Source of the DNA: Nitrosopumilaceae archaeon
GTDB lineage: Archaea > Thermoproteota > Nitrososphaeria > Nitrososphaerales > Nitrosopumilaceae
Assembly: GCA_965200155.1 (NCBI GenBank)
Contig: CBDATR010000024.1
Span: 224,001 to 288,000, forward strand
Length of the DNA: 64,000 nucleotides
Reading direction: 5' to 3'
Shown here: in pieces, positions 1 to 64,000 of the stretch
How positions within the stretch are numbered: the first letter of the stretch is position 1
Layout: every line of letters starts with the position of its first letter
The notes under the pieces: model-generated
Database searches by the model: none
Told to the model about the DNA's origin: nothing
Seen by the model: only the letters and a program-made list of their open reading frames with translations
Program-made: the position numbers and the translations under genes

Positions 1-1366
1 CAACCAGCGCTGCCGTAGTAGAGAGCATCTCCCGCATTCCGGGCCCACCCCGGGGCCCCTCATACCGTATTACCACTACATCACCCTCGTTTATCTCCCC
101 CCTCGAGACACTCTGGAAGGCTAGCTCCTCGCGATCAAATACCCTAGCCACACCTGTAAACTCGGTCATCTCTACACCCGCGGTCTTTATGACTGCACCC
201 TCCGGCGCTAAGCTGCCGTACAGTATGACGGCGGTTCCCTCATCATGTATGGGACTATTTATGTCCCGGAGTATGCACTGCTCGGAGGGCGGGGCTTGCG
301 CGGATTCCACATTCCCTGAAATAGTATTCCCGGATACTGTTATACAGTCACCGTGAAGTAGTCCGTGTCGCAACAGCATCCTCATTACGACAGGGATACC
401 GCCTATCCGGTCTAGGGCATTCATTACGTAGTTGCCCCCGGGCTTCATGTCGGCGATGTGGGGGGTTCTCTTGCGTATGCGCTCAAAGTCCCCATAGTCC
501 AGGCTTATTCCGGTCTCGCCTGCCAGCGCCAGTATGTGCAGTATACCGTTGGTAGAGCCCCCCAGAGCGTTAAGTATGGTTATGGCATTCTCAAATGCCT
601 CAAATGTCAGTATGTCTGAGGGTCGTATACCGGTCTCCAGCAGACTCACACAGGCCGCACCACTCTTGTATACCATATCCTGGCGCCGGGGATCCTCCGC
701 GGGAGGACTGGCGTTACCGGGCATTGCCAGCCCGATGGCCTCCGATATTGATGCCATGGTATTGGCGGTAAACATGCCACCACAGGATCCGGCGCTGGGA
801 CAGGCAGCATTCTCTATGTCGCTGAGGCTCTCCAGGCTTATCTTTCCCGCATCATATGCACCCACGGCCTCGTATACATCCACTACCGTAAGCTCCCGGC
901 CATCCAGTATACCGGGCATTATGGTTCCCCCATACACAAAGACTGAGGGTACATCCAGCCGGGCCATGGCCATCATTGTTCCGGGCAAACTTTTGTCACA
1001 ACCGGCCAGTCCCACTAGGGCATCATACTGGTGGGCGCGCACCATAAGCTCTATGGAATCTGCTATCACCTCCCGGGACACCAGCGATGACTTCATGCCT
1101 TCATGACCCATAGCGATTCCGTCGCTTACGGCAATAGTACCAAACTCCCGGGGTGTCGCACCCGCATCCAGGACCCCCTTCCTGGCAGACTTGGCCAAGT
1201 CAGGTAGGTGTATGTTGCACGGTGTGGCCTCATTGCCTGCATGGGATATTCCTATCATGTGTCTTGAGAGATCCTCGTCATTGAGCCCCATGGCCTTGTA
1301 CATGGCACGGTGCGGAGCCCGGGACGGGCCATCCAGCACGTTCCTGCTGGATATGCCCTCCTGCAT
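1..1366 (-). CDS. ilvD: dihydroxy-acid dehydratase, 3' end runs off the window
   Basis: Manual translation from ATG at 1366 gives MQEGISSRNVLDGPSRAPHRAMYKAMGL..., with motifs EATPCNIH, SDGIAMGHEGM, GCDKSLPG and GGMFTANTM. Absent from the ORF track because it has no stop in the window. Confidence 0.95.
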   Translation of the reverse strand, partial: MQEGISSRNVLDGPSRAPHRAMYKAMGLNDEDLSRHMIGISHAGNEATPCNIHLPDLAKSARKGVLDAGATPREFGTIAVSDGIAMGHEGMKSSLVSREVIADSIELMVRAHQYDALVGLAGCDKSLPGTMMAMARLDVPSVFVYGGTIMPGILDGRELTVVDVYEAVGAYDAGKISLESLSDIENAACPSAGSCGGMFTANTMASISEAIGLAMPGNASPPAEDPRRQDMVYKSGAACVSLLETGIRPSDILTFEAFENAITILNALGGSTNGILHILALAGETGISLDYGDFERIRKRTPHIADMKPGGNYVMNALDRIGGIPVVMRMLLRHGLLHGDCITVSGNTISGNVESAQAPPSEQCILRDINSPIHDEGTAVILYGSLAPEGAVIKTAGVEMTEFTGVARVFDREELAFQSVSRGEINEGDVVVIRYEGPRGGPGMREMLSTTAALV

Positions 1367-1369
1367 GTA

Positions 1370-1969
1370 TTAGCGCACCAGTTCCTGCCGATCCAGCTCG
1401 TCCAGCAGCTCAGAGATATCGTCCGCAGACTCGTCCCCGTAAGTTATCAGTATACGATCATCTTCCATGGGTACGTAGGTTCGTATGTCGTTTACCTCCT
1501 CCCGGTTTATGAAGAATCGCAGCTCGTAATCATCATTGGTACAGAATTCGCGTCCGCTGGGAAAGACATAACATTGATCCGTAAGACCGATATCCAGCGA
1601 CTTGAAGAGTGAGTCCAGCGTTACACCTGTGGCGTGCCGGTGTATGGTAGTACCGTCAAGGTTCTCAAAATGTATCCACGGTGACTGGATTTGATATCCC
1701 TCCTCGTGGAAGGGGAAGGTATCCCCAAATATCTTTACCAGTATTCCCGTGTGGGCGTGATCACTGTTCATTGCCCCGGCTCCAAAGGGAGCTCCGCCTA
1801 TATCCTCGGGGTCTATATTGACAAAGGACCAAGCGGACCAAGCAACTATGGCCCCTATGGCACCCAATACGGCTATGGCTATCATGGTGTGTTTTCGTTT
1901 CTCTGCAGTATGCTTTGCGGCATAGCTTTCACGCTTCTGCTCCCGCTCACGCCTCTCCTTGCGCCCCAT
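1370..1969 (-). CDS. conserved thaumarchaeal single-pass membrane protein
   Basis: 199 aa; basic N-terminus, one TM helix, His-rich HAH/IHF/IHRH soluble domain; directly upstream of ilvD. Confidence 0.75.
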   Translation of the reverse strand: MGRKERREREQKRESYAAKHTAEKRKHTMIAIAVLGAIGAIVAWSAWSFVNIDPEDIGGAPFGAGAMNSDHAHTGILVKIFGDTFPFHEEGYQIQSPWIHFENLDGTTIHRHATGVTLDSLFKSLDIGLTDQCYVFPSGREFCTNDDYELRFFINREEVNDIRTYVPMEDDRILITYGDESADDISELLDELDRQELVR

Positions 1970-2024
1970 TCTGTAATGGTATGGTGACCATACGGGCCTA
2001 ATTAAGCTAATGGATTGATCACGC

Positions 2025-2198
2025 GTAACCGTTTAGGTCACCCCTTTGTACTTCATTTCCTTGGACTTCCTGTTCTGGATAACCGGACCTAGACGAACGT
2101 ATTTGAAAACAGGTCAGTATTCCGTTATCACAATTACTCCCACAAGATCGTACCCAGACTTGTAATTTGTTGTTCTTTTACGCAACCTAAATGGTTAC
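2025..2198. mobile_element. MITE family 2 (IS66-type ends GTAACCGTTTAGGTC)
   Basis: TIRs GTAACCGTTTAGGT / ACCTAAATGGTTAC; flanks TGATCACGC / TGACCACGC (1 mismatch). Confidence 0.8.
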
Positions 2199-2312
2199 TG
2201 ACCACGCCCAACCATACCTGTACTGTGGGCTGGAAAAGAATGACAGAACTCCAGTATAATCCACAGATACCCAGTGGCAATCAAATAAATAAAAACCGAC
2301 AACCCTCTGCAT

Positions 2313-2729
2313 ATGGAGTGCGTCTTTTGTGAGATCGTGAAAAAAAGACGCGACGCATATATCATATATGAGGATGAGTATCACCTGTCCTTTCTTGACC
2401 GGTACCCCGTGGTACGCGGGCACACACTGGTGATACCAAAAGAGCATCATGATACAATTAACCACATGAAGCGGGAATCTGTGGGGGAACTATTCTCGCT
2501 GGTGCCGCTTATAGCCTCGGCCGTACTGGAAGCGACGGGAACTGCCGACTATAACGTGGGCCAGAACAACGGACATGCCGCCAAACAGGTGGTGCCCCAC
2601 GTACATGTCCACATAATACCGCGCCGCCCCCATGATCATATAAACTGGTCCTCCCGCCTGCTGCCGTCACGGGAAGAGTTTCAAGAATTAGCCCATTGTT
2701 TACGAAGTATCATGTCATCCCGGTCTTGA
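2313..2729 (+). CDS. HIT family hydrolase
   Basis: CVFC N-terminus, HTLVIPK, histidine triad HVHVHII. Confidence 0.93.
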   Translation: MECVFCEIVKKRRDAYIIYEDEYHLSFLDRYPVVRGHTLVIPKEHHDTINHMKRESVGELFSLVPLIASAVLEATGTADYNVGQNNGHAAKQVVPHVHVHIIPRRPHDHINWSSRLLPSREEFQELAHCLRSIMSSRS

Positions 2730-3507
2730 GTGCACGGACAAAGGACTCCACGTTGGACTCCATGTCGTCGAACCGGGACTTTTCCATTACATTCAGGATG
2801 GCGCTGCCCACTATGACCGCGTCCGCACCCGCATCCACGTATCTGCGAGCATCCTGGGCCCCGCTTATGCCAAAACCTATGCCCACCGGTATGTTACCGG
2901 TTACGCTCTTTATCCTGTCCAGTGCCCGTACGGCATAATCCTGCACACCGGTACGGGCTCCGGTGGTACCATATACCGCAACCATGTACAGGAATCCCGT
3001 AGTGATTCTGGCGATACGAGCAACCCGTTCTGTCTGGGTATTGGGGGAGACCAGGAATATTGTATCAACACCGTGGCGGCGTGCAGATTCCACATAGGAA
3101 TGTGACTCTTCCGGGGGCATGTCCGGCAGTATGATGCCATCTACGCCATTAGTCGCGGCGCCAGAAGCGAATGCCTCATATCCCATACTGTACGCTATAT
3201 TAGAATATGTCATGGTAACAAGGGGTACATCGGTGAAGGCCCGTATACGGGATACCATATCATAATAGGAGGATATATCCATACCATTCCCCAGTGAGAC
3301 ATCGGCTGCCTCCTGTATGGCTGGCCCATCGGCCAGTGGATCCGAGAAGGGAAATCCCATCTCTATTATATCTGCGCCGCCCTTTACCAACCCCCTTACG
3401 GCAGATATGGTGGACTGGTTATCGGGATAGCCTGCCATGACATATGCTATAAGGGCCTTCTTTCCGGATACGGAGAGGGTATCGCTAATTCTTCCCATGA
3501 TTATCAT
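2710..3507 (-). CDS. trpA: tryptophan synthase alpha chain
   Basis: [34 protein letters not shown]. Confidence 0.97.
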
Positions 3508-4648
3508 ACTTCCGTACTATATCCATATCCTTGTCTCCCCTACCAGAGAGAGTCACCACTACATTCTGACTGGAATCCATGGTAGCAGCTATCTTTGTCG
3601 CCACGGCCAATGCATGAGCTGACTCCAAGGCAGGTATTATTCCCTCGGTACGGCATAACATGTGGAACGCTTGAATAGTCTCCTCATCATTGGCTGTAGT
3701 ATATTGTACCCTTCCGGTATCCTTGTAGTGCGCGTGTTCCGGACCAACTCCCGGGTAGTCAAGACCCGCAGAGATAGAGTGTGTCTGAGATATCTGACCC
3801 GCATCATCCTGCATGAGATAAGTCATCATTCCGTGCAGTATGCCCGGTCTGCCGGCACTCAGGGGTGCAGAGTGCAACCCCGTATGGATACCCCCTCCGG
3901 CCGCCTCCACACCGACTAGCCTGGATCCTGTATGTATTAGTGGACGGAATGTGCCTATGGCGTTTGATCCTCCACCCACACAGGCTACCGCGCAGTCCGG
4001 CGAGCCCAGCTGGTTCAGAATCTCCCTTCCAATTACACTCTGAAAGTCCCTTACCATTACAGGATATGGATGCGGACCCACGGCGGATCCCAGCAAGTAG
4101 TACGTGTCCTTGACGTTGGTAATCCAGTCCCGGATGGCCTCGTTAATGGCGTCCTTGAGTGTCTTTGATCCGGACTCGACCGGTATGACACGAGCGCCAA
4201 GCAGTTCCATCCGATACACATTGAGCTTCTGTCGAATGGTATCCTCACTGCCCATGTACACAACAACCTTCATGCCCAGGGCCGCACAGGCCATGGCGCA
4301 GGATACACCGTGCTGGCCAGCACCGGTCTCCGCGATTATTCTTGACTTACCCATGTGCCTTGCCAGTAATGCCTGACCCAGGGCATTGTTTATCTTGTGG
4401 GCACCACCATGACACAAATCCTCCCGTTTAAGGTATATGTGTGCCCCTCCTACCTCCCTAGAGAGGTTCCTGGCCAGGTACAGGGGCGTGGGCCTGCCAG
4501 CAAACTCTCGCAAGTATGTATCAAGCTCGCCCCGGAAGGCGCCATCATGTAATAGTCGCTTGTACTCATGAGTCAGTTCCTGTACTGCGGGCACCAGCGT
4601 CTCCGGTATATAGCTGCCACCATACATGCCAAATCTCCCATCAGTCAT
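3485..4648 (-). CDS. trpB: tryptophan synthase beta chain
   Basis: [45 protein letters not shown]. Confidence 0.98.
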
Positions 4649-5415
4649 AACGCATTCACCAGTTCATCCACACTTCCTTTAATGTTGTCCTTTGCCATAA
4701 TGCTACTGCCCACAAGAAAGGCCCGGGCCCCACACTCCCATAGGCGCCGTATGTCATGCGGCGTTGATATACCGCTCTCTGATATAATGATACGGGCATC
4801 CCCGTATCCTGTCAGTACCTCACATGTTGTATCAAGGGATATCTCCAGGGTATCAAGATTGCGGTTGTTAACACCGATTATGTCACATCCAGTGAACAGT
4901 GCCCTATCCAGCTCCGCCCTACTATGTACCTCCAGCAATACCTGTATGCCGTATTGATGTGCTGCATCTATGAACTGGTCCATATTCGTGGCATAGCCTG
5001 CATCAAAGACTGCCTGTATCAGCAGTATGCAGTCTGCCCCCATCCTGTGCGCCGCATGTACCTGTGCATGATCCACAATGATATCTTTCATAAGAACAGG
5101 GACCGGCACCTCCCGGCGCACTCTCATTAAATATTCCGGCGAGCCACCAAACATGTATGGTTGCGTAAGTACCGACAGGGCGGCAGCGCCACCGGCAACC
5201 ATGGCCCCAGCCACCGTCTCCGGCTCTATCATGTCATGTATGATACCCCGTGACGGCGAAGCAAATTTCACTTCAGATATGATGGGCACAGTCCTGCCTC
5301 GCAGGGCCCCCACAAAATCGCGGCCCCCCGGCACAGATTCCTGTATGTTGTATGTACCCTCCCCGATGGCACGGCGAGAGTTGTCCGCAAGTTGGCGAAG
5401 AATACCGCCTCTCAT
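4645..5415 (-). CDS. trpC: indole-3-glycerol phosphate synthase
   Basis: [27 protein letters not shown]. Confidence 0.97.
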
Positions 5416-6449
5416 GTCAGATTCTCCAATATACTGATATCACCCATATCCCGGACAAAATTTGACAGTGTCTTTTGCGCTTTTCCGGACATTATAATCT
5501 CCATGCTCGTCTCAAAACCATCCCCCATACTGTCTGTATGTCCCGCAACCACCAGCGCTCCCGCGGCATTCATTGCGGTAGTATGGATTATGGGAGCCTT
5601 GGCGGTACCGGATACGGCCCCCACAAAGGCTGCCATTGCTTCCTGCTCATCTTTTACACAAATGTCTTGTAGAGTTGCGCGCCCTATCGACAGGTCTTCG
5701 GGTAGTATACTCTGCCGGGTATGGCAACCATCCCTGTACAGCACGATATGGTTAGACGATGTGGGAGAGAGTTCATCCAGCCCATCACCGGAGACCACGC
5801 TCATGTTGCATTTGGATCCCCTCCTCTCCAATATTCTGGGTATGCGGCTCAGCATATGAATAGGCACCCCCACCAGCTGGCGCCTCACACCGGCCGGATT
5901 GCACAGGGGGCCCAGCAAGTTGAATATGCTTCTGCGACCCAGCAGGCGACGGGCCCCGGCGGCATGTCGTACTGCAGGGTGATACCTTGGCGCAAACATA
6001 AAGCAGATATTGTGACGGCCCAGCGCCCCGGCCACGTCCTCCGGTTCTGCCATGATATCGCACCCCAGCATCTTGAATATGCCCGCGCTCCCCACACCTC
6101 CGGAGCTGGAGTGATTCCCGTGCTTTGCCACGCGAACACCTGCTGCCGCGGCCACAAAGGATGCCGCGGTGGATATATTAAAAGTACGCTTTCCGTCACC
6201 GCCGGTTCCGCACATGTCCAGTACATCATTGTAGTTGTGCATTACCGGTATCATCATCTCTGTCATGACATCCAGCATACCTTCTATCTCCTCGTCGGTC
6301 TCGCCCCTGTTGGCCAACATTTCCAGTATGTGAACCTTGGATTCGTCGGTACCGTCACCGGACATCATGTATCTCATTATGACTGCGGCCCCGCGGGAGT
6401 CCAGGCTTTCACCGCGCCCAATTGTTTGAATGACATCCTGTACGTTCAC
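5412..6449 (-). CDS. trpD: anthranilate phosphoribosyltransferase
   Basis: DMCGTGGDG, FNIST, VAKHGN, FNLLGPLCNP. Confidence 0.97.
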   Translation of the reverse strand: MNVQDVIQTIGRGESLDSRGAAVIMRYMMSGDGTDESKVHILEMLANRGETDEEIEGMLDVMTEMMIPVMHNYNDVLDMCGTGGDGKRTFNISTAASFVAAAAGVRVAKHGNHSSSGGVGSAGIFKMLGCDIMAEPEDVAGALGRHNICFMFAPRYHPAVRHAAGARRLLGRRSIFNLLGPLCNPAGVRRQLVGVPIHMLSRIPRILERRGSKCNMSVVSGDGLDELSPTSSNHIVLYRDGCHTRQSILPEDLSIGRATLQDICVKDEQEAMAAFVGAVSGTAKAPIIHTTAMNAAGALVVAGHTDSMGDGFETSMEIIMSGKAQKTLSNFVRDMGDISILENLT

Positions 6450-7033
6450 CTTCTTGCCTCCTCCAAAAAGTTTGCAATCATACCCATTCCGTACTGAGTC
6501 ATTATGGATTCCGGGTGAAACTGTACCCCGAACACCGGGTGCCTGCTGTGTCGCACGGCCATAACCTCCCCGTCATCCTGCGCTGTGGCATTTATTGTCA
6601 GACATGCGGGGATAGTGCTCTTCTCGCCAACCAAGCTGTGATACCGTGTGGCGCGCAAAGGCGTGGGCAGGTTGGCAAATATGCCGGTCCCGTCATGTTC
6701 CACAAGACTGGTCTTGCCATGCAGTATGTGGCCGGCGTTAGTCACCCGGCCACCATACGCCTCCACTATTCCCTGGTGGCCAAGGCAGACGCCCAGTATG
6801 GGAGTGGTTTGGGACATCTCCTTTATGACTGAGGAGCAGGCACCAAAGTATCTTGTATTCGACGGAGTGCCGGGGCCGGGCGATATTATGATGCCATCAT
6901 ATCCGGATCTGCGTATTATGTCAGGCGATACCGCATCATTCCGTAGTACATCACATGTGGCACCCAAGCTTCCCACGTATTGTGCTATATTATACACAAA
7001 GGAGTCATAGTTATCGATTAGAATAACTCTCAT
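6446..7033 (-). CDS. trpG: anthranilate synthase glutamine amidotransferase subunit
   Basis: IDNYDSF, SPGPG, GVCLGHQ, RYHSL, QFHPES. Confidence 0.97.
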   Translation of the reverse strand: MRVILIDNYDSFVYNIAQYVGSLGATCDVLRNDAVSPDIIRRSGYDGIIISPGPGTPSNTRYFGACSSVIKEMSQTTPILGVCLGHQGIVEAYGGRVTNAGHILHGKTSLVEHDGTGIFANLPTPLRATRYHSLVGEKSTIPACLTINATAQDDGEVMAVRHSRHPVFGVQFHPESIMTQYGMGMIANFLEEARR

Positions 7034-8376
7034 GAGCCATCATCTATTACCTGCAGCATGGCGCCAGCCTTCTCCTGTGTCTCCTCGAACTCCCTGGATG
7101 GTTGTGAGTCATGCACAATACCCGCGCCCGACTGCACAAAGCCGGTACCGCCTTCCAGGAATATGCTGCGTATGGTAATGGCAAAGTCGCAGCACCCGTT
7201 GGCCGAAAAGTATCCCACGGCACCGGCGTATGGTCCCCGGGCATGTGGTTCCAGCTCATCTATTATCTCCATGGCCCTGACCTTGGGGGCTCCGGAGACG
7301 GTTCCCGCCGGAAATATTGCCCGGAACGCGTCGAACATGTCTTGGGTATCATCCATCCTGCCCTCCACATGAGTAACCATATGCTGAACATGGCTAAATC
7401 GCTTCACTTCCATGAGCGAGAGGGGACGCACAGTTCCCGGTTTGCAGACCCGGCCTATGTCATTGCGACCCAGATCAACAAGCATGGTATGCTCTGCTAA
7501 TTCCTTGGGATCTGTCCTCAGATCCTCGGCCAGTTGTGTATCCTCATCATGGTTACCGGTTATGCGCCGGGTGCCTGCAATGGGGAATGTCTCTACCCTG
7601 TCGCCCGTTATTCGGACTAGCATCTCCGGCGATGCCCCTATTGCGGTACGTCCACTCATTCTCAAATGGAACATGTATGGTGAGGGATTGAGTTGTCGCA
7701 GGCGCGAGTATAGAATTATGGGATCTCCGGATGCGCTAAAAGAGAATCGCCTGGATAGTACCACCTGAAATATGTCTCCATCATATATGTACTCCTTGGC
7801 TTTATCCACCATACGGGAGAATGCCGCCTCATCCAGGTTGGAGTGAGGTGTCGTGGCCCGGAATGGCTCCCATTGCGCATCATCGCCATCCAGCATATGG
7901 GATCTATCCTCATCGTACCAAAAGTACACCATTCGGCCGGTATCCTTGTCATAAGCGATGCCATCATCATACAGTCCGAATTCAAAGAGCGGTTGTGGCA
8001 CGTGGTGCGACTGCGGTATCTTCTCTGTGAGTTGTACTGCATCATAGTTAACCATACCTACCGCACCACCCACGTACCGGTGCCCATCATACTCCCGATG
8101 CGGCATCATGTCCCTGAGTACGGCCATAGGGTCCTGCGTTTTTATCACATCGATGTGCTCTCCGGTCTGCAGCTCCACACGACCTGCATATCCTCGCACT
8201 ATACGGGGAGGATTAAATCCCATAACCGATGTTTGGGCCATCTCACCTAGCTCGGTGAGGGACTCGAATAGAAAGGAGTGTGGATACCTGACGCAGATAC
8301 GGCTGTAGAGATCAAATGGATCCGTGTAGTTGCGTATGAGAACTGTTCCCGGCGGATTGTCCCCAAATATGTCCAC
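7030..8376 (-). CDS. trpE: anthranilate synthase component I
   Basis: GDIFQVVLS, NPSPY, EHTMLVDLGRND, PAGTVSGAPK. Confidence 0.96.
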   Translation of the reverse strand: MDIFGDNPPGTVLIRNYTDPFDLYSRICVRYPHSFLFESLTELGEMAQTSVMGFNPPRIVRGYAGRVELQTGEHIDVIKTQDPMAVLRDMMPHREYDGHRYVGGAVGMVNYDAVQLTEKIPQSHHVPQPLFEFGLYDDGIAYDKDTGRMVYFWYDEDRSHMLDGDDAQWEPFRATTPHSNLDEAAFSRMVDKAKEYIYDGDIFQVVLSRRFSFSASGDPIILYSRLRQLNPSPYMFHLRMSGRTAIGASPEMLVRITGDRVETFPIAGTRRITGNHDEDTQLAEDLRTDPKELAEHTMLVDLGRNDIGRVCKPGTVRPLSLMEVKRFSHVQHMVTHVEGRMDDTQDMFDAFRAIFPAGTVSGAPKVRAMEIIDELEPHARGPYAGAVGYFSANGCCDFAITIRSIFLEGGTGFVQSGAGIVHDSQPSREFEETQEKAGAMLQVIDDGS

Positions 8377-8626
8377 CCATGAAACACAGGAGAGACACGG
8401 TTAATTTAAGTGGTTTCTTGGCAGGAAAATTTGTGGTATAACTCAGCCAAATTAAATAAAAATTGTATGACTGGATTCAGGCATCAATATGTGTGAATAT
8501 CTGTAATGACATTAGCCGACAACGCCATGTTCGGCGAGGTCTTACGTTTATGAACCGGAATCATAACACAAGGCCAAGGAGAGTACCCCCATGCAATCGT
8601 TCCCGGATAATGATTGTCGTCGTAAT

Positions 8627-8696
8627 ATAGTGGTCACAATAAGTCTTTGACATGTAAGACGGGGATGATATATGGCAAATGTATAGCGCCCACCAT
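8627..8696. mobile_element. two orphan copies of the IS5/tnpB-element terminal repeat; the second is cut by the IS481-like copy
   Basis: TATAGTGGTCACAATAAGTCTTTG and GTATAGCGCCCACCAT match element ends at 34716, 46783, 38204 and 48230. Confidence 0.6.
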
Positions 8697-9667
8697 TGTA
8701 ATGTATGAAAAGTCGGTCCGCTAGTCATTGGCATCCAGCTCCATCCATTTTGCATCATTTGCCCTAATTGTCTGGGTCGCCTTTTTATTCCTGAAGCGGC
8801 GTTTCGCCGTTATCTATCCAGTGAGAAGTGCAATCTTCTCTCATTGTAGTAGTCTAAATAATCCTGGAGACTGTCATAATGCCATATCTCATTGGACTCT
8901 TAAATAAGAGTCCCCTCGTCCTCAATCATTCCATGGAAGCGCTTCAGTTTGCCATTTGTCTGCGGGTGGTATGGTCTGGAATTGATTAGTATGATTCTTG
9001 ATCCAGCAGTTCTTCCTCGAATAGTGTTGGTTTCCAGTTCTTTTTGCCCTTTTATTGTCCTATGAAACACGCGCCGTTATACGAGATGCAGGGGCGCCGA
9101 ATCGTTTCATTGCCGATCTCAGTAGAGTGGCGTTCTCTGAGGTTGTATGCTAGAATAGTGCCGCCCCGACTATACACCTGGATGCATCATCTATGAGATT
9201 CAGTCCCTCCTGAAGCGCTCATCTTTCATGGCATGCCAGTGCCACATTGCATTGGAATATTTATGCTCATAGCGTACCCACTCTGACTTTGCAGGTGATG
9301 AGACTGCCGTACCGTTCTTTTTCATTATGCAATATACTGCGCGATATGTATCATGTCTCAGTCTCTTTGCAATACGTACTACTCCGGCTGGATCCTTGCT
9401 GTATGCTTCAGTTACCATTCGTATCTGGGTGGCGGTGATTGGTATCATAGGCCTGCCCATCTTGAGTCATTCCCGTCCTCTGGTTCACAATCTTCGTACG
9501 TGTCTTGTTTCAGGTCTTGAGCTATGTTGGTGGCGGCAACACCTCTTGTCTTGCTGAATCGCTTCGTGATTCTCTTGATTCCTCTGTTATTCTCTTTATC
9601 ATCTGGCAATGAAATAGTCAGCTACTGTACGCCGGATCCTAAGCGGACTTACTTTTCGTACTATTGA
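8697..9667 (-). mobile_element. IS481-like element copy 1, frameshifted transposase
   Basis: Imperfect TIRs GTACGAAAAGTAAGTCCGCT / GTATGAAAAGTCGGTCCGCT; integrase-core fragments (WVRYEHKYSNAMWH, DDASR, PYHPQTNGKL, YYNERRLH); near-identical copies at 21259, 28878 and 35925. Confidence 0.85.
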
Positions 9668-9707
9668 TTATAGTGCATATGAGTACACAAAACATGTGTT
9701 TTTAATA

Positions 9708-10001
9708 TTATAGCACGCGTTTATTATATTCTCCAAGTTTTTGTTTGTATATCCTGCTACGAGGTTTTTGGCGAACCCTGTAGTTACAACAGTTGCAGAA
9801 CCAGCCATTGGTATTCTTGATGACAGGGGTTCCGTCCTTTGTATGGCATCCTTGATTATCCATCCACATGTCACATATTTGACACCGTACCTGCCCGGAG
9901 CCATATCTGGTGGTTCCGTGAGGTTTTTTGACTTTGTAGCTTTTACAAACCCCTCTACAAACACCTTTCCGTACCTGCTCAATCATACCATACGTAGACA
10001 T
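9708..10001 (-). CDS. small Cys-rich (zinc-finger-like) thaumarchaeal protein
   Basis: CRGVC..RCQICD..FCNCCNYRVRQKPR. Confidence 0.75.
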   Translation of the reverse strand: MSTYGMIEQVRKGVCRGVCKSYKVKKPHGTTRYGSGQVRCQICDMWMDNQGCHTKDGTPVIKNTNGWFCNCCNYRVRQKPRSRIYKQKLGEYNKRVL

Positions 10002-10149
10002 AGCATGTATAAAAGAACTCCAAACATTGTCCGTGATTTTGCCCTGTTTTGGCGTCTACCCCCAAGTTTTTACAGATTATATTTCATGGCTTCACACACT
10101 AAATGGTGAAACCTGGCAGTTTGCCATCACACTTCTCATACAAGACGAC

Positions 10150-10340
10150 CATTGGGTGTGGAGGCCCGGCGCGGTGTTAACGTTTGCGTGAATTCCTGGT
10201 TATTTGGTGCAACTTAATCTATACCTAGTGAAACTTGTTACATGCCGTGATACCGGCCACCTACATGCCCTTGGCGGAGATTAGTGTCATCAGAATCTTG
10301 CTCTGTAATCTCACAACCATTGCGGGGTACTGGTGAATTT
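10150..10340 (-). pseudogene. highly decayed tnpB 3' remnant
   Basis: 10171-10203 resembles the HADINAA-coding segment at 34886-34920 (reads HANVNTA); boundaries approximate. Confidence 0.35.
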
Positions 10341-10529
10341 GAGCGACATTTGTGATTGGTGGGAGATGATTCTGTCATACAAAGTACAAATTCGCGGTGG
10401 GATACTAAATCTTGCAACCAATCTGATAACTCATTTTATGGCATGAATGTGTGCCTGAGTCTGGGACAACTTGGGCGATTACCTTTGCGCATGTATTTTT
10501 ATGTGACAATGATAATGTTGATTCATAAC

Positions 10530-10946
10530 ATGAGAGTGGAGCAGGAAGTGCGAGTAAGCGGTTCGCTTCAGTCGGTTTGGGATATAGTGTCCGATATTGA
10601 TTCGGAGCCAAAGTACTGGAAAGGGACCAAGAGTATTCGCAACATTACGCGAGATGGAAACAATATACATCGCGAAATTATCATAGCATTCAGAGACCAA
10701 AAATGTGTCCAGGAGGTAACCATACACCCGCAATCCAGTATAGAGTTCAGGTTTGTTCAGGGAATTATATCTGGCACCAAGAATGTGCTGTTGAGTGAGC
10801 GGGAAGGCAGTGTTGTAATAAGGGTGATCTGGGACATTAAACTTAGTGGGGTTATGGGTATGTTTGGAGGAATTATATCCGGCCACATAAAAAAAGGAAC
10901 ACTACAGGCTCTGAAGTCTATCAAACGTGAAGTGGAGTGCTTATAG
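10530..10946 (+). CDS. SRPBCC/polyketide cyclase-like protein
   Basis: VWDIVSDIDSEPKYW pattern; likely start ATG at 10530. Confidence 0.8.
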   Translation: MRVEQEVRVSGSLQSVWDIVSDIDSEPKYWKGTKSIRNITRDGNNIHREIIIAFRDQKCVQEVTIHPQSSIEFRFVQGIISGTKNVLLSEREGSVVIRVIWDIKLSGVMGMFGGIISGHIKKGTLQALKSIKREVECL

Positions 10947-12136
10947 AATTACTAACTGACATACTACATTATGCAGCTCTGGCCATCCTGCTGGGTGTGT
11001 GCGTTGCGTGGGTAGTATTGTTGCGTGGGATCATACGCTCGCACAAACTTACGCCACGCCTGAATAGTGGTGCTTTGTGTAGTGACACTCCCAAAGTATC
11101 GGTTATACTGCCTGCTAGAAACGAGGAGGATTATATCGGCAGGTGCCTACAGAGCTTGGGGGGCCAAGATTACCCAAATTACGAAATCATTGCAATTAAT
11201 GATTCCTCTCAAGATAATACCAAAGATATAATCCTACAACATGCCAAGACAAACTCTCGTATCATACTTGTTGATGCGAAACCTAAACCCGATGGATGGA
11301 TGGGCAAAAACTGGGCTTGCATGGAGGGGTACAGACGGGCCAGCGGTGAATTATTACTGTTCACAGATTCAGACACATCCTTCTCGACAGATATTATATC
11401 CAGTGCTGTACATCACCTCACTACAAATAATCTTGATGCCTTGACGGCTATTCCTAGAATACGGGCGCAGGACTTTTTGACACGTGTAACACTCCCAATG
11501 ATATCAGTATTCCTGCATACTCGATTCTCTGCATTACGTGTAAATGATCCAAAACAAAAGACAGGATACTTTTTTGGAAGTTTCTTTATCATGCCTCGTA
11601 CCATATATGATGCCGTAGGTACGCACACAGCCGTACGTCGTGAGATCATAGAGGATGGTGCCCTAGGGAGAATGGTTAAGGATATGGGTCTCAAACTAAT
11701 GATGGTCAGCGCCATTGATCGTATTGATGCAGTGTGGGCACGGGATGGTAATACATTATGGAATGCGCTAAAACGTCTCATGGTACCGCTCTCCTTACAG
11801 AGTACTTGGTTGGGTGTGGGGATATTGGCTGCGGTATCTTTTCTTTTGTTCGCGCCTTTTCCGTTGAGTGTATACTCCTTACTCTATGATGGGGCTCCAA
11901 TATGGTTACTGACTACATCTTCTGCAGCATCACTGATGATATTGTGCGGGGCTATGCTGGAATCTCGTATTTTGCGTATAGGTGTACTTAGCGCGCTAGC
12001 ATGTCCACTGGGCGGTGCCATGATTGTGGGGGGATTTCTGTCCGGACTGATTAGGGCAGGTTCACAGAATTCCGTATCGTGGAGAGGGCGCAGATATACG
12101 CTAAGGAATCATGCTCAGGCGCCACTTGACATATGA
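10937..12136 (+). CDS. GT2 family glycosyltransferase, membrane-bound
   Basis: SVILPARNEE, INDSSQD, GWMGK, FTDSD, IIEDG, WRGR. Confidence 0.9.
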   Translation: MLIELLTDILHYAALAILLGVCVAWVVLLRGIIRSHKLTPRLNSGALCSDTPKVSVILPARNEEDYIGRCLQSLGGQDYPNYEIIAINDSSQDNTKDIILQHAKTNSRIILVDAKPKPDGWMGKNWACMEGYRRASGELLLFTDSDTSFSTDIISSAVHHLTTNNLDALTAIPRIRAQDFLTRVTLPMISVFLHTRFSALRVNDPKQKTGYFFGSFFIMPRTIYDAVGTHTAVRREIIEDGALGRMVKDMGLKLMMVSAIDRIDAVWARDGNTLWNALKRLMVPLSLQSTWLGVGILAAVSFLLFAPFPLSVYSLLYDGAPIWLLTTSSAASLMILCGAMLESRILRIGVLSALACPLGGAMIVGGFLSGLIRAGSQNSVSWRGRRYTLRNHAQAPLDI

Positions 12137-12206
12137 AAAACTAGTGTTTTCTTTAGTCTGTATAATGTGACAAAAATTTTTAGTGTGAGTTATACGAACA
12201 TGGATC

Positions 12207-13328
12207 ATGCGTACTTCAATACTAAGCTTGATTGTGGGTATAGTGGTGGTTGGGGCAGTGATAACCGCGCTATACGTGCCCACTACATTGGAAACAGACC
12301 CTGTATCTGTGGATGTTCCTAATTACATTGCATTTGAGCCCGCTAGCGCTCAGGAGAATCTAACTCTTGTGGACATATTCCAAATGTCTGAATCCGGAAC
12401 GGTGCAAATAGTCACTTTGCGGAATGATACACTCAGTAATAATAGCGTAGGATCCGGCTTTGTGTTTGACAAGATGGGTCATATAGTAACAAATGCACAC
12501 GTAGTACGCGATAGCGTGTCCCTGGAGGTTACCTTTCTGGATGGCAGGTCATATGAGGCAGAGCTTGCCGGTGCAGATGAGCACACTGACTTGGCCGTGA
12601 TCAAGGTTGAGACGGATCCTGATCTACTTTCCCCCCTGCCCATTGGAGACTCTGGCATTCTACAAGTGGGCCAGGGGGTGGCTGCCATTGGCAATCCATT
12701 CGGACTGTCCGGTTCAATGACCGCGGGAATAGTTAGTCAGGTTGGGAGACTGCTTCCTGCAGGTCAGTCAAACTTTTCAATACCTGATGTGATACAGACC
12801 GACGCGGCCATCAATCCAGGCAACTCTGGCGGTCCCCTGTTAAATATGCGAGGTGAGGTCATTGGAGTGAACACGGCCATACAGACCGGTACTGGTGAGT
12901 TTGCTGGCGTGGGATTTGCCGTTCCCTCACAGACGGTTCTAAAAATAGTTCCTACCCTTATAGAGGATGGCGAGTATCAACATCCTTGGATTGGTGTGTC
13001 CGGGACAGATATAAGCCCCAGATTGGCAAATGTACTTAATCTTACGGACACCCGTGGATTTCATGTCGTGGCGGTCGTGGAGGACAGCCCCGCGCACAAG
13101 GCTGGCTTGCGTGGCTCCAACCAAACAGTGCAGTATGAGGGTGTAGTGTATGTTGTGGGTGGAGATGTGATAACAATGGTAGATGACGTTACTGTACGAA
13201 AAATCTCCGACATTTTGTTACATTTACAGCGCTCAAAGGCAGTTGGCGATGAAATACTAGTCCAGCTGTTACGGGATGGGAAAGCTTTGGAAAAAACCAT
13301 AATCCTAGAGAAACGTCCAGTCCCATGA
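12207..13328 (+). CDS. HtrA/DegP-like trypsin serine protease with PDZ domain
   Basis: TNAHVV, DLAVIK, IQTDAAINPGNSGGP, C-terminal PDZ. Confidence 0.95.
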   Translation: MRTSILSLIVGIVVVGAVITALYVPTTLETDPVSVDVPNYIAFEPASAQENLTLVDIFQMSESGTVQIVTLRNDTLSNNSVGSGFVFDKMGHIVTNAHVVRDSVSLEVTFLDGRSYEAELAGADEHTDLAVIKVETDPDLLSPLPIGDSGILQVGQGVAAIGNPFGLSGSMTAGIVSQVGRLLPAGQSNFSIPDVIQTDAAINPGNSGGPLLNMRGEVIGVNTAIQTGTGEFAGVGFAVPSQTVLKIVPTLIEDGEYQHPWIGVSGTDISPRLANVLNLTDTRGFHVVAVVEDSPAHKAGLRGSNQTVQYEGVVYVVGGDVITMVDDVTVRKISDILLHLQRSKAVGDEILVQLLRDGKALEKTIILEKRPVP

Positions 13329-13493
13329 AAAGTATGATAATTGCTTAGACCACTTTTCCATATATGCTGCCAAAGCAGAGACTAAATCCTGTTATTTCAC
13401 TACACAGTATAGGATTGGCAGGGACCATTTCCTACCGGTTTGCTTATGCTTGCTTACCGGATTGTGCCATGAAAACATATCTTAATCCGGAGC

Positions 13494-13508
13494 GACCTAA
13501 ACGGTTAC
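13494..13508. mobile_element. orphan end of IS66-type family 2 element
   Basis: GACCTAAACGGTTAC, identical to the MITE end at 31773-31787. Confidence 0.6.
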
Positions 13509-13873
13509 GTGCTATGATGCTCGCCTGTCTTTGTGTGTGTGCGGTTACCTTTCTTTGGGATCTGGTCCATAATCTTCGTACATGTCTTGAACTAATGCTT
13601 GGGCCCTGGGCTATTTGTGACGGCAGCGCCCTGCGACGCACGTCGCGCCCTCTCCTTCCGCGCATCATAATGCTTGGGCCCTGGGCTATTTGTGACGGCA
13701 GCGCCCGGTGGCCGCGCCGTTAAAGCGACATACTGGATTCCAATGCTTGGGCCCTGGGCTATTTGTGACGGCAGCGCCTCTTTCTGTCGCGATTCCTCTC
13801 TTTACCATGTCGCTTGTGCAGCCTGAACTACTGTGCGCCGGATCCTGAGCGGAATTACTTTTCGTACTATTGA
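13509..13873 (-). mobile_element. diverged IS481-like 5' fragment carrying a CRISPR-like insertion array
   Basis: Ends in TTACTTTTCGTACTATTGA like the other copies; HTH-coding segment ALPSQIAQGPSISSRHVRRLW. Confidence 0.7.
13594..13778. CRISPR. CRISPR-like mini-array: three identical 37-bp repeats with unique 38- and 36-bp spacers; non-canonical, repeat derived from IS sequence
   Basis: AATGCTTGGGCCCTGGGCTATTTGTGACGGCAGCGCC at 13594, 13669 and 13742. The repeat structure is certain; the CRISPR interpretation is inference and no cas gene is in the window. Confidence 0.5.
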
Positions 13874-13932
13874 CCAAGTGTAACTCACCATACTGGAATA
13901 GACCTAGAATGAGATAACTAGTCATGGAATGA

Positions 13933-14889
13933 TCAGTACTTGTCAAGACCAGTTGGTTCTGGTTGCAATGATGATTCCATTTCGAACTGTTCTGGTAGTT
14001 GGTCTATGATCCTGTCTGACGCTATTCCCACATAGACCAACCGCTCTATTATGGCGCGTACCATGTCACCATTCACGCCCTCTAGTGGATAATTCGTGAT
14101 GCCACTCTCTGCATTGGAACGATACTTGTATCTGTCAACGAACCATCCTACAGGCGTTCTACCATTGACTGAGTAATGGATTGTTGGTATGTTATCGTAT
14201 ACTAACACGTTATCCAGTAGTAGTTTGGATTGATCAACTATTCCCTTTGGTCCGGGACCGTCATTGGGTTTCTTACCAAAGGCTATTTTTTCGGGAGCGT
14301 CAGGTATTGGAACCAGCGACTCGCCCAGATTGTAACGGGGGCCGGTCTCATAATTGAGATGCAAGTCAGCTAGCTGTCTACCTGCTTTCATGAATGAGTG
14401 GAAATCGGGCGCCATGGGCATGTTTGGAAAACCGCGAACGAGGAATACCTGGTACTTGGTACGATAGCCGGGGTGGTGTAGAATCCCATACGTATAGTAG
14501 AATATATCCTCCTTCGTTATAGCATCATCATGGTATCGGTTCTGGTATTGTTTCAGCGCCCAGTCTGTAATGTTATCATTCATTTCGTCACCATCATTGT
14601 TGTTATTTTGTTTCTTTACTTTCATGGGAAAGCACTGGGACGGTGCAATGTTGTTGAGATCCGGCGTCATTCCCGTTATGAATACTGAGAACTCGCCCTT
14701 GATCTTGTTGGGTACTATTATCGCCAGGTTCTCGTATGGTGGACTGGTGGACTTACCTTGTGGGTGTTCTCATTATTTTTGTTCTTTGTACGCAAGGGTA
14801 AACAACGAGATGTTTCATGTACATGGATGTCCGGTGTTATATCGGTGACTAATGTTGAGAATTCACCCTTTATTTTATTAGGTACCAAG
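13933..14889 (-). pseudogene. second, 5'-less copy of the Type ISP enzyme C-terminus with two variant ~40-aa modules
   Basis: ORF 13933-14670 is nearly identical to 16162-16830; upstream modules VPNKIKGEFSTLVTDITPD and IIVPNKIKGEFSVFITGMTPD. Confidence 0.8.
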
Positions 14890-14958
14890 GGGACTCTTAA
14901 AGAAGAGTCCAACAAGGACTGTCATCAAATCGTACTATAACCGGATACACCCTGGCCA

Positions 14959-15369
14959 TTATATCCCACCTGCATATTTAGGGTGAAATGCCGGAATTCC
15001 CACCATGGTGGCCACCTTAAGCATTCCCCGATCAAGCGTAATCAGGCCAATTCCATGTATGCGGCACGTGGCCAGAATGCGGTGATCACCATTATGTGCA
15101 TAGTGATACTGGTTACGTAGCATTTGGGCGGTATCCTCAAGATCTGTGGGATCCGATATTATGCCGACGCGTCTCTCAGCAAATATCTTGTGCAGGCTAC
15201 CAAGAATTGCATCAACTGTCAGGTTATGTACCCGTCTGAGCTCCCATAATACTTGGCGACACAGCACTATCTTATATTGCTTGCCCTTAAGCTTGTCTCG
15301 CAGTTTACTGACGACCGAGGCGCCCTCCATTATGCCTATTACAACGCATGTGTCAACGGCTATTTTCAT
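14959..15369 (-). CDS. PIN-domain (VapC-like) protein
   Basis: IAVDTCV..VLWEL..GDHRILATC..LITLDRG acidic PIN pattern. Confidence 0.8.
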   Translation of the reverse strand: MKIAVDTCVVIGIMEGASVVSKLRDKLKGKQYKIVLCRQVLWELRRVHNLTVDAILGSLHKIFAERRVGIISDPTDLEDTAQMLRNQYHYAHNGDHRILATCRIHGIGLITLDRGMLKVATMVGIPAFHPKYAGGI

Positions 15370-15754
15370 GATAATGGTATGCTAATATAGTTATTATTGA
15401 TTACTTACATAGTATTGTTAGTATCCATAGTATTAATAATATAATAAATAATTAATATGTCCAGGCACACTCTTATCTGCTTCATTGTCTATATTGTGAC
15501 TTCTATTGACTTAAGTGCTTATTTTGAAAAATTTTCCATACAAACTTGGGCGGCTTAACGCGAATATTACAGCTATGTGATTCAAATTGACCCTGTGGGC
15601 ATGGACTTATGCACACGTGTTTAGATTGAAAATTTTTCAGGGCACTGATCCTATACAGACCTCTATTACACGCCCCCCTCCTTACTACTATGCTACACAC
15701 TTTGTGCATCTAACTGCTTAGTTCATTTGTATAACACCTATTATTTAGCTGCCG

Positions 15755-16015
15755 GCACGCCCCTGGGCTTCTTATGCTATTGATCATATGCCATATATCC
15801 ACACACGCCCCTGAGCTTATACTATTGACATGACCGCCCCTTATGCCACTGCTCCTTATGGCGCCCCCATATTTCCACACACGCCACTGCTCCTTATGAT
15901 CTCCATATGTCATGACGCCCCGCCCCTGGGCTTACATATCCGCCATGCTCCTTATGGCGCCCCGCCCCACTGTCACTGCTCCTTATGGCGCCCAGAATGC
16001 CGCGACTCCTTATGC
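15755..16015. repeat. degenerate iterated motifs CTCCTTATG(GCGCCC) and CGCCCCTG(G/A)GCTT
   Basis: CTCCTTATGGCGCCC at 15852, 15948 and 15979; shorter copies near 15890 and 16006. Confidence 0.65.
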
Positions 16016-16161
16016 CGGTTACCTAGTGAGTTAAATTTTCGAGGACAAGTGCCTTACTATAATACGGAACGCTTCAAAAGACTGATCATTCCAACTCATG
16101 TTAACACTATTCTCTATGTACTGACTTCTTAACAGCGCCCCATATGCGCTAGACGAATATT

Positions 16162-17079
16162 CTAGGGAATAGGCGCCTTGTAGTACTTGTCCAGGCCGGT
16201 TGGTTCTGGTTGCAATGATGATTCCATTTCGAACTGTTCTGGTAGTTGGTCTATGATCCTGTCTGACGCTATTCCCACATAGACCAACCGCTCTATTATG
16301 GCGCGTACCATGTCGCCATTCACGCCCTCTAGTGGATAATTCGTGATGCCACTCTCGGCATTGGAACGATACTTGTATCTATCAACGAACCATCCTACAG
16401 GCGTTCTACCATTGACTGAGTAATGGATTGTTGGCATATTATCGTATACTAACACGTTATCCAGTAGTAGTTTGGATTGATCAACTATTCCCTTTGGTCC
16501 GGGACCGTCATTAGGTTTCTTACCAAAGGCTATCTTCTTTGGAGCGTCAGGTATTGGAACCAGCGACTCGCCCAGGTTGTAACGGGGGCCGGTCTCATAA
16601 TTGAGATGCAAGTCAGCTAGCTGTCTACCTGCTTTCATGAATGAGTGGAAATCGGGTGCCATGGGTATGCTTGGTAAACCACGAACGAGAAATACCTGGT
16701 ACTTGGTACGATAGCCGGGGTGGTGTAGAATCCCATACGTATAGTAGAATATGTCTTCCTTTGTTATTGAATCATCATGGTATTGGTTCTGGTATTGTTT
16801 GAGCGCCCAGTCTGTAATGTTATCTTTCATGGAGTCATCGTCTCCTGTACTTTCAGTGGGAATACCTGACCATTTGGTACTACTTGTAGATCCGGTATCA
16901 TTCCCGTTATGAAGCAACTCCACTCGCCCTTGATCTTGTCGGATACTATTATCGCCAGATTTTCCTGTGTAATTACCTTCTCCGGTACAGGACCTAGATT
17001 TTGGTCTGCCTTTACATGGTGAGTGGTGAGTGGTGAGTGGTGAGTGGTGAGTGGTGAGTGGTGAGTGGTGAGTGGTGAG
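16162..17079 (-). CDS. C-terminal frame of the Type ISP enzyme, out of frame with the main ORF at the present repeat count
   Basis: KEDIFYYTYGILHHPGYR, GRQLADLHLNYE, YSVNGRTPVGWFVDRY. Codon-by-codon check shows the frame is open up to 17079, with TAA at 17080-17082. Confidence 0.75.
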   Translation of the reverse strand, partial: LTTHHSPLTTHHSPLTTHHSPCKGRPKSRSCTGEGNYTGKSGDNSIRQDQGRVELLHNGNDTGSTSSTKWSGIPTESTGDDDSMKDNITDWALKQYQNQYHDDSITKEDIFYYTYGILHHPGYRTKYQVFLVRGLPSIPMAPDFHSFMKAGRQLADLHLNYETGPRYNLGESLVPIPDAPKKIAFGKKPNDGPGPKGIVDQSKLLLDNVLVYDNMPTIHYSVNGRTPVGWFVDRYKYRSNAESGITNYPLEGVNGDMVRAIIERLVYVGIASDRIIDQLPEQFEMESSLQPEPTGLDKYYKAPIP

Positions 17080-20000
17080 TTACCTACCTCTTGTTCATTC
17101 TCTGCATTTTGTTTCTTTACTTTCATGGGGAAGCACTGGGATGCCTCGTGAATGTGTAAGTCCGGTGTGGTGTCTGTGACAAATGTTGAGAATTCACCTT
17201 TTATTTTGTCCGGTACCATGATGGACACGTTCTTGGTGTCTGGGCGTGGGTAGAATAAGGGTATACGGTATGTGCTGGTGATAAAAGTCGTATCAAAATA
17301 GAGATATTGTTTGAAAAATGGTCTATACAGAGACATTCTAATGTTGGTATCATGGAACATTAGTGGTTCATCTAGTTTCCGTATACTATTCTGAAGATCT
17401 TCATTCCATGCAACATATTTCTTATCCTTGTCAAAATTTTTCTTCAAGTCCTGCTTGGCACAATGTTCTATTGTTCTTCTCATATTCTCTTCCAGGTCTT
17501 GGGGCGATGCGTTGTATACCCAAACATCTCTGTGTGTTTTCAATCCGTTAGAGTACATATGAAATAGAGTATTGACTGTCTTACCACGTTTTCCCTCTTT
17601 ACTTCCCATTGAAGTCATGGAATCCCATCGTTCACTGGTATCACCACGCTGTTCCAACCAGTCATGATAACGGTCTGGTGTTATAATTTGCCAGTCTTGT
17701 ATTCCGGCGATGGAGCCATATTCTTTTATCTTTTCTAGTTTCTTATCCCTGTCCAGATAATCACCAATGTCGTGGTAGTGGATGGTGCAAGATTGTTTGG
17801 CCGGGTTCTTAACTAGTATGGTTATGGCTGTTGCCTCACGGGAGCCACCGCCAAACACATTGCCTGCCTCGCGCCTTCGTTGTTCTCCCTGTGTTTTTGC
17901 ATCACCTCGTAAATTGAAACAGTAGACATCCGTGAACTCCATTCCAAGACAGGCGCGTATGCCTGCTTCACTATTCCCAGTGATATATGCGGATGGTGTG
18001 ATTAAACCGATAACTCCGGAATCACCTATTCTTTCTGATACCCAGCGGAGGGCCTTGATGTAGGAGTTGTATAACCCTCTAGTGTTCCCTTTGGGCGCGT
18101 TTTTGATGTATGTCTTTGACACACTATCTCCCAGATACGGATGCGAGACATTCTTGTTATCCTCATTGGCCGTCTTCTGACCGCCACTATATGGCGGATT
18201 CCCCACTATGACATTGACGTAATCCATATTCTGCCGTTTCACCCTAGTCATGGCTTCCTCCAGGGAATCATCTGTAATCTTGATCTGCTTCTTACGCTGT
18301 TCGGAATCCAGCCTGTATGAGGGGCTCTGTGCGAATGTATCCAGGTATGATATCCCGCCAAATGGAACATACTCCCCGCTCTTTTTCTGGTATGATGCCT
18401 CAATATTGGACATGGCGACATAGAATGCCGGTAACATTATTTCATTCGCGTAAATATCATTCTGGTACTTGTCAGGTAGTGCATCATCACTGATCATCCC
18501 TCGCTCTATTAACTGGGCAAGGAATATCCCGGTACCGGTGAACGGGTCCAGCACCTTTACTGCTCTATCATTGAATGTTTTCCCAAACTCCGATTCTAGT
18601 ACATGAGAGACTGATGAAATAATGAAATTCACGATTTCGACTGGTGTGTGTACGATTCCATGTTTGTCCGCGGACTTTTTATCCGAGCCAATGAAGAATG
18701 CGTCATATATGGCGCGCAGGAAATCCTGCTTGGCATCCGGCTCCTTGAATAGTTCAATGTCTGCCTGTATGCCCGTATAGAATGCCTCGAACTGTTCTAG
18801 TTGTCCCTGTATGTTTAGTCGTTGCATGGTATTATCGAATGCTGATGCCACCGGGTTAGCATTCTTGGGGAACATTACATTGAATACTCTGGACATTACA
18901 GCATGCTGTGATAATGCACGAATGGTCTGCTCATATGTCAACGTGAATCCGACTATATGTTTCAGGTTCTCGTGTAATTGTTCAATGATGGGCGCAGTTT
19001 CCGGCTCAATTTTGATTCGCTGTTTCAGTTTGGTCTCTATTATTACGGCTTGCTCCCCTAGTCGCTTGCCCATGTTGGCGTGGTAACTGGCATCGCCAAG
19101 ACTCAGTATGACATTCTGTACATCCTTTAACAACTTGTCACTGAGTCCTGCCCCCAGTGTACGAATAATCCAGTCATTCAGTCTTGGTGGTATTTCTGAC
19201 GGATCCGGTGGCTCATGTTTACCACTCTTTCCCGACTTGGACAGTACATACTTGTTCAGTAGCTTTTGCAGTCCATCATCATGTGCTGTGATCGCACGTA
19301 ATATCTTGCTTATCTGCTCGTACCGTGTGTTCCTTTTCAACACATGATGTGGATCATCACCCTTCAAGACTGGGATGGGGACTATAACGTAACCTGTTTT
19401 CTTTCCCTCTGATTTTCGCATTACTCTACCAATACTTTGTATTATGTCGATGGGTGAGTTCTTGGGTTCCATGAATACAACGGCATCCAAGGCTGGAACG
19501 TCCACGCCCTCCTGCAAGCACCTGGCATTACTGAGTATACGAATCTCCTTTGGATCACTATCACTATTTCGTAACCAGTCTATCCGCGCTCCCCTGTCCA
19601 GCGAGTTGGTAGAACCATCAACATGCCTCGTTACAGTCTTGTAACCGTCCAGATCGGGATCAGTCTTTAGTAGTCTCTCGCTTAAATTATCAAAGCTTAA
19701 TGTTTCCTTCGTGATTTTATCAAGCTTGAGTGGTTTCTTTGCCTTGTCCATGTTCCTGCCATGATTGGAGAACAACTTTGACGCTTTTATGGTGTTGAAG
19801 AATACCATCACCCTCTGTAAGGGCCGGAATTCCTTAGTATCACCATCATATGTGATCGCCTTACAGATACTGTTCACTTTTGACATGTAGTCTATGTCCA
19901 TATCCTCGTAATCCTTGAGATCATCACCATGTTCCCTTGCAGCCTTGATGATTTCACCATACGCATCATTCTCATCAACCTCTGGTAGTATTATTTTGAA

Positions 20001-21218
20001 AGGTGTGAGTAGTCCAATATCGACCGCTTTTGAGAATGGTAAGTCATATAGTACATCGCCATATTTCTCATTATCCATGGAGTATACTTCCAGTCCTTGA
20101 TCCGTGGCATCCTTTCTACCCTTTTCTGTATAGACACGGGGGGTGGCAGTCATGTAGAGCCGCCTCTTGGCTGGAACCTCGCTATTCTTGTGTGCAGTCA
20201 AGTAATAGGATTCCTTGATTTTCTCGGCGCCAGTGGTGCGGTGGGCCTCATCGAATAGAATTAGATCAAATATACCATTTCTGTCCCGTATGGCTTTTCC
20301 CACACGCTCCACTGAATTATACGTGGAAAATATGACACGCATACCTTTTCGGTTCTCCATAGAATGTAGTTGCTCCTTTATCGTTTCCACATCTGTGGAT
20401 GGTTGTATGGGACACTCAGTGATGGAACCTGCCTCATCTGTACCGGACGACTTGTCAGAGCATACTGCCATGTACTGATGTTCTATGGAACGGTTATCTG
20501 CCCACTCTCTCATCGCCTGCGGTATCAGTGATATTGACGGTACCAAGTATAGAACAAGACCATCTTTCCCTGGAATGGTTTCTGCGATATGGAGTGATGT
20601 TATGGTCTTGCCAGTCCCACATGCCATGATGAGCTTACCGCGATCTGCACCCTGTAGTCCGGTGACTACTCTTTGAACTGCTTCCTTCTGGTGATCTTGT
20701 AATGTCTTTGGTTTCACTGCTCTCTTCATTCCACTCCAGTCAATTCTGCTCTGGCGGAGATCAGCCTTCATGAGTATTGAGTAACCGGATTCTTCGAACG
20801 GTTTTACAATATTCCTGCTTACGTGCGCCCCTGTGAATACAAGAATGAGTCTGTCCATCTTTTTACTCTCCTTTACGACAAACATGTTTGAGATCTGATT
20901 CTCGTGGATACTGGAATCATCATTCCAGCACTTGCACTGAATGCCAACTAACTTGTCATCCTTGTCTCTGGCAACCAGATCAATTCCAATGTCCGGTTCA
21001 CGATACCAGTCATGGAATAGTTTTACTTCCTTGAACTCATTCTTGTATATGCTGTCATTCTTGAAGTAGTGTAGCATTAGTTTCTCAAATCGGACACCAC
21101 GTTCAGTCTTGCTAACTTTACTGCCCTTGCGGCTGATATCCTTTTCATCATCGGTCTCCGCACGTAGCCTTGCTAATGCTTGATCAAAAGTTTCCACTAT
21201 TCCTGGAATGATTCCCAC
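16827..21218 (-). CDS. Type ISP-like restriction-modification enzyme (Mrr-type nuclease, SF2 helicase, N6-adenine MTase, TRD), C-terminally truncated as read
   Basis: DIGIDLVA..IQCK; MACGTGKT, DEAH, MTATP, QSIGRVMR; DPFTGTG, GNPPY; NLRGD, YRPF. Confidence 0.92.
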   Translation of the reverse strand: MGIIPGIVETFDQALARLRAETDDEKDISRKGSKVSKTERGVRFEKLMLHYFKNDSIYKNEFKEVKLFHDWYREPDIGIDLVARDKDDKLVGIQCKCWNDDSSIHENQISNMFVVKESKKMDRLILVFTGAHVSRNIVKPFEESGYSILMKADLRQSRIDWSGMKRAVKPKTLQDHQKEAVQRVVTGLQGADRGKLIMACGTGKTITSLHIAETIPGKDGLVLYLVPSISLIPQAMREWADNRSIEHQYMAVCSDKSSGTDEAGSITECPIQPSTDVETIKEQLHSMENRKGMRVIFSTYNSVERVGKAIRDRNGIFDLILFDEAHRTTGAEKIKESYYLTAHKNSEVPAKRRLYMTATPRVYTEKGRKDATDQGLEVYSMDNEKYGDVLYDLPFSKAVDIGLLTPFKIILPEVDENDAYGEIIKAAREHGDDLKDYEDMDIDYMSKVNSICKAITYDGDTKEFRPLQRVMVFFNTIKASKLFSNHGRNMDKAKKPLKLDKITKETLSFDNLSERLLKTDPDLDGYKTVTRHVDGSTNSLDRGARIDWLRNSDSDPKEIRILSNARCLQEGVDVPALDAVVFMEPKNSPIDIIQSIGRVMRKSEGKKTGYVIVPIPVLKGDDPHHVLKRNTRYEQISKILRAITAHDDGLQKLLNKYVLSKSGKSGKHEPPDPSEIPPRLNDWIIRTLGAGLSDKLLKDVQNVILSLGDASYHANMGKRLGEQAVIIETKLKQRIKIEPETAPIIEQLHENLKHIVGFTLTYEQTIRALSQHAVMSRVFNVMFPKNANPVASAFDNTMQRLNIQGQLEQFEAFYTGIQADIELFKEPDAKQDFLRAIYDAFFIGSDKKSADKHGIVHTPVEIVNFIISSVSHVLESEFGKTFNDRAVKVLDPFTGTGIFLAQLIERGMISDDALPDKYQNDIYANEIMLPAFYVAMSNIEASYQKKSGEYVPFGGISYLDTFAQSPSYRLDSEQRKKQIKITDDSLEEAMTRVKRQNMDYVNVIVGNPPYSGGQKTANEDNKNVSHPYLGDSVSKTYIKNAPKGNTRGLYNSYIKALRWVSERIGDSGVIGLITPSAYITGNSEAGIRACLGMEFTDVYCFNLRGDAKTQGEQRRREAGNVFGGGSREATAITILVKNPAKQSCTIHYHDIGDYLDRDKKLEKIKEYGSIAGIQDWQIITPDRYHDWLEQRGDTSERWDSMTSMGSKEGKRGKTVNTLFHMYSNGLKTHRDVWVYNASPQDLEENMRRTIEHCAKQDLKKNFDKDKKYVAWNEDLQNSIRKLDEPLMFHDTNIRMSLYRPFFKQYLYFDTTFITSTYRIPLFYPRPDTKNVSIMVPDKIKGEFSTFVTDTTPDLHIHEASQCFPMKVKKQNAENEQEVGNSPLTTHHSPLTTHHSPLTTHHVKADQNLGPVPEKVITQENLAIIVSDKIKGEWSCFITGMIPDLQVVPNGQVFPLKVQETMTP
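17017..17079. repeat. simple sequence repeat (TGGTGAG)9 inside the RM gene
   Basis: Nine perfect heptamers counted; encodes SPLTTHH x3. Confidence 0.95.
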
Positions 21219-21258
21219 CCAAGTATTAGTATATTGTGTTGGTTGGCTGAGCGACTCT

Positions 21259-22308
21259 TCAATAGTACGAAAAGTAAGTCTGCTTAGGATCCGGCGTACA
21301 GTAGCTGACTATTTCATTGCACAAGCCATATGGTAAAGAGGATAACAGAGGAATCAAGAGAATCGCGAAGCGATTCAGCAAGACAAGAGGTGTTGCCGCA
21401 ACCAACATAGCTCAAGACCTGAAACAAGACACGTACGAAGATTGTGAACCAGAGGACGGGAATGACTCAAGATGGGCAGGCCTATGATACCAATCACCGC
21501 CACCCAGATACGAATGGTAACTGAAGCATACAGCAAGGATCCAGCCGGAGTAGTACGTATTGCAAAGAGACTGAGACATGATACATATCGCGCAGTATAT
21601 CGCATAATGAAAAAGAACGGTACGGCAGTCTCATCACCTGCAAAGTCAGAGTGGGTACGCTATGAGCATAAATATTCCAATGCAATGTGGCACTGGCATG
21701 TCATGAAAAGATGAGCGCTTCAGTGGGGACTGAATCTCATAGATGATGCATCTCATTATTGCGATATTATATTTAACGCGCATTTTACGCTTCAGGGGGG
21801 ACTGAATCTCATAGATGATGCATCCAGGTGTATAGTCGGGGCGGCACTATTCTAGCATACAACCTCAGAGAACGCCACTCTACTGAGATTGGCAATGAAA
21901 CGATTCGGCGCCCCTGCATCTCGTATAACGGCGCGTGTTTCATAGGACAATAAAAGGGCAAAAAGAACTGGAAACCAACACTATTCGAGGAAGAACTGCT
22001 GGATCAAGAATCATACTAATCAATTCCAGACCATACCACCCGCAGACAAATGGCAAACTGAAGCGCTTCCATGGAATGATTGAGGACGAGGGGACTCTTA
22101 TTTAAGAGTCCAATGAGATATGGCATTATGACAGTCTCCAGGATTATTTAGACTACTACAATGAGAGAAGATTGCACTTCTCACTGGATAGATAACGGCG
22201 AAACGCCGCTTCAGGAATAAAAAGGCGACCCAGACAATTAGGGCAAATGATGCAAAATGGATGGAGCGGGATGCCAATGACTAGCGGACCGACTTTTCAT
22301 ACATTACA
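21259..22308 (+). mobile_element. IS481-like element copy 2
   Basis: Same TIRs and sequence as 8697-9667, plus an extra 72 bp at 21716-21824. Confidence 0.87.
21716..21824. repeat. 37-bp duplication flanking a unique 35-bp insert
   Basis: CGCTTCAG(T/G)GGGGACTGAATCTCATAGATGATGCATC at 21716 and 21788; present once in the three sibling IS copies. Confidence 0.92.
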
Positions 22309-22724
22309 ATAATTTTAGACTGTTCCAGAAGTGGCGCATCTCTTCTTTCAAGAATCCTGATCAGCTTACCGTTCGCGCCTATAATCATGGCTAGGCTGTC
22401 CGGCAGTTTCTGGATGTGCCATCCGGCCGTTATTGGACAAATTAGTATTTATGCTTACGGTTATACTCTTTCTTTGTGCAAGCTAGACACTTCTTTGATG
22501 ATTCTATCTCTTCATCCTTCTTCTTGCGCGTAGCCTCTAACCCTGCATACTGAGCTTTTTGCATCTTGATGAGCGCATCGTTCTCCTTGGATGTTTCTCT
22601 TTATCTCATCCATAACTTTGGCATATTCCTCGCGTAGTATCTTGGCTACCGGGTCTTCCATCTGATTGCATTTACTTAATCAGGATGATGTTTAGTGAGT
22701 GTGTTGGGCGACCTAAACGGTTAC
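22309..22724 (-). mobile_element. 5' remnant of an IS66-type family 2 element, truncated by IS481-like copy 2
   Basis: TIR GTAACCGTTTAGGTC at 22724-22710, followed by a decayed Lys/Glu-rich coiled-coil-like frame. Confidence 0.6.
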
Positions 22725-24761
22725 TCGTCCGCTCTGCTCAACGCTTGTAAGCTGTTCCTTCCGTTTCTTGAGAATTGCGAATACACCCAGAATGGATGCC
22801 ATCCATACTGCCGTCAGTAGCATATTGGATATGGATACATACATGAATGGTATTGCATCCACAAGATTGCCCCGTATTGTACCGGCGCGAGAGTGTATAT
22901 CTATCATAAGGGTCGAGTATGCCGCACTATTCTCAGGTATTGTGACAGCTGTATCCAGGTTTTCGGACATATGGATCAGATCCCCGCGAATCCGGCCAAA
23001 GTCAGTGGTTTCAGTAGGAAACAGCCATACAGGGTTTTTGTTGTCAGGCAGCTTTGTCAAGGTCACATCAAGGTCTACTTGTATTGAATCCAAATGGGCG
23101 CGCAAAACTACCGGATCTGATGTACTCATTATGCCCTCCAGGTGCCCTCGAACACGATCTACAGGATAAATGTCTTGATGGTAACCATAAAACGCAAAGA
23201 ATACCCCCACTACTATAATCGCAGCTATGCCGATCATGGCGGCCTTGTATGCTCTTTCTGCCATCCTCTCTTCCTTGGTTACCTTGCGAGGGGTGACAGA
23301 TTTATGTCTTTTAAATCTAGAATGCATCAGGCTCATAGACGCCACATAGAGATAACCCACCGTCTGTATTGCAATGATTGGTGCAAATACAGGCTGCAAA
23401 TAAAGAATGGAGATCAGTATACCCACCACGCCATAAATTGCAAAAAATAATTCTAAAAGAGTGACTTTGGTAAAGGGTAAGTTGTATGCATTACTCTTCC
23501 AATCATCTTTTGACTTTAGAACACCATACTTGGGCGTACGGTGAAACACGTTCTTTTTCCCCACCACAGCATCAAATACTGCAACAGTGTTGTTTACAGA
23601 CAATCCTGCACTATATATGAACAGATAGGGTAATGTCTTTGCCTTCTGTCGCCACGACTCATGATATATATTCTGTAAAATCATCATGTACGCCCCCGGA
23701 CCCATAAGTATGTAGGCACCAATGGTCAACGCAGGTATGAAACTAACAATATAGAGATTTACCCCCTGCGCTAGCAGTACAGGTAACGCAAGGAACTGTA
23801 TTAACATGAAAGGATACACTATGTGACGGGTAAGCTGTACAAATGCCTGAACCTTTGTGCCAAAACTAATACCGCGCTTGACTATGATATCTGACAATAG
23901 CTTTATGGCGCATTGAACTGAACCCTTTGCCCACCTAAACTGCTGTCGTTTGACCGCATTCATTTGAACCGGAAGCTCAGCATCAACGACCACATCAGGA
24001 AGAAATACACACCTCCAGCCCTTCATCTGAGCCCGGTAACTCAAATCTAGATCTTCAACCAGCGTGGCTGTATGCCAGCCTCCAGCGTTATCTATGCACT
24101 CCCGACGCCATATTCCCGCCGTCCCATTAAAGTTCATAAACAGATGAGAATCACTCTTTGCTTTCTGCTCTACCAGAAAATGAAAGTCTAATGATATGGC
24201 TTGAGCCTTGGTCATAGAGGAGTAGCCCTCATTTGCATGTCCCCAACGACATTGTACCAAACCTATCTCCGGGGAAGAGAAGTGTGGGATTGCCTGCTTC
24301 AGAAACCATTTTGGTGGCATAAAATCCGCGTCAAATATGGCCACAAACTCTGTATCAGTAGATTTCATAGCATGGCGCAAGGCTCCGGCTTTGTATCCAT
24401 GTCGGTTGTCTCGTCTCACATACTGTATCTGAAAGCCGCGCTTTTGATATTGTCTGGCAGTATCCTGTAAAAGCAGAGATGTCTCGTCATCTGAGTCATC
24501 CAGTATCATGATCTTCAACTTGTCCTTAGGATAGTCCATGGAACACACCGAATCAACCAATCGCTTAGCCACATACTTTTCATTGTATATTGGAAGTTGT
24601 ATTGTGATGGTAGGCGTTCCCAAGTCCGCGACCGGGTGCATCTCCCTACGAGTCAGCGCTACATACACCAAGTAGTAGAAGTTGCATGTATACGCAGTGA
24701 TCACTATTGCAGAAAGTATGAACATATCTAAAACAAATTGGTAGAATATGTTTGGCGCCAT
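22713..24761 (-). CDS. GT2 cellulose-synthase-like glycosyltransferase with C-terminal membrane extension
   Basis: QLPIYNE, DDSDD, GYKAGAL, FDAD, VEDLDL, QQFRW. Confidence 0.93.
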   Translation of the reverse strand: MAPNIFYQFVLDMFILSAIVITAYTCNFYYLVYVALTRREMHPVADLGTPTITIQLPIYNEKYVAKRLVDSVCSMDYPKDKLKIMILDDSDDETSLLLQDTARQYQKRGFQIQYVRRDNRHGYKAGALRHAMKSTDTEFVAIFDADFMPPKWFLKQAIPHFSSPEIGLVQCRWGHANEGYSSMTKAQAISLDFHFLVEQKAKSDSHLFMNFNGTAGIWRRECIDNAGGWHTATLVEDLDLSYRAQMKGWRCVFLPDVVVDAELPVQMNAVKRQQFRWAKGSVQCAIKLLSDIIVKRGISFGTKVQAFVQLTRHIVYPFMLIQFLALPVLLAQGVNLYIVSFIPALTIGAYILMGPGAYMMILQNIYHESWRQKAKTLPYLFIYSAGLSVNNTVAVFDAVVGKKNVFHRTPKYGVLKSKDDWKSNAYNLPFTKVTLLELFFAIYGVVGILISILYLQPVFAPIIAIQTVGYLYVASMSLMHSRFKRHKSVTPRKVTKEERMAERAYKAAMIGIAAIIVVGVFFAFYGYHQDIYPVDRVRGHLEGIMSTSDPVVLRAHLDSIQVDLDVTLTKLPDNKNPVWLFPTETTDFGRIRGDLIHMSENLDTAVTIPENSAAYSTLMIDIHSRAGTIRGNLVDAIPFMYVSISNMLLTAVWMASILGVFAILKKRKEQLTSVEQSGRVTV

Positions 24762-24789
24762 ATGGCCCTATGATGTCTAGACGTATATT

Positions 24790-25746
24790 TTAGGCCTTTT
24801 GCTCAAATATCTTGATGGCCTGGGGCGGACACACACCTTCGCAGGCTAGGCAGAATATGCAGTCAGGCTCCTTGGACATGAGCGGCTTCTTCTCTGAGGC
24901 AGAGTTACCAGGCGTGTCAAACCATTCATAAACAGAAACAGGGCATGCATCAATACAGGCACCGTCAGCTACACATATGTCAAAGTCTACCGAGACATAT
25001 TCGCCCCATACGCCCATGACAGCATTATCCTCTCCTCGCCGACCCCAAGTTTTAATAGTGTGATCTGGTGCCTTGTATGGCTTGGATGAAGGCATCTTTG
25101 ACTTGTAATCTACGTCTATTGGCCCCGGCTTTGCTCCATCAGGTACCTCCACTTCCTCTTCTACCAGTGCGGCAGTTTGACCAGGAGTGACGGCTAGTTT
25201 TGGTTTAGGTTTAGCATTAGGTACTATCTTGGCCAACGGGGTCAACTCTTCAAGTCTGGCAATCGCTTGAACATAGTCCAGTTTTTCCATCTTTTTGAGT
25301 GCCTCCACCATCTTGTCTGCCAGTATGGTGTTACGAAGTATTGTATCAATCATCATCTTTGCAAAATGATCTGCCTTCTTCCTGTAATCACGAACCCATT
25401 GGGGATCACCAAATTTTTCTATAGGAAATATCTGATATATTATGTCAACTACCTCGCCAGTTACAATCTCTATAGTTACAGAGAGGTCTACTGTCTCAAA
25501 ACCGGGCGCATCTTCATCCCCCCCGCTTCGTTCAGTCCATCCATATGTGGCATAGACACGATCCGCGTACGCATCCATAGTGAAAGTCTTCTTCATGCCA
25601 TCGTGTACAGACTGAATCTCTTTTGGATCTTCGAGTTTAATGGGCAAACGATATAGTCCAAGCTTGAACCCGTGTAATGGATAGACACCACGCTTAGCAG
25701 TGGGCGCCTCCATAGACCAAACCCTATCCTTAAGAAGCAATGACAT
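24790..25746 (-). CDS. 4Fe-4S ferredoxin with long N-terminal domain (zinc-ferredoxin-like)
   Basis: CVADGACIDACP and CIFCLACEGVCP. Confidence 0.88.
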   Translation of the reverse strand: MSLLLKDRVWSMEAPTAKRGVYPLHGFKLGLYRLPIKLEDPKEIQSVHDGMKKTFTMDAYADRVYATYGWTERSGGDEDAPGFETVDLSVTIEIVTGEVVDIIYQIFPIEKFGDPQWVRDYRKKADHFAKMMIDTILRNTILADKMVEALKKMEKLDYVQAIARLEELTPLAKIVPNAKPKPKLAVTPGQTAALVEEEVEVPDGAKPGPIDVDYKSKMPSSKPYKAPDHTIKTWGRRGEDNAVMGVWGEYVSVDFDICVADGACIDACPVSVYEWFDTPGNSASEKKPLMSKEPDCIFCLACEGVCPPQAIKIFEQKA

Positions 25747-25795
25747 GTATTATTATTAGAGACCATGGTTTTAAAAATGTTATTAGAGTTTACAG

Positions 25796-25887
25796 GTATG
25801 AGTTCACGTCTTCCGGAATCTTGTGCACAAATCACATTAACTGTCGCGATCAGTTATGCGTAAATTTAGACACAGGTGAACTCACAC
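25796..25887 (+). mobile_element. MITE family 1 (92 bp)
   Basis: TIR GTATGAGTTCAC; 8-bp TSD GTTTACAG. Confidence 0.95.
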
Positions 25888-26046
25888 GTTTACAGTGCTA
25901 CCGGATCAAGAAATCCAGCGTGCGCAGGCAATGACACCACACAATAATTACATTAGTTGATAAACTAAATTTGAAAAGCCACAATATAATAAAAAATGAT
26001 AACAAACATGTTTTGCGTTGAACATTATGCAAATAGGTCTGCAAAG

Positions 26047-27741
26047 GTATGAGTTCACGTGTTTTGATCACATAATAATATAGAATACATCCCAGTTTTT
26101 TTAATTATAACTGCATTCTGGCAGCAACCTCGTTCATTACAGAAAGGCCCTGAGCCCTCCATGTCTGAACACATGATACGAATGTGGACATGCGGCGCAT
26201 TGCCCTTTCGCCACCCTTTATCTGGCCACTAATCTTGCGGAATACCACTGCGTATCGCAAAGCCTGCTCCGCTGGATTGTTGGTGGGCTCTACACTGTCA
26301 TATTCTAAGAATACGAACATGCCGGGTATGGCCTTATTCAATCCTTTTACCTTCTTTTGTAGTTCAGTATCATCAACATCACAGTATTGATGCAGAATGG
26401 ATTCTGCTCCTGTCTCAAATGAGTGTCGTAATTGCGCGGACGGCCCGCAGTGATTCAGGGATTCCCGTGCGCTCCGGAACAATCCTTTCAGGTCGTTGTC
26501 AAGTTTGATCCGGGCGTCCTGAGCACCGGGATCGATATAGAATCCTGCATGTAATGCCTGGGTATCGCGCAATAAATGCGCCCAACACAACTGGTGCTTC
26601 CCACCGTCATCAAACCGGCGGTACACAACGTACCTGTCCGTTACTATCGCTCCCTGGTAACCGTTCAGGTATTTGTTCACTACATTTGAACTCCTACTTT
26701 TGTCATATATGGACATCATCCACTCTTCGGCTCGCATCCCCCATACCCAGCCACGCCTACCCGCCAGTGATATACCAGTTTCGTCCACATGAATGCTGGG
26801 TGATTTTATTATATTCTCATGAATTGTTTCCATAAATGATTCACATGCATCGGCGGCCCTGGCAATTATGTTGTTTACTGCACCCACCGATATATTTAGG
26901 CCGAAGAGATCCCTCGAAATTACAGGTATGCGTTTTATTGGAATCTTTTCCGCACGCAATGCAGTGATGGCACCGCATAATTGAACCCCAAAACTACCAC
27001 TCTTTGGGACGCCCGCTGCTGGGGCCAGTTGTTTTTTGCCGCACCCACACGCAGCCATTTCTATCACATGAAGGGTCTCCTCTATTTTGGCTGGTATTAA
27101 TTCCGTTATGTGTCGTTGTTTCCAACCAATTTTTGTCATTATATTGCCGCACTCACATATTGGTGTGTACTCAAAGGTGTGATGCACTACTCTGCCGGGG
27201 TTGTGGGAACGGGAAACCCCCTTGTGTCCCTTTTGAGCGCCAGCCTTTTTGGCTGATTTAGTACTGGCTTCTTTCTGTTGCTTATTATCTCCCTGTTTTC
27301 GCTTCTGCTCCTCCTGTTTTCGCTTCTTGTACTGGAGGGATTGAAGGGATGGTGGCGAGTGAGCATTCTCATAATATTTAAGTCGCGTTGTGATTACCGC
27401 AATTTTCCTGTCTTTTTCTACTAATTCCTCTTTCAATTCACTTACATAATTCCTAATAATTTGGAAATCTTGTGTGAGATTTCGTATTTCTTTTATGGTG
27501 TGTGACATATATGCTTCCAATACTCTCACACGTTCCTTGTAATGTGCAAGATCTTTCTTGTAATCCTCAATATCTTTCTTGATAGACGCAAGGGTATCCT
27601 GAAGAAGTTTATTTTCCAGTTCCAATTCCTTATAGGACCGGCGTCTTCTCATTAGATTCTTATTGCAAATTTGGTATTTAAGTAAAATATTGTCATACCA
27701 ATCTATATCTTAGTGAATGATCAAAACACGTGAACTCATAC
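26047..27741 (-). mobile_element. complete IS66-family element (single ORF, ISBst12-group-like)
   Basis: TIR GTATGAGTTCACGTGTTTTGATCA at both ends; 8-bp TSD CTGCAAAG. Confidence 0.95.
26105..27652 (-). CDS. IS66 family DDE transposase, intact
   Basis: Coiled coil, SPPS, GAQKGHKG, CECG, HVDETG, TDRY, QLCWAHLLRD, TNNPAEQALR. Confidence 0.95.
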   Translation of the reverse strand: MRRRRSYKELELENKLLQDTLASIKKDIEDYKKDLAHYKERVRVLEAYMSHTIKEIRNLTQDFQIIRNYVSELKEELVEKDRKIAVITTRLKYYENAHSPPSLQSLQYKKRKQEEQKRKQGDNKQQKEASTKSAKKAGAQKGHKGVSRSHNPGRVVHHTFEYTPICECGNIMTKIGWKQRHITELIPAKIEETLHVIEMAACGCGKKQLAPAAGVPKSGSFGVQLCGAITALRAEKIPIKRIPVISRDLFGLNISVGAVNNIIARAADACESFMETIHENIIKSPSIHVDETGISLAGRRGWVWGMRAEEWMMSIYDKSRSSNVVNKYLNGYQGAIVTDRYVVYRRFDDGGKHQLCWAHLLRDTQALHAGFYIDPGAQDARIKLDNDLKGLFRSARESLNHCGPSAQLRHSFETGAESILHQYCDVDDTELQKKVKGLNKAIPGMFVFLEYDSVEPTNNPAEQALRYAVVFRKISGQIKGGERAMRRMSTFVSCVQTWRAQGLSVMNEVAARMQL

Positions 27742-28166
27742 CTGCAAAGTAACTAAGTTCAAAATGATCATGCACAAAATTCATTGCTATCATGTATTCC
27801 CTGACCTTTATGCATAATCTCCATTATCATATCCATAACTAAATTATTTTATTATAATAATTTCCCAAATTTTTGTATCGAATAATCCACTGTAGTACAA
27901 ATGACATATGCAAATACATGCATAGATAAACTCACAAATTCAAACATAAACAAATGCATATTAATTTAAAATTGTAGGAAAATTAGCATTTCTACATATT
28001 TTATTGTACACTAAAAATTTAACATGTAAACAAATCTAAATTTGTACACATAGAATTAATTTCGTGTAAACATATACGCAATTGTGTTCTACAAATTTAG
28101 AATTTAAACATGCATAGAGTACGCATTCAACTAGAATTAAATATACCAGCCAATACCACAAAAAAT

Positions 28167-28424
28167 ATGGAAATACACGTATACGACACGTATGTACGAG
28201 CAGCCGATGGCCACACAATGCATTTTGATGTTATTACTGGAGAGAAGGATCACGACAAAGCCATAGAATTTGGCAAAGAGTGGTTGGTATCAATAGGAGA
28301 AGGCGATGCAGTTATCACTACCAAAGAATGCCAATTCTGCCACTCTCAGGGTGCGCCAAAAGAGGTAGAAGAATCTATACGGGAACACGGATACTACATA
28401 CAGAAGATGCAAGGTTGCCCTTAG
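28167..28424 (+). CDS. DUF2024-like small protein
   Basis: MEIHVYDTYV..MHFDV..CQFCHSQ..GYYI. Confidence 0.8.
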   Translation: MEIHVYDTYVRAADGHTMHFDVITGEKDHDKAIEFGKEWLVSIGEGDAVITTKECQFCHSQGAPKEVEESIREHGYYIQKMQGCP

Positions 28425-28490
28425 TTGTAATTTTATGTTTTTTATGTAAACGATTTACATATCAATGATCAACTGTTTGGTAGCGCGATT

Positions 28491-28582
28491 GTATGAGTTC
28501 ACGTCTTCCGGAATCTTGTGCACAAATCACATTAACTGTCGCGATCAGTTGTGCGTAAATTTAGACACAGGTGAACTCATAC
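28491..28582 (+). mobile_element. MITE family 1 (92 bp)
   Basis: TIRs; TSD GCGCGATT. Confidence 0.95.
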
Positions 28583-28700
28583 GCGCGATTCACCATCAAT
28601 TCTCAAATAGCCTGTGTATATTGTTCAATACATGTAGATGGTCTGGACCCCATAGAATTGAGAATAGATCTCAATGCACATTTTTTAGATTCAAGAGAGC

Positions 28701-28877
28701 ATGGTTGACAAAAAGCACCAATGAAGTCTGGAAGAGAAGGTCCGGATTATTTTAGGGACATTAGACTCGGCAGCAGTCACCGCAGAGATCTGCAGGCGAC
28801 ATTACATATCGCCCCTCACACTATACATGTGGAGGTAAAGATTCCCAAAGGCCGGTTCTGAGGGATTGTACAGAAAC
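28701..28877 (+). pseudogene. IS3-type OrfA (HTH) remnant, truncated by the IS481-like copy
   Basis: SLEEKVRIILGTLDSAAVTAEICRRHYISPLTLYMWR with in-frame stops. Confidence 0.6.
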
Positions 28878-29841
28878 TCAATAGTACGAAAAGTAAGTCC
28901 GCTCAGGATCCGGCGTACAGTAGCTGACTATTTCATTGCACAAGCCATATGGTAAAGAGAATAACAGAGGAATCAAGACAAAAGAGGCGTTGCCACAACC
29001 AACATAGCTCAAGACCTGAAACAAGACACGTACGAAGATTGTGAACCAGAGAACGGGAACGACTCGAGTAAAGATGGGCAGGCCCATGATACCAATCACC
29101 GCCACCCAGATACGAATGGTAACTGAAACATACGGCAAGGATCCCGCCGGAGTAGTACGTATTGCAAAGAGGCTTTAGACAGAATTACAATATATCGCGC
29201 AGTATATCGCATAATGAAAAAGAACGGTACGGCAGGATCATCACCTGCAAAGTCAGAGTGGGTACGCTATGAGCGTAAATATTCCAATGCAATGTGGCAC
29301 TGGCATGTAATGAAAGATGAGCGCTTCAGGGGACTGAATCTCATAGATGATGCATCCAGGTGCATCGTCGGGGCGGCACTATTCTAGCATACAACCTCAG
29401 AGAACGCCACTCTACTGAGATTGGCAATGAAACGATTCGGCGACCCTGCATCTTGGATAACGGCGCGTGTTTCGTAGGACAATAAAAGGGAAAAAAGAAC
29501 TGGAAACCCACTATTCTAGGAAGAACTGCTGGATCAAGACATCATACTAATCAATTCCAGACCACATCACCCGCAGACAAATGGCAAACTGGAGCGCTTC
29601 CATGGAATGATTGAGGACGAGGGGACTCTTATTTAAGAGTCCAATGAGATATGACATCATGACAGTCTCCGGGATTATGTTGACTACTACAATGAGAGAA
29701 GGTTGCACTTCTCACTGGATATAGATGACGGCGAAACACCACTCCAGGAATAAAAAGGCGACCTAGACAATTAGTGCAAATGATGCAAAATGGATGGAGC
29801 GGGATGCCAATGACTAGCGGACCGACTTTTCATACATTACA
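28878..29841 (+). mobile_element. IS481-like element copy 3
   Basis: TCAATAGTACGAAAAGT...ACTTTTCATACATTACA. Confidence 0.87.
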
Positions 29842-29865
29842 TACAACGCCACAATGAGTAAAGAC

Positions 29866-29873
29866 TTATAAAG
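29866..29873 (+). promoter_or_regulatory. putative TATA box of radA
   Basis: TTATAAAG about 22-29 bp before the ATG, preceded by a purine-rich BRE-like sequence. Confidence 0.45.
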
Positions 29874-29894
29874 TAATGGTACGGTATTTGACCT

Positions 29895-30890
29895 ATGGAA
29901 AATATACGACTTGACAGCCTAGAAGGTGTCGGACCAGTAACTACAAGAAAACTGTCCGATGCCGGTGTCCACAACATAATGGACCTCATAGTACGTGGAC
30001 CGGTAGAAATTGCAGACATAGCAGGTATGGAAAAAGATACCGCCGAGAAGATCGTGAACAAGGCTCGCCAGCACTTATCAGAGGGCGGCATGCTTGCCAA
30101 AGAATTCGTCAGTGCAGCAGACATCTATAAGCGGCGCCAAGAGATAGGCCGCATAAGTACAGGTACTGAGTGCTTGAATAAACTCTTTGAGGGAGGTATT
30201 GAAACGCAGGCACTTACAGAAGTATACGGTGAATTTGGATGTGGCAAAACACAATTTTGTCACACACTATGCGTCATGGTACAAAAGTCCATAGAGGAAG
30301 GTGGTCTTGAAGGAGGAGTTTTGTACATAGACTCTGAGAACACATTTCGTCCAGAAAGGATAGTCTCCATAGCTCAGGCAAACGGTATGGATCCCCAAAG
30401 GGTCTTGGATAACATCACGGTAGCCCGAGCATATAACAGCTCTCACCAAGTACTCATATTGGAAGAGGCCGGTACGGTAATTCAGGAAAGTAACGTAAAG
30501 TTGCTTGTTGCAGACTCTGCTGTCGGCCTATTTCGATCAGAGTACCTAGGTCGCGGGACACTATCCGAGAGACAGCAAAAACTAAACCACTTTGTACACC
30601 TGTTATCACGTATTGCCGAGACATACAACTGCGCCGCAGTTGCGACAAATCAGGTCATGTCCTCACCGGACGTATTCTTTGGAGATCCAACAAAGCCCAT
30701 AGGCGGCAATGTTGTAGCACACACATCCACTTATCGTGTGTACTTTAAAAAATCAGGCAAGAAAAGAATAGCACGTATGGTAGACAGTCCACACCATCCA
30801 GAAGAAGAAGTTATCTTCGCCATAAGTGAGGCGGGAGTAGTAGATCCCGAGGAACCAAAGAGGACTAAAAAATCCAAAGATGCAGCATAG
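29895..30890 (+). CDS. radA: DNA repair/recombination protein RadA
   Basis: N-terminal HhH domain, GEFGCGKTQ, YIDSENTFRPER, GRGTLSERQQ, GGNVVAH. Confidence 0.97.
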   Translation: MENIRLDSLEGVGPVTTRKLSDAGVHNIMDLIVRGPVEIADIAGMEKDTAEKIVNKARQHLSEGGMLAKEFVSAADIYKRRQEIGRISTGTECLNKLFEGGIETQALTEVYGEFGCGKTQFCHTLCVMVQKSIEEGGLEGGVLYIDSENTFRPERIVSIAQANGMDPQRVLDNITVARAYNSSHQVLILEEAGTVIQESNVKLLVADSAVGLFRSEYLGRGTLSERQQKLNHFVHLLSRIAETYNCAAVATNQVMSSPDVFFGDPTKPIGGNVVAHTSTYRVYFKKSGKKRIARMVDSPHHPEEEVIFAISEAGVVDPEEPKRTKKSKDAA

Positions 30891-30947
30891 AATACTTCGT
30901 ACTTGTTTTTACATTGAGCATGTTGCAGTTTATTAGGTACAATTTTC

Positions 30948-31039
30948 GTATGAGTTCACCTGTGTCTAAATTTACGCATAACTGATCGCGACAGTTAATG
31001 TGATTTGTGCATAAGATTCCGGAAGACGTGAACTCATAC
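30948..31039 (-). mobile_element. MITE family 1 (92 bp)
   Basis: TIRs; TSD CAATTTTC. Confidence 0.95.
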
Positions 31040-31147
31040 CAATTTTCAATGATAGTGCACAGTAACCGGTATCTAAAATCATGCCAATTGTCACAATCAG
31101 TCATGTGTGGATTTAGGCACAAACGAATGCGTATAACGTCTGTAGTT

Positions 31148-31239
31148 GTATGAGTTCACGTCTTCCGGAATCTTATGCACAAATCACATTAACTGTCGCG
31201 ATCAGTTATGCGTAAATTTAGACACAGGTGAACTCATAC
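31148..31239 (+). mobile_element. MITE family 1 (92 bp)
   Basis: TIRs; TSD CTGTAGTT. Confidence 0.95.
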
Positions 31240-31645
31240 CTGTAGTTTACTGTGCCGGAGTTGAACTTGCCTGCTTATGTATAGATCCCACCATAGTCTT
31301 TGCAGGGTATAGGACCGTACTTTTATAGAACCACTACTAGAGTAGAATCCCCATATGATGGATGACATAACCCGGACCGTCATTATACCGTTGAAGAACA
31401 ATAAGGAATTCTCCCGGCGCGCAAAGATATTTGATCACACGTCCGATTATATCCATAACAGAGCGGTGTCCGAGATCAGCCTCGGCGGTTACTACATACC
31501 CAGAACCACTCTTGAATTGAAGCATGATCCGGCCAAGGTCAAAAACGGTTCAAGATCACCATACGGCCTAAAGAAGGGCGATCCACTCTACGTGAATCAG
31601 CTACCGCGTTCTAGAACGGTTATAAAAATGGCTTGTTCCTAGAAT

Positions 31646-31787
31646 GTAACCGTTTAGGTCACCCCCGGGCAACTGTTCAAAACACACCGCTAACATGTCC
31701 GATCTTACTTTTTCTATCATGCTGCCTTACATATGTCCACGAATTTACCATCTAGGTGTTGATCTTTAACTCGACCTAAACGGTTAC
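31646..31787. mobile_element. MITE family 2 (142 bp)
   Basis: Perfect TIR GTAACCGTTTAGGTC; TSD CCTAGAAT; absent from the sibling tnpB copies. Confidence 0.93.
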
Positions 31788-32514
31788 CCTAGAATTGACA
31801 AAGTGGTGCGCAGAATACGATTGGTTGCGCCAGTTACCAGCTAACTATGGCCGGGTACAATACTACAGGCGTCTGTCGCGTGGAGACGCACGTACGAGGA
31901 TTGTTCTGATTATATTCCGCACCGGCGCGACAATGAAAGAATCATACTGTCTTGTGTTGCGCCACCAATTAGACGTGGTGAGTTCGAGTTAGGCTTGTGC
32001 GGCCTTGGTATCGCGAGAACCATGAACAATCTATCATTCCCGGGACATGCGCTCATTCAAAATCTTTGAGCGCACCAATAAAAGAACGAGGCCGGGAGAA
32101 CGCAAATTTGAGATTCATATCAACATACGAGTGAAACAACCAAAACATGTCAAGACCGATGTCATTCGCGGTGGCTGTCACGGCAGATACCAATGATAGA
32201 ACAGCAGTACATAACATGAGGCATCGCGGGATATTACGGGAGAACCGTTACCTCCAGAGCATTAAATCTCAAAAGGGTAAGCGCAGGAAGCGAGAGATCG
32301 AGAAGAAAATCATTCAATTACTACAGAAACATAGCTAACGACTCCATGAATAGAATAGTCCATGTCATCACCAAAGGTGTAGACAAGGTGGTCGTCGAAA
32401 ACCTGTCGGTTACAGGAATGACTGCTCACGGGGAGAACCGCAAGAGAACAATGAATCGAATGATGTGCGATAACCGCGCTGGCACATTCTTGCACAAGCT
32501 GAAGCAGAAATGTG

Positions 32515-32606
32515 GTATGAGTTCACGTCTTCCGGAATCTTATGCACAAATCACATTAACTGTCGCGATCAGTTATGCGTAAATTTAGACACAGGTGAAC
32601 TCATAC
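32515..32606 (+). mobile_element. MITE family 1 (92 bp) inside tnpB
   Basis: TIRs; TSD GAAATGTG. Confidence 0.95.
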
Positions 32607-32932
32607 GAAATGTGAGATACTGGGAGTGGAACGGGAGGTCATACGTGCGCAGTATAACAGCCAGACCTGTCATGTGGGCACCATTCCAGAGAACCACGTT
32701 TAACTAGGGATGTATTCAGATGCACCCGATGTAACCAGGAGAGTGACGCGGACATTAATGCCGCGTACAGTAACCGGTTTCCTTGCACGGGGTGGCAGAG
32801 CGTGTCGTCCGGAGGCGTCAAGGCGGGAATAATGGTGACAAGCCAAAACCATGTACCGTTCAGGAACGAGGGTAGCGCGCGGCGAGCCAACTAGGCGCCA
32901 TAAAAATCATAGTCAAAGACTTATGGTGACTG

Positions 32933-33721
32933 CTATAATACGTGTGTACTTGACTGATGTCGACGTGAAGATCTGACAATGGCTGCAGCTGCGGCCCCGG
33001 CATATATACCGCCATCTATATTCACAACAGTAAGACCCAAGGCACAACTCTGTAACATGGAACCCAGTGCAGATACTCCTCCCGCACCATAGCCATACCC
33101 CACAGATACAGGTATGCCTATTACTGGAATACTGAGCATGGACGTCGCTACTGTAGCCAGTGCACCCTCCATTCCGGCCGCAACCACGACACAGTCTGCA
33201 TCTTTATCCACAATCTCCTGGAGGGCCGATAGTGTTCGGTGAAGTCCTGCCACACCTACATCATATCTACACAATACATCACAACCCATAGCAACACACA
33301 TGAGTCTCACTTCCTCAGCCACAGGTATATCCGAGGTTCCGCCGGTAAGAATTCCTATTAACCCACCGCAAGTGGCAGGCTTGTCATTATATACCAGTAT
33401 GGTGGAGCAGTTGCGCCCGGTCTCCACACATAACCCCAAACTCATGGCAAACTCTACTACATCATCGTAATGATCTTTGCAAATTCTAGATACTACCAGA
33501 GGATCATCACGTGGATATTCCTCCATTATTGACTTGATATCAGCCAACTGCTTGGATTCAGCAAAAAGTACCTCCGGGATATTTCTACGACGGGCCCTAC
33601 CCAGATCTAACCTAGCCATGTTCTTTATGTTCTCAATAGAATGTAATGACAGCATCTTTTTTGCTTCTTCAACGGTAACATTGCCAGACTGGAGTGATCT
33701 GAGTATATGATCCAGTTCCAA
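32933..33721 (-). CDS. larB: nickel-pincer cofactor biosynthesis protein LarB (AIR carboxylase-like)
   Basis: GTSDIPVAEE, DVGVAGLHR, AGMEGAL, PVSVGYG, VVNIDGG. Confidence 0.92.
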   Translation of the reverse strand: MELDHILRSLQSGNVTVEEAKKMLSLHSIENIKNMARLDLGRARRRNIPEVLFAESKQLADIKSIMEEYPRDDPLVVSRICKDHYDDVVEFAMSLGLCVETGRNCSTILVYNDKPATCGGLIGILTGGTSDIPVAEEVRLMCVAMGCDVLCRYDVGVAGLHRTLSALQEIVDKDADCVVVAAGMEGALATVATSMLSIPVIGIPVSVGYGYGAGGVSALGSMLQSCALGLTVVNIDGGIYAGAAAAAIVRSSRRHQSSTHVL

Positions 33722-33723
33722 GG

Positions 33724-34638
33724 TTATAACGACAGTGTGGACAGAGCAGATTTGATGTTTGAGGCACCTGTATCAAACATCTTGCGTTCATCCTCGTCGA
33801 GATCAAGTTCCACTATTTTTTCAACGCCCTGTCGTCCAATGACAGCAGGAACGCCAATACAGATATCACCATGACCATACTCGCCATCCAAGTATGTGGA
33901 TACCGGTATCACAGAATGTTGATCTTTCATTATTGCATTAACTATTGTTGCCACCGCGTTGCCAGGGGCATGTACTGTGGCCCCCTTCAGTTTGATCACC
34001 TGTGCAGCCACTCCCCTAGTACTTGCTACCAAACTGTTCATCTCATCTTTGGATAATAAGTCACTAATGGGAATGCCAGAGACCGTACTGAAACGCGGCA
34101 ATGGCAACATTCCTTCACCGTGCTCACCTATCACCAAAGCACGTATGTCATTTCTGGAAAATCCTACCGACTCGTGTATGAATTGACGAAATCTGGAGAG
34201 ATCAAGCATGTTTCCCATACCAACTATGCGATTTCGGTTAAACCCCGAAACCTTGTACGCTACATATGCCATAGGATCCAGAGGATTTGTAACGGGTACA
34301 AGTATGGAATCTGGCGCATTTTTAGCCACCTCCCCCACCACACTCTTTACTATTGTCGTGTTTATCTTTAGTAAGTCCATGCGTGTCATGCCAGGTTTTC
34401 TTCCGGAACCGGCAACAACAACCACTACATCAGAGCCCTTCATATCAGAGTAATCGTTCGAGCCATATACCTCCACGTCTATTCCAAGCTCAGAGAGAGC
34501 ATGGTTGATGTCCATGGCTTCACCCTGAGGCAGTCCTTCAACCACGTCCAGTAAAAGGATTTTTGAGTCTGCTCCTCTCAGGGCTGAGAATAGGGCCGCA
34601 TCACCACCCACCTTGCCAGATCCTATTATGGTTAGCAT
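33724..34638 (-). CDS. mdh: malate dehydrogenase, LDH-like
   Basis: [26 protein letters not shown]. Confidence 0.95.
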
Positions 34639-34715
34639 GAATCATGGTGAAAAAGAATATGTAATTAAATCTAATGAAGACGAAAATAATCGCTTTGGTC
34701 GCTCCAAGCCACAGT

Positions 34716-35924
34716 TATAGCGGTCACCATAAGTCTTTGAGAACATGGCACCTCGTTCCTGGACAGTACCTGGCTTTGGCTTGTCACCATTATTCCCGCC
34801 CTGACGCCTCCGGTTGGTCGGGAAATGGTGCCCCACCCCCGGACGACACGCTCTGCCACTCCTACAGGGAAACCGGTTACTAAACGCCGCGTTGATATCG
34901 GCGTGAAATTCCTGGTTACATATTGAATGTGTCCCTAGTTGATCGTGACTTGTTGCCAACGTGTCCACACACGTGATAGGTCTGGCTCGTTGGGCGGGTA
35001 AACCGCCCCCTCGTGTATCTCGCTGGCACAGCCACCAATTCAATCCCCAGTGCCTCGCACTTTTGTACTACTTTCCGGCGGAACTAGCCTACCCGGTTCT
35101 CACGCATGGAGCGGTTCATTGTTCTTTTCCGGTTCCCGCCATGACTGGTCATTCGCTTTCGGTGATAAATCCTCTAGTATTACCTTGTCCACACCTTCGG
35201 TGACCGCGCGGACTACTCTATTCATGGAGTCGTTCGCGATATTATTCGCTTTCTGTCGTAGTTGAATGATTTTCTTCTCAATCTTTCGCTTCCTGCGCTT
35301 ACCTTTTCGCGTTCTAATACTCTGGAGTGCGCTAATCTCCCGTAATATGGAACAATGTCTCATGTTGGGAATCATCGTTCTGCCATTCGTGTCAGCTGTT
35401 ACATCTAGATGTTTCCTGCCGACACCCACGCCGCGAACAACGCCGGTCGATGGTTTCTCCCGTATATTGATGTGAATCTCGAATTGACGCTCCCTACTAT
35501 TGGTTACTTGTTCCACTAGAATGAGCGTATGTCCCAAGAATGATCGATTGGTTTGGTTGTTCTCACCACACCAAAACCGCACAGGTTCAACTCTAACTCA
35601 CCGCGGCGGATTGGTGGTCTTACACATGATAGTATGATCTGTCACGCCGGTGTGGTATGTAATTAGAATGATCCTCGTACGCGCGCCTGCACGCGACAGA
35701 CGCCTGTAGTATGGCACCCCAGCCATAGTTAGCTTGTAACTCACGCACCCATTCAATATCACGGCGCCACTTTGTCAATTCCAGGAACAAACAATTCTTG
35801 TTGGACGGGTAAACCGTCCCCTGATAGCCGTTCTAGAACGCGGTAGCTGATTCACGTATAATGAAACGCCCTTCATTAGGCCATATGGTGATCTTGAACT
35901 GTTTTTGACCTTGGCCGGATCATG
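34716..35924 (-). mobile_element. tnpB: tnpB pseudo-element B, 5'-truncated by IS481-like copy 4
   Basis: GVGVGRKHL, VILEDL, HADINAA; near-identical to 46783-48230. Confidence 0.85.
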
Positions 35925-36861
35925 TCAATAGTACGAAAAGTAAGTCCGCTCAGGATCCGGCGTACAGTAGCTGACTATTTCATTGCACAAGCCATATGGT
36001 AAAGAGAATAACAGAGGAATCAAGACAAAAGAGGCGTTGCCACAACCAACATAGCTCAAGACCTGAAACAAGACACGTACGAAGATTGTGAACCAGAGAA
36101 CGGGAACGACTCGAGTAAAGATGGGCAGGCCCATGATACCAATCACCGCCACCCAGATACGAATGGTAACTGAAACATACGGCAAGGATCCCGCCGGAGT
36201 AGTACGTATTGCAAAGAGGCTTTAGACAGAATTACAATATATCGCGCAGTATATCGCATAATGAAAAAGAACGGTACGGCAGGATCATCACCTGCAAAGT
36301 CAGAGTGGGTACGCTATGAGCGTAAATATTCCAATGCAATGTGGCACTGGCATGTAATGAAAGATGAGCGCTTCAGGGGACTGAATCTCATAGATGATGC
36401 ATCCAGGTGCATCGTCGGGGCGGCACTATTCTAGCATACAACCTCAGAGAACGCCACTCTACTGAGATTGGCAATGAAACGATTCGGTGCCCCTGCATCT
36501 TGGATAACGGCGCGTGTTTCGTAGGACAATAAAAGGGAAAAAAGAACTGGAAACCCACTATTCTAGGAAGAACTGCTGGATCAAGACATCATACTAATCA
36601 ATTCCAGGCCATACCACCCGCAGACAAATGGCAAACTGGAGCGCTTCCATGGAATGATTGAGGACGAGATTTGGCATTATGACAGTCTCCGGGATTATGT
36701 TGACTACTACAATGAGAGAAGATTGCACTTCTCACTGGATATAGATAACGGCGAAACACCACTCCAGGAATAAAAAGGCGACCCAGACAATTAGGACAAA
36801 TGATGAAAAATGGATGGAGCGAGATACCAATGACTAGCGGACCGACTTTTCATATATTACA
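35925..36861 (+). mobile_element. IS481-like element copy 4
   Basis: Same TIRs; lacks the GGGACTCTTA hairpin insert found in copies 1-3. Confidence 0.87.
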
Positions 36862-37269
36862 TGTCATAGTGATTACTAACTTGGATCCAAGCATTAACAT
36901 CTGAGATTTTTTAAACAAACTTTATGGTATTCACCGACAATGCCAAGTACGTCCAGCGGAAGGCTATTTGGCTTTGATCATGCGTGGAATTGAAAAGGCC
37001 AACCATAAAGGAGGGTGCTCCCTACCAGTATGCTGTGGGCATGTTACATGACACTGAGAATGGCATTAGGTATGAGATACAGGCAGGTATCCGGATTCCT
37101 TGCAGGACTACTAGAAGGGCACCAAACCCCGCACTACTCCACAATATACAGACACGGAAAAGATCTTGACATCGACAAGGGGAATGACATGATTGTCGGC
37201 ACAGACAAAAAGCTGACGAGAGCCATGATTGTTGACTCGGCCGGCCTTGAATCGTGGCGAGTGGATTAG

Positions 37270-37361
37270 GTATGAGTTCACGTCTTCCGGAATCTTGTAC
37301 ACAAATCACATTAACTGTCGCGATCAGTTGTGCGTAAATTTAGACACAGGTGAACTCATAC
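37270..37361 (+). mobile_element. MITE family 1 (92 bp)
   Basis: TIRs; TSD TGGATTAG. Confidence 0.95.
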
Positions 37362-37548
37362 TGGATTAGTGCCAAATGGAAAAAGAAGCGCGGATTCATC
37401 AGTGCTCGCGGACTAGGAGAGCATATGCATTTACGGTTACCGGCGAGTGGGTTGGGAATACGCGCATGTTAATCAATGCAGTACTGGGCTCGTATGCAGA
37501 AGAGCCACAACTGGACAGGAAGCACACCCGGGAATTGGAAAGTTCCGG

Positions 37549-37640
37549 GTATGAGTTCACGTCTTCCGGAATCTTATACACAAATCACATTAACTGTCGC
37601 GATCAGTTATGCGTAAATTTAGACACAGGTGAACTCATAC
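37549..37640 (+). mobile_element. MITE family 1 (92 bp)
   Basis: TIRs; TSD AGTTCCGG. Confidence 0.95.
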
Positions 37641-38398
37641 AGTTCCGGACCCATTGCAACAGTTGCCATCTCTGGCAGGACCAACAGATAAGCCACCACC
37701 CGTAAACGCGCTGACTAACGGTGTGTCCCCCTTTACCGAATAATTATGAGAAGCGCGCATTTAATCTGGAATTACTTGCAGATGACGCATACGCGTCCAG
37801 GGATAACATGAAATTGTGCAGTGATAATCGAATCCGGACAACCATTCCACTTCAGATAAATTCCACCAAAGGAAAGGCGACTCATGGGGACTTGCAGCCT
37901 TGGAGGAAGTCCGGAATCGTCCATTTTCCGCCTTTCTGATTAGGAAAAGGCCAAAAACAAGCAGTGCTGGAAAGCGGCAAAAGGGTACAACAGGCGATGG
38001 ATAATCGAGATAATCATAGAGCCGGTTCCCGTTCAAACGATTATTCGGGCACGGATTAATGGCGCGGAAATGGGATAACATACGAGTACAACGAGTGGGT
38101 GGACGCGGCAGCAACGTAGATTACGACATGGGGAATCCGTATTCAGTCAGAGTCAGTTATGTAACAAACTCATACCCGGCAAAGACTTATGGTGGGCGCT
38201 ATACACAATGCTTGCGCCGCAATGACAAGTTGGCGCATATGGGGGGCCGCTCCATATACCGCAAGTAAATTTGGGGTAGCGCACTCAAACATACCACCGA
38301 GCTTGCTAGACCCATTTCACAAGTGTACACCTCAATCGGTGATGACTAAAACGGTGACATAGATGAGCCTTATATGACAATGTGGTGATTTTTCCCAT

Positions 38399-38929
38399 AT
38401 GGTCAAGATAGAGGACAGAGAGGCTATCGCAAACTTGGAAGCCGCATTGTATGCCGCGGGCAGGCCGCTGATCATGGACGAATTAGTACGTGCATCGGGA
38501 ACAGGATCAAAAATGCGCACCGCGACACTCTTAACTGAGCTCATTCGCAGAACCAAAAAGGCGCTACATGCCATAGAGATAGCAACATTATCAGATGGAT
38601 CCTATGTACTGCAATTGAAACCCCAGTATGCCGGAACTGTACGCCGTTTTGCATCAAAACCGTTGCTACCTCAGGCAACGCTGAGAACACTCTCATACAT
38701 AGCATACATGCAACCGGTATCATCAAGGCAGATGGTAGAGACAAGAGGGACAGGTGTATATGCGCACATACGGGATCTGGAGCACATGGACTTTATCAGG
38801 GGAGAGAAGGCAGGAAGGCTCAAGGTGTATACCACCACAAAGAAGCTTGCCAAATATTTTGGAATACAGGACAATCCGGATGACATCAGGAGCCTCCTTC
38901 TAGGAAAAATGACAAGAAAAGCAAACTAG
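38399..38929 (+). CDS. scpB: segregation/condensation protein B
   Basis: LEAALYAAGRPL, TLSYIAYMQPV, TRG, YTTTKKLAKYFG. Confidence 0.9.
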   Translation: MVKIEDREAIANLEAALYAAGRPLIMDELVRASGTGSKMRTATLLTELIRRTKKALHAIEIATLSDGSYVLQLKPQYAGTVRRFASKPLLPQATLRTLSYIAYMQPVSSRQMVETRGTGVYAHIRDLEHMDFIRGEKAGRLKVYTTTKKLAKYFGIQDNPDDIRSLLLGKMTRKAN

Positions 38930-39193
38930 ATGTATCATATTTCCAGATGTGGCAGCAGAGTAATAAAATCACAAGAATGCAGGACATGTGACAGCAGAGC
39001 CAGGTCTTAGCACGACCCCAACCATAGCTGGTTCCACAGTTCTGCGGCATGCATCATCTGTGGAATTTACTACTCATAGATTCACAACAATCGTCACATT
39101 AATGGAAGCAAATGGCGCACGCGCATACATATGGGAGCCCGACTCTTGGCATCACTTGCCAGAATTTATATGAATTTGGGTCACAGAGGGCTC

Positions 39194-40408
39194 ATGGTGT
39201 TGATAGTGGATCCGCGTGGGGCGGGAATTTCAGGAGATATGATTCTATCTGCCCTGGTCGATTTGGGCGCGGATGGAGATCTCCTAATAAATGACATTCA
39301 GGAGTGCGCCCAATTTCTTCCAGAGTCTGTCATAAATGATATGTCGTTCAAAAAGACCATCAGAGGCGGCATAGAGTGTACAGAACTGGTGTTGGATACA
39401 AAAGACCCTGATTCGCGTCCGGCAGCAGACATGCTAAGAGCAATACAGAGATCTACAGAGCACATGAATCTCTCAGAAGCAGCTGCCGAGTTTGCCCACC
39501 GCAGTATAACATACCTAATAGACGCCGAGTCCAAAATACACGGCACAACACCAACTTCTGCCCACTTGCACGAAGCAGCTTCGCTGGATACCCTGGTGGA
39601 CATAATGGGAACCGCCACAACCCTAGACCGCATGGGTGTATTTACTGATGTGATAGAGACGACTCCGGTTAACGTAGGGAGTGGCACCGTAACCTTCTCT
39701 CACGGAACGTTTCCCAACCCAGCCCCGGCAACTCTTGAGATACTTCGTGCGGCAAATTTTCCAATAATTGGCAGTGGTATAGACAATGAGACGGCCACAC
39801 CTACAGGCGTCTGCATACTGGCGGGTATGCAGGCAACTCCCATCCCATACTATTCACAGACAGCCATCACAAACGTGGGGTATGGAGCAGGATCAAGAGA
39901 GTATGCCAACTGTGCCAACTTACTTACCATAGCACAGGGTGAGGAAGCAGGATTGAATCAGGATACCATAGGCATTTTGGAGACCAACATAGATGATGCC
40001 ACCGGCGAGATGTTGGGCGAAACCATATCCGCAGTCATGGAAAAAGGTGCCCTGGATGCGTCCATATACACGGGCACAGGTAAAAAAGGCCGCCCCACAA
40101 GCCTTGTAAGAGTACTGTGTCATCCACAAAAAATTCGGGACATTACAGATACCATGATAGTGTACACAGAAACACTGGGAATACGCGTATCCACAACAAA
40201 GAGGTATACAGTTAACCGTGAAATGCGCGCCTGTAACGTGCAAATACGCGGTAAACCATATTCAGTACGATACAAAATACACACCCATCACGGCTTACAG
40301 GACTTTAAGATAGAGTTTGACGACATAACATTCGTGGCACGGGATACAGGCATGACTATAACTCAGTCTGAGAGAATACTGCGAAGGGGAATAGAGGATG
40401 CTCGGTAG
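39194..40408 (+). CDS. larC: nickel insertion protein LarC
   Basis: GISGDMILSALVDLG, HLHE, PAPAT, TPTG, LETNIDD, KKGRP; start uncertain (39131 or 39194). Confidence 0.92.
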   Translation: MVLIVDPRGAGISGDMILSALVDLGADGDLLINDIQECAQFLPESVINDMSFKKTIRGGIECTELVLDTKDPDSRPAADMLRAIQRSTEHMNLSEAAAEFAHRSITYLIDAESKIHGTTPTSAHLHEAASLDTLVDIMGTATTLDRMGVFTDVIETTPVNVGSGTVTFSHGTFPNPAPATLEILRAANFPIIGSGIDNETATPTGVCILAGMQATPIPYYSQTAITNVGYGAGSREYANCANLLTIAQGEEAGLNQDTIGILETNIDDATGEMLGETISAVMEKGALDASIYTGTGKKGRPTSLVRVLCHPQKIRDITDTMIVYTETLGIRVSTTKRYTVNREMRACNVQIRGKPYSVRYKIHTHHGLQDFKIEFDDITFVARDTGMTITQSERILRRGIEDAR

Positions 40409-41177
40409 TGTGCAGGATTGGTTTGTCGAAAAAACAGACGCAGTGGTAGCACTCTCAGGTGGAGTAGATAGCGCCCTAGTTGCATATGCAGCTTATAGTG
40501 TCCTGGGCTCCTCGGCCTTGGCAGTAACCGCGGACTATAGTACACTTGCAACCGAGGAGTTGGATTCCGCAAGAAATGTTGCTGCGCAAATAGGCATAGA
40601 ACACCACATCATACAATACAACGAACTGGAAGATACACAATTCACAAAGAACGACTCAGACAGATGCTACCACTGCCGTTCACAGTTGGGAGATCATTTA
40701 CGATCTCTTGCATCCCGCCTTAACTACACTACAATAGTGGATGGTACCAACCTAGACGACACGGGCGATTACAGACCCGGCATCGGGGCCCTGCATGAGC
40801 GGGACATTCAAAGCCCGCTCCTAGAGATGAATATCTCCAAGCGCCAGATACGAGACATGGCAAGGGATGCAGGGCTTTCTGTACATGACCGACCCTCAAA
40901 TTCTTGCCTTGCTTCTCGTATACCATGGGGAGAGCGCATCACGGCGCAGCGTCTTGCGCGTATAGAGATGGGCGAGAGGTATATCAGGCACCACATACCG
41001 CTGGGCAGTCTGCGGGTGCGCGATGTAAGCGGCGGGGCGCGTATAGAGGTAGAGTCAGAGATGATACCACAACTACAGCGCAGTATGCCCCACGTACAGG
41101 CCGCATTACTCCAGCTGGGATTCGCTCATGTAGAGATAGAACCGCAAGGATACAGAACAGGGGGGGCCAATCTTTGA
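40398..41177 (+). CDS. larE: LarE family sulfur transferase (PP-loop)
   Basis: SGGVDS, RCYHC, DGTNLDD, YRPG, SCLASRIP. Confidence 0.92.
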   Translation: MLGSVQDWFVEKTDAVVALSGGVDSALVAYAAYSVLGSSALAVTADYSTLATEELDSARNVAAQIGIEHHIIQYNELEDTQFTKNDSDRCYHCRSQLGDHLRSLASRLNYTTIVDGTNLDDTGDYRPGIGALHERDIQSPLLEMNISKRQIRDMARDAGLSVHDRPSNSCLASRIPWGERITAQRLARIEMGERYIRHHIPLGSLRVRDVSGGARIEVESEMIPQLQRSMPHVQAALLQLGFAHVEIEPQGYRTGGANL

Positions 41178-42322
41178 TATACATGGATAATGCGGCGACC
41201 ACCGTAATACGATCAGAGGTATTACAGACAATGTTGCCGTTTATGCACGAACGGTTGGGCAATCCATCATCCATACACAGAGAGGGTCGCCTAGCGCGCA
41301 AAGCCATAGAGCGTGCACGCGGGCAGGTAGCTGACATGATTAATGTGGACCCTTCCGAAATTGTATTCACGTCAGGCGGTACTGAGTCCAACAACATGGC
41401 CATACGAGGAGCCGCAAGGAGTCATCCGGGAGGACACATAATAACTACAAAAATAGAGCACGATTCAATTCTGAGCCCATGCAAACACCTAGAGAGGGAC
41501 CATACCGTAACATATCTTGAACCAGACACACACGGTAAAATAAGCCCGGAATCATTGATATCGGCCATCACAGATGACACCTGGCTGGTCAGCATAATGA
41601 CCGCTAATAATGAAGTAGGGACAATTCAGTCCATTATACCGCTGGTTCAAGCATGCAAAACGCGCTCCATACTATTCCACACAGACATGGTCCAGGCCGC
41701 AGGAAAGATACCCACAGATGTCCGGAAGATTGGAGTGGATATGGCATCCATATCCGCCCACAAAATAGGCGGTCCAAAAGGGGCGGGTGCGCTGTACGCA
41801 AGGAAGGGCATTCTAGACCCCATTCTACATGGCGGAGGGCAGGAGAGAGGACTGCGTTCAGGAACAGAGAATGTACCAGGCATAGTGGGCTTTGGGGAGG
41901 CATGCAGACTGGCCAAGGCAGAGATAACAGTAAATGAGGACAAGATCAAGCGCCTGCGGGACGATCTTGTACGCAAGATAACCGCAACAATACCGCATGT
42001 AGTACTTAATGGCCATCCTGTATCTAGGCTGCCGGGAAATGCCAATCTTGCATTTCTAGGCGTAAATGGCGAGGATCTCATAATAAAGCTGGACGAGTAC
42101 AATATTGCCGCTTCCACAGGTTCTGCCTGTTCTGTTCACAGGCAAAAAGAGTCCCACGTACTCAGAGCCATGGGTCTGTCTCAGGAAATAATATCCAGCT
42201 CCCTAAGACTTACGTTGGGGCCAGATAATAATGAAAAAGAGGTAGACGCTGTTGTGTCCGCACTGCGCATAATAGTGCCGGAACTGCGTGCCGTCTCCCC
42301 ACTTAGATCAAAATATGGCTAG
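41174..42322 (+). CDS. iscS: cysteine desulfurase (IscS/NifS)
   Basis: YMDNAATT, GNPSS, FTSGGTESNN, SAHKIGGPKG, TGSAC; likely TTG start overlapping the larE stop. Confidence 0.93.
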   Translation: MIYMDNAATTVIRSEVLQTMLPFMHERLGNPSSIHREGRLARKAIERARGQVADMINVDPSEIVFTSGGTESNNMAIRGAARSHPGGHIITTKIEHDSILSPCKHLERDHTVTYLEPDTHGKISPESLISAITDDTWLVSIMTANNEVGTIQSIIPLVQACKTRSILFHTDMVQAAGKIPTDVRKIGVDMASISAHKIGGPKGAGALYARKGILDPILHGGGQERGLRSGTENVPGIVGFGEACRLAKAEITVNEDKIKRLRDDLVRKITATIPHVVLNGHPVSRLPGNANLAFLGVNGEDLIIKLDEYNIAASTGSACSVHRQKESHVLRAMGLSQEIISSSLRLTLGPDNNEKEVDAVVSALRIIVPELRAVSPLRSKYG

Positions 42323-43095
42323 GCTGTCAGTGTTGTACGCCACCCATATCTCACGGCCAACGTGGCAATTGTTGCCACGGTCATAATTAGCAACACCGTA
42401 CCGAACTCTGGCACCACCATTGTTCCGATTATCATGATTTCGCTGGCCCCCTGTGGGAACTGCACAGTCAGTCTTCGCACCTCACTTCCCCCATCATCGA
42501 TATGTGGAACAGGCAAATTATCTACCAATACAATGTAATCAACATCAACCCCATCATGGGAAGCATCAATATACTCCCGCGGAAGGTCAAGCACCAAGTC
42601 TCCATTTTCTTCGGCGTCAATGGATATGCGCAATGCCAGATTCTCCTGGTCCACTACAATATTTTGCACTGCTCCACCCCATATGGCATACTCAACATCA
42701 AACGTCCCGCCACCATCAGGAACCTCGAACAAAAGCAAGTCATCATCAGTCACGCCACTGGCCACAAAGTCAAATGTGAGCGCCTGACTGCTCTCGCCAT
42801 ACCGAAGCAATATTGTATACTGACCGCTCTCGCTCCACTGGTCACCATTTGTATTAACTATGTACGTATATGTTCCATCCTGAGATACGGGAAACTGATC
42901 TATCTGGACTACGCTACTTTCGGTCTGTACCTTTAGGGTAATCTGCTGATTCGGAAGCGGCGTTACAGTTCCATACACCACCACGAGGTCCCCAAACCGG
43001 TACAGGCCAGCATCGGTATTTACTGTCATGTAATCAGATTGTGCAAATGCTACAGGCAGTGACAGCAATACCAAAGCTGGAAGATACTTTAGCAC
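42319..43095 (-). CDS. PEFG-CTERM surface protein
   Basis: Signal peptide; C-terminal VVPEFG, TM helix and basic tail. Confidence 0.88.
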   Translation of the reverse strand: MLKYLPALVLLSLPVAFAQSDYMTVNTDAGLYRFGDLVVVYGTVTPLPNQQITLKVQTESSVVQIDQFPVSQDGTYTYIVNTNGDQWSESGQYTILLRYGESSQALTFDFVASGVTDDDLLLFEVPDGGGTFDVEYAIWGGAVQNIVVDQENLALRISIDAEENGDLVLDLPREYIDASHDGVDVDYIVLVDNLPVPHIDDGGSEVRRLTVQFPQGASEIMIIGTMVVPEFGTVLLIMTVATIATLAVRYGWRTTLTA

Positions 43096-43207
43096 GTTAC
43101 TGTGCCCCCAAATAGGTATTATAACATTCCCAACAATTTGTACGTCCCAAAAGCATGACTAGTAACACCTAGAGACATGGTATCCAAAAATCTTAATAAA
43201 GCAAGCT

Positions 43208-44044
43208 CTAAAATCTCGGAACCGAGATCAGGCCAGATTTTGCAGTTATAGCCACCATGGAGATTATAGCAACCCCCAGTATCAGGGCGGTCATAACCCC
43301 AAACTCTGGTACAACATATGTAGCTAGTATCTCTATGCTACCAGAACCGGCAGGGAACATTACCTCTACCATCTGACCATTAATGTAGACATCATTGTGT
43401 TCTTCACCGTCCACAAGAATCAAGAATATATCAGATACTATATCTACAGGAAACTCTACTGCAAGCATACCATCGCTATCGGCAGACACTTCTATCATGA
43501 TAGAACTGTTATCTGTAATGTATGCATCAGTAATGCTACCACCGGCGATATCGTACATGATGCAAGTCTCCTCCAGATATAACATGGACGGACCGCATAC
43601 AGGTAGATCACCTAGTGCTTCAGACAAGGTAAACTGGACTTTGTTATTTCTATGGGGTTCACCGTATTGAACTTCAACACTGTACAGACCTTCCATGGTC
43701 CATGATGCGGAGGAGAGCAGGACCTCAAAATCTCCGTTGTCATCCACATCCACCTGATTCACAAGTGCAACGTTACCCAATGGGTCTATAACCTGTAGTA
43801 GAATTGGATATTCTGGCATTATATTGGCAACATGACCTGTCAGAACCAGCACATCACCCATGTTATAGGCATCATCATCCAACCATGCCGAGACCGGTAC
43901 GGAGGAGAGCAGCTCTTCATTAGCCATCTCCCAAGGATCTCCAACACATGTTGGGCATGGAGGATACTGTGCAAAGGCAGAGACGGGCCACAATACAGCA
44001 ACAGTAGCAGCCACAGCAAGTAAGGAAAGTGTTTTAATCTTCAT
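43208..44044 (-). CDS. PEFG-CTERM surface protein
   Basis: Signal peptide, CPTC, VVPEFG and TM helix. Confidence 0.88.
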   Translation of the reverse strand: MKIKTLSLLAVAATVAVLWPVSAFAQYPPCPTCVGDPWEMANEELLSSVPVSAWLDDDAYNMGDVLVLTGHVANIMPEYPILLQVIDPLGNVALVNQVDVDDNGDFEVLLSSASWTMEGLYSVEVQYGEPHRNNKVQFTLSEALGDLPVCGPSMLYLEETCIMYDIAGGSITDAYITDNSSIMIEVSADSDGMLAVEFPVDIVSDIFLILVDGEEHNDVYINGQMVEVMFPAGSGSIEILATYVVPEFGVMTALILGVAIISMVAITAKSGLISVPRF

Positions 44045-44091
44045 GAAATTAGTAAACTTGGTCTCTATTTATGTTTAGAGTACACCAGATA

Positions 44092-44931
44092 CTAGAATCT
44101 TGGTGCCAAACTCAGTCTAGACCTAGCAGAGAGAGTCACTATGGCAATGATAGACACTGCCAGAATCAACGCCGCTATTGTGCCAAACTCGGGCACTACC
44201 AAACCATCCTCAATGCCCACAGTCACACTGGTACTATAGTCAGAAATGTCCTGCTCAGCAGTTACAGTGTACATACCATCCTGAGACCACATGGGACCGC
44301 CAATTACTATATCCGCGGAGAAGAGGCCGTCTGATGAACTCACATCTATCTGGCTCACAGAGACAACTTTACCATTGGGCGCAGTTACAGTCAGAGTCAC
44401 ATCTTGGTTAGTGGTGTCAGTCTGGCCGCTAATGTATATTGTATCTGAGCCTTCCATGGCATCAGCAACCAAGTCTATTGAACCGCCCATAAACAACTCT
44501 GTACCTACTGCAGAGAATGAACGCTCAAAGTTGGACTCTATGGCAAGGGTATCCATTGCGACACCATCAACCACATTTACCTTTACCTCAAGTTCATACA
44601 AATCAGAGTTGCCTTGATTTGCTATTATAGTATAATCACCATCCTCTGTAAGTCCGGACACGTTAAAGTTGGTGGAATAAGTGCCATCTTCGGCAGGTAA
44701 CAATTGGTCTATCTTTACCAAATTGTTAAGAGGAGACCAGATTTGTATCTGTATTGTTTCCTGTTTTACCGTATTACCACTTATCAATACTATATCCGAA
44801 CTTGAGCTAGCCACGGCCTGAATATCCATGCCATGATCAGTGGGGAGTATCTCGGCCCATGCATTCACAGAAGCACCAAATGTCAGAACCGCCAATGTAG
44901 CAACAGCAGTAATTGAGCCTTTACTATACAT
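44092..44931 (-). CDS. PEFG-CTERM surface protein with two Ig-like repeats
   Basis: Two internal repeats (ISG..SP/APNG..Q..DG.YT); VVPEFG and TM helix. Confidence 0.88.
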   Translation of the reverse strand: MYSKGSITAVATLAVLTFGASVNAWAEILPTDHGMDIQAVASSSSDIVLISGNTVKQETIQIQIWSPLNNLVKIDQLLPAEDGTYSTNFNVSGLTEDGDYTIIANQGNSDLYELEVKVNVVDGVAMDTLAIESNFERSFSAVGTELFMGGSIDLVADAMEGSDTIYISGQTDTTNQDVTLTVTAPNGKVVSVSQIDVSSSDGLFSADIVIGGPMWSQDGMYTVTAEQDISDYSTSVTVGIEDGLVVPEFGTIAALILAVSIIAIVTLSARSRLSLAPRF

Positions 44932-45057
44932 AACATTGTTGACACAGGTTGTTCTATTTATGTATTTGAATTAGAACAAAGTGCTTGTGATATTCTGTTA
45001 CACCTGGCCATAATGATAGTTCGTTACCGGGTCTGAATGAAGCATAACAGAACCCGA

Positions 45058-46251
45058 CTATAATGCCTCATACGTCTCACGCCACTTGTGGTATGCCATG
45101 ACCATATCCTGAGAGACGCTGGGTTTACGACGGGTCATTATCTGCCGGAAGTCATTCATGGTGAGATCCCGAGGTTTTTGGGGCTCCTCCCCCTCGACTG
45201 GCTTTCTATAGTCTGGAGAGTTGAACAGTTCATGTACTATCTTTAGTTGTGCGCCTTGGCATACGTCGCGTATATCACTGGCGCTGTATCCGTCAAACAG
45301 TTTGGCCAGCTCCGCCGGTTTTACCGTTTTGTCTGTATGCAGATCAGCGATATACTGAGTGAATAAAGCCTCACGTGCTTCCAAAGAAGGTAATGCCACA
45401 TAGATTCTCTTTTGAAATCGCCTAAGAAATGGCCAGTCCAGTGACCAAGGCTTGTTGGTAGCCCCAATCACATACATCATGAGGTCCTTGCCCTTGCCAG
45501 ACACACCGTCCATCTCGGTTAGGAACTGGTTTCGTGTCCTGACCTCGCCGCCCACTTCGCTTCTCCTAGATCCCAGTAGCGAGTCCACTTCGTCTACAAA
45601 TAGTATTACCGGTTTACTCTCGCGCTCGGCATGGCTTCGTGCAATCTTGAATATTTTAGACACATTTTTCTCTGCCTCGCCCAGCCACTTACTCATCATT
45701 GATGATGCATCGACATTGATAAAGTAGCCATCCATCTCGCTGGCTGTGGCCGCCGCCAGCATAGTCTTGCCAGTCCCAGGCGGCCCATATAGTAACATAC
45801 CCTTGGGCCAGCCTAGAGGGAAGAGGTCAGGCCTCTCGGTGGGATATATTATAGATTCACGCAGTGCGCTTTTGGCATCTTCAAGGCCTATAACCTCTTT
45901 CCAGCTGACATTGGGCTTCTCCCTCATCACCAGCTCCTCAAAGTCGTTCTCTTCTTCCTGCTGCTTGATTATGTCATCCTGCTCTTTCTTGGGAGTATTG
46001 GTATCTGCTACCGGTTCCAAATTTCGCCCATCCCGAAGTAGCTCAATGCGCTTGCGGTACGACTTGCATCGAGACTGGTATATGGGATTGAGTTTGCTTT
46101 TGGGGTAGAGACTCAATAGCTTAACGAGTGTATCTATTGCCATTTGATAGTTAGTGATGGCCATCCCCCGTGCCCCATGGGAGTCAAAGCGTATAGCATC
46201 AGTGGCGTATTTGCTGGCATTATTCTCTAATTCTTGTGGTGCACTACTCAT
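45058..46251 (-). CDS. cdvC: Vps4/CdvC AAA ATPase (MIT plus AAA domains)
   Basis: MIT-like N-terminus, GPPGTGKT, SKWLGEAEK, FVDEVD, RRFQKRIY. Confidence 0.9.
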   Translation of the reverse strand: MSSAPQELENNASKYATDAIRFDSHGARGMAITNYQMAIDTLVKLLSLYPKSKLNPIYQSRCKSYRKRIELLRDGRNLEPVADTNTPKKEQDDIIKQQEEENDFEELVMREKPNVSWKEVIGLEDAKSALRESIIYPTERPDLFPLGWPKGMLLYGPPGTGKTMLAAATASEMDGYFINVDASSMMSKWLGEAEKNVSKIFKIARSHAERESKPVILFVDEVDSLLGSRRSEVGGEVRTRNQFLTEMDGVSGKGKDLMMYVIGATNKPWSLDWPFLRRFQKRIYVALPSLEAREALFTQYIADLHTDKTVKPAELAKLFDGYSASDIRDVCQGAQLKIVHELFNSPDYRKPVEGEEPQKPRDLTMNDFRQIMTRRKPSVSQDMVMAYHKWRETYEAL

Positions 46252-46715
46252 GCTCGCCCGCCTCCGAGAGTTGTCACACAAATGTCATCAACCCGGTCAC
46301 ACACAGATGTCTGTTCCAAGATACTCTGGACCTGTAGGCGATCCGCTGCATTAGACTGGGCATGAGTCATAAGGCGGGTGTTCTGTATTTGGTTGCACGA
46401 TAACTTGGACTGAGACAGAAGTTCATCCACCTCCCCATCAAGGATATCAATGCCCAGACTCGTCTCTCGCATTAGATTTCCCACCTCAGACATTATTGCG
46501 TACAGATCACGCTTTTCCCTATACTTGTCAAGCATGCACTCCAGCAAAAACAGAACCCGAGACGTATCTTCAAGTTCTGTGGTATCCATATCTTCTGCCA
46601 TTTTTGGTATCTTGTCAAGTTTCTTGTTTACGCGCCTGCGTATGGTACGTATGTATTCCACGCTGTGTTCTATATCCGTTGATGCAAAGGGAATATTCGT
46701 CACTAATGGATAATG
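46248..46715 (-). CDS. helical hypothetical protein coupled to cdvC
   Basis: 3' part of ORF 46248-47108 (the 5' part lies in the tnpB element); stop overlaps the cdvC start; start uncertain. Confidence 0.5.
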   Translation of the reverse strand, partial: HYPLVTNIPFASTDIEHSVEYIRTIRRRVNKKLDKIPKMAEDMDTTELEDTSRVLFLLECMLDKYREKRDLYAIMSEVGNLMRETSLGIDILDGEVDELLSQSKLSCNQIQNTRLMTHAQSNAADRLQVQSILEQTSVCDRVDDICVTTLGGGRA

Positions 46716-46782
46716 TAGAATTAGTATTTGAATACTAGGTATGAATCCACCTGTCCACACTGGGCCATTAATTATAGTGGCC

Positions 46783-48230
46783 ATAGCTGTCACCATAAGT
46801 CTTTGAGAACATGGCACCTCGTTCCTGTACAGTACACGGGTTTGGCTTGTCACCATTATTCCCGCCCTGACGCCTCCGGTTGAGTGGGGAACGGTTCCCC
46901 GTCCCGGACGACACGCTCTGCCACTCCTACAGGGAAACCGGTTACTAAACGCCGCGTTGATATCGGCGTGAAATTCCTGGTTACATATTGAATGTGTCCC
47001 TAGTTGATCGTGACTTGTTGCCAACGTGTCCACACACGTGATAGGTCTGGCTCGTTGGGCGGGTAAACCACCCCCTCGTGTATTTCGCTGGCACAGCCGC
47101 CAATTCAATTCCTAGTGCCTCGCACTTTTGTACTACTTTCCGGCGGAACTCGCCTACCCGGTTCTCACGCATGGAGCGGTTCATTGTTCTTTTCCGGTTA
47201 CCACCATGACTGGTCATTCGCTTTCGGTGATAAATCCTCTAGTACTACCTTGCCTGCACCTTCAGTGACCGCGCGGACCATTCTATTCATGGAGTCGTTC
47301 GCGATATTATTCGCTTTCTGTCGTAGTTGAATGATTTTCTTCTCAATCTTTCGCTTCCTGCGCTTACCTTTTCGCGTTCTAATACTCTGGAGTGCGCCAA
47401 TCTCCCGTAATATGGAACGATGTCTCATGTGGTGAATCATCGTTCTGCCATTCGTGTCAGCTGTTACAGCTAGATGTTTCCCGCTGACATCCGCGCCGCA
47501 AACAACGCCGGTCTATGGTTTCTCCCGTATATTGATGTGAATCTCGAATTGACGCTCCCTACTATTGGTTACTCGTTCCACTATCCTGAATGAGCGCATG
47601 TCCCGGGAATGATCGATTGGTTTGGTTGTTCTCACCACACCAAAACCGCACAGGTTCAACTCGAACTCACCGCGACGGATTGGTGGTCTTACACATGATA
47701 GTATGATCTGTCACGCCGGTGTGGTATGTAATTAGAATGATCCTCGTACGCGCGCCTGCACGTGACAGACGCCTGTAGTATGGCACCCCAGCCATAGTTA
47801 GCTTGTAACTCACGCACCCATTCAATATCACGGCGCCACTTTGTCAATTCCAGGAACAAACAATTCTTGTTGGACGGGTAAACCGTCCCCTGATAGCCGT
47901 TCTAGAACGCGGTAGCTGATTCACGTAAAGTGGATCATCCTTCTCAAGATTGTATGGTGACTTGGCGGACTCGTTCTTATTCTTCACCTTGGCCGGATCA
48001 TGTTTCAATTCTAGAGTGGTTCCGGGTATGTAGTAATCACCAAGACTGATCTCGGATACCGCCCTGTCATACACGTAATCGGACGTGTGACCGAATATCT
48101 TGGTGCGCCGGGAAAACTCCTTATTAGTTTTCAACAGTATAATGACGGTCCGGGTTATGCCGCCCACCATCTGCTGATTCTATAAAAGTACGGTCCCATA
48201 CCCGGCAAAGACTTATGGTGGGCGCTATAC
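46783..48230 (-). mobile_element. tnpB: TIR-bounded tnpB pseudo-element C (full length, frameshifted)
   Basis: VVLEDL, KYT[RGWFTRPT]SQTYHVCG, HADINAA; inverted ends CACCATAAGTCTTTG / CAAAGACTTATGGTG. Confidence 0.87.
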
Positions 48231-48382
48231 AAATCGCCGCGCCCAATGCGGTCATGTTATAACACATTCAAGGTACGAATTAGTCCATCCCCACATTTCA
48301 CGTACGGTAATGACTAGTGCAGTTTGTGCCCAACATTAGTTAATACACAAAACCCATACGACGTAGGGACATGCTTTTGGAG

Positions 48383-48826
48383 TCACCGGTAGGGTACCAG
48401 GGAGGTCTGTCTTATTCGCCCCGAGGTATTTACCGATACGCCAGATATTATGGCCGAATCAAGAGTCATACTCCCCATATGTACGGCCAACTCACACAAA
48501 TTATTACTGCATGATGGCAGGGTGATAGCAAGTCTGGCACTCGCGGCGCGTATAACAGGAATTATTGGAGGGAATGTTAACGGGATTGCAGCCATGGATG
48601 ATACTGCCCTTGTGCGCTCACGCACTTCAAAGATAGCCTCGAGACAGAACCGCAGGTCCTGACCCTTTACGGTGGAATTCTTGTCAAGCTCGCACTGCAA
48701 CATATCCAATGTATCATTTATGAGGTGCATACAGTAAGATAGTCGCGGGGCAAGAGCAACCGAATGAATGGCTGTCTGTTTCATGAAACGAGAGTAACTT
48801 GTGAGGTTATTAGCCAAATGTAACAA
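48383..48826 (-). CDS. hypothetical protein, possibly a divergent CdvB/ESCRT-III (Snf7-like) paralog
   Basis: Helical pattern LEAI..R...PIIPVIR...P...L.EL...G; near cdvC. Judged by eye only. Confidence 0.4.
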   Translation of the reverse strand: MLHLANNLTSYSRFMKQTAIHSVALAPRLSYCMHLINDTLDMLQCELDKNSTVKGQDLRFCLEAIFEVRERTRAVSSMAAIPLTFPPIIPVIRAASARLAITLPSCSNNLCELAVHMGSMTLDSAIISGVSVNTSGRIRQTSLVPYR

Positions 48827-48871
48827 GAGATGTATTAACCACAGTTACATATACGCGGGATACAAAAACAC

Positions 48872-50029
48872 ATGTGGTTTTATAGAGATATAGTAGGTGT
48901 TGTTGTGGAATATGACAATTCGCTGGTTGTAAGTCTTGAAGAGTTTGGTTTAAGCCAGTACGAGGCTCGCGCCTACTTTGCCATGGTCTCCATGGGGCCT
49001 GTGGCAGCAACAGAGTTGGCATATAATTCCCAATTGCCGCGAACCAAGGTTTACTCGGTCTTACAGAAGTTAAAAAGGAAGAACTTGGCCACCATATCAA
49101 AATCAAAACCCATCATATGCACTGCAGTTCCGCCCGAAGAGGCATTTGATGATATTATTCACGAGCAGATAAACAAGGTCAACGCCATGAATACACTGGT
49201 TTCTGCACTAAAGACCGTTGGCGAAGAGAGTCGCAGAAAGCAGGGGACCGCCGAGAAGCATTACCGACACATAACACTAAGCAGGGCAGTGTCAGAGATA
49301 AAAGCAATCATAGACGGCTGTAAAAAATCTCTAAAGATATCCATGGGCATATTTGGGACAGAGCCTGTATTGGAGTGCCGCAAGGAGATAGCGGCCGCCA
49401 TGCACCGGGGGGTGGAGGTGTACCTTTTGGTTTCATCCAGCGAGCAGGGAGTGGAAAGAGGAGTACTGCCCGCATGCACACATGTGCGTATTGCAGATAA
49501 CATACCCAGCATGTTTATGGCAGATGGCGCAAGCGTGGTAGTGTTGGACGAGTCGGGCGGGGATGTCTTTACCACACATACATTGGGCTCTTGTATAGGT
49601 GCCTCGTTTGATGTACAGTGGAGTACTGGAATTGACGCAAGACATCTTCTTGACATGCCCCGGTATGAATGTGCGGAAGTGTATACCGCGCTGCGACAGA
49701 TACAGTCCCAGGGATTACTCTTTGTTCTGGAGAAATATATGGCCTCAAAGGAGCTTAACATGATACAACTGCTGGAGAAGGGAGGAATCCCCATTCACTC
49801 CAAGACAATCAACGACTTGGTGGAGATTGCCGATGCGTCACTACAGGCAGTATGCAATGGTTGTGCAATACTGGATATGGCAGGAGGCAGGATAATACTG
49901 GAATCTGCCCCGCACAATATGGTATGGGTCTTGGTACTGGAATCATACCTCAGGCATAAGGGATACAATATCCGTACAATATCCAACAGCAAGGGGACGC
50001 ATATACAGCTGGAAAAAAGTAAAAATTAG
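48872..50029 (+). CDS. TrmB family transcriptional regulator
   Basis: LEEFGLSQYEARAY, PRTKVYSVLQKL, AVPPEEA. Confidence 0.88.
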   Translation: MWFYRDIVGVVVEYDNSLVVSLEEFGLSQYEARAYFAMVSMGPVAATELAYNSQLPRTKVYSVLQKLKRKNLATISKSKPIICTAVPPEEAFDDIIHEQINKVNAMNTLVSALKTVGEESRRKQGTAEKHYRHITLSRAVSEIKAIIDGCKKSLKISMGIFGTEPVLECRKEIAAAMHRGVEVYLLVSSSEQGVERGVLPACTHVRIADNIPSMFMADGASVVVLDESGGDVFTTHTLGSCIGASFDVQWSTGIDARHLLDMPRYECAEVYTALRQIQSQGLLFVLEKYMASKELNMIQLLEKGGIPIHSKTINDLVEIADASLQAVCNGCAILDMAGGRIILESAPHNMVWVLVLESYLRHKGYNIRTISNSKGTHIQLEKSKN

Positions 50030-50049
50030 CCATTCTGCACTTTTATGCC

Positions 50050-50502
50050 GTGGTATACGAGAAGCTCTCGGAGATGGGAATAACATTACCCGATCCGCCT
50101 GCACCGGCAGGCGCATACATGGCCACATTAGCCGTGGGTTCGTTGGGCTTTGTCTCTGGCCAGATACCCATGCTTGACGGACATGTTCAGTATACCGGAA
50201 AGGTGTCTGATTCCAACATGAAAGAAGCGCAGGAGTCGGCAAGATTATGTGCCATAAACATACTGGCCCAGATAAACAAGAGATGGGGCCTTGATCGTGT
50301 GCAGAGAATAGTTCGACTGAGCGGTTTTGTAAACGCGGAGCCCGGTTTTGTAAAGCATCCACAGGTAATTGATTTTGCCTCAAACCTCATGTATGACATA
50401 TTTGGAGACCGCGGCAAGCACACACGAGTTGCAGTGGGAGTAAGTAGCCTGCCGCTGGACTCAATGACAGAGATAGATGGTACGATACAGATTCAGAGCT
50501 GA
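50050..50502 (+). CDS. RidA/YjgF family protein
   Basis: PAPAGAY, VSGQIP, GKHTRVAVGVSSLP. Confidence 0.92.
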   Translation: MVYEKLSEMGITLPDPPAPAGAYMATLAVGSLGFVSGQIPMLDGHVQYTGKVSDSNMKEAQESARLCAINILAQINKRWGLDRVQRIVRLSGFVNAEPGFVKHPQVIDFASNLMYDIFGDRGKHTRVAVGVSSLPLDSMTEIDGTIQIQS

Positions 50503-51488
50503 TCAAGCATACCGTTGAACTCTCGCAGGAATGAGCGCATCTTGTTCTTGGGTATAAGGGCGCCGCATGCACGATCATGTCCGCCACCGGACCCACCCAT
50601 GTTGGCTGCAAGAGTGTTCACCATACGACCCAAGTGTACCTCACATTTACGGGATCCGCGAATGGATACAGCATAGTTGTTATAATCGGCACGCTCCCTG
50701 TATGCTACACCAACCTTCTTGCCTGACAGGCCCAGGACAAAATTTACTGCGCCGCTGGCACCGGCGTCGGTTATTTCCATATGAGCAAGGTTTCTCATCT
50801 TTCTGTGATCGCGCTTAACCTTGTCCATAACGATGGCCAACCGTTCCACCTGTAGCCGGGCAGTGTCAAAGGCCCCCGGCATCTCGTGAGGGAATCTCAG
50901 CTCAGCAAGCTGTAATGCCAAGTTCAGAAGATACTCATCATCCTTCTGGTGCCCAACTATATTGTAGGTCAGTACCGTGGCGCTTATCAACGCGAACTGC
51001 CTGTCATATATCTGCAACAAATCCGAGGCCAGGGGCCGGTCATCCATGTAGTCGGTAATGGCAGAACATGCCGCGATAAAGGTGGATCCAAAAGGAAGTC
51101 TTCTCTTATACTTGTCATGAACCAGGACCGCGGTGCATTCATCAGTGCTGTGTATTACATTTACTTTCATCTGTAGAAGTCGCTGCATCGAGTCCGAGTC
51201 CAGGTCATGGTGATCAAAATACGTCACCCGAACATGGCGACGCCTTAGGCCCCCCAGGATGTCCAGGAATAGTTCTTTATTCTTCTTGCTCACGCCCAAG
51301 TCGCATATGTACAGTGACTTTAGAGTGAGATCCGCAGCTACATCAAGAAGAGCATTCATTTGGCCCACATAATCTACCAGTACAAGATCAGCCCCAAAGA
51401 CCTGCCGGATGAGAGCGGCGGACCCTATCCCGTCCATATCTTCCTTGTGCGAGATGCACACTATTCGGGTCTTTTTTACCGGTGCCAA
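50493..51488 (-). CDS. DHH/DHHA1 phosphoesterase
   Basis: HKEDMDG, ICDL, FDHH, GGGHDRACG. Confidence 0.9.
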   Translation of the reverse strand: MAPVKKTRIVCISHKEDMDGIGSAALIRQVFGADLVLVDYVGQMNALLDVAADLTLKSLYICDLGVSKKNKELFLDILGGLRRRHVRVTYFDHHDLDSDSMQRLLQMKVNVIHSTDECTAVLVHDKYKRRLPFGSTFIAACSAITDYMDDRPLASDLLQIYDRQFALISATVLTYNIVGHQKDDEYLLNLALQLAELRFPHEMPGAFDTARLQVERLAIVMDKVKRDHRKMRNLAHMEITDAGASGAVNFVLGLSGKKVGVAYRERADYNNYAVSIRGSRKCEVHLGRMVNTLAANMGGSGGGHDRACGALIPKNKMRSFLREFNGMLDQL

Positions 51489-51536
51489 TTGAATACGGCA
51501 GAAGGCGCCCTCATTTAAACTAGATTCGGGGCGTCA

Positions 51537-51675
51537 ATCATTTAGGTCATCTTTGGGCAACTGTGCAAAATACACCGCCAACATGTCTGTTCTTGCTTTT
51601 TCTATCATGGTGCCTCACACATACCCATGAATTTACCGTCTAGGTGTTTATCTTTAACGCGACCTAAACGGCTAC
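51537..51675. mobile_element. MITE family 2, degenerate left end
   Basis: Colinear with 31646-31787; ends GACCTAAACGGCTAC; flanks GGCGTCA. Confidence 0.8.
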
Positions 51676-51938
51676 GGCGTCATATTCAGGCATGGTAACG
51701 CACAAGAGCATCGCTACCGGTAACTGCTGATGTCTATTCCTTCATTATACAGTTTGTTAATGCCAACTTCCCGCACCATTCGTCTATTTGGGATCTATCG
51801 TACCAGCCCCACAGTTCTCGCACACCTAACTCATCACATAACCGACCTCATGTATCATGTCATGCCTCTGTGAGTTGTCACACCAAGACCACAACTCTTT
51901 GATGCCAATCTCATTTCCAACATGAGCATAATCAAACT

Positions 51939-52045
51939 GAGCCCGCAGGGAATTCTGCTGGACCCAATCGCACCCAGGTAACCATTCTTGGAATGATGCG
52001 CCAATACAGGAGCCCGCAGGGAATTCTGCTGGACCCAATCGCACC
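51939..52045. repeat. 36-bp perfect duplication flanking a unique 35-bp insert
   Basis: GAGCCCGCAGGGAATTCTGCTGGACCCAATCGCACC at 51939 and 52010. Confidence 0.92.
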
Positions 52046-52347
52046 AGCCCCACACACGACCCACACCAATCTCGTTTGCGAGATGGCAAGAGCCAAATTT
52101 CTCCAGTATTGAGTCCTTATGTATGCGGCTGGCGCCATCCCACATGTGCCCCATACTGATCTCTTTTGAAAGACGTTCATAATCATAGCCCAATTCATTC
52201 AACATATCACTCTGACGAGAGCTAACATACCAAGACCACAACCGCACCATACTTATCTCTCTGATGAGACGCGAATAGCCAAATTTGGCCACCATTGTCC
52301 CCTTATGGATATCGGTGCAATGGACCCAGAGACATCATACCTATCTC

Positions 52348-52448
52348 GTATGAGTTCACCTGTGTCTAAATTTACGCACAACTGATGGAACAGGTTGTTC
52401 TAGTTAATGTGATTTGTGCATAAGATTCCGGAAGACGTGAACTCATAC
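52348..52448 (-). mobile_element. MITE family 1, 101-bp variant
   Basis: TIRs; TSD CCTATCTC. Confidence 0.95.
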
Positions 52449-53098
52449 CCTATCTCGGCCACGGCACGATCATAACCTATTTCATCTAGCAGAGTATTCT
52501 TGTGCTCTGCGCTGAACCAATCCCACAACTGCTTCATGCCTATCTCATTTGCAATGCGGGTATAGCCAACCTCCTTTAACATGGAATTACGTTTGTTTTT
52601 GAACCACCGACTATTGCACCAATCCCACAGCTCCTCCACACCTATTTCATCTGCAATACGTGTGTAGCCAACCTCCTTCAGCACGTTTTGTTTTTGTCTT
52701 TCATCACACCAGTCCCATAATTGCCTCATACCCAGTTTATTTCCAACACCCAGATCTCTGAGTTCAGCGTAAATATCCATACCCATTATGACCTGCGGCA
52801 TTATTAAAAAACAGTCATGAAATCTTGTACGCGCGTAGTCGGCAGTGATTGTTTAGTTTACCGCAAGCCAAGGCGACATACACTTTTGCCATCATTAGTG
52901 GATTCCGATACATATAGAATTGTCTGGGAAATTTGTGTGTCCGGGTAACACAGTAGTACTGAGGGCGACATCATCCCAGTATACTGTAAGAGCGCGTCAG
53001 GGCGCCGATCTCAGGCGTGTAAATTAGCCCGACATCCATCTGGCACGTCCACGCGCCTAAATCTGGAATGGTTAAACAAGCACACCGCCACACTAGTA

Positions 53099-53479
53099 CT
53101 AGAGTAAGGCTGATGCGATATTCTCATCAGTACTTATTTGGACTAGCGATGTATTCAGATGCCTCGTCTCTATGAGCATATTTATGAATCGTATCCGATT
53201 ATCGATGAACGGGTCTCCGCTACTCCCGGACTGGATATGAGATATCATGGAATCATCATCAAGCATAATACGAACGGCATCACCATTCCTTATTGCAAAT
53301 ACGCCTATACCCCAAAACAACCCCACATGCAGTGCCATGAATCTAGATTGTACTAGCGAGACCTTGTCCCGGTATATCTCTGCCTGATTGCGCCACGCGT
53401 TAAGGGTATGTCCCTTGGTGCGTATGGACCAGGCTATTCGACAAGGCGTACCGTCGCTATACAGTATGTGCTCATCCAT
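53099..53479 (-). CDS. conserved hypothetical protein, RNase H-like pattern
   Basis: LYSDG..FMALHVGLFWGIG..ENIA; downstream of gltA. Confidence 0.65.
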   Translation of the reverse strand: MDEHILYSDGTPCRIAWSIRTKGHTLNAWRNQAEIYRDKVSLVQSRFMALHVGLFWGIGVFAIRNGDAVRIMLDDDSMISHIQSGSSGDPFIDNRIRFINMLIETRHLNTSLVQISTDENIASALL

Positions 53480-53491
53480 ACTTGTGCCACA

Positions 53492-54655
53492 TCAGGCCCT
53501 AAGATTTATGGGCTGGTATTCGCAACCTTGGGGCCCACAGTACTTGCCCACATAGACCGCTTTTGGTCTGTATAGTGCAGGCTTGGGGGCGGCCTCGGCA
53601 AACTTTTCCTCTATTACGTGAGCGGCCCAGCCAGCCACTCTGGATATGGCAAATATGGGCGTGTTCAGATCCATGGGTATATTCAGCATATAGTAGATGG
53701 AGGCACTGTACAGGTCCACGTTGGGATAAATGTTACGGCCCTTGAGCCGTTTCATCTCAGATATGGTAAACTGCTCCACGCGCTGGGTAATATCAAACCA
53801 CGGCTGACCGGTCTTGGCCGCCAGTTTCTTTGACATGGCCTTTAGTACAAGGGCCCTAGGGTCATAAGTGCGATAAACTGCATGGCCCATACCCATTATG
53901 CGCTCACCGCGAGCCATTCTTTCTGTTATCCAGGGCTCTACATTGTCTATATCCCCTATATCCAGTAGCATCTTCATTACCTCATAGTTTGCCCCGCCAT
54001 GCAGCTCACCACTCAGAGCCCCGATTGCGGCGCTGGTTGCAGAATACATGTGAGCCCTTGTAGAGGCCACCTGCCTGGCGGTGAAAGTGGATGCATTGAA
54101 TGTGTGCTCCGCGTGTAATATCAGGCACACATCAAATATGGTCTCCAGCTCTTTATCCGGTACCTCCCCGGACATCATGTACAGAAAGTTGGCAGCGTGT
54201 CCCAGATTCGGATCCGGATCCACCAGACTCTTTCCATTACGTATGCGCTGCCAGCTGGCCACTATAGTGGGTACCTTGGCTATCAGATTTGATGCCCTAT
54301 CATAGCTGGACTCCTTGTTCGAGAACTCCTCGTCATAGTATCCGGCCAGGGCCGCAACAAAGGCCTGTAGCATATCCATAGGATCCGCGTCCTTGCGCCA
54401 GTTACCCATGTTCTTCTGCATCTGCTTTGGAATCCACCGGGCATCTGCCATCTTTTGCCTAAATTCGCGCAGTTGATCCTCAGATGGCAGGTCATCGTGT
54501 AATAACAGATATGCCGTCTCCTCGTAGGAGGAATTCCGGGTAAGATCCAGTATGTCATATCCGCGATATATCAGCTTGCCACGACTGCCATCTATATTGG
54601 ATACACGGGTATCTGCTACCTCTATTCCCCTTAGGCCTATATTTTTGGTCTCCAC
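53492..54655 (-). CDS. gltA: citrate synthase
   Basis: HAEHTFNASTF, GELHGGAN, GMGHAVY, PNVDLYS. Confidence 0.96.
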   Translation of the reverse strand: METKNIGLRGIEVADTRVSNIDGSRGKLIYRGYDILDLTRNSSYEETAYLLLHDDLPSEDQLREFRQKMADARWIPKQMQKNMGNWRKDADPMDMLQAFVAALAGYYDEEFSNKESSYDRASNLIAKVPTIVASWQRIRNGKSLVDPDPNLGHAANFLYMMSGEVPDKELETIFDVCLILHAEHTFNASTFTARQVASTRAHMYSATSAAIGALSGELHGGANYEVMKMLLDIGDIDNVEPWITERMARGERIMGMGHAVYRTYDPRALVLKAMSKKLAAKTGQPWFDITQRVEQFTISEMKRLKGRNIYPNVDLYSASIYYMLNIPMDLNTPIFAISRVAGWAAHVIEEKFAEAAPKPALYRPKAVYVGKYCGPQGCEYQPINLRA

Positions 54656-54982
54656 AGTCTCCTGCCCTTTTTAGACTAATTAGAGTTTTTCCGACAATTG
54701 TATGAGTTCAGGGAACCTTCAATCACGTATCCAAATCATACTGCTACCGAATAATTACAGTATGATTGCTGTCGAGGGAGGCGGCACCAATCATTACAGT
54801 CCACTGCGTAAACTATTCAAGCATGAGTTTATGCGCGCCGGATTGGGACTACAAGAGTCAAGGCGGGAACGCATAGATGAATAATCAATTAGATGACACA
54901 TGGACATCGGGGCTGGTTAATCATTTCACAGACATGTGCGTATAAAGTTAGGTATATTTTATCACTGGACCGTTTTGTGATC

Positions 54983-56920
54983 ATGAAGTTTGAGCTGTGT
55001 TCAGACTTTGCCCCCACCGGGGATCAGCCCAAGGCCATAGAAAAGTTGGTGGAGGGAGTGCAAACGCGCCGCGTACAGACACTGCTTGGAGTGACCGGGA
55101 GCGGCAAGACGTTCACGGTGGCAAATGTCATAGCTAGAACGGGCAAAAATACACTACTAATATCCCATAACAAGACTTTGGCGGCTCAGTTATACTCCGA
55201 GCTAAAACAGTTCTTTCCCAATAACAACGTGGGCTATTTTGTATCATTCTATGACTATTACCAGCCAGAGAGCTATATAGCTCAGACTGACACATACATA
55301 GAGAAGGACACTAGGCGCAACGACGTAATTGAAAAGATGCGGCTGGAGTCTACTGCCATGCTCCTCTCCGGCAAGCCCACCATAATAGTGGCCACTGTTT
55401 CATGTATATACTCTCTTGGCAACCCCAAGGACTGGGGAGAGCTGGCACTTAGGCTAAGTGTAGGGGACAGAATTGAGCGCTCCACAATAATACACCGGTT
55501 ACTTGACGCTCGCTATGAGCGCAACGACATGGAGGTGGCGCCGGGCAACTTTAGGGTTCGCGGCGATACCATAGATGTCAGTCCTGCATACTCCGGAGAT
55601 GTGATCCGGCTGTCACTTTTTGGAGATAATCTGGAAAGAATATCGGTGCGAGACTCAGTAACGCTGGAAGAAAAATTCAGACTGCCGTCCATGATAATAT
55701 ACCCGGCCAAACACTACCTTACTGCCAAGGATGTACGGAGTCGCGCCATGCAAACCATAAGGGAAGAGTTGAAGGAAAGACTGTATGATCTGCCGGAACT
55801 GGAAGGTCAGAGACTGCAACACCGTACAAACTATGATTTAGAGATGATAGAGGAACTGGGCTACTGTTCCGGCATAGAGAATTACTCTAGACACTTTGAC
55901 GGACGCCAGCCAGGTGAAAAGGCGTTCTGCTTGCTTGATTTCTTTGGTGATGACTTTCTTCTAGTCATAGACGAGTGTCACGTCACACTGCCCCAGCTGC
56001 ACGCAATGTACAAGGGAGACTACTCCCGGAAGAAGCAACTGGTAGATTATGGATTCAGACTGCCCAGTGCGTATGATAACCGTCCCCTCAAGTTCGAAGA
56101 GTTCGAGGAGTACATGGAAAATGTTTTGCTGGTATCGGCTACGCCTGGTGAGTACGAGAAAGACAAGTCATACAGAATAGTCGAGCAGCTAGTCCGCCCC
56201 ACGGGATTGGTGGATCCCTCGGTGGAAGTGCGGCCAAGCAAGGACCAGATGAAAGATTTGATGCGCGAGATTCGCGAGCGAGTTAAGCGCTCGGAGAGAA
56301 TTTTGGTCACAACACTGACAAAGCGCATGGCTGAAGATCTGGCCGAATATCTCTCAAAGAACGAGATACAGGTCCGATACATGCACTCTGAGATAGAGGG
56401 ACTACAGAGGACTGAGCTGATAAGACAGTTGCGCCTGGGAGAATATGACGTGCTTGTGGGCATAAACCTGCTGCGAGAGGGACTGGACATACCCGAAGTA
56501 TCCATGGTTGCAGTACTGGACGCGGACAAGGAGGGATTCCTGCGAAATTATACCAGCCTTATACAGACCTTTGGGCGCGCCGCGCGCAACTCCAATGGTA
56601 ATGTGATAATGTATGCGGATGTCATTACAAAGTCCATGAGACATGCAATGAAGGAGACAGACAGGCGGCGGAATAGGCAAATCGAGTATAACAGGATACA
56701 TGGTATAATACCGCGCACAATATCAAAGCCAATCCCCCAGAAGGAGGCAGAAGTGAATGATGTTTCTATTCACAAGAGTACACACGACTTGAATGCCGAG
56801 TTGATAGATGCAGAGTCCCAGATGAAAAAATATTCCGGCCAGCTGGACTTTGAGAAGGCCATAGAGTACCGGGACAAGATAAAAAACATAGAACGGGAGC
56901 TGAATAACCGCCGTGGATAG
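54983..56920 (+). CDS. uvrB: excinuclease ABC subunit B
   Basis: [31 protein letters not shown]. Confidence 0.98.
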
Positions 56921-59774
56921 TCTGATAGTTCGGGGAGCCCGGCACCATAACCTGAAAAACATAGACGTGGATTTGCCCAAAAATTCTCTCGTAGTTATCA
57001 GTGGCCTCTCGGGGTCCGGCAAGTCCACGCTGGCCTTCGACACCATATACGCGGAAGGTCAGAGGAGGTATGTGGAATCGCTCTCCGCATACGCACGCCA
57101 GTTTTTGGACATAATGGATAAACCGGATGTGGACTCCATAGAAGGACTCTCGCCAGCAATATCGATACAGCAAAAGACCACCAGCAAGAACCCGCGCTCC
57201 ACGATAGGCACAACCACAGAGATATACGACTATCTCCGGCTACTCTATTCCAGGGTGGGCACCCCCTACTGTCATAAATGTGAGCGACCCATATCCAGCC
57301 AGTCTGTAGAAACCATATGCGATACCGTAATACGGGAGTTTGACGGCATGGATATACTGGTTCTGGCGCCACTCATAAAAAGAAAGAAGGGCATTCACAA
57401 CAGGATCATAGCAAAGGTAAGCGCCGACGGCTACTCGCGGATTCGAGTGGACAAAACGGTACATAACCTGGATGACGAGATTCCTCCCCTGGACAGGCAG
57501 CAGTGGCACGACATTGAGATAGTCATTGACAGGATGCCCGCCACCCAATCACAGCGTACAAGGTTATTTGAGGCAATACAGACAGCGGTGGACGCAACGG
57601 AGGGTGAAGTCATGATATCCGCAGAGGGCAAGGAGAGCACACATTCCCAGAAGAATGCATGTCCTTATTGTGGTGTCAATATAGGAGAGATGGAGCCGCG
57701 AACATTCTCGTTTAACTCGCCATTTGGAATGTGCAAGGAATGCTCTGGCATGGGCGAGGAGTTTAGGCTGGATCCGGATCTGGTCATACCGGACAAGACA
57801 AAATCGATAATCGATGGCGCCATACAGCCATGGGGACCAAACATACCCCCGCCAATAATGGACATGATTACTCTCATAGCAAGAAAGTACAAGTTTAGGC
57901 TAGACACACCCATTGCGGATCTGAGCGAGAAGCAGATGGATGCGCTGGTATACGGACACATTCATTTACGCAAGGGTACCCCAGATCTTAGTGTTGGCGG
58001 TGAGAACGAAGCCAAGTATTTGTACCTAAAATCGCGCATGGGCACCGCAGACTTTAGGCTTAGTGTTGATGGGGTAATAGACCAGATTATGAGTGCTATG
58101 CCATTCATGGAGTTGGGGGATATGGAATCTGTCAAGGCCATGTTATGGAGGAACATGCCATGCTCAGTCTGCAAGGGCAGAAAGTTGCGCCCGGAGTCAC
58201 TCAACGTGCGCGTAGGGGGCAAGGGCATAATGGATGTGTGTAGTATGCCCATAAACCAGTGCATCCGTTTCTTTAAGGACATAGAGCTTGATGATACCGA
58301 GGCATTTATCGCCAGGGATATACTCAAAGAGATAAGGAGTCGCCTGAATTTTTTGAGTAATGTTGGCCTGACATATCTTACGCTTGACAGGAAGAGCGCC
58401 AGCCTGTCAGGGGGCGAGTCGCAGAGGATACGACTAGCGACACAGATAGGATCCAGTCTTACAGGCGTACTTTATGTCCTGGATGAGCCCACCATTGGCC
58501 TGCATCAGCGTGATAACTCCAGACTAATCGATACGCTCAGGTGTTTGAAGGATCTTGGGAATACCGTACTGGTAGTGGAGCATGATGAGGAGGTGATACG
58601 CAGTTCCGACTGGCTGGTGGATTTGGGACCGGCCGCGGGAGTGCACGGAGGGGAGGTGGTCTTTGAGGGAACCATGAAGGATATGACGAAGGACACCAAA
58701 TCTGTAACAGGAGACTATCTAATGGGAAGACGGCACATTACGTTAACGGACAGGGTCAGGAGTAGTGGCAAGTCACTTACCGTACTGGGAGCATCTCAGA
58801 ATAACCTAAAGGATATTGATGTGGAGTTTCCACTAGGGCAGTTTGTATGCGTGACAGGGGTATCCGGGTCGGGCAAATCCACGCTAGTAAATAGTATACT
58901 GCTAGCAGAGTTGCAGCATCGCCTAAGCCGTCCCACCACATGGGCAGGCAGGCACAAAGGCATAGTTGGAACAGAGCACATAGACAAGGTAATAAGTATA
59001 GACCAGTCACCCATAGGAAGGACACCGCGCTCCAATCCGGCCACATACATAGGCGTCTTTAGCCCCATACGGGAGTTATTTGCCAAGACCAGCATGGCCA
59101 AGTCGCGTGGCTATCTCCCAGGACAGTTCTCATTTAATGTGCAGAAGGGCCGGTGTTTTGAGTGCGAGGGCAGCGGACTGCGCCGCATAGAGATGCAGTT
59201 TCTGGCAGATGTCTATGTTAGGTGTAACAAGTGCAAGGGCAAGCGCTTTGACTCCCAGACACTACAGGTACGCTATCGTGGCAAGAACATTCATGACATA
59301 TTGGAGATGACCGTCGATGAGGCACTGGAGTTCTTTGAAAATCACAGGTCCATACATGCAAAAATAAAGACCGTACACGATGTGGGGCTAGGATACATAC
59401 GGCTGGGCCAGCCATCAACCACGCTTTCTGGTGGCGAGGCACAGCGCATAAAATTGTCATCAGAGCTGTCCAAGCGCGACACAGGACGCACACTGTATGT
59501 GCTAGATGAGCCTACCACGGGGCTGCATTTCGCGGATGTGGAAAAGTTGCTCTATGTACTAAACAGGCTGGTAAACCAGGGTAATACCGTAGTGGTCATA
59601 GAGCATAACATGGATGTAATAGCCAACTCGGACTGGGTGATAGATTTGGGGCCGGAAGGCGGAGATGATGGCGGACAGGTGGTGGCAACAGGCACCCCCG
59701 CACATGTAGCCACGACCAATACCTATACAGGACAATATCTAAAGAATATGCAAAAAATTGCTGGACATACGTAG
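56913..59774 (+). CDS. uvrA: excinuclease ABC subunit A
   Basis: Two ABC ATPase modules ([16 protein letters not shown]), LSGGE, zinc fingers. Confidence 0.98.
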
Positions 59775-61341
59775 TATAACCATCCCGGAGCAGCCGGGAA
59801 TATACATAATGAAAGATGCCCAGAATGTAATAATATACATCGGCAAGGCAAAGAATTTGAGAAAACGGGTCAGGTCATATTTTAACAAGAGGCAGGATTA
59901 CAAGACAGCCAAACTGGTAGAGCGGATAAACAGCATTGAGTTTGTCCTGACAGATACCGAGAGTGAGGCATACATATTAGAGTCCGGCATGATAAAGCGG
60001 CACCGCCCCAAGTTCAACATAGAATTAAAGGATCAGGAGCGGTACACGTATCTGCGGGTAACAAGGGAAAAGTATCCGCGTCTTGTGGTTGCCAGGCGCA
60101 GCAAGAATGGTACGTTCCTGGGGGGTGGCGAGATCTTTGGGCCTTTTGTGCATGGCAGCTCCAAGCTGCTAACAATAGGAACGCTGCGCAAGACATTCAA
60201 GATTAGAATCTGCAAGACCCTTCCCAAGAAAGTGTGCCTGGAGTATCATCTTGGAAACTGCGAGGGACCCTGTGAATTCGTCCAGGCCCAGGAGAGATAT
60301 GAAAAACACATAGCCAACGTAAAGGATGTACTACGGGACAAGAATCAGTCAGGTGCATTTGCGGCCAAACTTCATGAGGAGATGACGGCGGCCGCGGACA
60401 TGCTACAGTTTGAGAGGGCACAAGAGATACGAGATACACTGACGCGACTAGGCAGCCTACAGAGCGAGCAAAAGATGTCCCACCCCCATGGTGCTGACGA
60501 GGAGTTCTTTGCCATTAAGACAAATAATGGCGAGGCTGTGGTGATGAATTTTCGCATGAGATCCGGTGTAATACGGGACAGTGAAAAGTTCTTTTTTGAC
60601 ACGGTAGGAGACAATAATTTTACCAATTTTTTATACCAATACTACACGACACACACCATACCTGAAATCATAATACTTAACGAGGAGCCGCAGAACCGCC
60701 CCATGCTGGAGAATTTGCTAAGCCAGCAGGCCGGGCACAGTGTTAGCATAATGCGGCCGACCACCCAGATGCGCCAGGGAATGATTGACTTGTTATTAAA
60801 AAATATAAACGTATTACTGCAGAATAATATTGAGCCGGGCATTCAGGAATTACAAAATGTGCTAAAAAGCAAAAATCCCCCAAAAATAATAGAATGTTTT
60901 GATATATCCAATCACGGCGAGGAGTATGCAGTGGGATCCATGTCCCGTTTCATAAATGGAAAGCCGGACAAGTCCGGATACCGCAAGTTCAGGATAAAGA
61001 CAGTAAAGGGCAGGGACGACTACTCGATGATGTTCGAGGTAGTAAGGCGCCGGTATGTGCGGCTCAAAAAAGAGAATGCAGCCATGCCGGATCTGGTACT
61101 TTTGGACGGGGGAAGGGGCCAGCTGAGATTTGCCCTATCAGCACTAAAATATGCCGGAGTGTCACTATCTTGCGCCTCCCTTGCCAAAGAGAATGAGGAG
61201 GTATACGTACCGGATCAGACTGTGCCTATACGTATGCCCAAAAGTAATGCAGGTCTCAGGATACTGCAGCATGCTCGCGACGAAGCACACCGGTTTGGGG
61301 TAGCATATAATCGCGCAATAAGACGGCAGCAGTTAAAGTAG
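59758..61341 (+). CDS. uvrC: excinuclease ABC subunit C
   Basis: GIY..YIGKAKNLRKRV, FDISN, DGGRGQ, RDEAHRF; no C-terminal HhH. Confidence 0.96.
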   Translation: MLDIRSITIPEQPGIYIMKDAQNVIIYIGKAKNLRKRVRSYFNKRQDYKTAKLVERINSIEFVLTDTESEAYILESGMIKRHRPKFNIELKDQERYTYLRVTREKYPRLVVARRSKNGTFLGGGEIFGPFVHGSSKLLTIGTLRKTFKIRICKTLPKKVCLEYHLGNCEGPCEFVQAQERYEKHIANVKDVLRDKNQSGAFAAKLHEEMTAAADMLQFERAQEIRDTLTRLGSLQSEQKMSHPHGADEEFFAIKTNNGEAVVMNFRMRSGVIRDSEKFFFDTVGDNNFTNFLYQYYTTHTIPEIIILNEEPQNRPMLENLLSQQAGHSVSIMRPTTQMRQGMIDLLLKNINVLLQNNIEPGIQELQNVLKSKNPPKIIECFDISNHGEEYAVGSMSRFINGKPDKSGYRKFRIKTVKGRDDYSMMFEVVRRRYVRLKKENAAMPDLVLLDGGRGQLRFALSALKYAGVSLSCASLAKENEEVYVPDQTVPIRMPKSNAGLRILQHARDEAHRFGVAYNRAIRRQQLK

Positions 61342-61524
61342 TCAGAATATTATGCAAAACAGGTCTGCAAAGATCAACTAACACACGCAAAATCCAGCAT
61401 GGCTTCTTTCGAACCTATTTGGGAATAGTCAATTTCACCGCCGACTCACTCTTATCGTTCTTGATAACCCCAGCGATACAAACGGCGTGGTATGGTTTAA
61501 AAACTAATATGAACAGTAGTCCGC

Positions 61525-61806
61525 ATGGCAATACATAGGAGCAGTATGCAGATAGTAGCTGACATGCTGGTAGCCACACAGGACTATGGCAGGGAGGGAA
61601 TAAAGCCCACCATATTACTTAGCAAGGCGAATCTTTCACACTCTAGACTGGTGAAATTTCTGGAGAATCTTACTGGCGCGGGATTAGTGAACAAGATAGA
61701 GTATGACGGCAGGCACACGTTTGTGATCACCCCCAAGGGCAGGCAGTATCTTGAGTCATACCAGAAATTTTACAGTATAGCAAATTCTTTTGGGCTTGAG
61801 CTATGA
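61525..61806 (+). CDS. winged-helix DNA-binding protein
   Basis: RSSMQIVADML..KANLS..ITPKGRQYL. Confidence 0.85.
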   Translation: MAIHRSSMQIVADMLVATQDYGREGIKPTILLSKANLSHSRLVKFLENLTGAGLVNKIEYDGRHTFVITPKGRQYLESYQKFYSIANSFGLEL

Positions 61807-61926
61807 CTGACGAAAAAACACCGTAAAATGAGTAAACATTTCTTTAATTTTGTTACACGGCGCCAAAGAAGGTGATTTTTCACTCGGAAATGACATGTTT
61901 TTCGTAGTTGAAATACATGAATTGTT

Positions 61927-62027
61927 GCATGAGTTCACGTCTTCCGGAATCTTGTGCACAAATCACATTAACTAGAACAACCTGTTCCATCAGTTGTGCG
62001 TAAATTTAGACACAGATGAACTCATAC
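61927..62027 (+). mobile_element. MITE family 1, 101-bp variant
   Basis: TIRs with single mismatches; TSD GAATTGTT. Confidence 0.92.
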
Positions 62028-62330
62028 GAATTGTTTAATCTTTGACACAGTAATGGAATGTCATGTGCGCTCTTATGAAATGGTGTCCAGAGAGAGTACG
62101 TCTAAGAGACCAAGCAGAGAGCCAGACCATATCAAAAATGCAAATGAGTGCATACGCCTTGATGAAAATTTATCAATAGTGCAAATGGCTAGGTGCAAAT
62201 CAAGTATAAGAACAACATATCACTACGATTAGTGTGAACTCACAAAATGCAGGTGATTCGTACAAGTTTGCGTCTTTTCCAATGTGCGTAAATTTAGGTT
62301 ACAGGCAAATACAAAATTAGTATTAACCAG

Positions 62331-63362
62331 CTAGGGTACCAAAACGGCTCTGGCTTTTATTTTTGAATACTTGAGCATACGAAGAACCTCATTAGCTTTC
62401 TCCAACGGGAACGACTCGTATACTACAGATAATTTCTTTTCATCGGCTATACGAATTACATCCTCCATGTCCTTGGTGGAGCCTATGAGTGTCCCCCGAA
62501 TAGTCTTCTCCTCAAACGCCTGAAAATGGGGACGTTCGCCAATTGTGGCTATCACTACAAGACCGCCCTTTTTGGTAGCCTTGATAGCAGTATCAGTCAC
62601 TCTATCGGAGGGCGCAAATACTATCGCCGCATCCAAAACGCCCATTTGACGTATGCTCTCGAAAACGTATTCCCCATCATCCTTGTACTGTATGATATCA
62701 TTGGCGCCCAGATCTTTAGCCACCTGCAAGTGTTCCAGATTTCTGGATATGGCTATGACCCTGCACTTATAGTGTACTGCAAACTGTATAGCCAAATGAC
62801 CCACTCCGCCTATTCCAAATATGGCGATAGTACGATGAGATTCAGGCTCAGCGGCCTTTACTGCCTTATACGCAGTTATTCCGGCGCAAAATAGCGGTGC
62901 AGCATATTCAGAAGACATTGAGTCAGGTATACGGGTGGCAAACTGCTCGGACACGGTTATGTATTCCGCATAACCGCCCCGCAGGGTCTCTCCAGTGATT
63001 TCAGCAAAATCACACAACTGCTCTTTACCATCCTGGCAGTACACGCAATCACCACATGTAGATAGTAACGGGGTAACACCTGCGCGATCACCTACCCGAA
63101 ATTTTGTAACAGCGTCGCCTATCTGTATCACCGTACCTACAAGCTCGTGTCCGGGGACTGTTGGTAATGTTGGAGGTATTCCAATATGCTGCCAGTCTCC
63201 CTCTATCCCATGTATCTGTGAATGGCATACACCACATGCCTCTATTTTGAGCAGGATATCATCGGGATTCCCAATCTCGTGTCGCGCTACTTCCATCATC
63301 TTTAATGGATCGTTCTCCAGTTTTTTACATGCATGAAGAACCATTGCGCGCATCATTGCCAT
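62331..63362 (-). CDS. zinc-dependent alcohol dehydrogenase
   Basis: CGVCHS, GHE, CGDCVYC, GIGGVG. Confidence 0.93.
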   Translation of the reverse strand: MAMMRAMVLHACKKLENDPLKMMEVARHEIGNPDDILLKIEACGVCHSQIHGIEGDWQHIGIPPTLPTVPGHELVGTVIQIGDAVTKFRVGDRAGVTPLLSTCGDCVYCQDGKEQLCDFAEITGETLRGGYAEYITVSEQFATRIPDSMSSEYAAPLFCAGITAYKAVKAAEPESHRTIAIFGIGGVGHLAIQFAVHYKCRVIAISRNLEHLQVAKDLGANDIIQYKDDGEYVFESIRQMGVLDAAIVFAPSDRVTDTAIKATKKGGLVVIATIGERPHFQAFEEKTIRGTLIGSTKDMEDVIRIADEKKLSVVYESFPLEKANEVLRMLKYSKIKARAVLVP

Positions 63363-63656
63363 AGAATACCCCTTGACGAGACGAAATTTTAGTCTTGTTC
63401 ATGCAAACACCAAATGGTGATTTTAAACAGGCGCCATTCACATGACATTGACTAGCGATGCCGGCGACAATCTCGATCATTCGCGAAGTCAAACAGAAAG
63501 CAAGGAGCCTGTACAAATTTTATGCCAGTATTTGTACATAAAAGTGGGCATACGTAAACTCGCACATTAGCCTGGATTTTTGGGGCGAGTGATGATTGCG
63601 TATACATATAGACAGACGGGATAAAGAAAAATAAACCAACCACAGTAATACACACG

Positions 63657-63899
63657 TTGGACAAGAAGATTACCAAGGAAGATATGGAACGAGTACGGTT
63701 ACTCAATAAGATTACAGCATCAAAACATGCATTCAACCAGCTGTCGCTGGATGAGCTCAAAAGATTGCAATTATTGGTTGAGAAGAAAGATTATTCCTAC
63801 AGTAAAAAAGCAGAAAAATCCAAGAAAAAATTGTTGCGTAACATAAACGCGCGAATATATGAATTAGAGGAGGGGCGCAGTATATGGGGGGCGCCCTAG
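63657..63899 (+). CDS. small basic hypothetical protein
   Basis: 80-aa Lys-rich ORF upstream of the YyaL-like gene. Confidence 0.55.
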   Translation: MDKKITKEDMERVRLLNKITASKHAFNQLSLDELKRLQLLVEKKDYSYSKKAEKSKKKLLRNINARIYELEEGRSIWGAP

Positions 63900-63930
63900 A
63901 TACAAATAATGTACCAATGATTGCACATTT

Positions 63931-64000
63931 GTGACAAAAAACCTCTTGGACCAAGAGAGTAGCCCGTACCTGCTACAGCATGCAAATAATCCCGTACACT
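63931..64000 (+). CDS. YyaL/SSP411 thioredoxin-domain protein, 5' end only
   Basis: GTG start; NLLDQESSPYLLQHANNPVH. Confidence 0.85.
   Translation, partial: MTKNLLDQESSPYLLQHANNPVH

Follow-up and report, generated by a model that had tools for sequence, protein, structure and literature searches.

The window analysed here, a 64,000-nt stretch of the archaeal genome, carries at positions 13561-13873 on the minus strand a decayed terminal remnant of an IS481-family element, whose end lies at 13873. Inside this remnant, a scan of the whole window identified an exact 37-mer (AATGC...GCGCC) in three copies on the plus strand, at 13594-13630, 13669-13705 and 13742-13778, without a single mismatch; none of 100 dinucleotide shuffles of the window yielded a match. 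The copies start 75 and 73 nt apart and are separated by 38 nt (13631-13668) and 36 nt (13706-13741) of sequence, the two inserts being unrelated to each other and having GC contents of 0.68 and 0.61, respectively, as against 0.466 for the genome. This confirmed the initial annotation, which had described three identical 37-bp repeats with unrelated GC-rich spacers of 38 and 36 bp. The mini-array was absent from the output of Tandem Repeats Finder, as expected since only half of each of its periods repeats.

Most likely, the duplicated unit is 36 nt long and the spacers measure 39 and 37 nt, because spacer 1 is identical to the sequence from which it was copied over 13630-13668 (39 nt) and because the resident CRISPR repeat is also 36 nt long. 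Parsed in this way, the locus consists, on the plus strand, of copy 1 of the duplicated target segment at 13594-13629 (the 37-nt exact repeat reaching 13630), spacer 1 at 13630-13668, copy 2 at 13669-13704, spacer 2 at 13705-13741 and copy 3 at 13742-13777. The reverse strand of the mini-array translates as MMRGRRGRDVRRR-ALPSQIAQGPSI-SSRHVRRLWTR, and thus the repeat encodes ALPSQIAQGPSI, in agreement with its earlier reading as a piece of an IS transposase gene. The 37-mer has only these three occurrences in the genome and was not found in a wider set of genome contigs, so that no other array headed by the same sequence, the finding which according to the initial annotation would have turned the locus into an orphan fragment, was detected in either data set.

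The terminal ∼120 nt of the host element are present in more than 100 genomic copies. The local 74-aa frame at the mini-array, in which the initial annotation had placed a putative HTH, gave no Pfam match, and the best frame of a sibling copy (278 aa) had as its top model IS481 NF033577 (1.6e-41, 142.7 bits, below the 224-bit cut-off). A homologous 36-nt segment in single copy was located at 9508-9543 on the plus strand, in a sibling IS remnant within the same window and at the place already noted (about 9500-9545), where it represents a paralogous empty site. Alignment of sibling IS copies revealed the segment to be single in five out of six, and excision of two repeat-spacer units from the mini-array restored, in line with the initial annotation, an element colinear with these five. 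The sixth sibling (C5:82479) was hit independently: it holds a single 75-nt unit in the very same place, and the insert in it is another one. Between two IS copies distinguished by an indel of 2 nt within the segment, one boundary was fixed while the other was shifted by 2 nt. The empty sites for the mini-array are paralogous IS copies only, as the DNA of relatives has diverged too far to offer an orthologous one; near another event, same-genus genomes were only ∼80% identical over 80 nt. At another locus, C31:2830, one mini-array unit looks secondarily duplicated, and in at least one case the copying of a host element has taken its ectopic unit along.

Both the search for cas1, cas2 and cas4 and the comparison with true array geometry that the initial annotation had put forward (∼37-bp repeats, 35-38-bp spacers) turned out in its favour. 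The genome contains one adaptation module, adjoining an array of 289 repeats, with a Cas4g/Cas1g fusion (NF049935, E 1e-213, 710.7 bits, cut-off 560) and Cas2 (PF09827, E 1e-18, 67.7 bits, cut-off 23.8). Beside the array are also Cas3g (2.4e-148), a Cas3 extension (3e-82), Csb2 (2e-84) and Csb1/Cas7g (3e-20); the type I-G signature genes Cas4g/Cas1g, Cas3g, Csb2 and Csb1/Cas7g and the Cas3 extension all exceed their NCBIfam cut-offs. No second cas1 was detected with the Cas4g/Cas1g model in the assembly, which comprises 51 contigs and is 87.6% complete. The canonical repeat is 36 nt long, exactly the length of the duplication at the mini-array, and its 288 spacers have a mode of 37 nt, 280 of them falling between 35 and 39 nt (101 of 37, 85 of 36, 63 of 38, 16 of 35 and 15 of 39 nt), a range which includes both the 39-nt and the 37-nt insert. 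A functional array calls for a repeat that is recognized by the resident processing enzyme; the mini-array repeat, however, differs in sequence from the canonical one and lacks a repeat-type hairpin (fold −6.5 kcal/mol, z +1.8, versus −14.3 kcal/mol, z −2.85). A search of Rfam with E values of up to 1 matched it to no CRISPR-DR family, and the canonical repeat itself gave only weak DR16 matches (E 0.88).

Spacer 1 proved to be a 39/39 copy of a unique locus on another contig (G000:C10:225673-225711), which comprises codons 1-13 of nac, a gene with a NAC domain (PF01849, 2e-10); the spacer is the reverse complement of this sequence (ATGATG...) and hence of the beginning of one of the cell's own genes. 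It starts exactly at the nac start codon. The idea that this reflects a leaderless mRNA was discarded and the match treated as coincidence, because nac overlaps the stop of its upstream gene (ATGA). For spacer 2 no source was found in the genome or in metagenome contigs (exact 36-mer) or in viral contigs (exact 27-mer core), scans which require exact identity and which a diverged source would escape. Comparison of the spacers with host, metagenomic and viral data thus traced one of them and left the other without a match. Derivation of the spacers from adjacent sequence by slippage, which the initial annotation had named as a possible objection, is at odds with the copying of spacer 1 from contig C10 and with the absence of any relation between the inserts and their flanks.

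Contigs from four of four public runs, belonging to two studies, contained the repeat 1/spacer 1, spacer 1/repeat 2 and repeat 3/flank junctions with no differences, and also showed loose ends at 13630 and 13668 reading into the nac locus. None of the listed public contigs, which are k-mer contigs and not reads, spanned the whole 185-nt mini-array. No joint of a shorter allele was present in these contigs, in which shorter alleles would be invisible because the 37-nt repeat exceeds the assembly word. Depth over spacer 2 (13696-13757) was below that of the flanks in three of the four runs, a difference that is not readable as polymorphism.

The mini-array is one of about 57-63 dispersed loci with the same arrangement of a 36-nt duplication around a 35-39-nt insert. 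When direct duplications outside the array that match at 33 or more of 36 positions were sorted by period, they peaked at 71-75, with 63 pairs; the 86 remaining periods between 40 and 130 yielded 107 pairs in total, which makes such duplications about ten times rarer per period elsewhere. Some of the 63 are probably background, ∼6 being expected from the other periods. Curation resulted in 68 events with 63 distinct inserts. Two further events, listed without strand, lie in the window itself: at 21716-21824 another IS481-family copy contains a 37-nt direct duplication (one mismatch) with a 35-nt insert (period 72), and at 51939-52045 an exact 36-nt duplication flanks a 35-nt insert (period 71), of which 33 nt are identical to G000:C35:35832-35864. 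Several target sites were hit more than once, and several other ectopic sites (C9:70400 and C24:500916) have likewise grown to three repeats. The genome is also rich in coding tandem repeats (27 long diagonals). In a 398-kb sample (14.5%) of the same-genus genome G006, which has a type I-G system, seven matches of period 72 or 75 occurred at three loci; the four that were inspected, at least one per locus, all proved to be tandem repeats in coding sequence, with no ectopic event among them.

An exact match in the own genome was found for 24 of the 63 distinct ectopic inserts, whereas none of the 288 canonical spacers matches a native locus (Fisher P 1.8e-20). In 17 of 22 unique self sources the length of the match equals the period minus 36, within ∼2 nt. 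The self DNA is strongly skewed to one 540-kb contig, contig C10 holding 14 of these 22 sources. The ectopic insert at C25:4797-4831 overlaps canonical spacer 58 by 27-28 nt, indicating that ectopic and canonical spacers draw on the same pool; the contrast in self content may be accounted for by selection.

Orthologous empty sites were observed for two other events. The junction of cas1 and cas2 has a single copy in the same-genus genome G008 and also in G057, whereas in the present genome (G000) it is longer by 148 nt, with three copies and two inserts. Another event interrupts an Mrr-like gene, and residues 164-174 of the G008 orthologue match both sides of it in different frames. In three proteins, 24-residue in-frame insertions were found, and in-frame periods are over-represented among the ectopic events. 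The reading that removal of a unit restores four large genes was rejected, as most events lie at gene ends or in intergenic regions, only 6 of the 68 being internal to ATG-frames of at least 150 aa; the only cases retained are the Mrr-like gene and the three in-frame insertions.

In order to define the target preference, 51 target classes were compared with the canonical repeat. Their agreement with its first 12 nt was 5.49, against 4.73 ± 0.155 for random sites, a value reached by none of 300 controls (z 4.9), and the last 12 nt were weakly represented as well (z 2.5). Ectopic targets weakly resemble the start of the true repeat, and the mini-array target itself agrees with it at only 6 of 12 positions. 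An unsupervised EM search of the 51 targets gave a weak motif (8.8 bits total information versus 6.8-7.8 in ten controls), and the preference therefore rests on the direct comparison with the repeat and not on this motif. A shared PAM, as envisaged in the initial annotation, was not borne out at the source of spacer 1, which is flanked by CAT and (reverse complement) GAC and not by TTN, the PAM of another organism (PMC6547450) that may not apply here. TTN was present on one side of 8 of the 22 unique self sources, compared with 4.0 ± 1.8 by chance (P about 0.04), and in a by-eye comparison of these eight events the orientation based on the motif agreed with the PAM side in three.

Taken together, the machinery, the geometry, the nac source, the empty sites and the genome-wide series strongly support the proposal, already made in the initial annotation, of two successive off-target Cas1-Cas2 integrations into the IS. 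We consider it very probable, judging from sequence comparison, that the mini-array is the scar of two successive full-site integrations by the cell's own type I-G Cas4/Cas1-Cas2. In such a scheme the integrase would bind a site with a leader-side end loosely similar to the beginning of the true repeat, here a non-CRISPR sequence within the decayed IS481-family remnant, and would perform two staggered strand transfers 36 bp apart by means of a repeat-length ruler. Gap repair would then duplicate the 36-bp target on either side of a 39-nt or 37-nt prespacer, one prespacer having presumably been cut from nac and the other from DNA absent from the assembly. The same process would have left the ∼57-63 scars across the genome, with Cas4/Cas1-Cas2 as the putative agent of all of them. 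The mini-array repeats are probably not processed into crRNA, since they do not form the hairpin that the true repeat has, and absence of processing would explain why a self-derived spacer is tolerated at this site.

Other origins were weighed against this reading. Three regularly spaced identical repeats with unrelated spacers, lying in a mobile-element remnant, are what would be expected of an orphan piece of a second conventional CRISPR array that had lost its cas genes or had been carried in by the transposon. This is already contradicted and extremely unlikely, as the 37-mer occurs nowhere else in the genome or the genome contigs, the repeat is ordinary IS sequence that is single in five sibling copies, neither a repeat-type hairpin nor an Rfam CRISPR-DR match was found, the Cas4g/Cas1g model detected a single cas1, and ∼60 other loci have different ‘repeats’ with the same 36-nt geometry. 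Generation of the repeats by replication slippage, unequal recombination or another Cas-independent duplication could draw on the fact that tandem duplications are common, on the many coding tandem repeats of this genome and on the apparent secondary duplication at C31:2830. Slippage, however, copies neighbouring sequence, while the inserts of the mini-array are unrelated to their flanks and one comes from another contig; moreover, the duplication of ∼36 nt and the inserts of 35-39 nt are constant over some 60 loci, and each of the other periods shows only about a tenth as many duplications, so that we regard such an origin as highly improbable.

The fragmented and incomplete assembly, together with the lack of a listed public contig across the 185 nt, might point to an artefact of assembly or binning, but the junction contigs of all four runs from two studies show no differences, and an artefact would have to mimic the geometry of the resident CRISPR at ∼60 loci and to produce clean target duplications aligning with orthologues; its probability appears minimal. 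It is also conceivable that a mini-array made by Cas1-Cas2 has since been put to use, for instance by being transcribed into a guide-like or regulatory RNA or by seeding an array that works. The site gained a second spacer, which marks it as a still active target, and C9:70400 and C24:500916 also reached three repeats, but the unfavourable fold of its repeat in comparison with the canonical one, and the fact that spacer 1 would target the cell's own housekeeping gene, make a present function very unlikely.

Thus, the integrase of this sponge-associated archaeon seems to have pasted spacer-sized pieces of DNA, many of which are copies of parts of its own genes, into a dead transposon and some 60 other places. 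On balance we favour the wider view that the genome is a natural record of rampant off-target adaptation, in which about 57-63 independent integrations by one I-G complex would have left scars that do not serve as guides and hence preserve a sample of prespacers untouched by selection, with at least 38% self, while the working array of 288 spacers would have been purged of self, and in which hot spots mimicking the repeat start in multi-copy IS elements would allow new arrays to be born and spread. If true, this offers a concrete route for the birth and spread of new arrays through such elements, and bears on two questions of long standing, the origin of new CRISPR arrays and the extent to which the adaptation machinery takes up self DNA, which so far have mostly been studied with over-expression systems. 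With dozens of off-target integrations whose sources and targets are traceable, a wild archaeal symbiont supplies natural data from which can be measured the target rules of a type I-G integrase (a 36-bp ruler and a preference for a motif like the repeat 5′ end), the pool of prespacers before selection (self in 24 of 63 ectopic inserts versus 0 of 288 canonical spacers) and the cost of off-target adaptation (one split gene, three in-frame insertions and the excess of in-frame periods). It is also a warning for annotation, as scars of this kind will be reported by CRISPR finders as small ‘orphan arrays’.

Off-target integration is already known from experiments; no description of natural genome-wide off-target integration, or of a natural genome with this many events, was found in the literature surveyed. 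A casposon was considered as the source of the mini-array and rejected. Casposons are kilobase elements with short target duplications of about 14-15 bp, unlike the 35-39-nt inserts and 36-nt duplications seen here, and the Cas4g/Cas1g model picked up no further Cas1 in an assembly that is 87.6% complete. What casposon integration by Cas1-type casposases does share with our proposal is a Cas1-family integrase and a target-site duplication (PMC5137440). In Streptococcus thermophilus, ectopic acquisition takes place inside arrays, away from the leader-proximal repeat (PMC7999890, PMC5338259); these events still occur at true repeats in a CRISPR array, whereas the targets described here are non-CRISPR sequence.

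A related system of the same subtype is that of Geobacter sulfurreducens, a type I-U (now I-G) Cas4/1-Cas2 with the same Cas4-Cas1 fusion, whose spacers are mainly 36 bp long, have a TTN PAM in 50% of unique new spacers, are mostly plasmid-derived and are inserted in the array (PMC6547450). In the archaeon, by contrast, the insertions lie outside the array, and TTN accompanies no more than 8 of the 22 self sources. In vitro, the Cas1/Cas2 complex of Pyrococcus furiosus sets the spacing between the two integration sites, and off-target sites have short motifs in common with the repeat and with its junction to the leader (PMC6698737); the repeat is 30 bp long in that system, against a spacing of 36 bp in the archaeon, where the targets reflect only the first 12 nt of the repeat and, weakly, its last 12 nt. 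Earlier natural evidence for off-target integration, from two other species, has been termed ‘circumstantial’ (10.1101/148544). In Escherichia coli over-producing Cas1-Cas2, off-target integration gave rise to neo-CRISPR arrays (Nivala, Shipman and Church, 2018; via 10.1101/148544, PMC6698737 and PMC7054753), which, like the mini-array, have a spacer-sized insert outside the array, a duplication of repeat length and a repeat-spacer-repeat that can be hit again. In contrast to those neo-arrays, the events reported here arose naturally, without over-expression, in an archaeon whose type I-G system has a Cas4/Cas1 fusion, and number about 60 in the assembly, many with identified self sources.

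Examination of the window bore out the arrangement described in the initial annotation, namely three identical 37-nt copies (13594-13630, 13669-13705 and 13742-13778; start spacings 75 and 73 nt) separated by mutually unrelated, GC-rich stretches of 38 and 36 nt (GC 0.68 and 0.61 vs 0.466 for the genome). No 37-mer matches arose in 100 shuffles, and Tandem Repeats Finder output lacked the mini-array, which is expected where just half of each period repeats. The peptide previously read from the repeat was recovered on the reverse strand as MMRGRRGRDVRRR-ALPSQIAQGPSI-SSRHVRRLWTR. Beyond its three copies the 37-mer was found neither in the genome of origin (2.38 Mb, 51 contigs, 87.6% complete) nor in genome_contigs; it heads no other array, which argues against an orphan fragment of a conventional array.

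A decayed IS481-family element that ends at 13873 hosts the mini-array within its terminal ~170 nt; the terminal ~120 nt has more than 100 matching places in the genome. The local frame gave no Pfam match, and the best-preserved sibling frame (278 aa) fell short of the curated cut-off when matched to the IS481 model NF033577 (1.6e-41). Decayed IS481-family copies and frameshifted transposase frames are abundant in this genome, for example at window 8900-9667, which fits a genome under relaxed selection. Alignment with six sibling copies showed a single 36-nt segment in five, including that at window 9508-9543, relative to which the mini-array carries an extra 148 nt at this segment; removal of two units restores colinearity, as had been claimed. 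The sixth sibling, at C5:82479, bears at the identical position a single 75-nt unit whose insert differs, so that three independent insertions have occurred into this segment in two copies. In both copies the boundary beside ...GAACT is identical and the opposite one has moved by 2 nt, offsetting an internal 2-nt indel, precisely the outcome expected of a 36-nt ruler fixed at one end.

A search for cas1, cas2 and cas4, advised in the initial annotation, revealed a type I-G CRISPR-Cas system on contig C9. Its components lie in the following order: a Cas4g/Cas1g fusion (NF049935 at 710.7 bits, E 1e-213, where the cut-off is 560; Pfam Cas1 3.4e-91, Cas4 1e-18), Cas2 (1e-18), the leader, the ~21 kb canonical array (C9:71011-92088; 289 repeats, the last degenerate, and 287 unique spacers) and, beyond the array, a Cas3 extension, Cas3g, Csb2 and Csb1/Cas7g, the Cas3g frame extending upstream in the same frame. 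The canonical repeat (ATTTCC...TTGAAGG) is 36 nt long and the 288 spacers measure 35-39 nt (101 of 37 nt, 85 of 36, 63 of 38, 16 of 35, 15 of 39 and 8 others), giving canonical periods of 71-75. Parsed with a 36-nt repeat, the mini-array reads 36 + 39, 36 + 37 and 36 nt, in agreement with these lengths. Repeats of 36 nt were also found in the Cas4g/Cas1g-adjacent arrays of eight of nine relatives' loci examined, seven of the eight sharing an ATTTCCG start and a CCCCATTGAAGC end. A solitary canonical repeat with a few mismatches on the minus strand of contig C43, ~1.6 kb from one contig end, adjoins an IS481-family end, is preceded by ~40 nt resembling the true leader and may represent an orphaned leader-repeat unit.

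Spacer 1 is identical over 39 nt (13630-13668), matching the 36-nt parse, to C10:225673-225711, a locus unique in the genome, and, read in reverse complement, equals the opening 39 nt of a NAC-domain gene (114 aa; PF01849, 2e-10). The spacer search suggested initially thus gave a source for spacer 1; for spacer 2, the own genome, metagenome_contigs and viral_contigs were all searched without a match.

A scan for direct duplications (at least 33 of 36 matches, periods 40-130, canonical array excluded) detected 63 pairs at periods 71-75 (4, 28, 16, 10 and 5, respectively). The remaining 86 periods together yielded 107, most of them coding tandem repeats with a period divisible by three, and ~6 background pairs are therefore expected within the peak. 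With six regions of coding tandem repeats taken out by hand before counting, 68 ectopic events (duplicated targets flanking an insert outside the canonical array) were kept in 50 target classes, 63 of them with distinct inserts, the duplicated sequence varying from locus to locus; further events in the window lie at 21716-21824 and 51939-52045. Unique self sources were identified for 22 events, and in 17 of these the match length equalled the period minus 36 within ~2 nt; the whole series therefore combines a 36-nt duplication with an insert of 35-39 nt.

Eight target classes were hit repeatedly, with inserts differing in all but possibly one. One such target, an IS66-like transposase motif present in 76 copies, bears at least five distinct inserts. 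One repeat-insert-repeat unit, its 35-nt insert included, is shared by the IS66-like copies at C10:6462, C10:210205, C13:25654, C24:97241 and C51:127 (also C31:2830). This unit is either ectopic and spread by transposition or long established in the element; in other copies the motif took up different inserts. When 51 target classes were compared with the first 12 nt of the canonical repeat, the best match averaged 5.49, vs 4.73 ± 0.155 at random sites (reached by none of 300 controls); the last 12 nt gave z 2.5 and the middle no effect.

Exact matches elsewhere in the genome were found for 24 of the 63 distinct ectopic inserts vs 0 of 288 canonical spacers (Fisher P 1.8e-20), since the one canonical spacer with a match of at least 28 nt beyond the array matches the ectopic insert C25:4797-4831 and not a native gene. 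This insert overlaps canonical spacer 58 by 27-28 nt in opposite orientation, and ectopic and canonical inserts therefore sample the same foreign DNA. Naive uptake by the adaptation machinery would take much self DNA; self spacers in a working array would be lethal and lost, and ectopic units would be neutral because they are presumably not processed. Contig C10, just 22.7% of the assembly, supplies 14 of the 22 unique self sources, at positions between 28 kb and 479 kb (binomial P 4.6e-5).

Processing of the mini-array indeed appears unlikely, since, unlike the canonical repeat with its 8-bp stem (-14.3 kcal/mol, z -2.85), the ectopic repeat does not fold (-6.5 kcal/mol; 192 of 200 shuffles equal or better), and an Rfam search at the mini-array gave no match.

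An ectopic three-repeat mini-array (C9:70400-70587; locus L031, ~3107-3294) lies exactly at the cas1 stop/cas2 start junction and leaves both codons intact; the 36-nt segment, present three times with two inserts, is single in the same-genus relative G008 and in another relative (G057), a difference of 148 nt. An Mrr-like restriction endonuclease gene (PF04471) is split by a 73-nt event at C10:141055 (L014/L060), residues 164-174 of the 462-aa G008 orthologue matching either side in different frames; C43:124289-125206 holds an intact paralogue with a 451-aa frame and 72% identity. Three 72-nt events, L010 (C22:16726), L015 (C10:40507) and L016 (C43:106018), keep the frame and add 24 residues, a 12-residue duplication plus 12 new residues, e.g. 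SIANTIILWHARQ-RRMAATTVVAA-SIANTIILWHARQ. Just 6 of the 68 events fall inside ATG-frames of 150 aa or longer, and periods divisible by three account for 33 of 63 events vs 102 of the 288 array periods (P 0.015); both observations agree with selection against disruptive insertions. Open frames also occupy the minus strand at window 13933-14670, 16162-16923 and 16827-21218. One, of 1463 aa, is a putative large fused restriction-modification enzyme. Two ~245-aa frames are near-identical, with ~190 residues nearly the same, and that at 16162-16923 overlaps the large frame at its 5' end.

Cas4g/Cas1g exceeded the cut-off in 11 of 81 genomes of the family. A 398-kb sample of the same-genus G006, which has the system, showed no peak at periods 71-75, comparable stretches of the present genome holding 12-14 events; possession of the system is therefore not enough. 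The G006 sample gave seven hits at periods 72 and 75 in three loci, and the four inspected, at least one per locus, were coding tandem repeats. The present genome may differ because it is an IS-rich symbiont under relaxed selection, because adaptation is very active or because a leader-targeting factor has been lost.

The mini-array locus is present in seven public runs belonging to two studies; the runs are labelled as sponge metagenome or by a coded organism. In all four examined, contigs matched with 0 differences over 13200-13622, 13601/2-13659, 13639-13697 and 13749-13964 or -13981, with junction-contig depths near flank depth; among the contigs listed, X5 spans 13677-13771. Loose ends at 13630 and 13668 lead into the nac locus. 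These k-mer contigs indicate presence, not allele frequencies.

The observation is confirmed and, with the matching I-G module, the source of spacer 1, the sibling sites and the genome-wide series, the initial interpretation of two off-target Cas1-Cas2 integrations is strongly supported. The mechanism is of a known kind. Published accounts describe off-target integration and 'neo-CRISPR arrays' in Escherichia coli over-producing Cas1-Cas2, and call the evidence from two other species circumstantial (10.1101/148544; PMC7054753); they further describe off-target integration guided by motif and spacing for P. furiosus Cas1-Cas2 in vitro (PMC6698737), and 36-bp spacers with a TTN PAM for the Geobacter I-U Cas4/1 fusion (PMC6547450). 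In the literature searched, including work on sponge Thaumarchaeota, no natural genome with many off-target integrations was reported. What is new here is a natural, archaeal, type I-G case at genome-wide scale, in which self sources, hot spots and signatures of selection have been identified.

Follow-up and report, generated by a model that had tools for sequence, protein, structure and literature searches.

How did a 37-bp segment of an insertion sequence (IS) come to lie twice, around a 35-nt insert, in one copy of an element whose siblings carry the same segment only once? The window analysed here is a 64,000-nt stretch (C24:224001-288000) of the 2.38-Mb, 51-contig assembly of a Nitrosopumilaceae archaeon, a genome that encodes archaeal AmoA and is 87.6% complete. 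A direct-repeat search of positions 21400-22200 of this window returned one family only, consisting of two 37-nt copies, R1 and R2, which were 97% identical, differed by a single mismatch (T/G at the ninth base) and stood 72 nt apart from start to start. Exactly such a structure, a 37-bp repeat with one mismatch around a 35-bp insert, had been reported in a preliminary description of this DNA, and its letters and coordinates were confirmed. The insert between the two copies reads TCATTATTGCGATATTATATTTAACGCGCATTTTA. When the site is taken as a 36-nt duplication starting at 21717, its left end is GCTTCAGTGGGG and its right end is GATGCATCATCT (GCTTC...GG on the left, GATGC...C on the right). 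The features of the locus and of related sites in the window are listed in Table 1.

Table 1. Coordinates of the duplication, its host element, the empty sites and the related events within the window.
Feature	Position in window	Strand	Basis or remark
Host of the event: copy 2 (decayed) of an IS-like element with many copies	21259..22400 (approximate)	+	Repeat families D2, D3, D8-D13
R1, left copy of the duplicated target	21716..21752	+	37 nt at longest; possibly 36 nt from 21717
Spacer-like insert	21753..21787	+	35 nt, or 36 nt with the ambiguous C at 21788; 26% G+C
R2, right copy of the duplicated target	21788..21824	+	1 mismatch to R1
Empty site, sibling copy 1	9171..9207 (about)	-	Copy alignment and 27-nt core search
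Empty site, sibling copy 3	29320..29356	+	Repeat family D18, copy alignment, core search
Empty site, sibling copy 4	36367..36403	+	Repeat family D18, copy alignment, core search
Sister event	13594..13778	+	37-nt repeat in three copies, with two distinct inserts between them; first insert identical to C10:225674-225709 (36/36)
Sister event	51939..52045	+	36-nt duplication, 35-nt insert matching C35:35832-35864 (33 nt identical)
Donor (protospacer) of the ectopic insert at C25:19042	59196..59231	+	36/36 identical

The host element itself appears to be dead. No long open frame but only fragments were present in the list of open reading frames for IS copy 2, a 56-aa fragment gave a weak match to rve_3 (integrase core; E 0.0009) that lay below the Pfam cut-off, and a search for an intact copy of the element retrieved flanking genes only. 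The 27-nt core of the repeat was found at five places in the window (9181-9207 on the minus strand, 21726, 21798, 29330 and 36377), while no match was obtained in any of 100 shuffles. When the four copies were aligned, copy 2 showed a block of about 72 extra columns, and copies 1, 3 and 4 carried the segment once and without insert, just as the preliminary description had it; both the R1/R2 mismatch and the insert were specific to copy 2. The wider genome agreed, since 83 of the 113 BLAST pieces of the element ran through the site uninterrupted. The single-copy siblings and these uninterrupted pieces together establish that the insertion and the duplication are real in the assembled sequence and that the empty state is ancestral. 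The same position was hit independently in another copy of the element (C34:19810), with a different insert, and one other segment of it (CTTGTAATGTGCAAG...GACGCAAG) was hit at least six times, again with different inserts. The window gave no match to any RNA family in Rfam.

The whole genome was then scanned for direct repeats 40-200 nt apart, and pairs of 34-40 nt outside the CRISPR array were counted. Four such pairs were found at spacing 71, 25 at 72, 18 at 73, eight at 74 and five at 75, compared with 62 pairs at the other 156 spacings together. Sixty pairs at spacings 71-75 thus stood against an expectation of 1.99 (Poisson p about 1e-65). When repeats of 33-41 nt and spacings of 70-76 were admitted, 61 units were obtained, and the 58 with different inserts were taken as independent. 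The commonest period was 72, and the duplication measured 37 nt in 30 units and 36 nt in 19; among the units whose borders were fixed by the donor of the insert, four had a duplication of exactly 36 nt and two had one of exactly 37 nt. Among the 77 pairs listed at spacings 69-77, some of which are tandem repeats, 59 had no mismatch, 14 had one and four had two. Apart from repeated elements hit more than once, the targets were mutually unrelated. It had been proposed before that one fixed-ruler integrase acts at unrelated sites, the target at 13594 being unrelated in sequence to the present one; the two indeed belong to separate repeat families (D20 and D18), and the geometry recurs at all 58 independent places. 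For the region at 13593, weak and short matches only were found in 4 of 30 other relatives, which were too divergent for an empty-site comparison.

Long open frames are absent at most of the units. Of the 28 units that add a multiple of three, 5 were traversed by a frame of at least 200 aa, as against 1 of the 30 others (Fisher p 0.08). This fits the view that scars persist chiefly where the DNA is neutral, as in dead copies of an IS.

The ruler of these units was compared with the CRISPR array of the same genome. The sole array (C9:71014-92020) contains 288 exact copies of the repeat core, in which 36 columns are invariant (ATTTCCGCAGCCTAACGGTTGCGGCCTCATTGAAGG). The periods were 73 nt (101 times), 72 (84), 74 (63), 71 (16) and 75 (15); with a 36-nt repeat, the spacers are therefore 35-39 nt long, namely 37 nt (101 times), 36 (84), 38 (63), 35 (16) and 39 (15). 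The duplication of at most 37 nt, or possibly 36 nt, corresponds in length to the 36-nt CRISPR repeat, the insert of 35-36 nt falls among the array spacers, and their sum of 72 nt (37 + 35) lies within the array periods. For the units in general, 36-37 nt of duplicated target and 35-38 nt of insert amount to the increment by which this system lengthens its array at every acquisition. As to base composition, 15 of 286 array spacers are as A+T-rich (at most 30% G+C) as the insert with its 26% G+C. Overall the array period was given as 71-76, and its commonest value is 73 as compared with 72 in the ectopic units.

A Cas4-Cas1 fusion of 549 aa, without internal stop, is encoded together with Cas2 (91 aa) directly upstream of the array, in the order Cas4-Cas1, Cas2, array. 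In the fusion, Cas_Cas4 spans residues 14-194 and Cas_Cas1 residues 225-503; it is the single Cas1 match in the genome, and the Pfam model Cas_Cas1 was covered at positions 2-282 of 283. On the far (downstream) side of the array, Cas3, Cas_GSU0054 (2e-21) and Cas_GSU0053 (1e-45) were identified, Cas3 having its helicase domains at 30-385 and a C-terminal HD domain at 766-859. A 319-aa open reading frame adjoining the array had no match in Pfam, and the Cas5-Cas6 part was not found. A Cas4-Cas1 fusion, a Cas3 with the helicase first and HD last, and the GSU0053 and GSU0054 proteins are markers of type I-G (formerly I-U); by its gene content, the system of this genome, which has all of them, belongs to this type. 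In the genome_contigs collection, the Cas4-Cas1 query matched seven distant relatives (38-51% identity) from unrelated phyla, which were uninformative as to the units.

Units were then selected whose repeat measured 36 or 37 nt and whose targets were distinct; there were 41 of them, and their 82 borders were read inward. T was present at position 3 in 41 of the 82 half-sites, G or T at position 4 in 62, C at position 5 in 38, G or C at position 11 in 66 and C at position 12 in 39; against the genome composition, these enrichments gave binomial p values of 6e-6 to 3e-10. The true CRISPR repeat, read inward, starts with ATTTCCGCAGCC from the leader end and with CCTTCAATGAGG from the spacer end and has T3 T4 C5 and S11 S12 at both, so that the pooled motif T3 K4 C5 S11 S12 is common to the targets and to both ends of the true repeat. 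Two relatives that have an orthologous Cas4-Cas1 carry repeats in which the end sequences of the true repeat are conserved. At the present site, the R1 end read inward from 21717 (GCTTCAGTGGGG) carries T3 T4 C5 and G11 G12, as in the true repeat ends. Over its whole length, the likeness of a target to the true repeat was slight, with 14.1 of 36 positions as compared with 13.3 (sd 1.9) at 2000 random sites. A preference for hairpins was also considered as the basis of target choice and was rejected, the mean folding energy being -5.45 for the 41 targets and -5.15 for 2000 random 37-mers (p 0.13).

Clear sources were found for a large share of the inserts. As many as 26 of the 58 had a near full-length match elsewhere in the genome, which ended at the insert borders and had different flanks, and 19 of these 26 were 100% identical. 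By comparison, none of 286 array spacers matched the chromosome outside the array (Fisher p 2.6e-23), a difference that would be expected if self-targeting spacers were purged only where they are expressed. The insert at 21753-21787 is among the 31-32 of 58 inserts for which no donor was identified: it had no match of at least 16 nt elsewhere in the 2.38-Mb assembly, the 35-mer had no exact match in viral_contigs and its 29-nt core had none in metagenome_contigs. A 15-nt identity to another IS copy of the same family (C24:472295) was better than those in 500 shuffles and showed no extension. The preliminary description had called the insert foreign; that it was inserted holds, for the siblings lack it, whereas its foreign origin was not borne out, no source having been found for it and many of the sister inserts being derived from the genome itself.

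The flanks of the donors were also inspected. TTN stood beside either end in 8 of 26 cases, where chance would give about 3.6, and T occupied position -2, a weak signal, in 21 of 52 half-flanks. No clear PAM emerged; a search for a PAM with two array-spacer probes in viral_contigs gave no matches. As to microhomology between the flanks of a donor and its target, the donor matches reached into the repeats by 29 nt in all over 38 ends, chance giving about 25 on a rough estimate. The one exception in the BLAST table of array spacers was C9:75210, which shares 26-28 nt, in opposite orientation, with the ectopic insert at C25:4760; both must therefore have been cut from one sequence that is absent from the genome. 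The pattern is as expected if one machine feeds both the array and the ectopic sites, with self spacers presumably purged only where they are expressed as crRNA.

The distribution of the units among relatives was examined with the Cas4-Cas1 fusion as query. Among 60 other genomes of the family, a near full-length match (56-59% identity) was obtained in six and any match in 19. One relative, G061 (a single contig of 1.86 Mb with 63% G+C), has a Cas4-Cas1 that is 59% identical and an array with 135 copies of a related 36-nt repeat at periods of 71-75. Outside that array, 27 pairs of 34-40 nt were present at spacings 70-74 and yielded 25 clean units, 8 of which had self matches; pairs at spacing 75 were left out, as a large set of them comes from 25-residue protein repeats. 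Each of the S11 and S12 preferences was seen in 30 of 34 half-sites in this genome of 63% G+C, and T at position 3 was found in 8 of 34 and was not enriched. GC skew of the same genome, computed for placing donors relative to the origin, was uninformative. A second relative, G067, gave no candidate with the Cas4-Cas1 query and no units in the first 0.8 of its 1.23 Mb, where low-complexity tandem repeats only were met; this control consists of one genome, of which two-thirds were scanned and which, at 33% G+C, is far richer in A+T. A relative with units and a second one without them over the stretch scanned are suggestive of a tie between the units and Cas4-Cas1.

Taken together, we hold with considerable confidence that the 37-bp duplication and its 35-nt insert are the scar of an off-target spacer integration by Cas1-Cas2, a so-called neo-CRISPR. 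Because the ruler of the units equals repeat plus spacer of the array and both Cas4-Cas1 and Cas2 are intact, the integrase was most likely the CRISPR adaptation complex. The type I-G complex, made of the Cas4-Cas1 fusion and Cas2, would capture a prespacer of about 36 nt, and each 3' end of the prespacer would be joined to a different strand of the chromosome, at points separated by 36-37 bp. Gap repair would then duplicate the stretch between the two attack points. Normally these points coincide with the two borders of the leader-proximal CRISPR repeat; in the present case they would have lain in a decayed IS copy that mimics the repeat ends at a few positions, and the product would be a repeat-spacer-repeat unit whose "repeat" is host DNA. 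Such ectopic units are probably silent and not processed into crRNA, since their repeats are unrelated to the true repeat, and this silence would explain how self-derived inserts survive in them. A functional CRISPR array was rejected as a reading of the locus, the repeat being IS sequence that is unrelated to the true repeat of the system.

A process outside CRISPR might produce the same picture, if some integrase or repair pathway always added about 72 nt in the form of a copied piece and a compensating duplication. That many inserts copy the genome's own DNA, that donors lack a clear PAM and that the modal duplication of 37 nt is one off the 36-nt repeat would all suit such a process. However, it would have to arrive by itself at the periods of the genome's own array and at target ends carrying the bases of both true-repeat ends; it would also leave unexplained an insert that overlaps the donor of an array spacer, the diversity of the inserts, which do not consist of a single recurring hairpin, and the presence of units in the relative with orthologous Cas4-Cas1 when none were seen in the scanned stretch of the relative without a match. 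Nor was a second Cas1 or a casposase found in the genome, which is 87.6% complete, so that a gene could be missing. We therefore regard a non-CRISPR process as improbable.

A mobile origin was weighed next, either from a very small element whose target-site duplication is unusually long or from a larger one of which a remnant is left. A duplication around an insert together with empty sites is the classical signature of a transposon, and IS elements and casposons likewise give a direct duplication through staggered strand transfer and gap repair. Their target-site duplications are 2-15 bp for IS elements and about 14-15 bp for casposons, whereas 36-37 bp are duplicated in the present case, and the 35-mer in between occurs once and has no ends of its own. 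A remnant of a larger element present elsewhere had been named beforehand as the finding that would speak against a new insertion, and the uniqueness of the 35-mer in the assembly leaves no trace of one. The repeat search found no inverted pairs or terminal inverted repeats around 21716-21824, all 58 inserts differ from one another, and 26 of them are plain copies of ordinary chromosomal sequence. On these grounds, insertion of a transposon or IS was rejected, and a mobile origin in the wider sense is highly improbable.

An error of the assembly or a chimeric read might also be suspected, for the host IS has more than 80 copies and is error-prone for assemblers. Seventeen sequencing runs were listed, none of which held half of the sampled words of the stretch. 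In the four runs with the largest share of these words, the contigs covered the IS family, the depth was zero at 21760-21783, and one contig showed the empty form, as is expected of a multi-copy element. A check of the junction in reads, as had been suggested earlier, thus neither confirms nor refutes it, and as no read or contig from the four runs covers the insert, the assembly is what carries the junction. On the other hand, an artefact would hardly generate 58 units of one precise geometry in unrelated and often unique sequence, repeat the pattern in the single-contig genome of a relative, pick targets with the repeat-end motif, or leave an R1/R2 mismatch and an insert that are specific to copy 2, and we consider it very unlikely. 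That an ordinary CRISPR array was acquired at an earlier time and has decayed to this stump is scarcely credible despite the repeat-spacer-repeat form and CRISPR-like sizes of the locus, because its "repeat" belongs to the interior of the IS and occurs once both in 83 other stretches of the family and in the three siblings of the window, so that the duplication arose in place.

Off-target integration by Cas1-Cas2, as preferred here, has precedents. Nivala, Shipman and Church (2018, Nat Microbiol 3:310) are cited in 10.1101/148544, PMC7054753 and PMC6698737 for neo-CRISPR loci that arose in E. coli when Cas1-Cas2 of type I-E was over-produced; whether such arrays are common is described as unclear, with circumstantial evidence in two other species (10.1101/148544). 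By these accounts, the E. coli loci share with the present ones a spacer-sized insert and a repeat-length duplication at a non-CRISPR chromosomal site, and some of them take a second spacer and so seed arrays, as at 13594-13778 and C9:44444 here. The E. coli events, in the same accounts, were rare and depended on over-produced Cas1-Cas2 and supplied oligonucleotides, whereas those reported here are natural and in an archaeon; moreover, the agent there was of type I-E, while here it would be a type I-G Cas4-Cas1 fusion with a ruler of 36-37 bp, and 58 units are fixed in this genome and 25 in the relative.

For Pyrococcus furiosus, PMC6698737 reports that Cas1 and Cas2 integrate in vitro into non-CRISPR DNA sharing features of the repeat. 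Repeat-like targets are common to both cases, the present ones having T3 K4 C5 and S11 S12 in common with the repeat ends; the P. furiosus data, as given there, come from a plasmid assay and a system with a 30-nt repeat, whereas chromosomal scars formed in vivo are seen here. Ectopic spacer acquisition away from the leader-proximal repeat is described for Streptococcus thermophilus in PMC7999890 and PMC5338259, inside arrays; those events, by that account, use true repeats within the array, while the targets found here are unrelated host sequences. The literature covered, that is, full texts outside subscription journals and supplements, contained no report of a natural genome with scars of this kind by the dozen, nor any such report for archaea or type I-G. 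The kind of event is thus already known, and its natural scale, its self-derived content and its target motif are the noteworthy part.

Off-target integration has so far been known mainly from E. coli over-producing Cas1-Cas2 and from test-tube assays, and its relevance in nature was left open in 10.1101/148544. On balance we lean, with modest conviction, towards the view that in ammonia-oxidising archaea with this Cas4-Cas1 family the adaptation machinery often misfires into the chromosome. The scars, which amount to about one fifth of the array spacers (58 to 287 here, 25 to 134 in G061), would then be a natural and unselected record of capture, nearly half of it self DNA. They would equally mark a steady mutagen that makes in-frame insertions of 24-25 codons, seeds new arrays and has struck even the cas1-cas2 junction. 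Dozens of natural events with exact borders would provide an in vivo target motif for the type I-G integrase, and the contrast of 26/58 with 0/286 self-derived sequences bears on the sampling of self DNA by naive adaptation. The units would also document how arrays arise at new places and are amplified there. For annotation, units of this kind break or lengthen genes, and they may be mistaken for small CRISPR arrays or transposon footprints.

The strike on the adaptation genes themselves was located at C9:70400-70587, where two inserts lie exactly at the cas1-cas2 junction. The 37-nt segment involved contains the stop of cas1 and the start of cas2, and since it is duplicated, both genes are still intact. 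It agrees with the true repeat at 16 of 36 positions, and TTTC and GGTTGCG fall in register. Some units had a later history of their own. At C24:382929, the same insert is present three times, a later tandem amplification; at C9:44444, one insert occurs four times and is followed by a different one; and one old unit was copied together with its IS to several loci.

The 35-nt insert in the decayed IS copy (window 21716-21824) had a short partial match; its first 15 nt (window 21753-21767) were the reverse complement of a segment in another copy of the same IS family, at C24:472295 of the source assembly, roughly 110 nt upstream of the target site. The alignment scored 30, and none of 500 shuffles scored above 22; the remaining 20 nt had no match to the segment. 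The insert may come from a diverged relative of its host IS.

Donors of other inserts were identified within the genome, and one lay in the window itself, where positions 59196-59231 matched, at 36 of 36 positions, the insert of an ectopic unit (repeat-insert-repeat outside the CRISPR array) at C25:19042. Contig C10 makes up 23% of the assembly yet held half of the self donors that were identified (13 of 26, binomial p 0.002), scattered along it between 28 kb and 414 kb; the excess may reflect a regional bias in prespacer supply. An array spacer at C9:75210 and the ectopic insert at C25:4797-4831 overlapped by 26-28 nt on opposite strands, and therefore both come from a single source sequence, which is missing from the genome.

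Outside the window, the cas1-cas2 junction was found to be exactly occupied by two spacer-like inserts (C9:70400-70587). The duplicated 37-nt segment includes the stop codon of cas1 together with the start codon of cas2, and it resembled the repeat of the true array at 16 of 36 positions; since each gene has a separate copy of the segment to use, both are intact. The two inserts had chromosomal matches at C10:291117-291150 (34/34) and C24:421310-421346 (36/37).

A target hot spot was observed in another repeated element, whose segment CTTGTAATGTGCAAG...GACGCAAG, with CTTG at both ends when read inward, had received at least six insertions with differing inserts. Ectopic units were also locally clustered at several places, both in this genome and in G061, a relative with an orthologous Cas4-Cas1. 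Some units were tandemly amplified, with the same insert present 2-4 times, and at C9:44444 the amplified insert was followed by a different one; such amplification yields mini-arrays with up to six host-derived repeats.

Features observed in the source genome (G000) and in G061
Feature	Genome	Location
Hot-spot segment, struck copies	G000	C10:83012, C10:210130, C24:460667, C24:500916, C24:500987, C13:25654, and copies
Unit clusters (examples)	G000	C9:62508/65224/70400; C5:96434/96775; C43:103915/106025
Unit cluster (example, all within 3.2 kb)	G061	1478675/1479016/1481869
Tandem-amplified units	G000	C24:382929-383164, C9:44444-44839, C31:2838-3010
95-nt repeat (family D1)	G000	window 25793-37640 and 61924
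Genes with 75-nt repeats (examples)	G061	C1:1604000-1605000, C1:1617000-1618300
Low-G+C contigs	G000	C2-C4, C6, C8, C11, C14-C18, C21, C26-C29, C32, C33, C38-C40, C44, C45, C47, C49

Other repeats were also present. Seven copies of a 95-nt repeat were found in the window, and in G061 long genes carried 75-nt (25-residue) repeats at many places; these gene repeats cause a separate peak at spacing 75, which must be excluded when that genome is scanned for spacer scars.

About two dozen short contigs of the source assembly had a G+C content of 35-42%, against 45-52% in all others. No spacer match to them was found among the matches listed, and the four present among the repeats listed at unit spacing (C2, C32, C38 and C40) had tandem repeats alone at such spacings. 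These contigs may derive from another replicon or organism.

Follow-up and report, generated by a model that had tools for sequence, protein, structure and literature searches.

A family of ultra-small, mobile-looking hairpin units in a Nitrosopumilaceae archaeon

The segment at 34813–35820 raises the question of what the short hairpins within it are, and how pieces of DNA of this size might move. DNA this small cannot hold two separate transposase-binding ends of the usual type, so its movement has been an open question since the small dispersed repeats (SDRs) of cyanobacteria were described. The window, by which we mean the whole stretch of 64,000 nucleotides that was analyzed, is C24:224001–288000 of an assembly of 2.38 Mb (47% G+C, 51 contigs, 87.6% complete). 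It is archaeal by gene content, with a RadA/Rad51 recombinase at 29895–30890 that has UvrA/UvrB, a malate/lactate dehydrogenase and a Type ISP restriction enzyme as neighbors, and the sequencing runs that contain it carry the label of sponge metagenomes. The genome is rich in insertion sequences (IS): element X, IS481-like and 1 kb long, is present in about 90 copies, element T, 1214 bp long and encoding only TnpB, in about 30 copies or fragments, and element H, an IS with a DDE_Tnp_4 transposase, is also present.

The hairpin units and their hosts

An initial annotation had listed seven hairpin strings in the window. All seven were found exactly where it had placed them, as were the variants at 46879, 47054 and 9553. 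The units and the elements that carry them are as follows (an arrow within a motif marks the junction with a unit).

34716–35929, minus strand: copy A of element T, a 1214-bp TnpB-only element of the IS200/IS605 type with an OrfB_IS605 match and a broken reading frame
46783–48003, minus strand: copy B of element T, sharing 93.5% identity with copy A across the BLAST match, with units at about 46879, 47054 and 47869–47889
35800–35820, minus strand: unit at site T1, 21 nt, flanks CAG/AAG, near the 5' end of the TnpB gene, in frame as GTVYPSN
34989–35009, minus strand: unit at site T2, 21 nt, flanks GAG/GAG, splitting the conserved YT↓SQTC motif of TnpB and adding eight codons in frame
34813–34838, minus strand: unit at site T3, 26 nt, decayed, flanks CGG/CGG, some 100 nt inside the right end of the TnpB element
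32871–32891, plus strand: unit at site T4, 21 nt, decayed, flanks GAG/TAG, in a divergent T copy (about 31788–32960)
21259–22312, 28878–29842, 35925–36862 and about 8695–9667: copies of element X, IS481-like, about 1 kb, with an rve_3 domain
22091–22114, plus strand: unit at site X3, 24 nt, flanks GAG/GAG, placing an in-frame TAA in the integrase-core domain of the X copy at 21259–22312
29622–29645, plus strand: X3 unit in a second X copy (28878–29842)
8891–8914, minus strand: X3 unit in a third X copy (about 8695–9667)
36567–36773, plus strand: empty X3 site in the X copy at 35925–36862, with the frame ...RFHGMIEDEIWHYDSL... and no unit
21359–21379, plus strand: unit at site X5, 21 nt, flanks AAG/AAG, tail AGC
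9553–9573, minus strand: variant of the X5 unit with one mismatch
14890–14913, plus strand: unit of 24 nt, flanks AAG/AAG, bordering a duplicated 3' fragment of a Type ISP restriction gene

The segment 34813–35820 is thus the interior of T copy A. The initial annotation did not note that T copies A and B, with hairpins at 34813–35820 and 46879–47889, carry the same three hairpins at the same places, so the six hairpins represent three insertions that were inherited with the element. At the position corresponding to T4, a sister T copy on contig C5 holds a similar unit, flanked there by GAG/GAG. Among the X copies none has an intact full-length frame, and the longest, of 278 aa, ends at the stop codon of the hairpin.

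The units form one family of 21–27 nt with the ends 5' (G/A)GG(G/A)C ... G(T/C)CCAA(C/T) 3' and with inner stems and loops that differ. Each consists of one 5' purine, a stem of 6–11 bp with conserved outer pairs (GGRC/GYCC), a variable center and an AAY tail, and two subfamilies can be told apart, GGGGCGG..CCGCCCAAC and GGGACT..AGTCCAAC. The shared termini, GGGRC...GYCCAAY, with variation only in the inner stem and loop, do not support the earlier proposal that the units are recognized by structure rather than by sequence. When the unit lists were read by eye, both sides of the outer stem were seen to change together, for example GGGGCGG/CCGCCC versus GGGACGG/CCGTCC, and also GGGGCAGGGAAC/GTTCCCTGCCC. 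Folded as single-stranded DNA, five of the seven units in the window shared one shape, with one free 5' base, a stem of 6–8 bp and three free 3' bases (z from −2.8 to −5.4); the units at 34813 and 32871, which are decayed in the window copy, gave z values of −0.35 and +0.41.

When the genome was compared with itself by BLAST, the lengths of indels peaked at 21, 24, 26 and 27 nt, and the indels that could form hairpins were confined to a limited set of sites. A search for the family that required a stem of 6 bp or more yielded 119 matches, of which 65 are flanked by an exact 3-nt repeat, compared with 14 and 0 in the reversed (not complemented) genome, which bears out the genome-wide enrichment that the initial annotation had asked to see. 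The end pattern by itself matched 83 times, against four for the pattern read backwards, and the matches were divided over the two strands of the whole genome as 42 and 41. Many of the family matches are copies inherited inside two multi-copy insertion sequences; together the matches form 47 flank clusters, of which approximately 25 were counted as believable separate sites, and we put the number of independent insertion events at about 25, not hundreds. The units lodge in insertion sequences, in spacers and in a few genes, and are among the smallest mobile-looking elements known.

Two of these genes are on other contigs. The one on C22 encodes an 806-aa Type ISP-like methylase and is intact, reading in frame through its unit (...VK-GAAKPPNK-NPAK...); in seven paralogues precisely these 24 bp are absent. 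On C10, a fibronectin-type-III (fn3) gene also contains a unit. In the window, the unit at 14890 adjoins a truncated gene fragment in the antisense orientation. The segments 13933–14887 and 16162–17218 represent a duplication of the 3' end of a 1463-aa Type ISP restriction gene together with the downstream ORF, and this duplication ends exactly at the 14890 hairpin; the genome has about eight paralogues of such genes. The units are also of consequence for annotation: they split conserved motifs of TnpB and of the integrase-core transposase, and one adds eight residues to an otherwise intact restriction-modification gene.

Filled and empty sites, target and arrays

Empty sibling sites had been claimed for six of the seven hairpins, and this was confirmed by BLAST of the joined flanks, in which the unit at 14890 was the one with no sibling copy. 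Among the T copies, T1 (35800) was filled in 21 and empty in 2–3, T2 (34989) was filled in 20 and empty in five, T3 (34813) was filled in 19 and empty in six, and T4 (32871) was filled in two and empty in 25. Among the X copies, X3 (22091) was filled in 44, doubly filled in two and empty in 42, while X5 (21359) was filled in three of the copies that span it and empty in nearly all others. Two X copies, at C9:167728–167778 and C25:87–137, have the 27-bp unit-plus-triplet twice in tandem, resulting either from a second insertion at the duplicated target or from slippage. Within a few bases of X5, other X copies (e.g., C24:93022–93150) have unrelated insertions of 11, 13 and 22 nt that form no hairpin, making this a local hot spot for indels.

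The direction of the change was given by the protein-family profiles. An empty T copy, with the frame ...AVPVKYTSQTCHVCGH..., matched the Cas12f1-like_TNB profile with 37 residues to 37 positions (39.6 bits), whereas the filled T copy of the window needed 46 residues for 35 positions (25.7 bits; ...YT-RGRFTRPT-SQT...). Similarly, the rve_3 profile ran through positions 3–63 across the empty X3 site of the window copy at 35925–36862, but stopped at position 29 in a filled X copy, to which the unit adds ...EDE-GTLI-stop. In both families the profile is continuous where the unit is absent and broken where it is present, which makes the hairpins derived insertions. An ancestral state with hairpins, which the initial annotation had named as the finding that would overturn its reading, does not agree with profiles that are unbroken in the empty state. 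Its description of very short units, well below the size of MITEs and with 3 bp of the target duplicated, is supported: judged by the siblings and by the profiles, these are real insertions.

Site T3 is more complex than the others. The units found there among the T copies are 21, 22, 24, 25, 26 or 27 nt long, and in a tree of the 3' region of element T, poorly resolved with only about 110 columns, filled copies occurred in three deep lineages and empty copies in two. Such a scatter of filled and empty states points either to repeated hits at T3 or to precise loss of units.

Empty siblings have the triplet once, and filled copies have it on both sides. In a tally of the flanks of 24 sites, one row of which (s21) has an erroneous end coordinate, ten had an exact 3-nt repeat and 18 matched in at least two of the three bases, the exact duplication thus missing at 14. 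The triplet is mostly NAG, and the preceding base is C at 15 of the 24 sites, compared with a background of 0.23. One identical 21-mer is found at T2 with GAG, at T3 with CGG and in an array on C43 with CAG, showing that the triplet is part of the target and not of the unit.

Units also occur side by side, in arrays of two to four different units in direct orientation, with separators that are uniform within each array.

C5:64419: array with separator GAG, with four sibling copies that lack the whole array
C43:107242: array with separator CAG
C10:486719: array with separator AAG
C35:25380: array with separator CAT
C9:130689: array with separator AAG

Besides CAT, separators of AAA also occur. 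A filled site ends in ..AAC↓NAG and thereby recreates the preferred target, in keeping with the single triplet found throughout each tandem array. At all eight sites that lie inside recognizable coding sequence (X3, X5, T1–T4, the methylase on C22 and the fn3 gene on C10) the unit is in the sense orientation; this bias is suggestive only, as the two-sided binomial probability of about 0.008 holds if the sites are independent and they fall in only four host genes.

The search for the family outside this genome was negative. In 30 relatives, the end pattern did not rise above each genome's own control count; neither the exact 21-mer nor a degenerate 24-mer matched in the species-representative genomes (genome_contigs), and the exact 21-mer had no match in metagenome_contigs. 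A 22-mer that is repeated four times in one relative lies within an IS, has no duplicated flanks and seems a coincidence. No description of such units was found in the literature on archaea, and the available text of PMC4084955 and PMC6563490, supplements aside, mentions none. Taking these observations together, we regard the units as a lineage-specific family of ultra-small mobile DNA, 21–27 bp long, and assign a probability of about 0.65 to this explanation as a whole. Against it weigh the 14 sites where the duplication is not exact, the scattered states at T3, the modest number of independent events, and the negative outcome of the searches for an enzyme and for polymorphism described below.

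How the units might move

A unit enters an (A/T)C↓NAG target, of which 3 bp become duplicated. Several early insertions entered the TnpB-only IS at four sites and the IS481-like IS at two, and then multiplied passively as these host elements spread, a process that accounts for most copies. A trans-acting enzyme may recognize the conserved ends and make a 3-bp staggered cut. Short repeats on either side of a hairpin are well known to allow slippage, and such slippage between the 3-bp repeats, stimulated by the hairpin, may excise units precisely. In its most specific form, the proposal is that a trans-acting archaeal enzyme, none of the transposases recognized here, would insert single 21–27-nt hairpins via a 3-bp staggered cut at C↓NAG, with a preference for the non-template (sense) strand of genes under transcription and for sites where it had inserted before. 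We offer this version tentatively, as it is more likely wrong than right; if it is true, no smaller mobile element with target duplication would be known, and archaea would have their first example.

The assembly was searched for a source of such an enzyme. A longer element with the same ends and an HUH/RAYT transposase, as the initial annotation had envisaged, was not found there: the Y1/RAYT profile (PF01797) had no match in a six-frame search of the 87.6%-complete genome, while 6 of 14 control genomes matched, and a genome scan for parent elements with unit ends and equal triplets gave three pairs, none of them real. Two pairs were repeat artefacts, one being a tandem double unit and the other a couple of independent X3 units at a distance of 5.6 kb, and the third spanned the genes for cytochrome oxidase and ribosomal protein S19e.

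The resident insertion sequences were considered as well. Element H is IS5/Harbinger-like (e.g., C24:97988–99633 and C43:71882–73427), with 49 six-frame DDE_Tnp_4 matches and many open frames of 390–414 aa. Its ends are AGACCGTATGCGCA.../...TGCGCATAAGGTCT (AGACC...GGTCT), and it makes 3-bp duplications, the flanks being ANT in all cases and identical in 18 of 23 two-ended copies; H looks currently active. It is the only element found in the genome that makes 3-bp duplications, but its ends and its ANT target differ from those of the units, and it was rejected as a parent. Element X was rejected as the mover on similar grounds, its ends (TCAATAG.../...ATTACA) and its target duplications of 15–16 bp being unlike those of the units. 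Among the IS duplications examined, 8 bp for IS66, 15–16 bp for X and 3 bp with ANT for H, none fits the units. A second, small DDE_Tnp_4 family is also present. On C9, at about 69442–92000, there is a CRISPR locus with Cas1 in a 555-aa open frame and one 20-mer that recurs at least 287 times at spacer distance; the repeat of this array is unlike the units, and a CRISPR link was discarded. The only reverse transcriptase in the genome is a broken RVT_1 locus at C50:22300–22781, in two pieces with a TAA inside.

Several other origins of the units were weighed. Template-switch copying would dispense with a transposase altogether: a nascent strand would jump at a microhomology of a few bases (..C-NAG) to an existing unit, copy it and jump back, leaving a unit with an apparent 3-bp duplication. 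The targets do resemble the 3' end of the unit plus triplet, AC↓NAG, with 4–5 matching bases at X3, T2 and T4, and this origin would fit triplets that are nearly always NAG, the well-known stalling of replication by hairpins, and the lack of an enzyme in the searches of the genome. However, the same 21-mer is flanked by GAG, CGG and CAG, so that only 1–2 bases of homology would have been used there; separators of CAT and AAA exist; and conserved ends around a freely varying center are what protein recognition of the termini predicts. On balance, we consider template switching unlikely. The initial annotation had also allowed that the units are excision scars, such as the footprints that larger transposons with inverted-repeat ends would leave on imprecise excision. 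A flanking duplication around a short palindrome is indeed what hAT or Tc1 footprints look like, but the assembly yielded no longer element with such ends, the identical 21-mers at separate sites would require identical imprecise excisions, and footprints would not be expected to line up in arrays of as many as four. We consider this source highly improbable.

The hairpins could also be modules maintained by selection and not mobile as such, for instance stems of an omega RNA at T2 and T3 or tolerated protein loops, with the empty copies being deletions. T3 is some 100 nt away from the right end of element T, in the region where the guide RNAs (omega RNAs) of TnpB are encoded, and T copies that are only 66–67% identical overall still have a 27-nt hairpin at T3, with paired changes; a role of this hairpin in the guide RNA of the element is possible, as a conjecture. 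Against selection as the general explanation stand the profiles that are unbroken in the empty state, the presence of the family in unrelated hosts and spacers, and the X3 unit, which puts a stop codon into a transposase. Rfam at its gathering thresholds and tRNA scans also returned nothing in the window, and we find this explanation improbable. Alternatively, the units could be removed or skipped at the RNA level, as archaeal bulge-helix-bulge mini-introns or by translational bypass of the T4 gene 60 or mitochondrial byp type, with matching take-off and landing codons. This would suit hairpins flanked by matching triplets, the X3 triplet being in frame with a stop four codons later, and the combined length of unit and triplet, frequently 24, 27 or 30 nt; but some units measure 22, 25 or 26 nt, and the triplets, codon-aligned at T1 and X3, are not so at T2 (frame +1) or T3 (frame +2). 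With the three T sites in three different frames, the triplets are unlikely to be take-off and landing codons in general. By inspection, the flanks differ between sites and offer no partner for the 4-bp helix between the two 3-nt bulges of a bulge-helix-bulge motif. Contigs from two metatranscriptome libraries and two other runs were compared with the window. Those of the RNA libraries cover 32871–32891 and 34813–34838 without a gap, the listed contig pieces having no row over 34989–35009, and among the joints and long deletions listed for the four runs none removes a hairpin. The suggestion that the units might be spliced out thus receives no support from the RNA-library contigs; this is not disproof, because DNA carry-over is possible and contigs drop rare forms. 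Removal or bypass at the RNA level nevertheless strikes us as very improbable.

Relation to known repeats

The closest known analogues of the units appear to be the cyanobacterial SDRs. In 2008, Elhai et al. reportedly described eight such families, SDR1–8, of 21–27 nt in Nostoc punctiforme and its relatives. These are said to have conserved ends and a variable hairpin center, and to occur within other mobile elements and side by side; their mobility was reportedly inferred from filled and empty sites, with the enzyme unknown. By this description, the archaeal units have the same size of 21–27 nt and the same conserved ends with a variable palindromic center. They differ in that their host is an archaeon and not a cyanobacterium, in duplicating 3 bp of the target cleanly, with C↓NAG preferred, and in showing no association with heptamer repeats.

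Rickettsia palindromic elements are likewise palindromic repeats that sit in frame within intact protein genes, as the unit in the 806-aa gene does here, but they are bacterial and about 100–150 bp long. Another group of short palindromes is formed by the REPs, to which the 22-bp SMAG repeats of Stenotrophomonas belong. The units resemble REPs and REPINs (PMC3116915) in being short palindromes whose head of four bases is conserved (on the other strand the units start with GTTG, ahead of the stem, where REPs have GTAG), and in a similar size of about 20–35 nt. In contrast to the REP/REPIN–RAYT system, the units had no Y1/RAYT gene in the search of the 87.6%-complete genome, form direct tandem arrays and not inverted doublets, have a target duplication, and are found in many copies inside IS genes, with eight sites in coding sequence instead of an extragenic location. 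The SDRs of Nostoc are themselves cited and briefly described in PMC3116915 and PMC2884548.

The units are like MITEs in being non-coding, flanked by target duplications and spread within one genome. The genome also has a 92-bp MITE, for which the BLAST depth across the genome is about 550–585; the units are four times shorter, and among the IS elements examined here no autonomous element shares their ends. None of the identities considered, REP/RAYT, a MITE of a resident IS or a bulge-helix-bulge intron, matches the features of the units, and we file these archaeal units, with their clean 3-bp duplication and defined target, as a variant of a known, poorly understood kind. They present a clean case for studying the mechanism, as they combine conserved ends, a 3-bp duplication, a target motif and self-targeted arrays with dozens of filled and empty sibling pairs, in a sponge-dwelling archaeal host for which both DNA and RNA libraries exist.

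The contigs of the four runs showed no presence/absence polymorphism at four hairpin sites of the stretch, among the matches listed. At 30940–31039, each of the four runs, whether from DNA or from RNA, includes a contig in which 30939 is joined to 31040 and exactly 100 bases are skipped. These correspond to the 92-bp MITE plus an 8-bp duplication, so this MITE copy is absent from those populations and is a live insertion polymorphism.

Lastly, a 2.1-kb repeat with a gene for a 546-aa fibronectin-type-III protein is present at C34:160050–160600 and at four sibling loci. The gene is followed by about 550 nt of non-coding DNA with repeated ..TTCTAGCCGCCCAAY motifs, and the same tract contains unit-like pieces of about 43 nt, which are possibly larger, nested relatives of the hairpin units.
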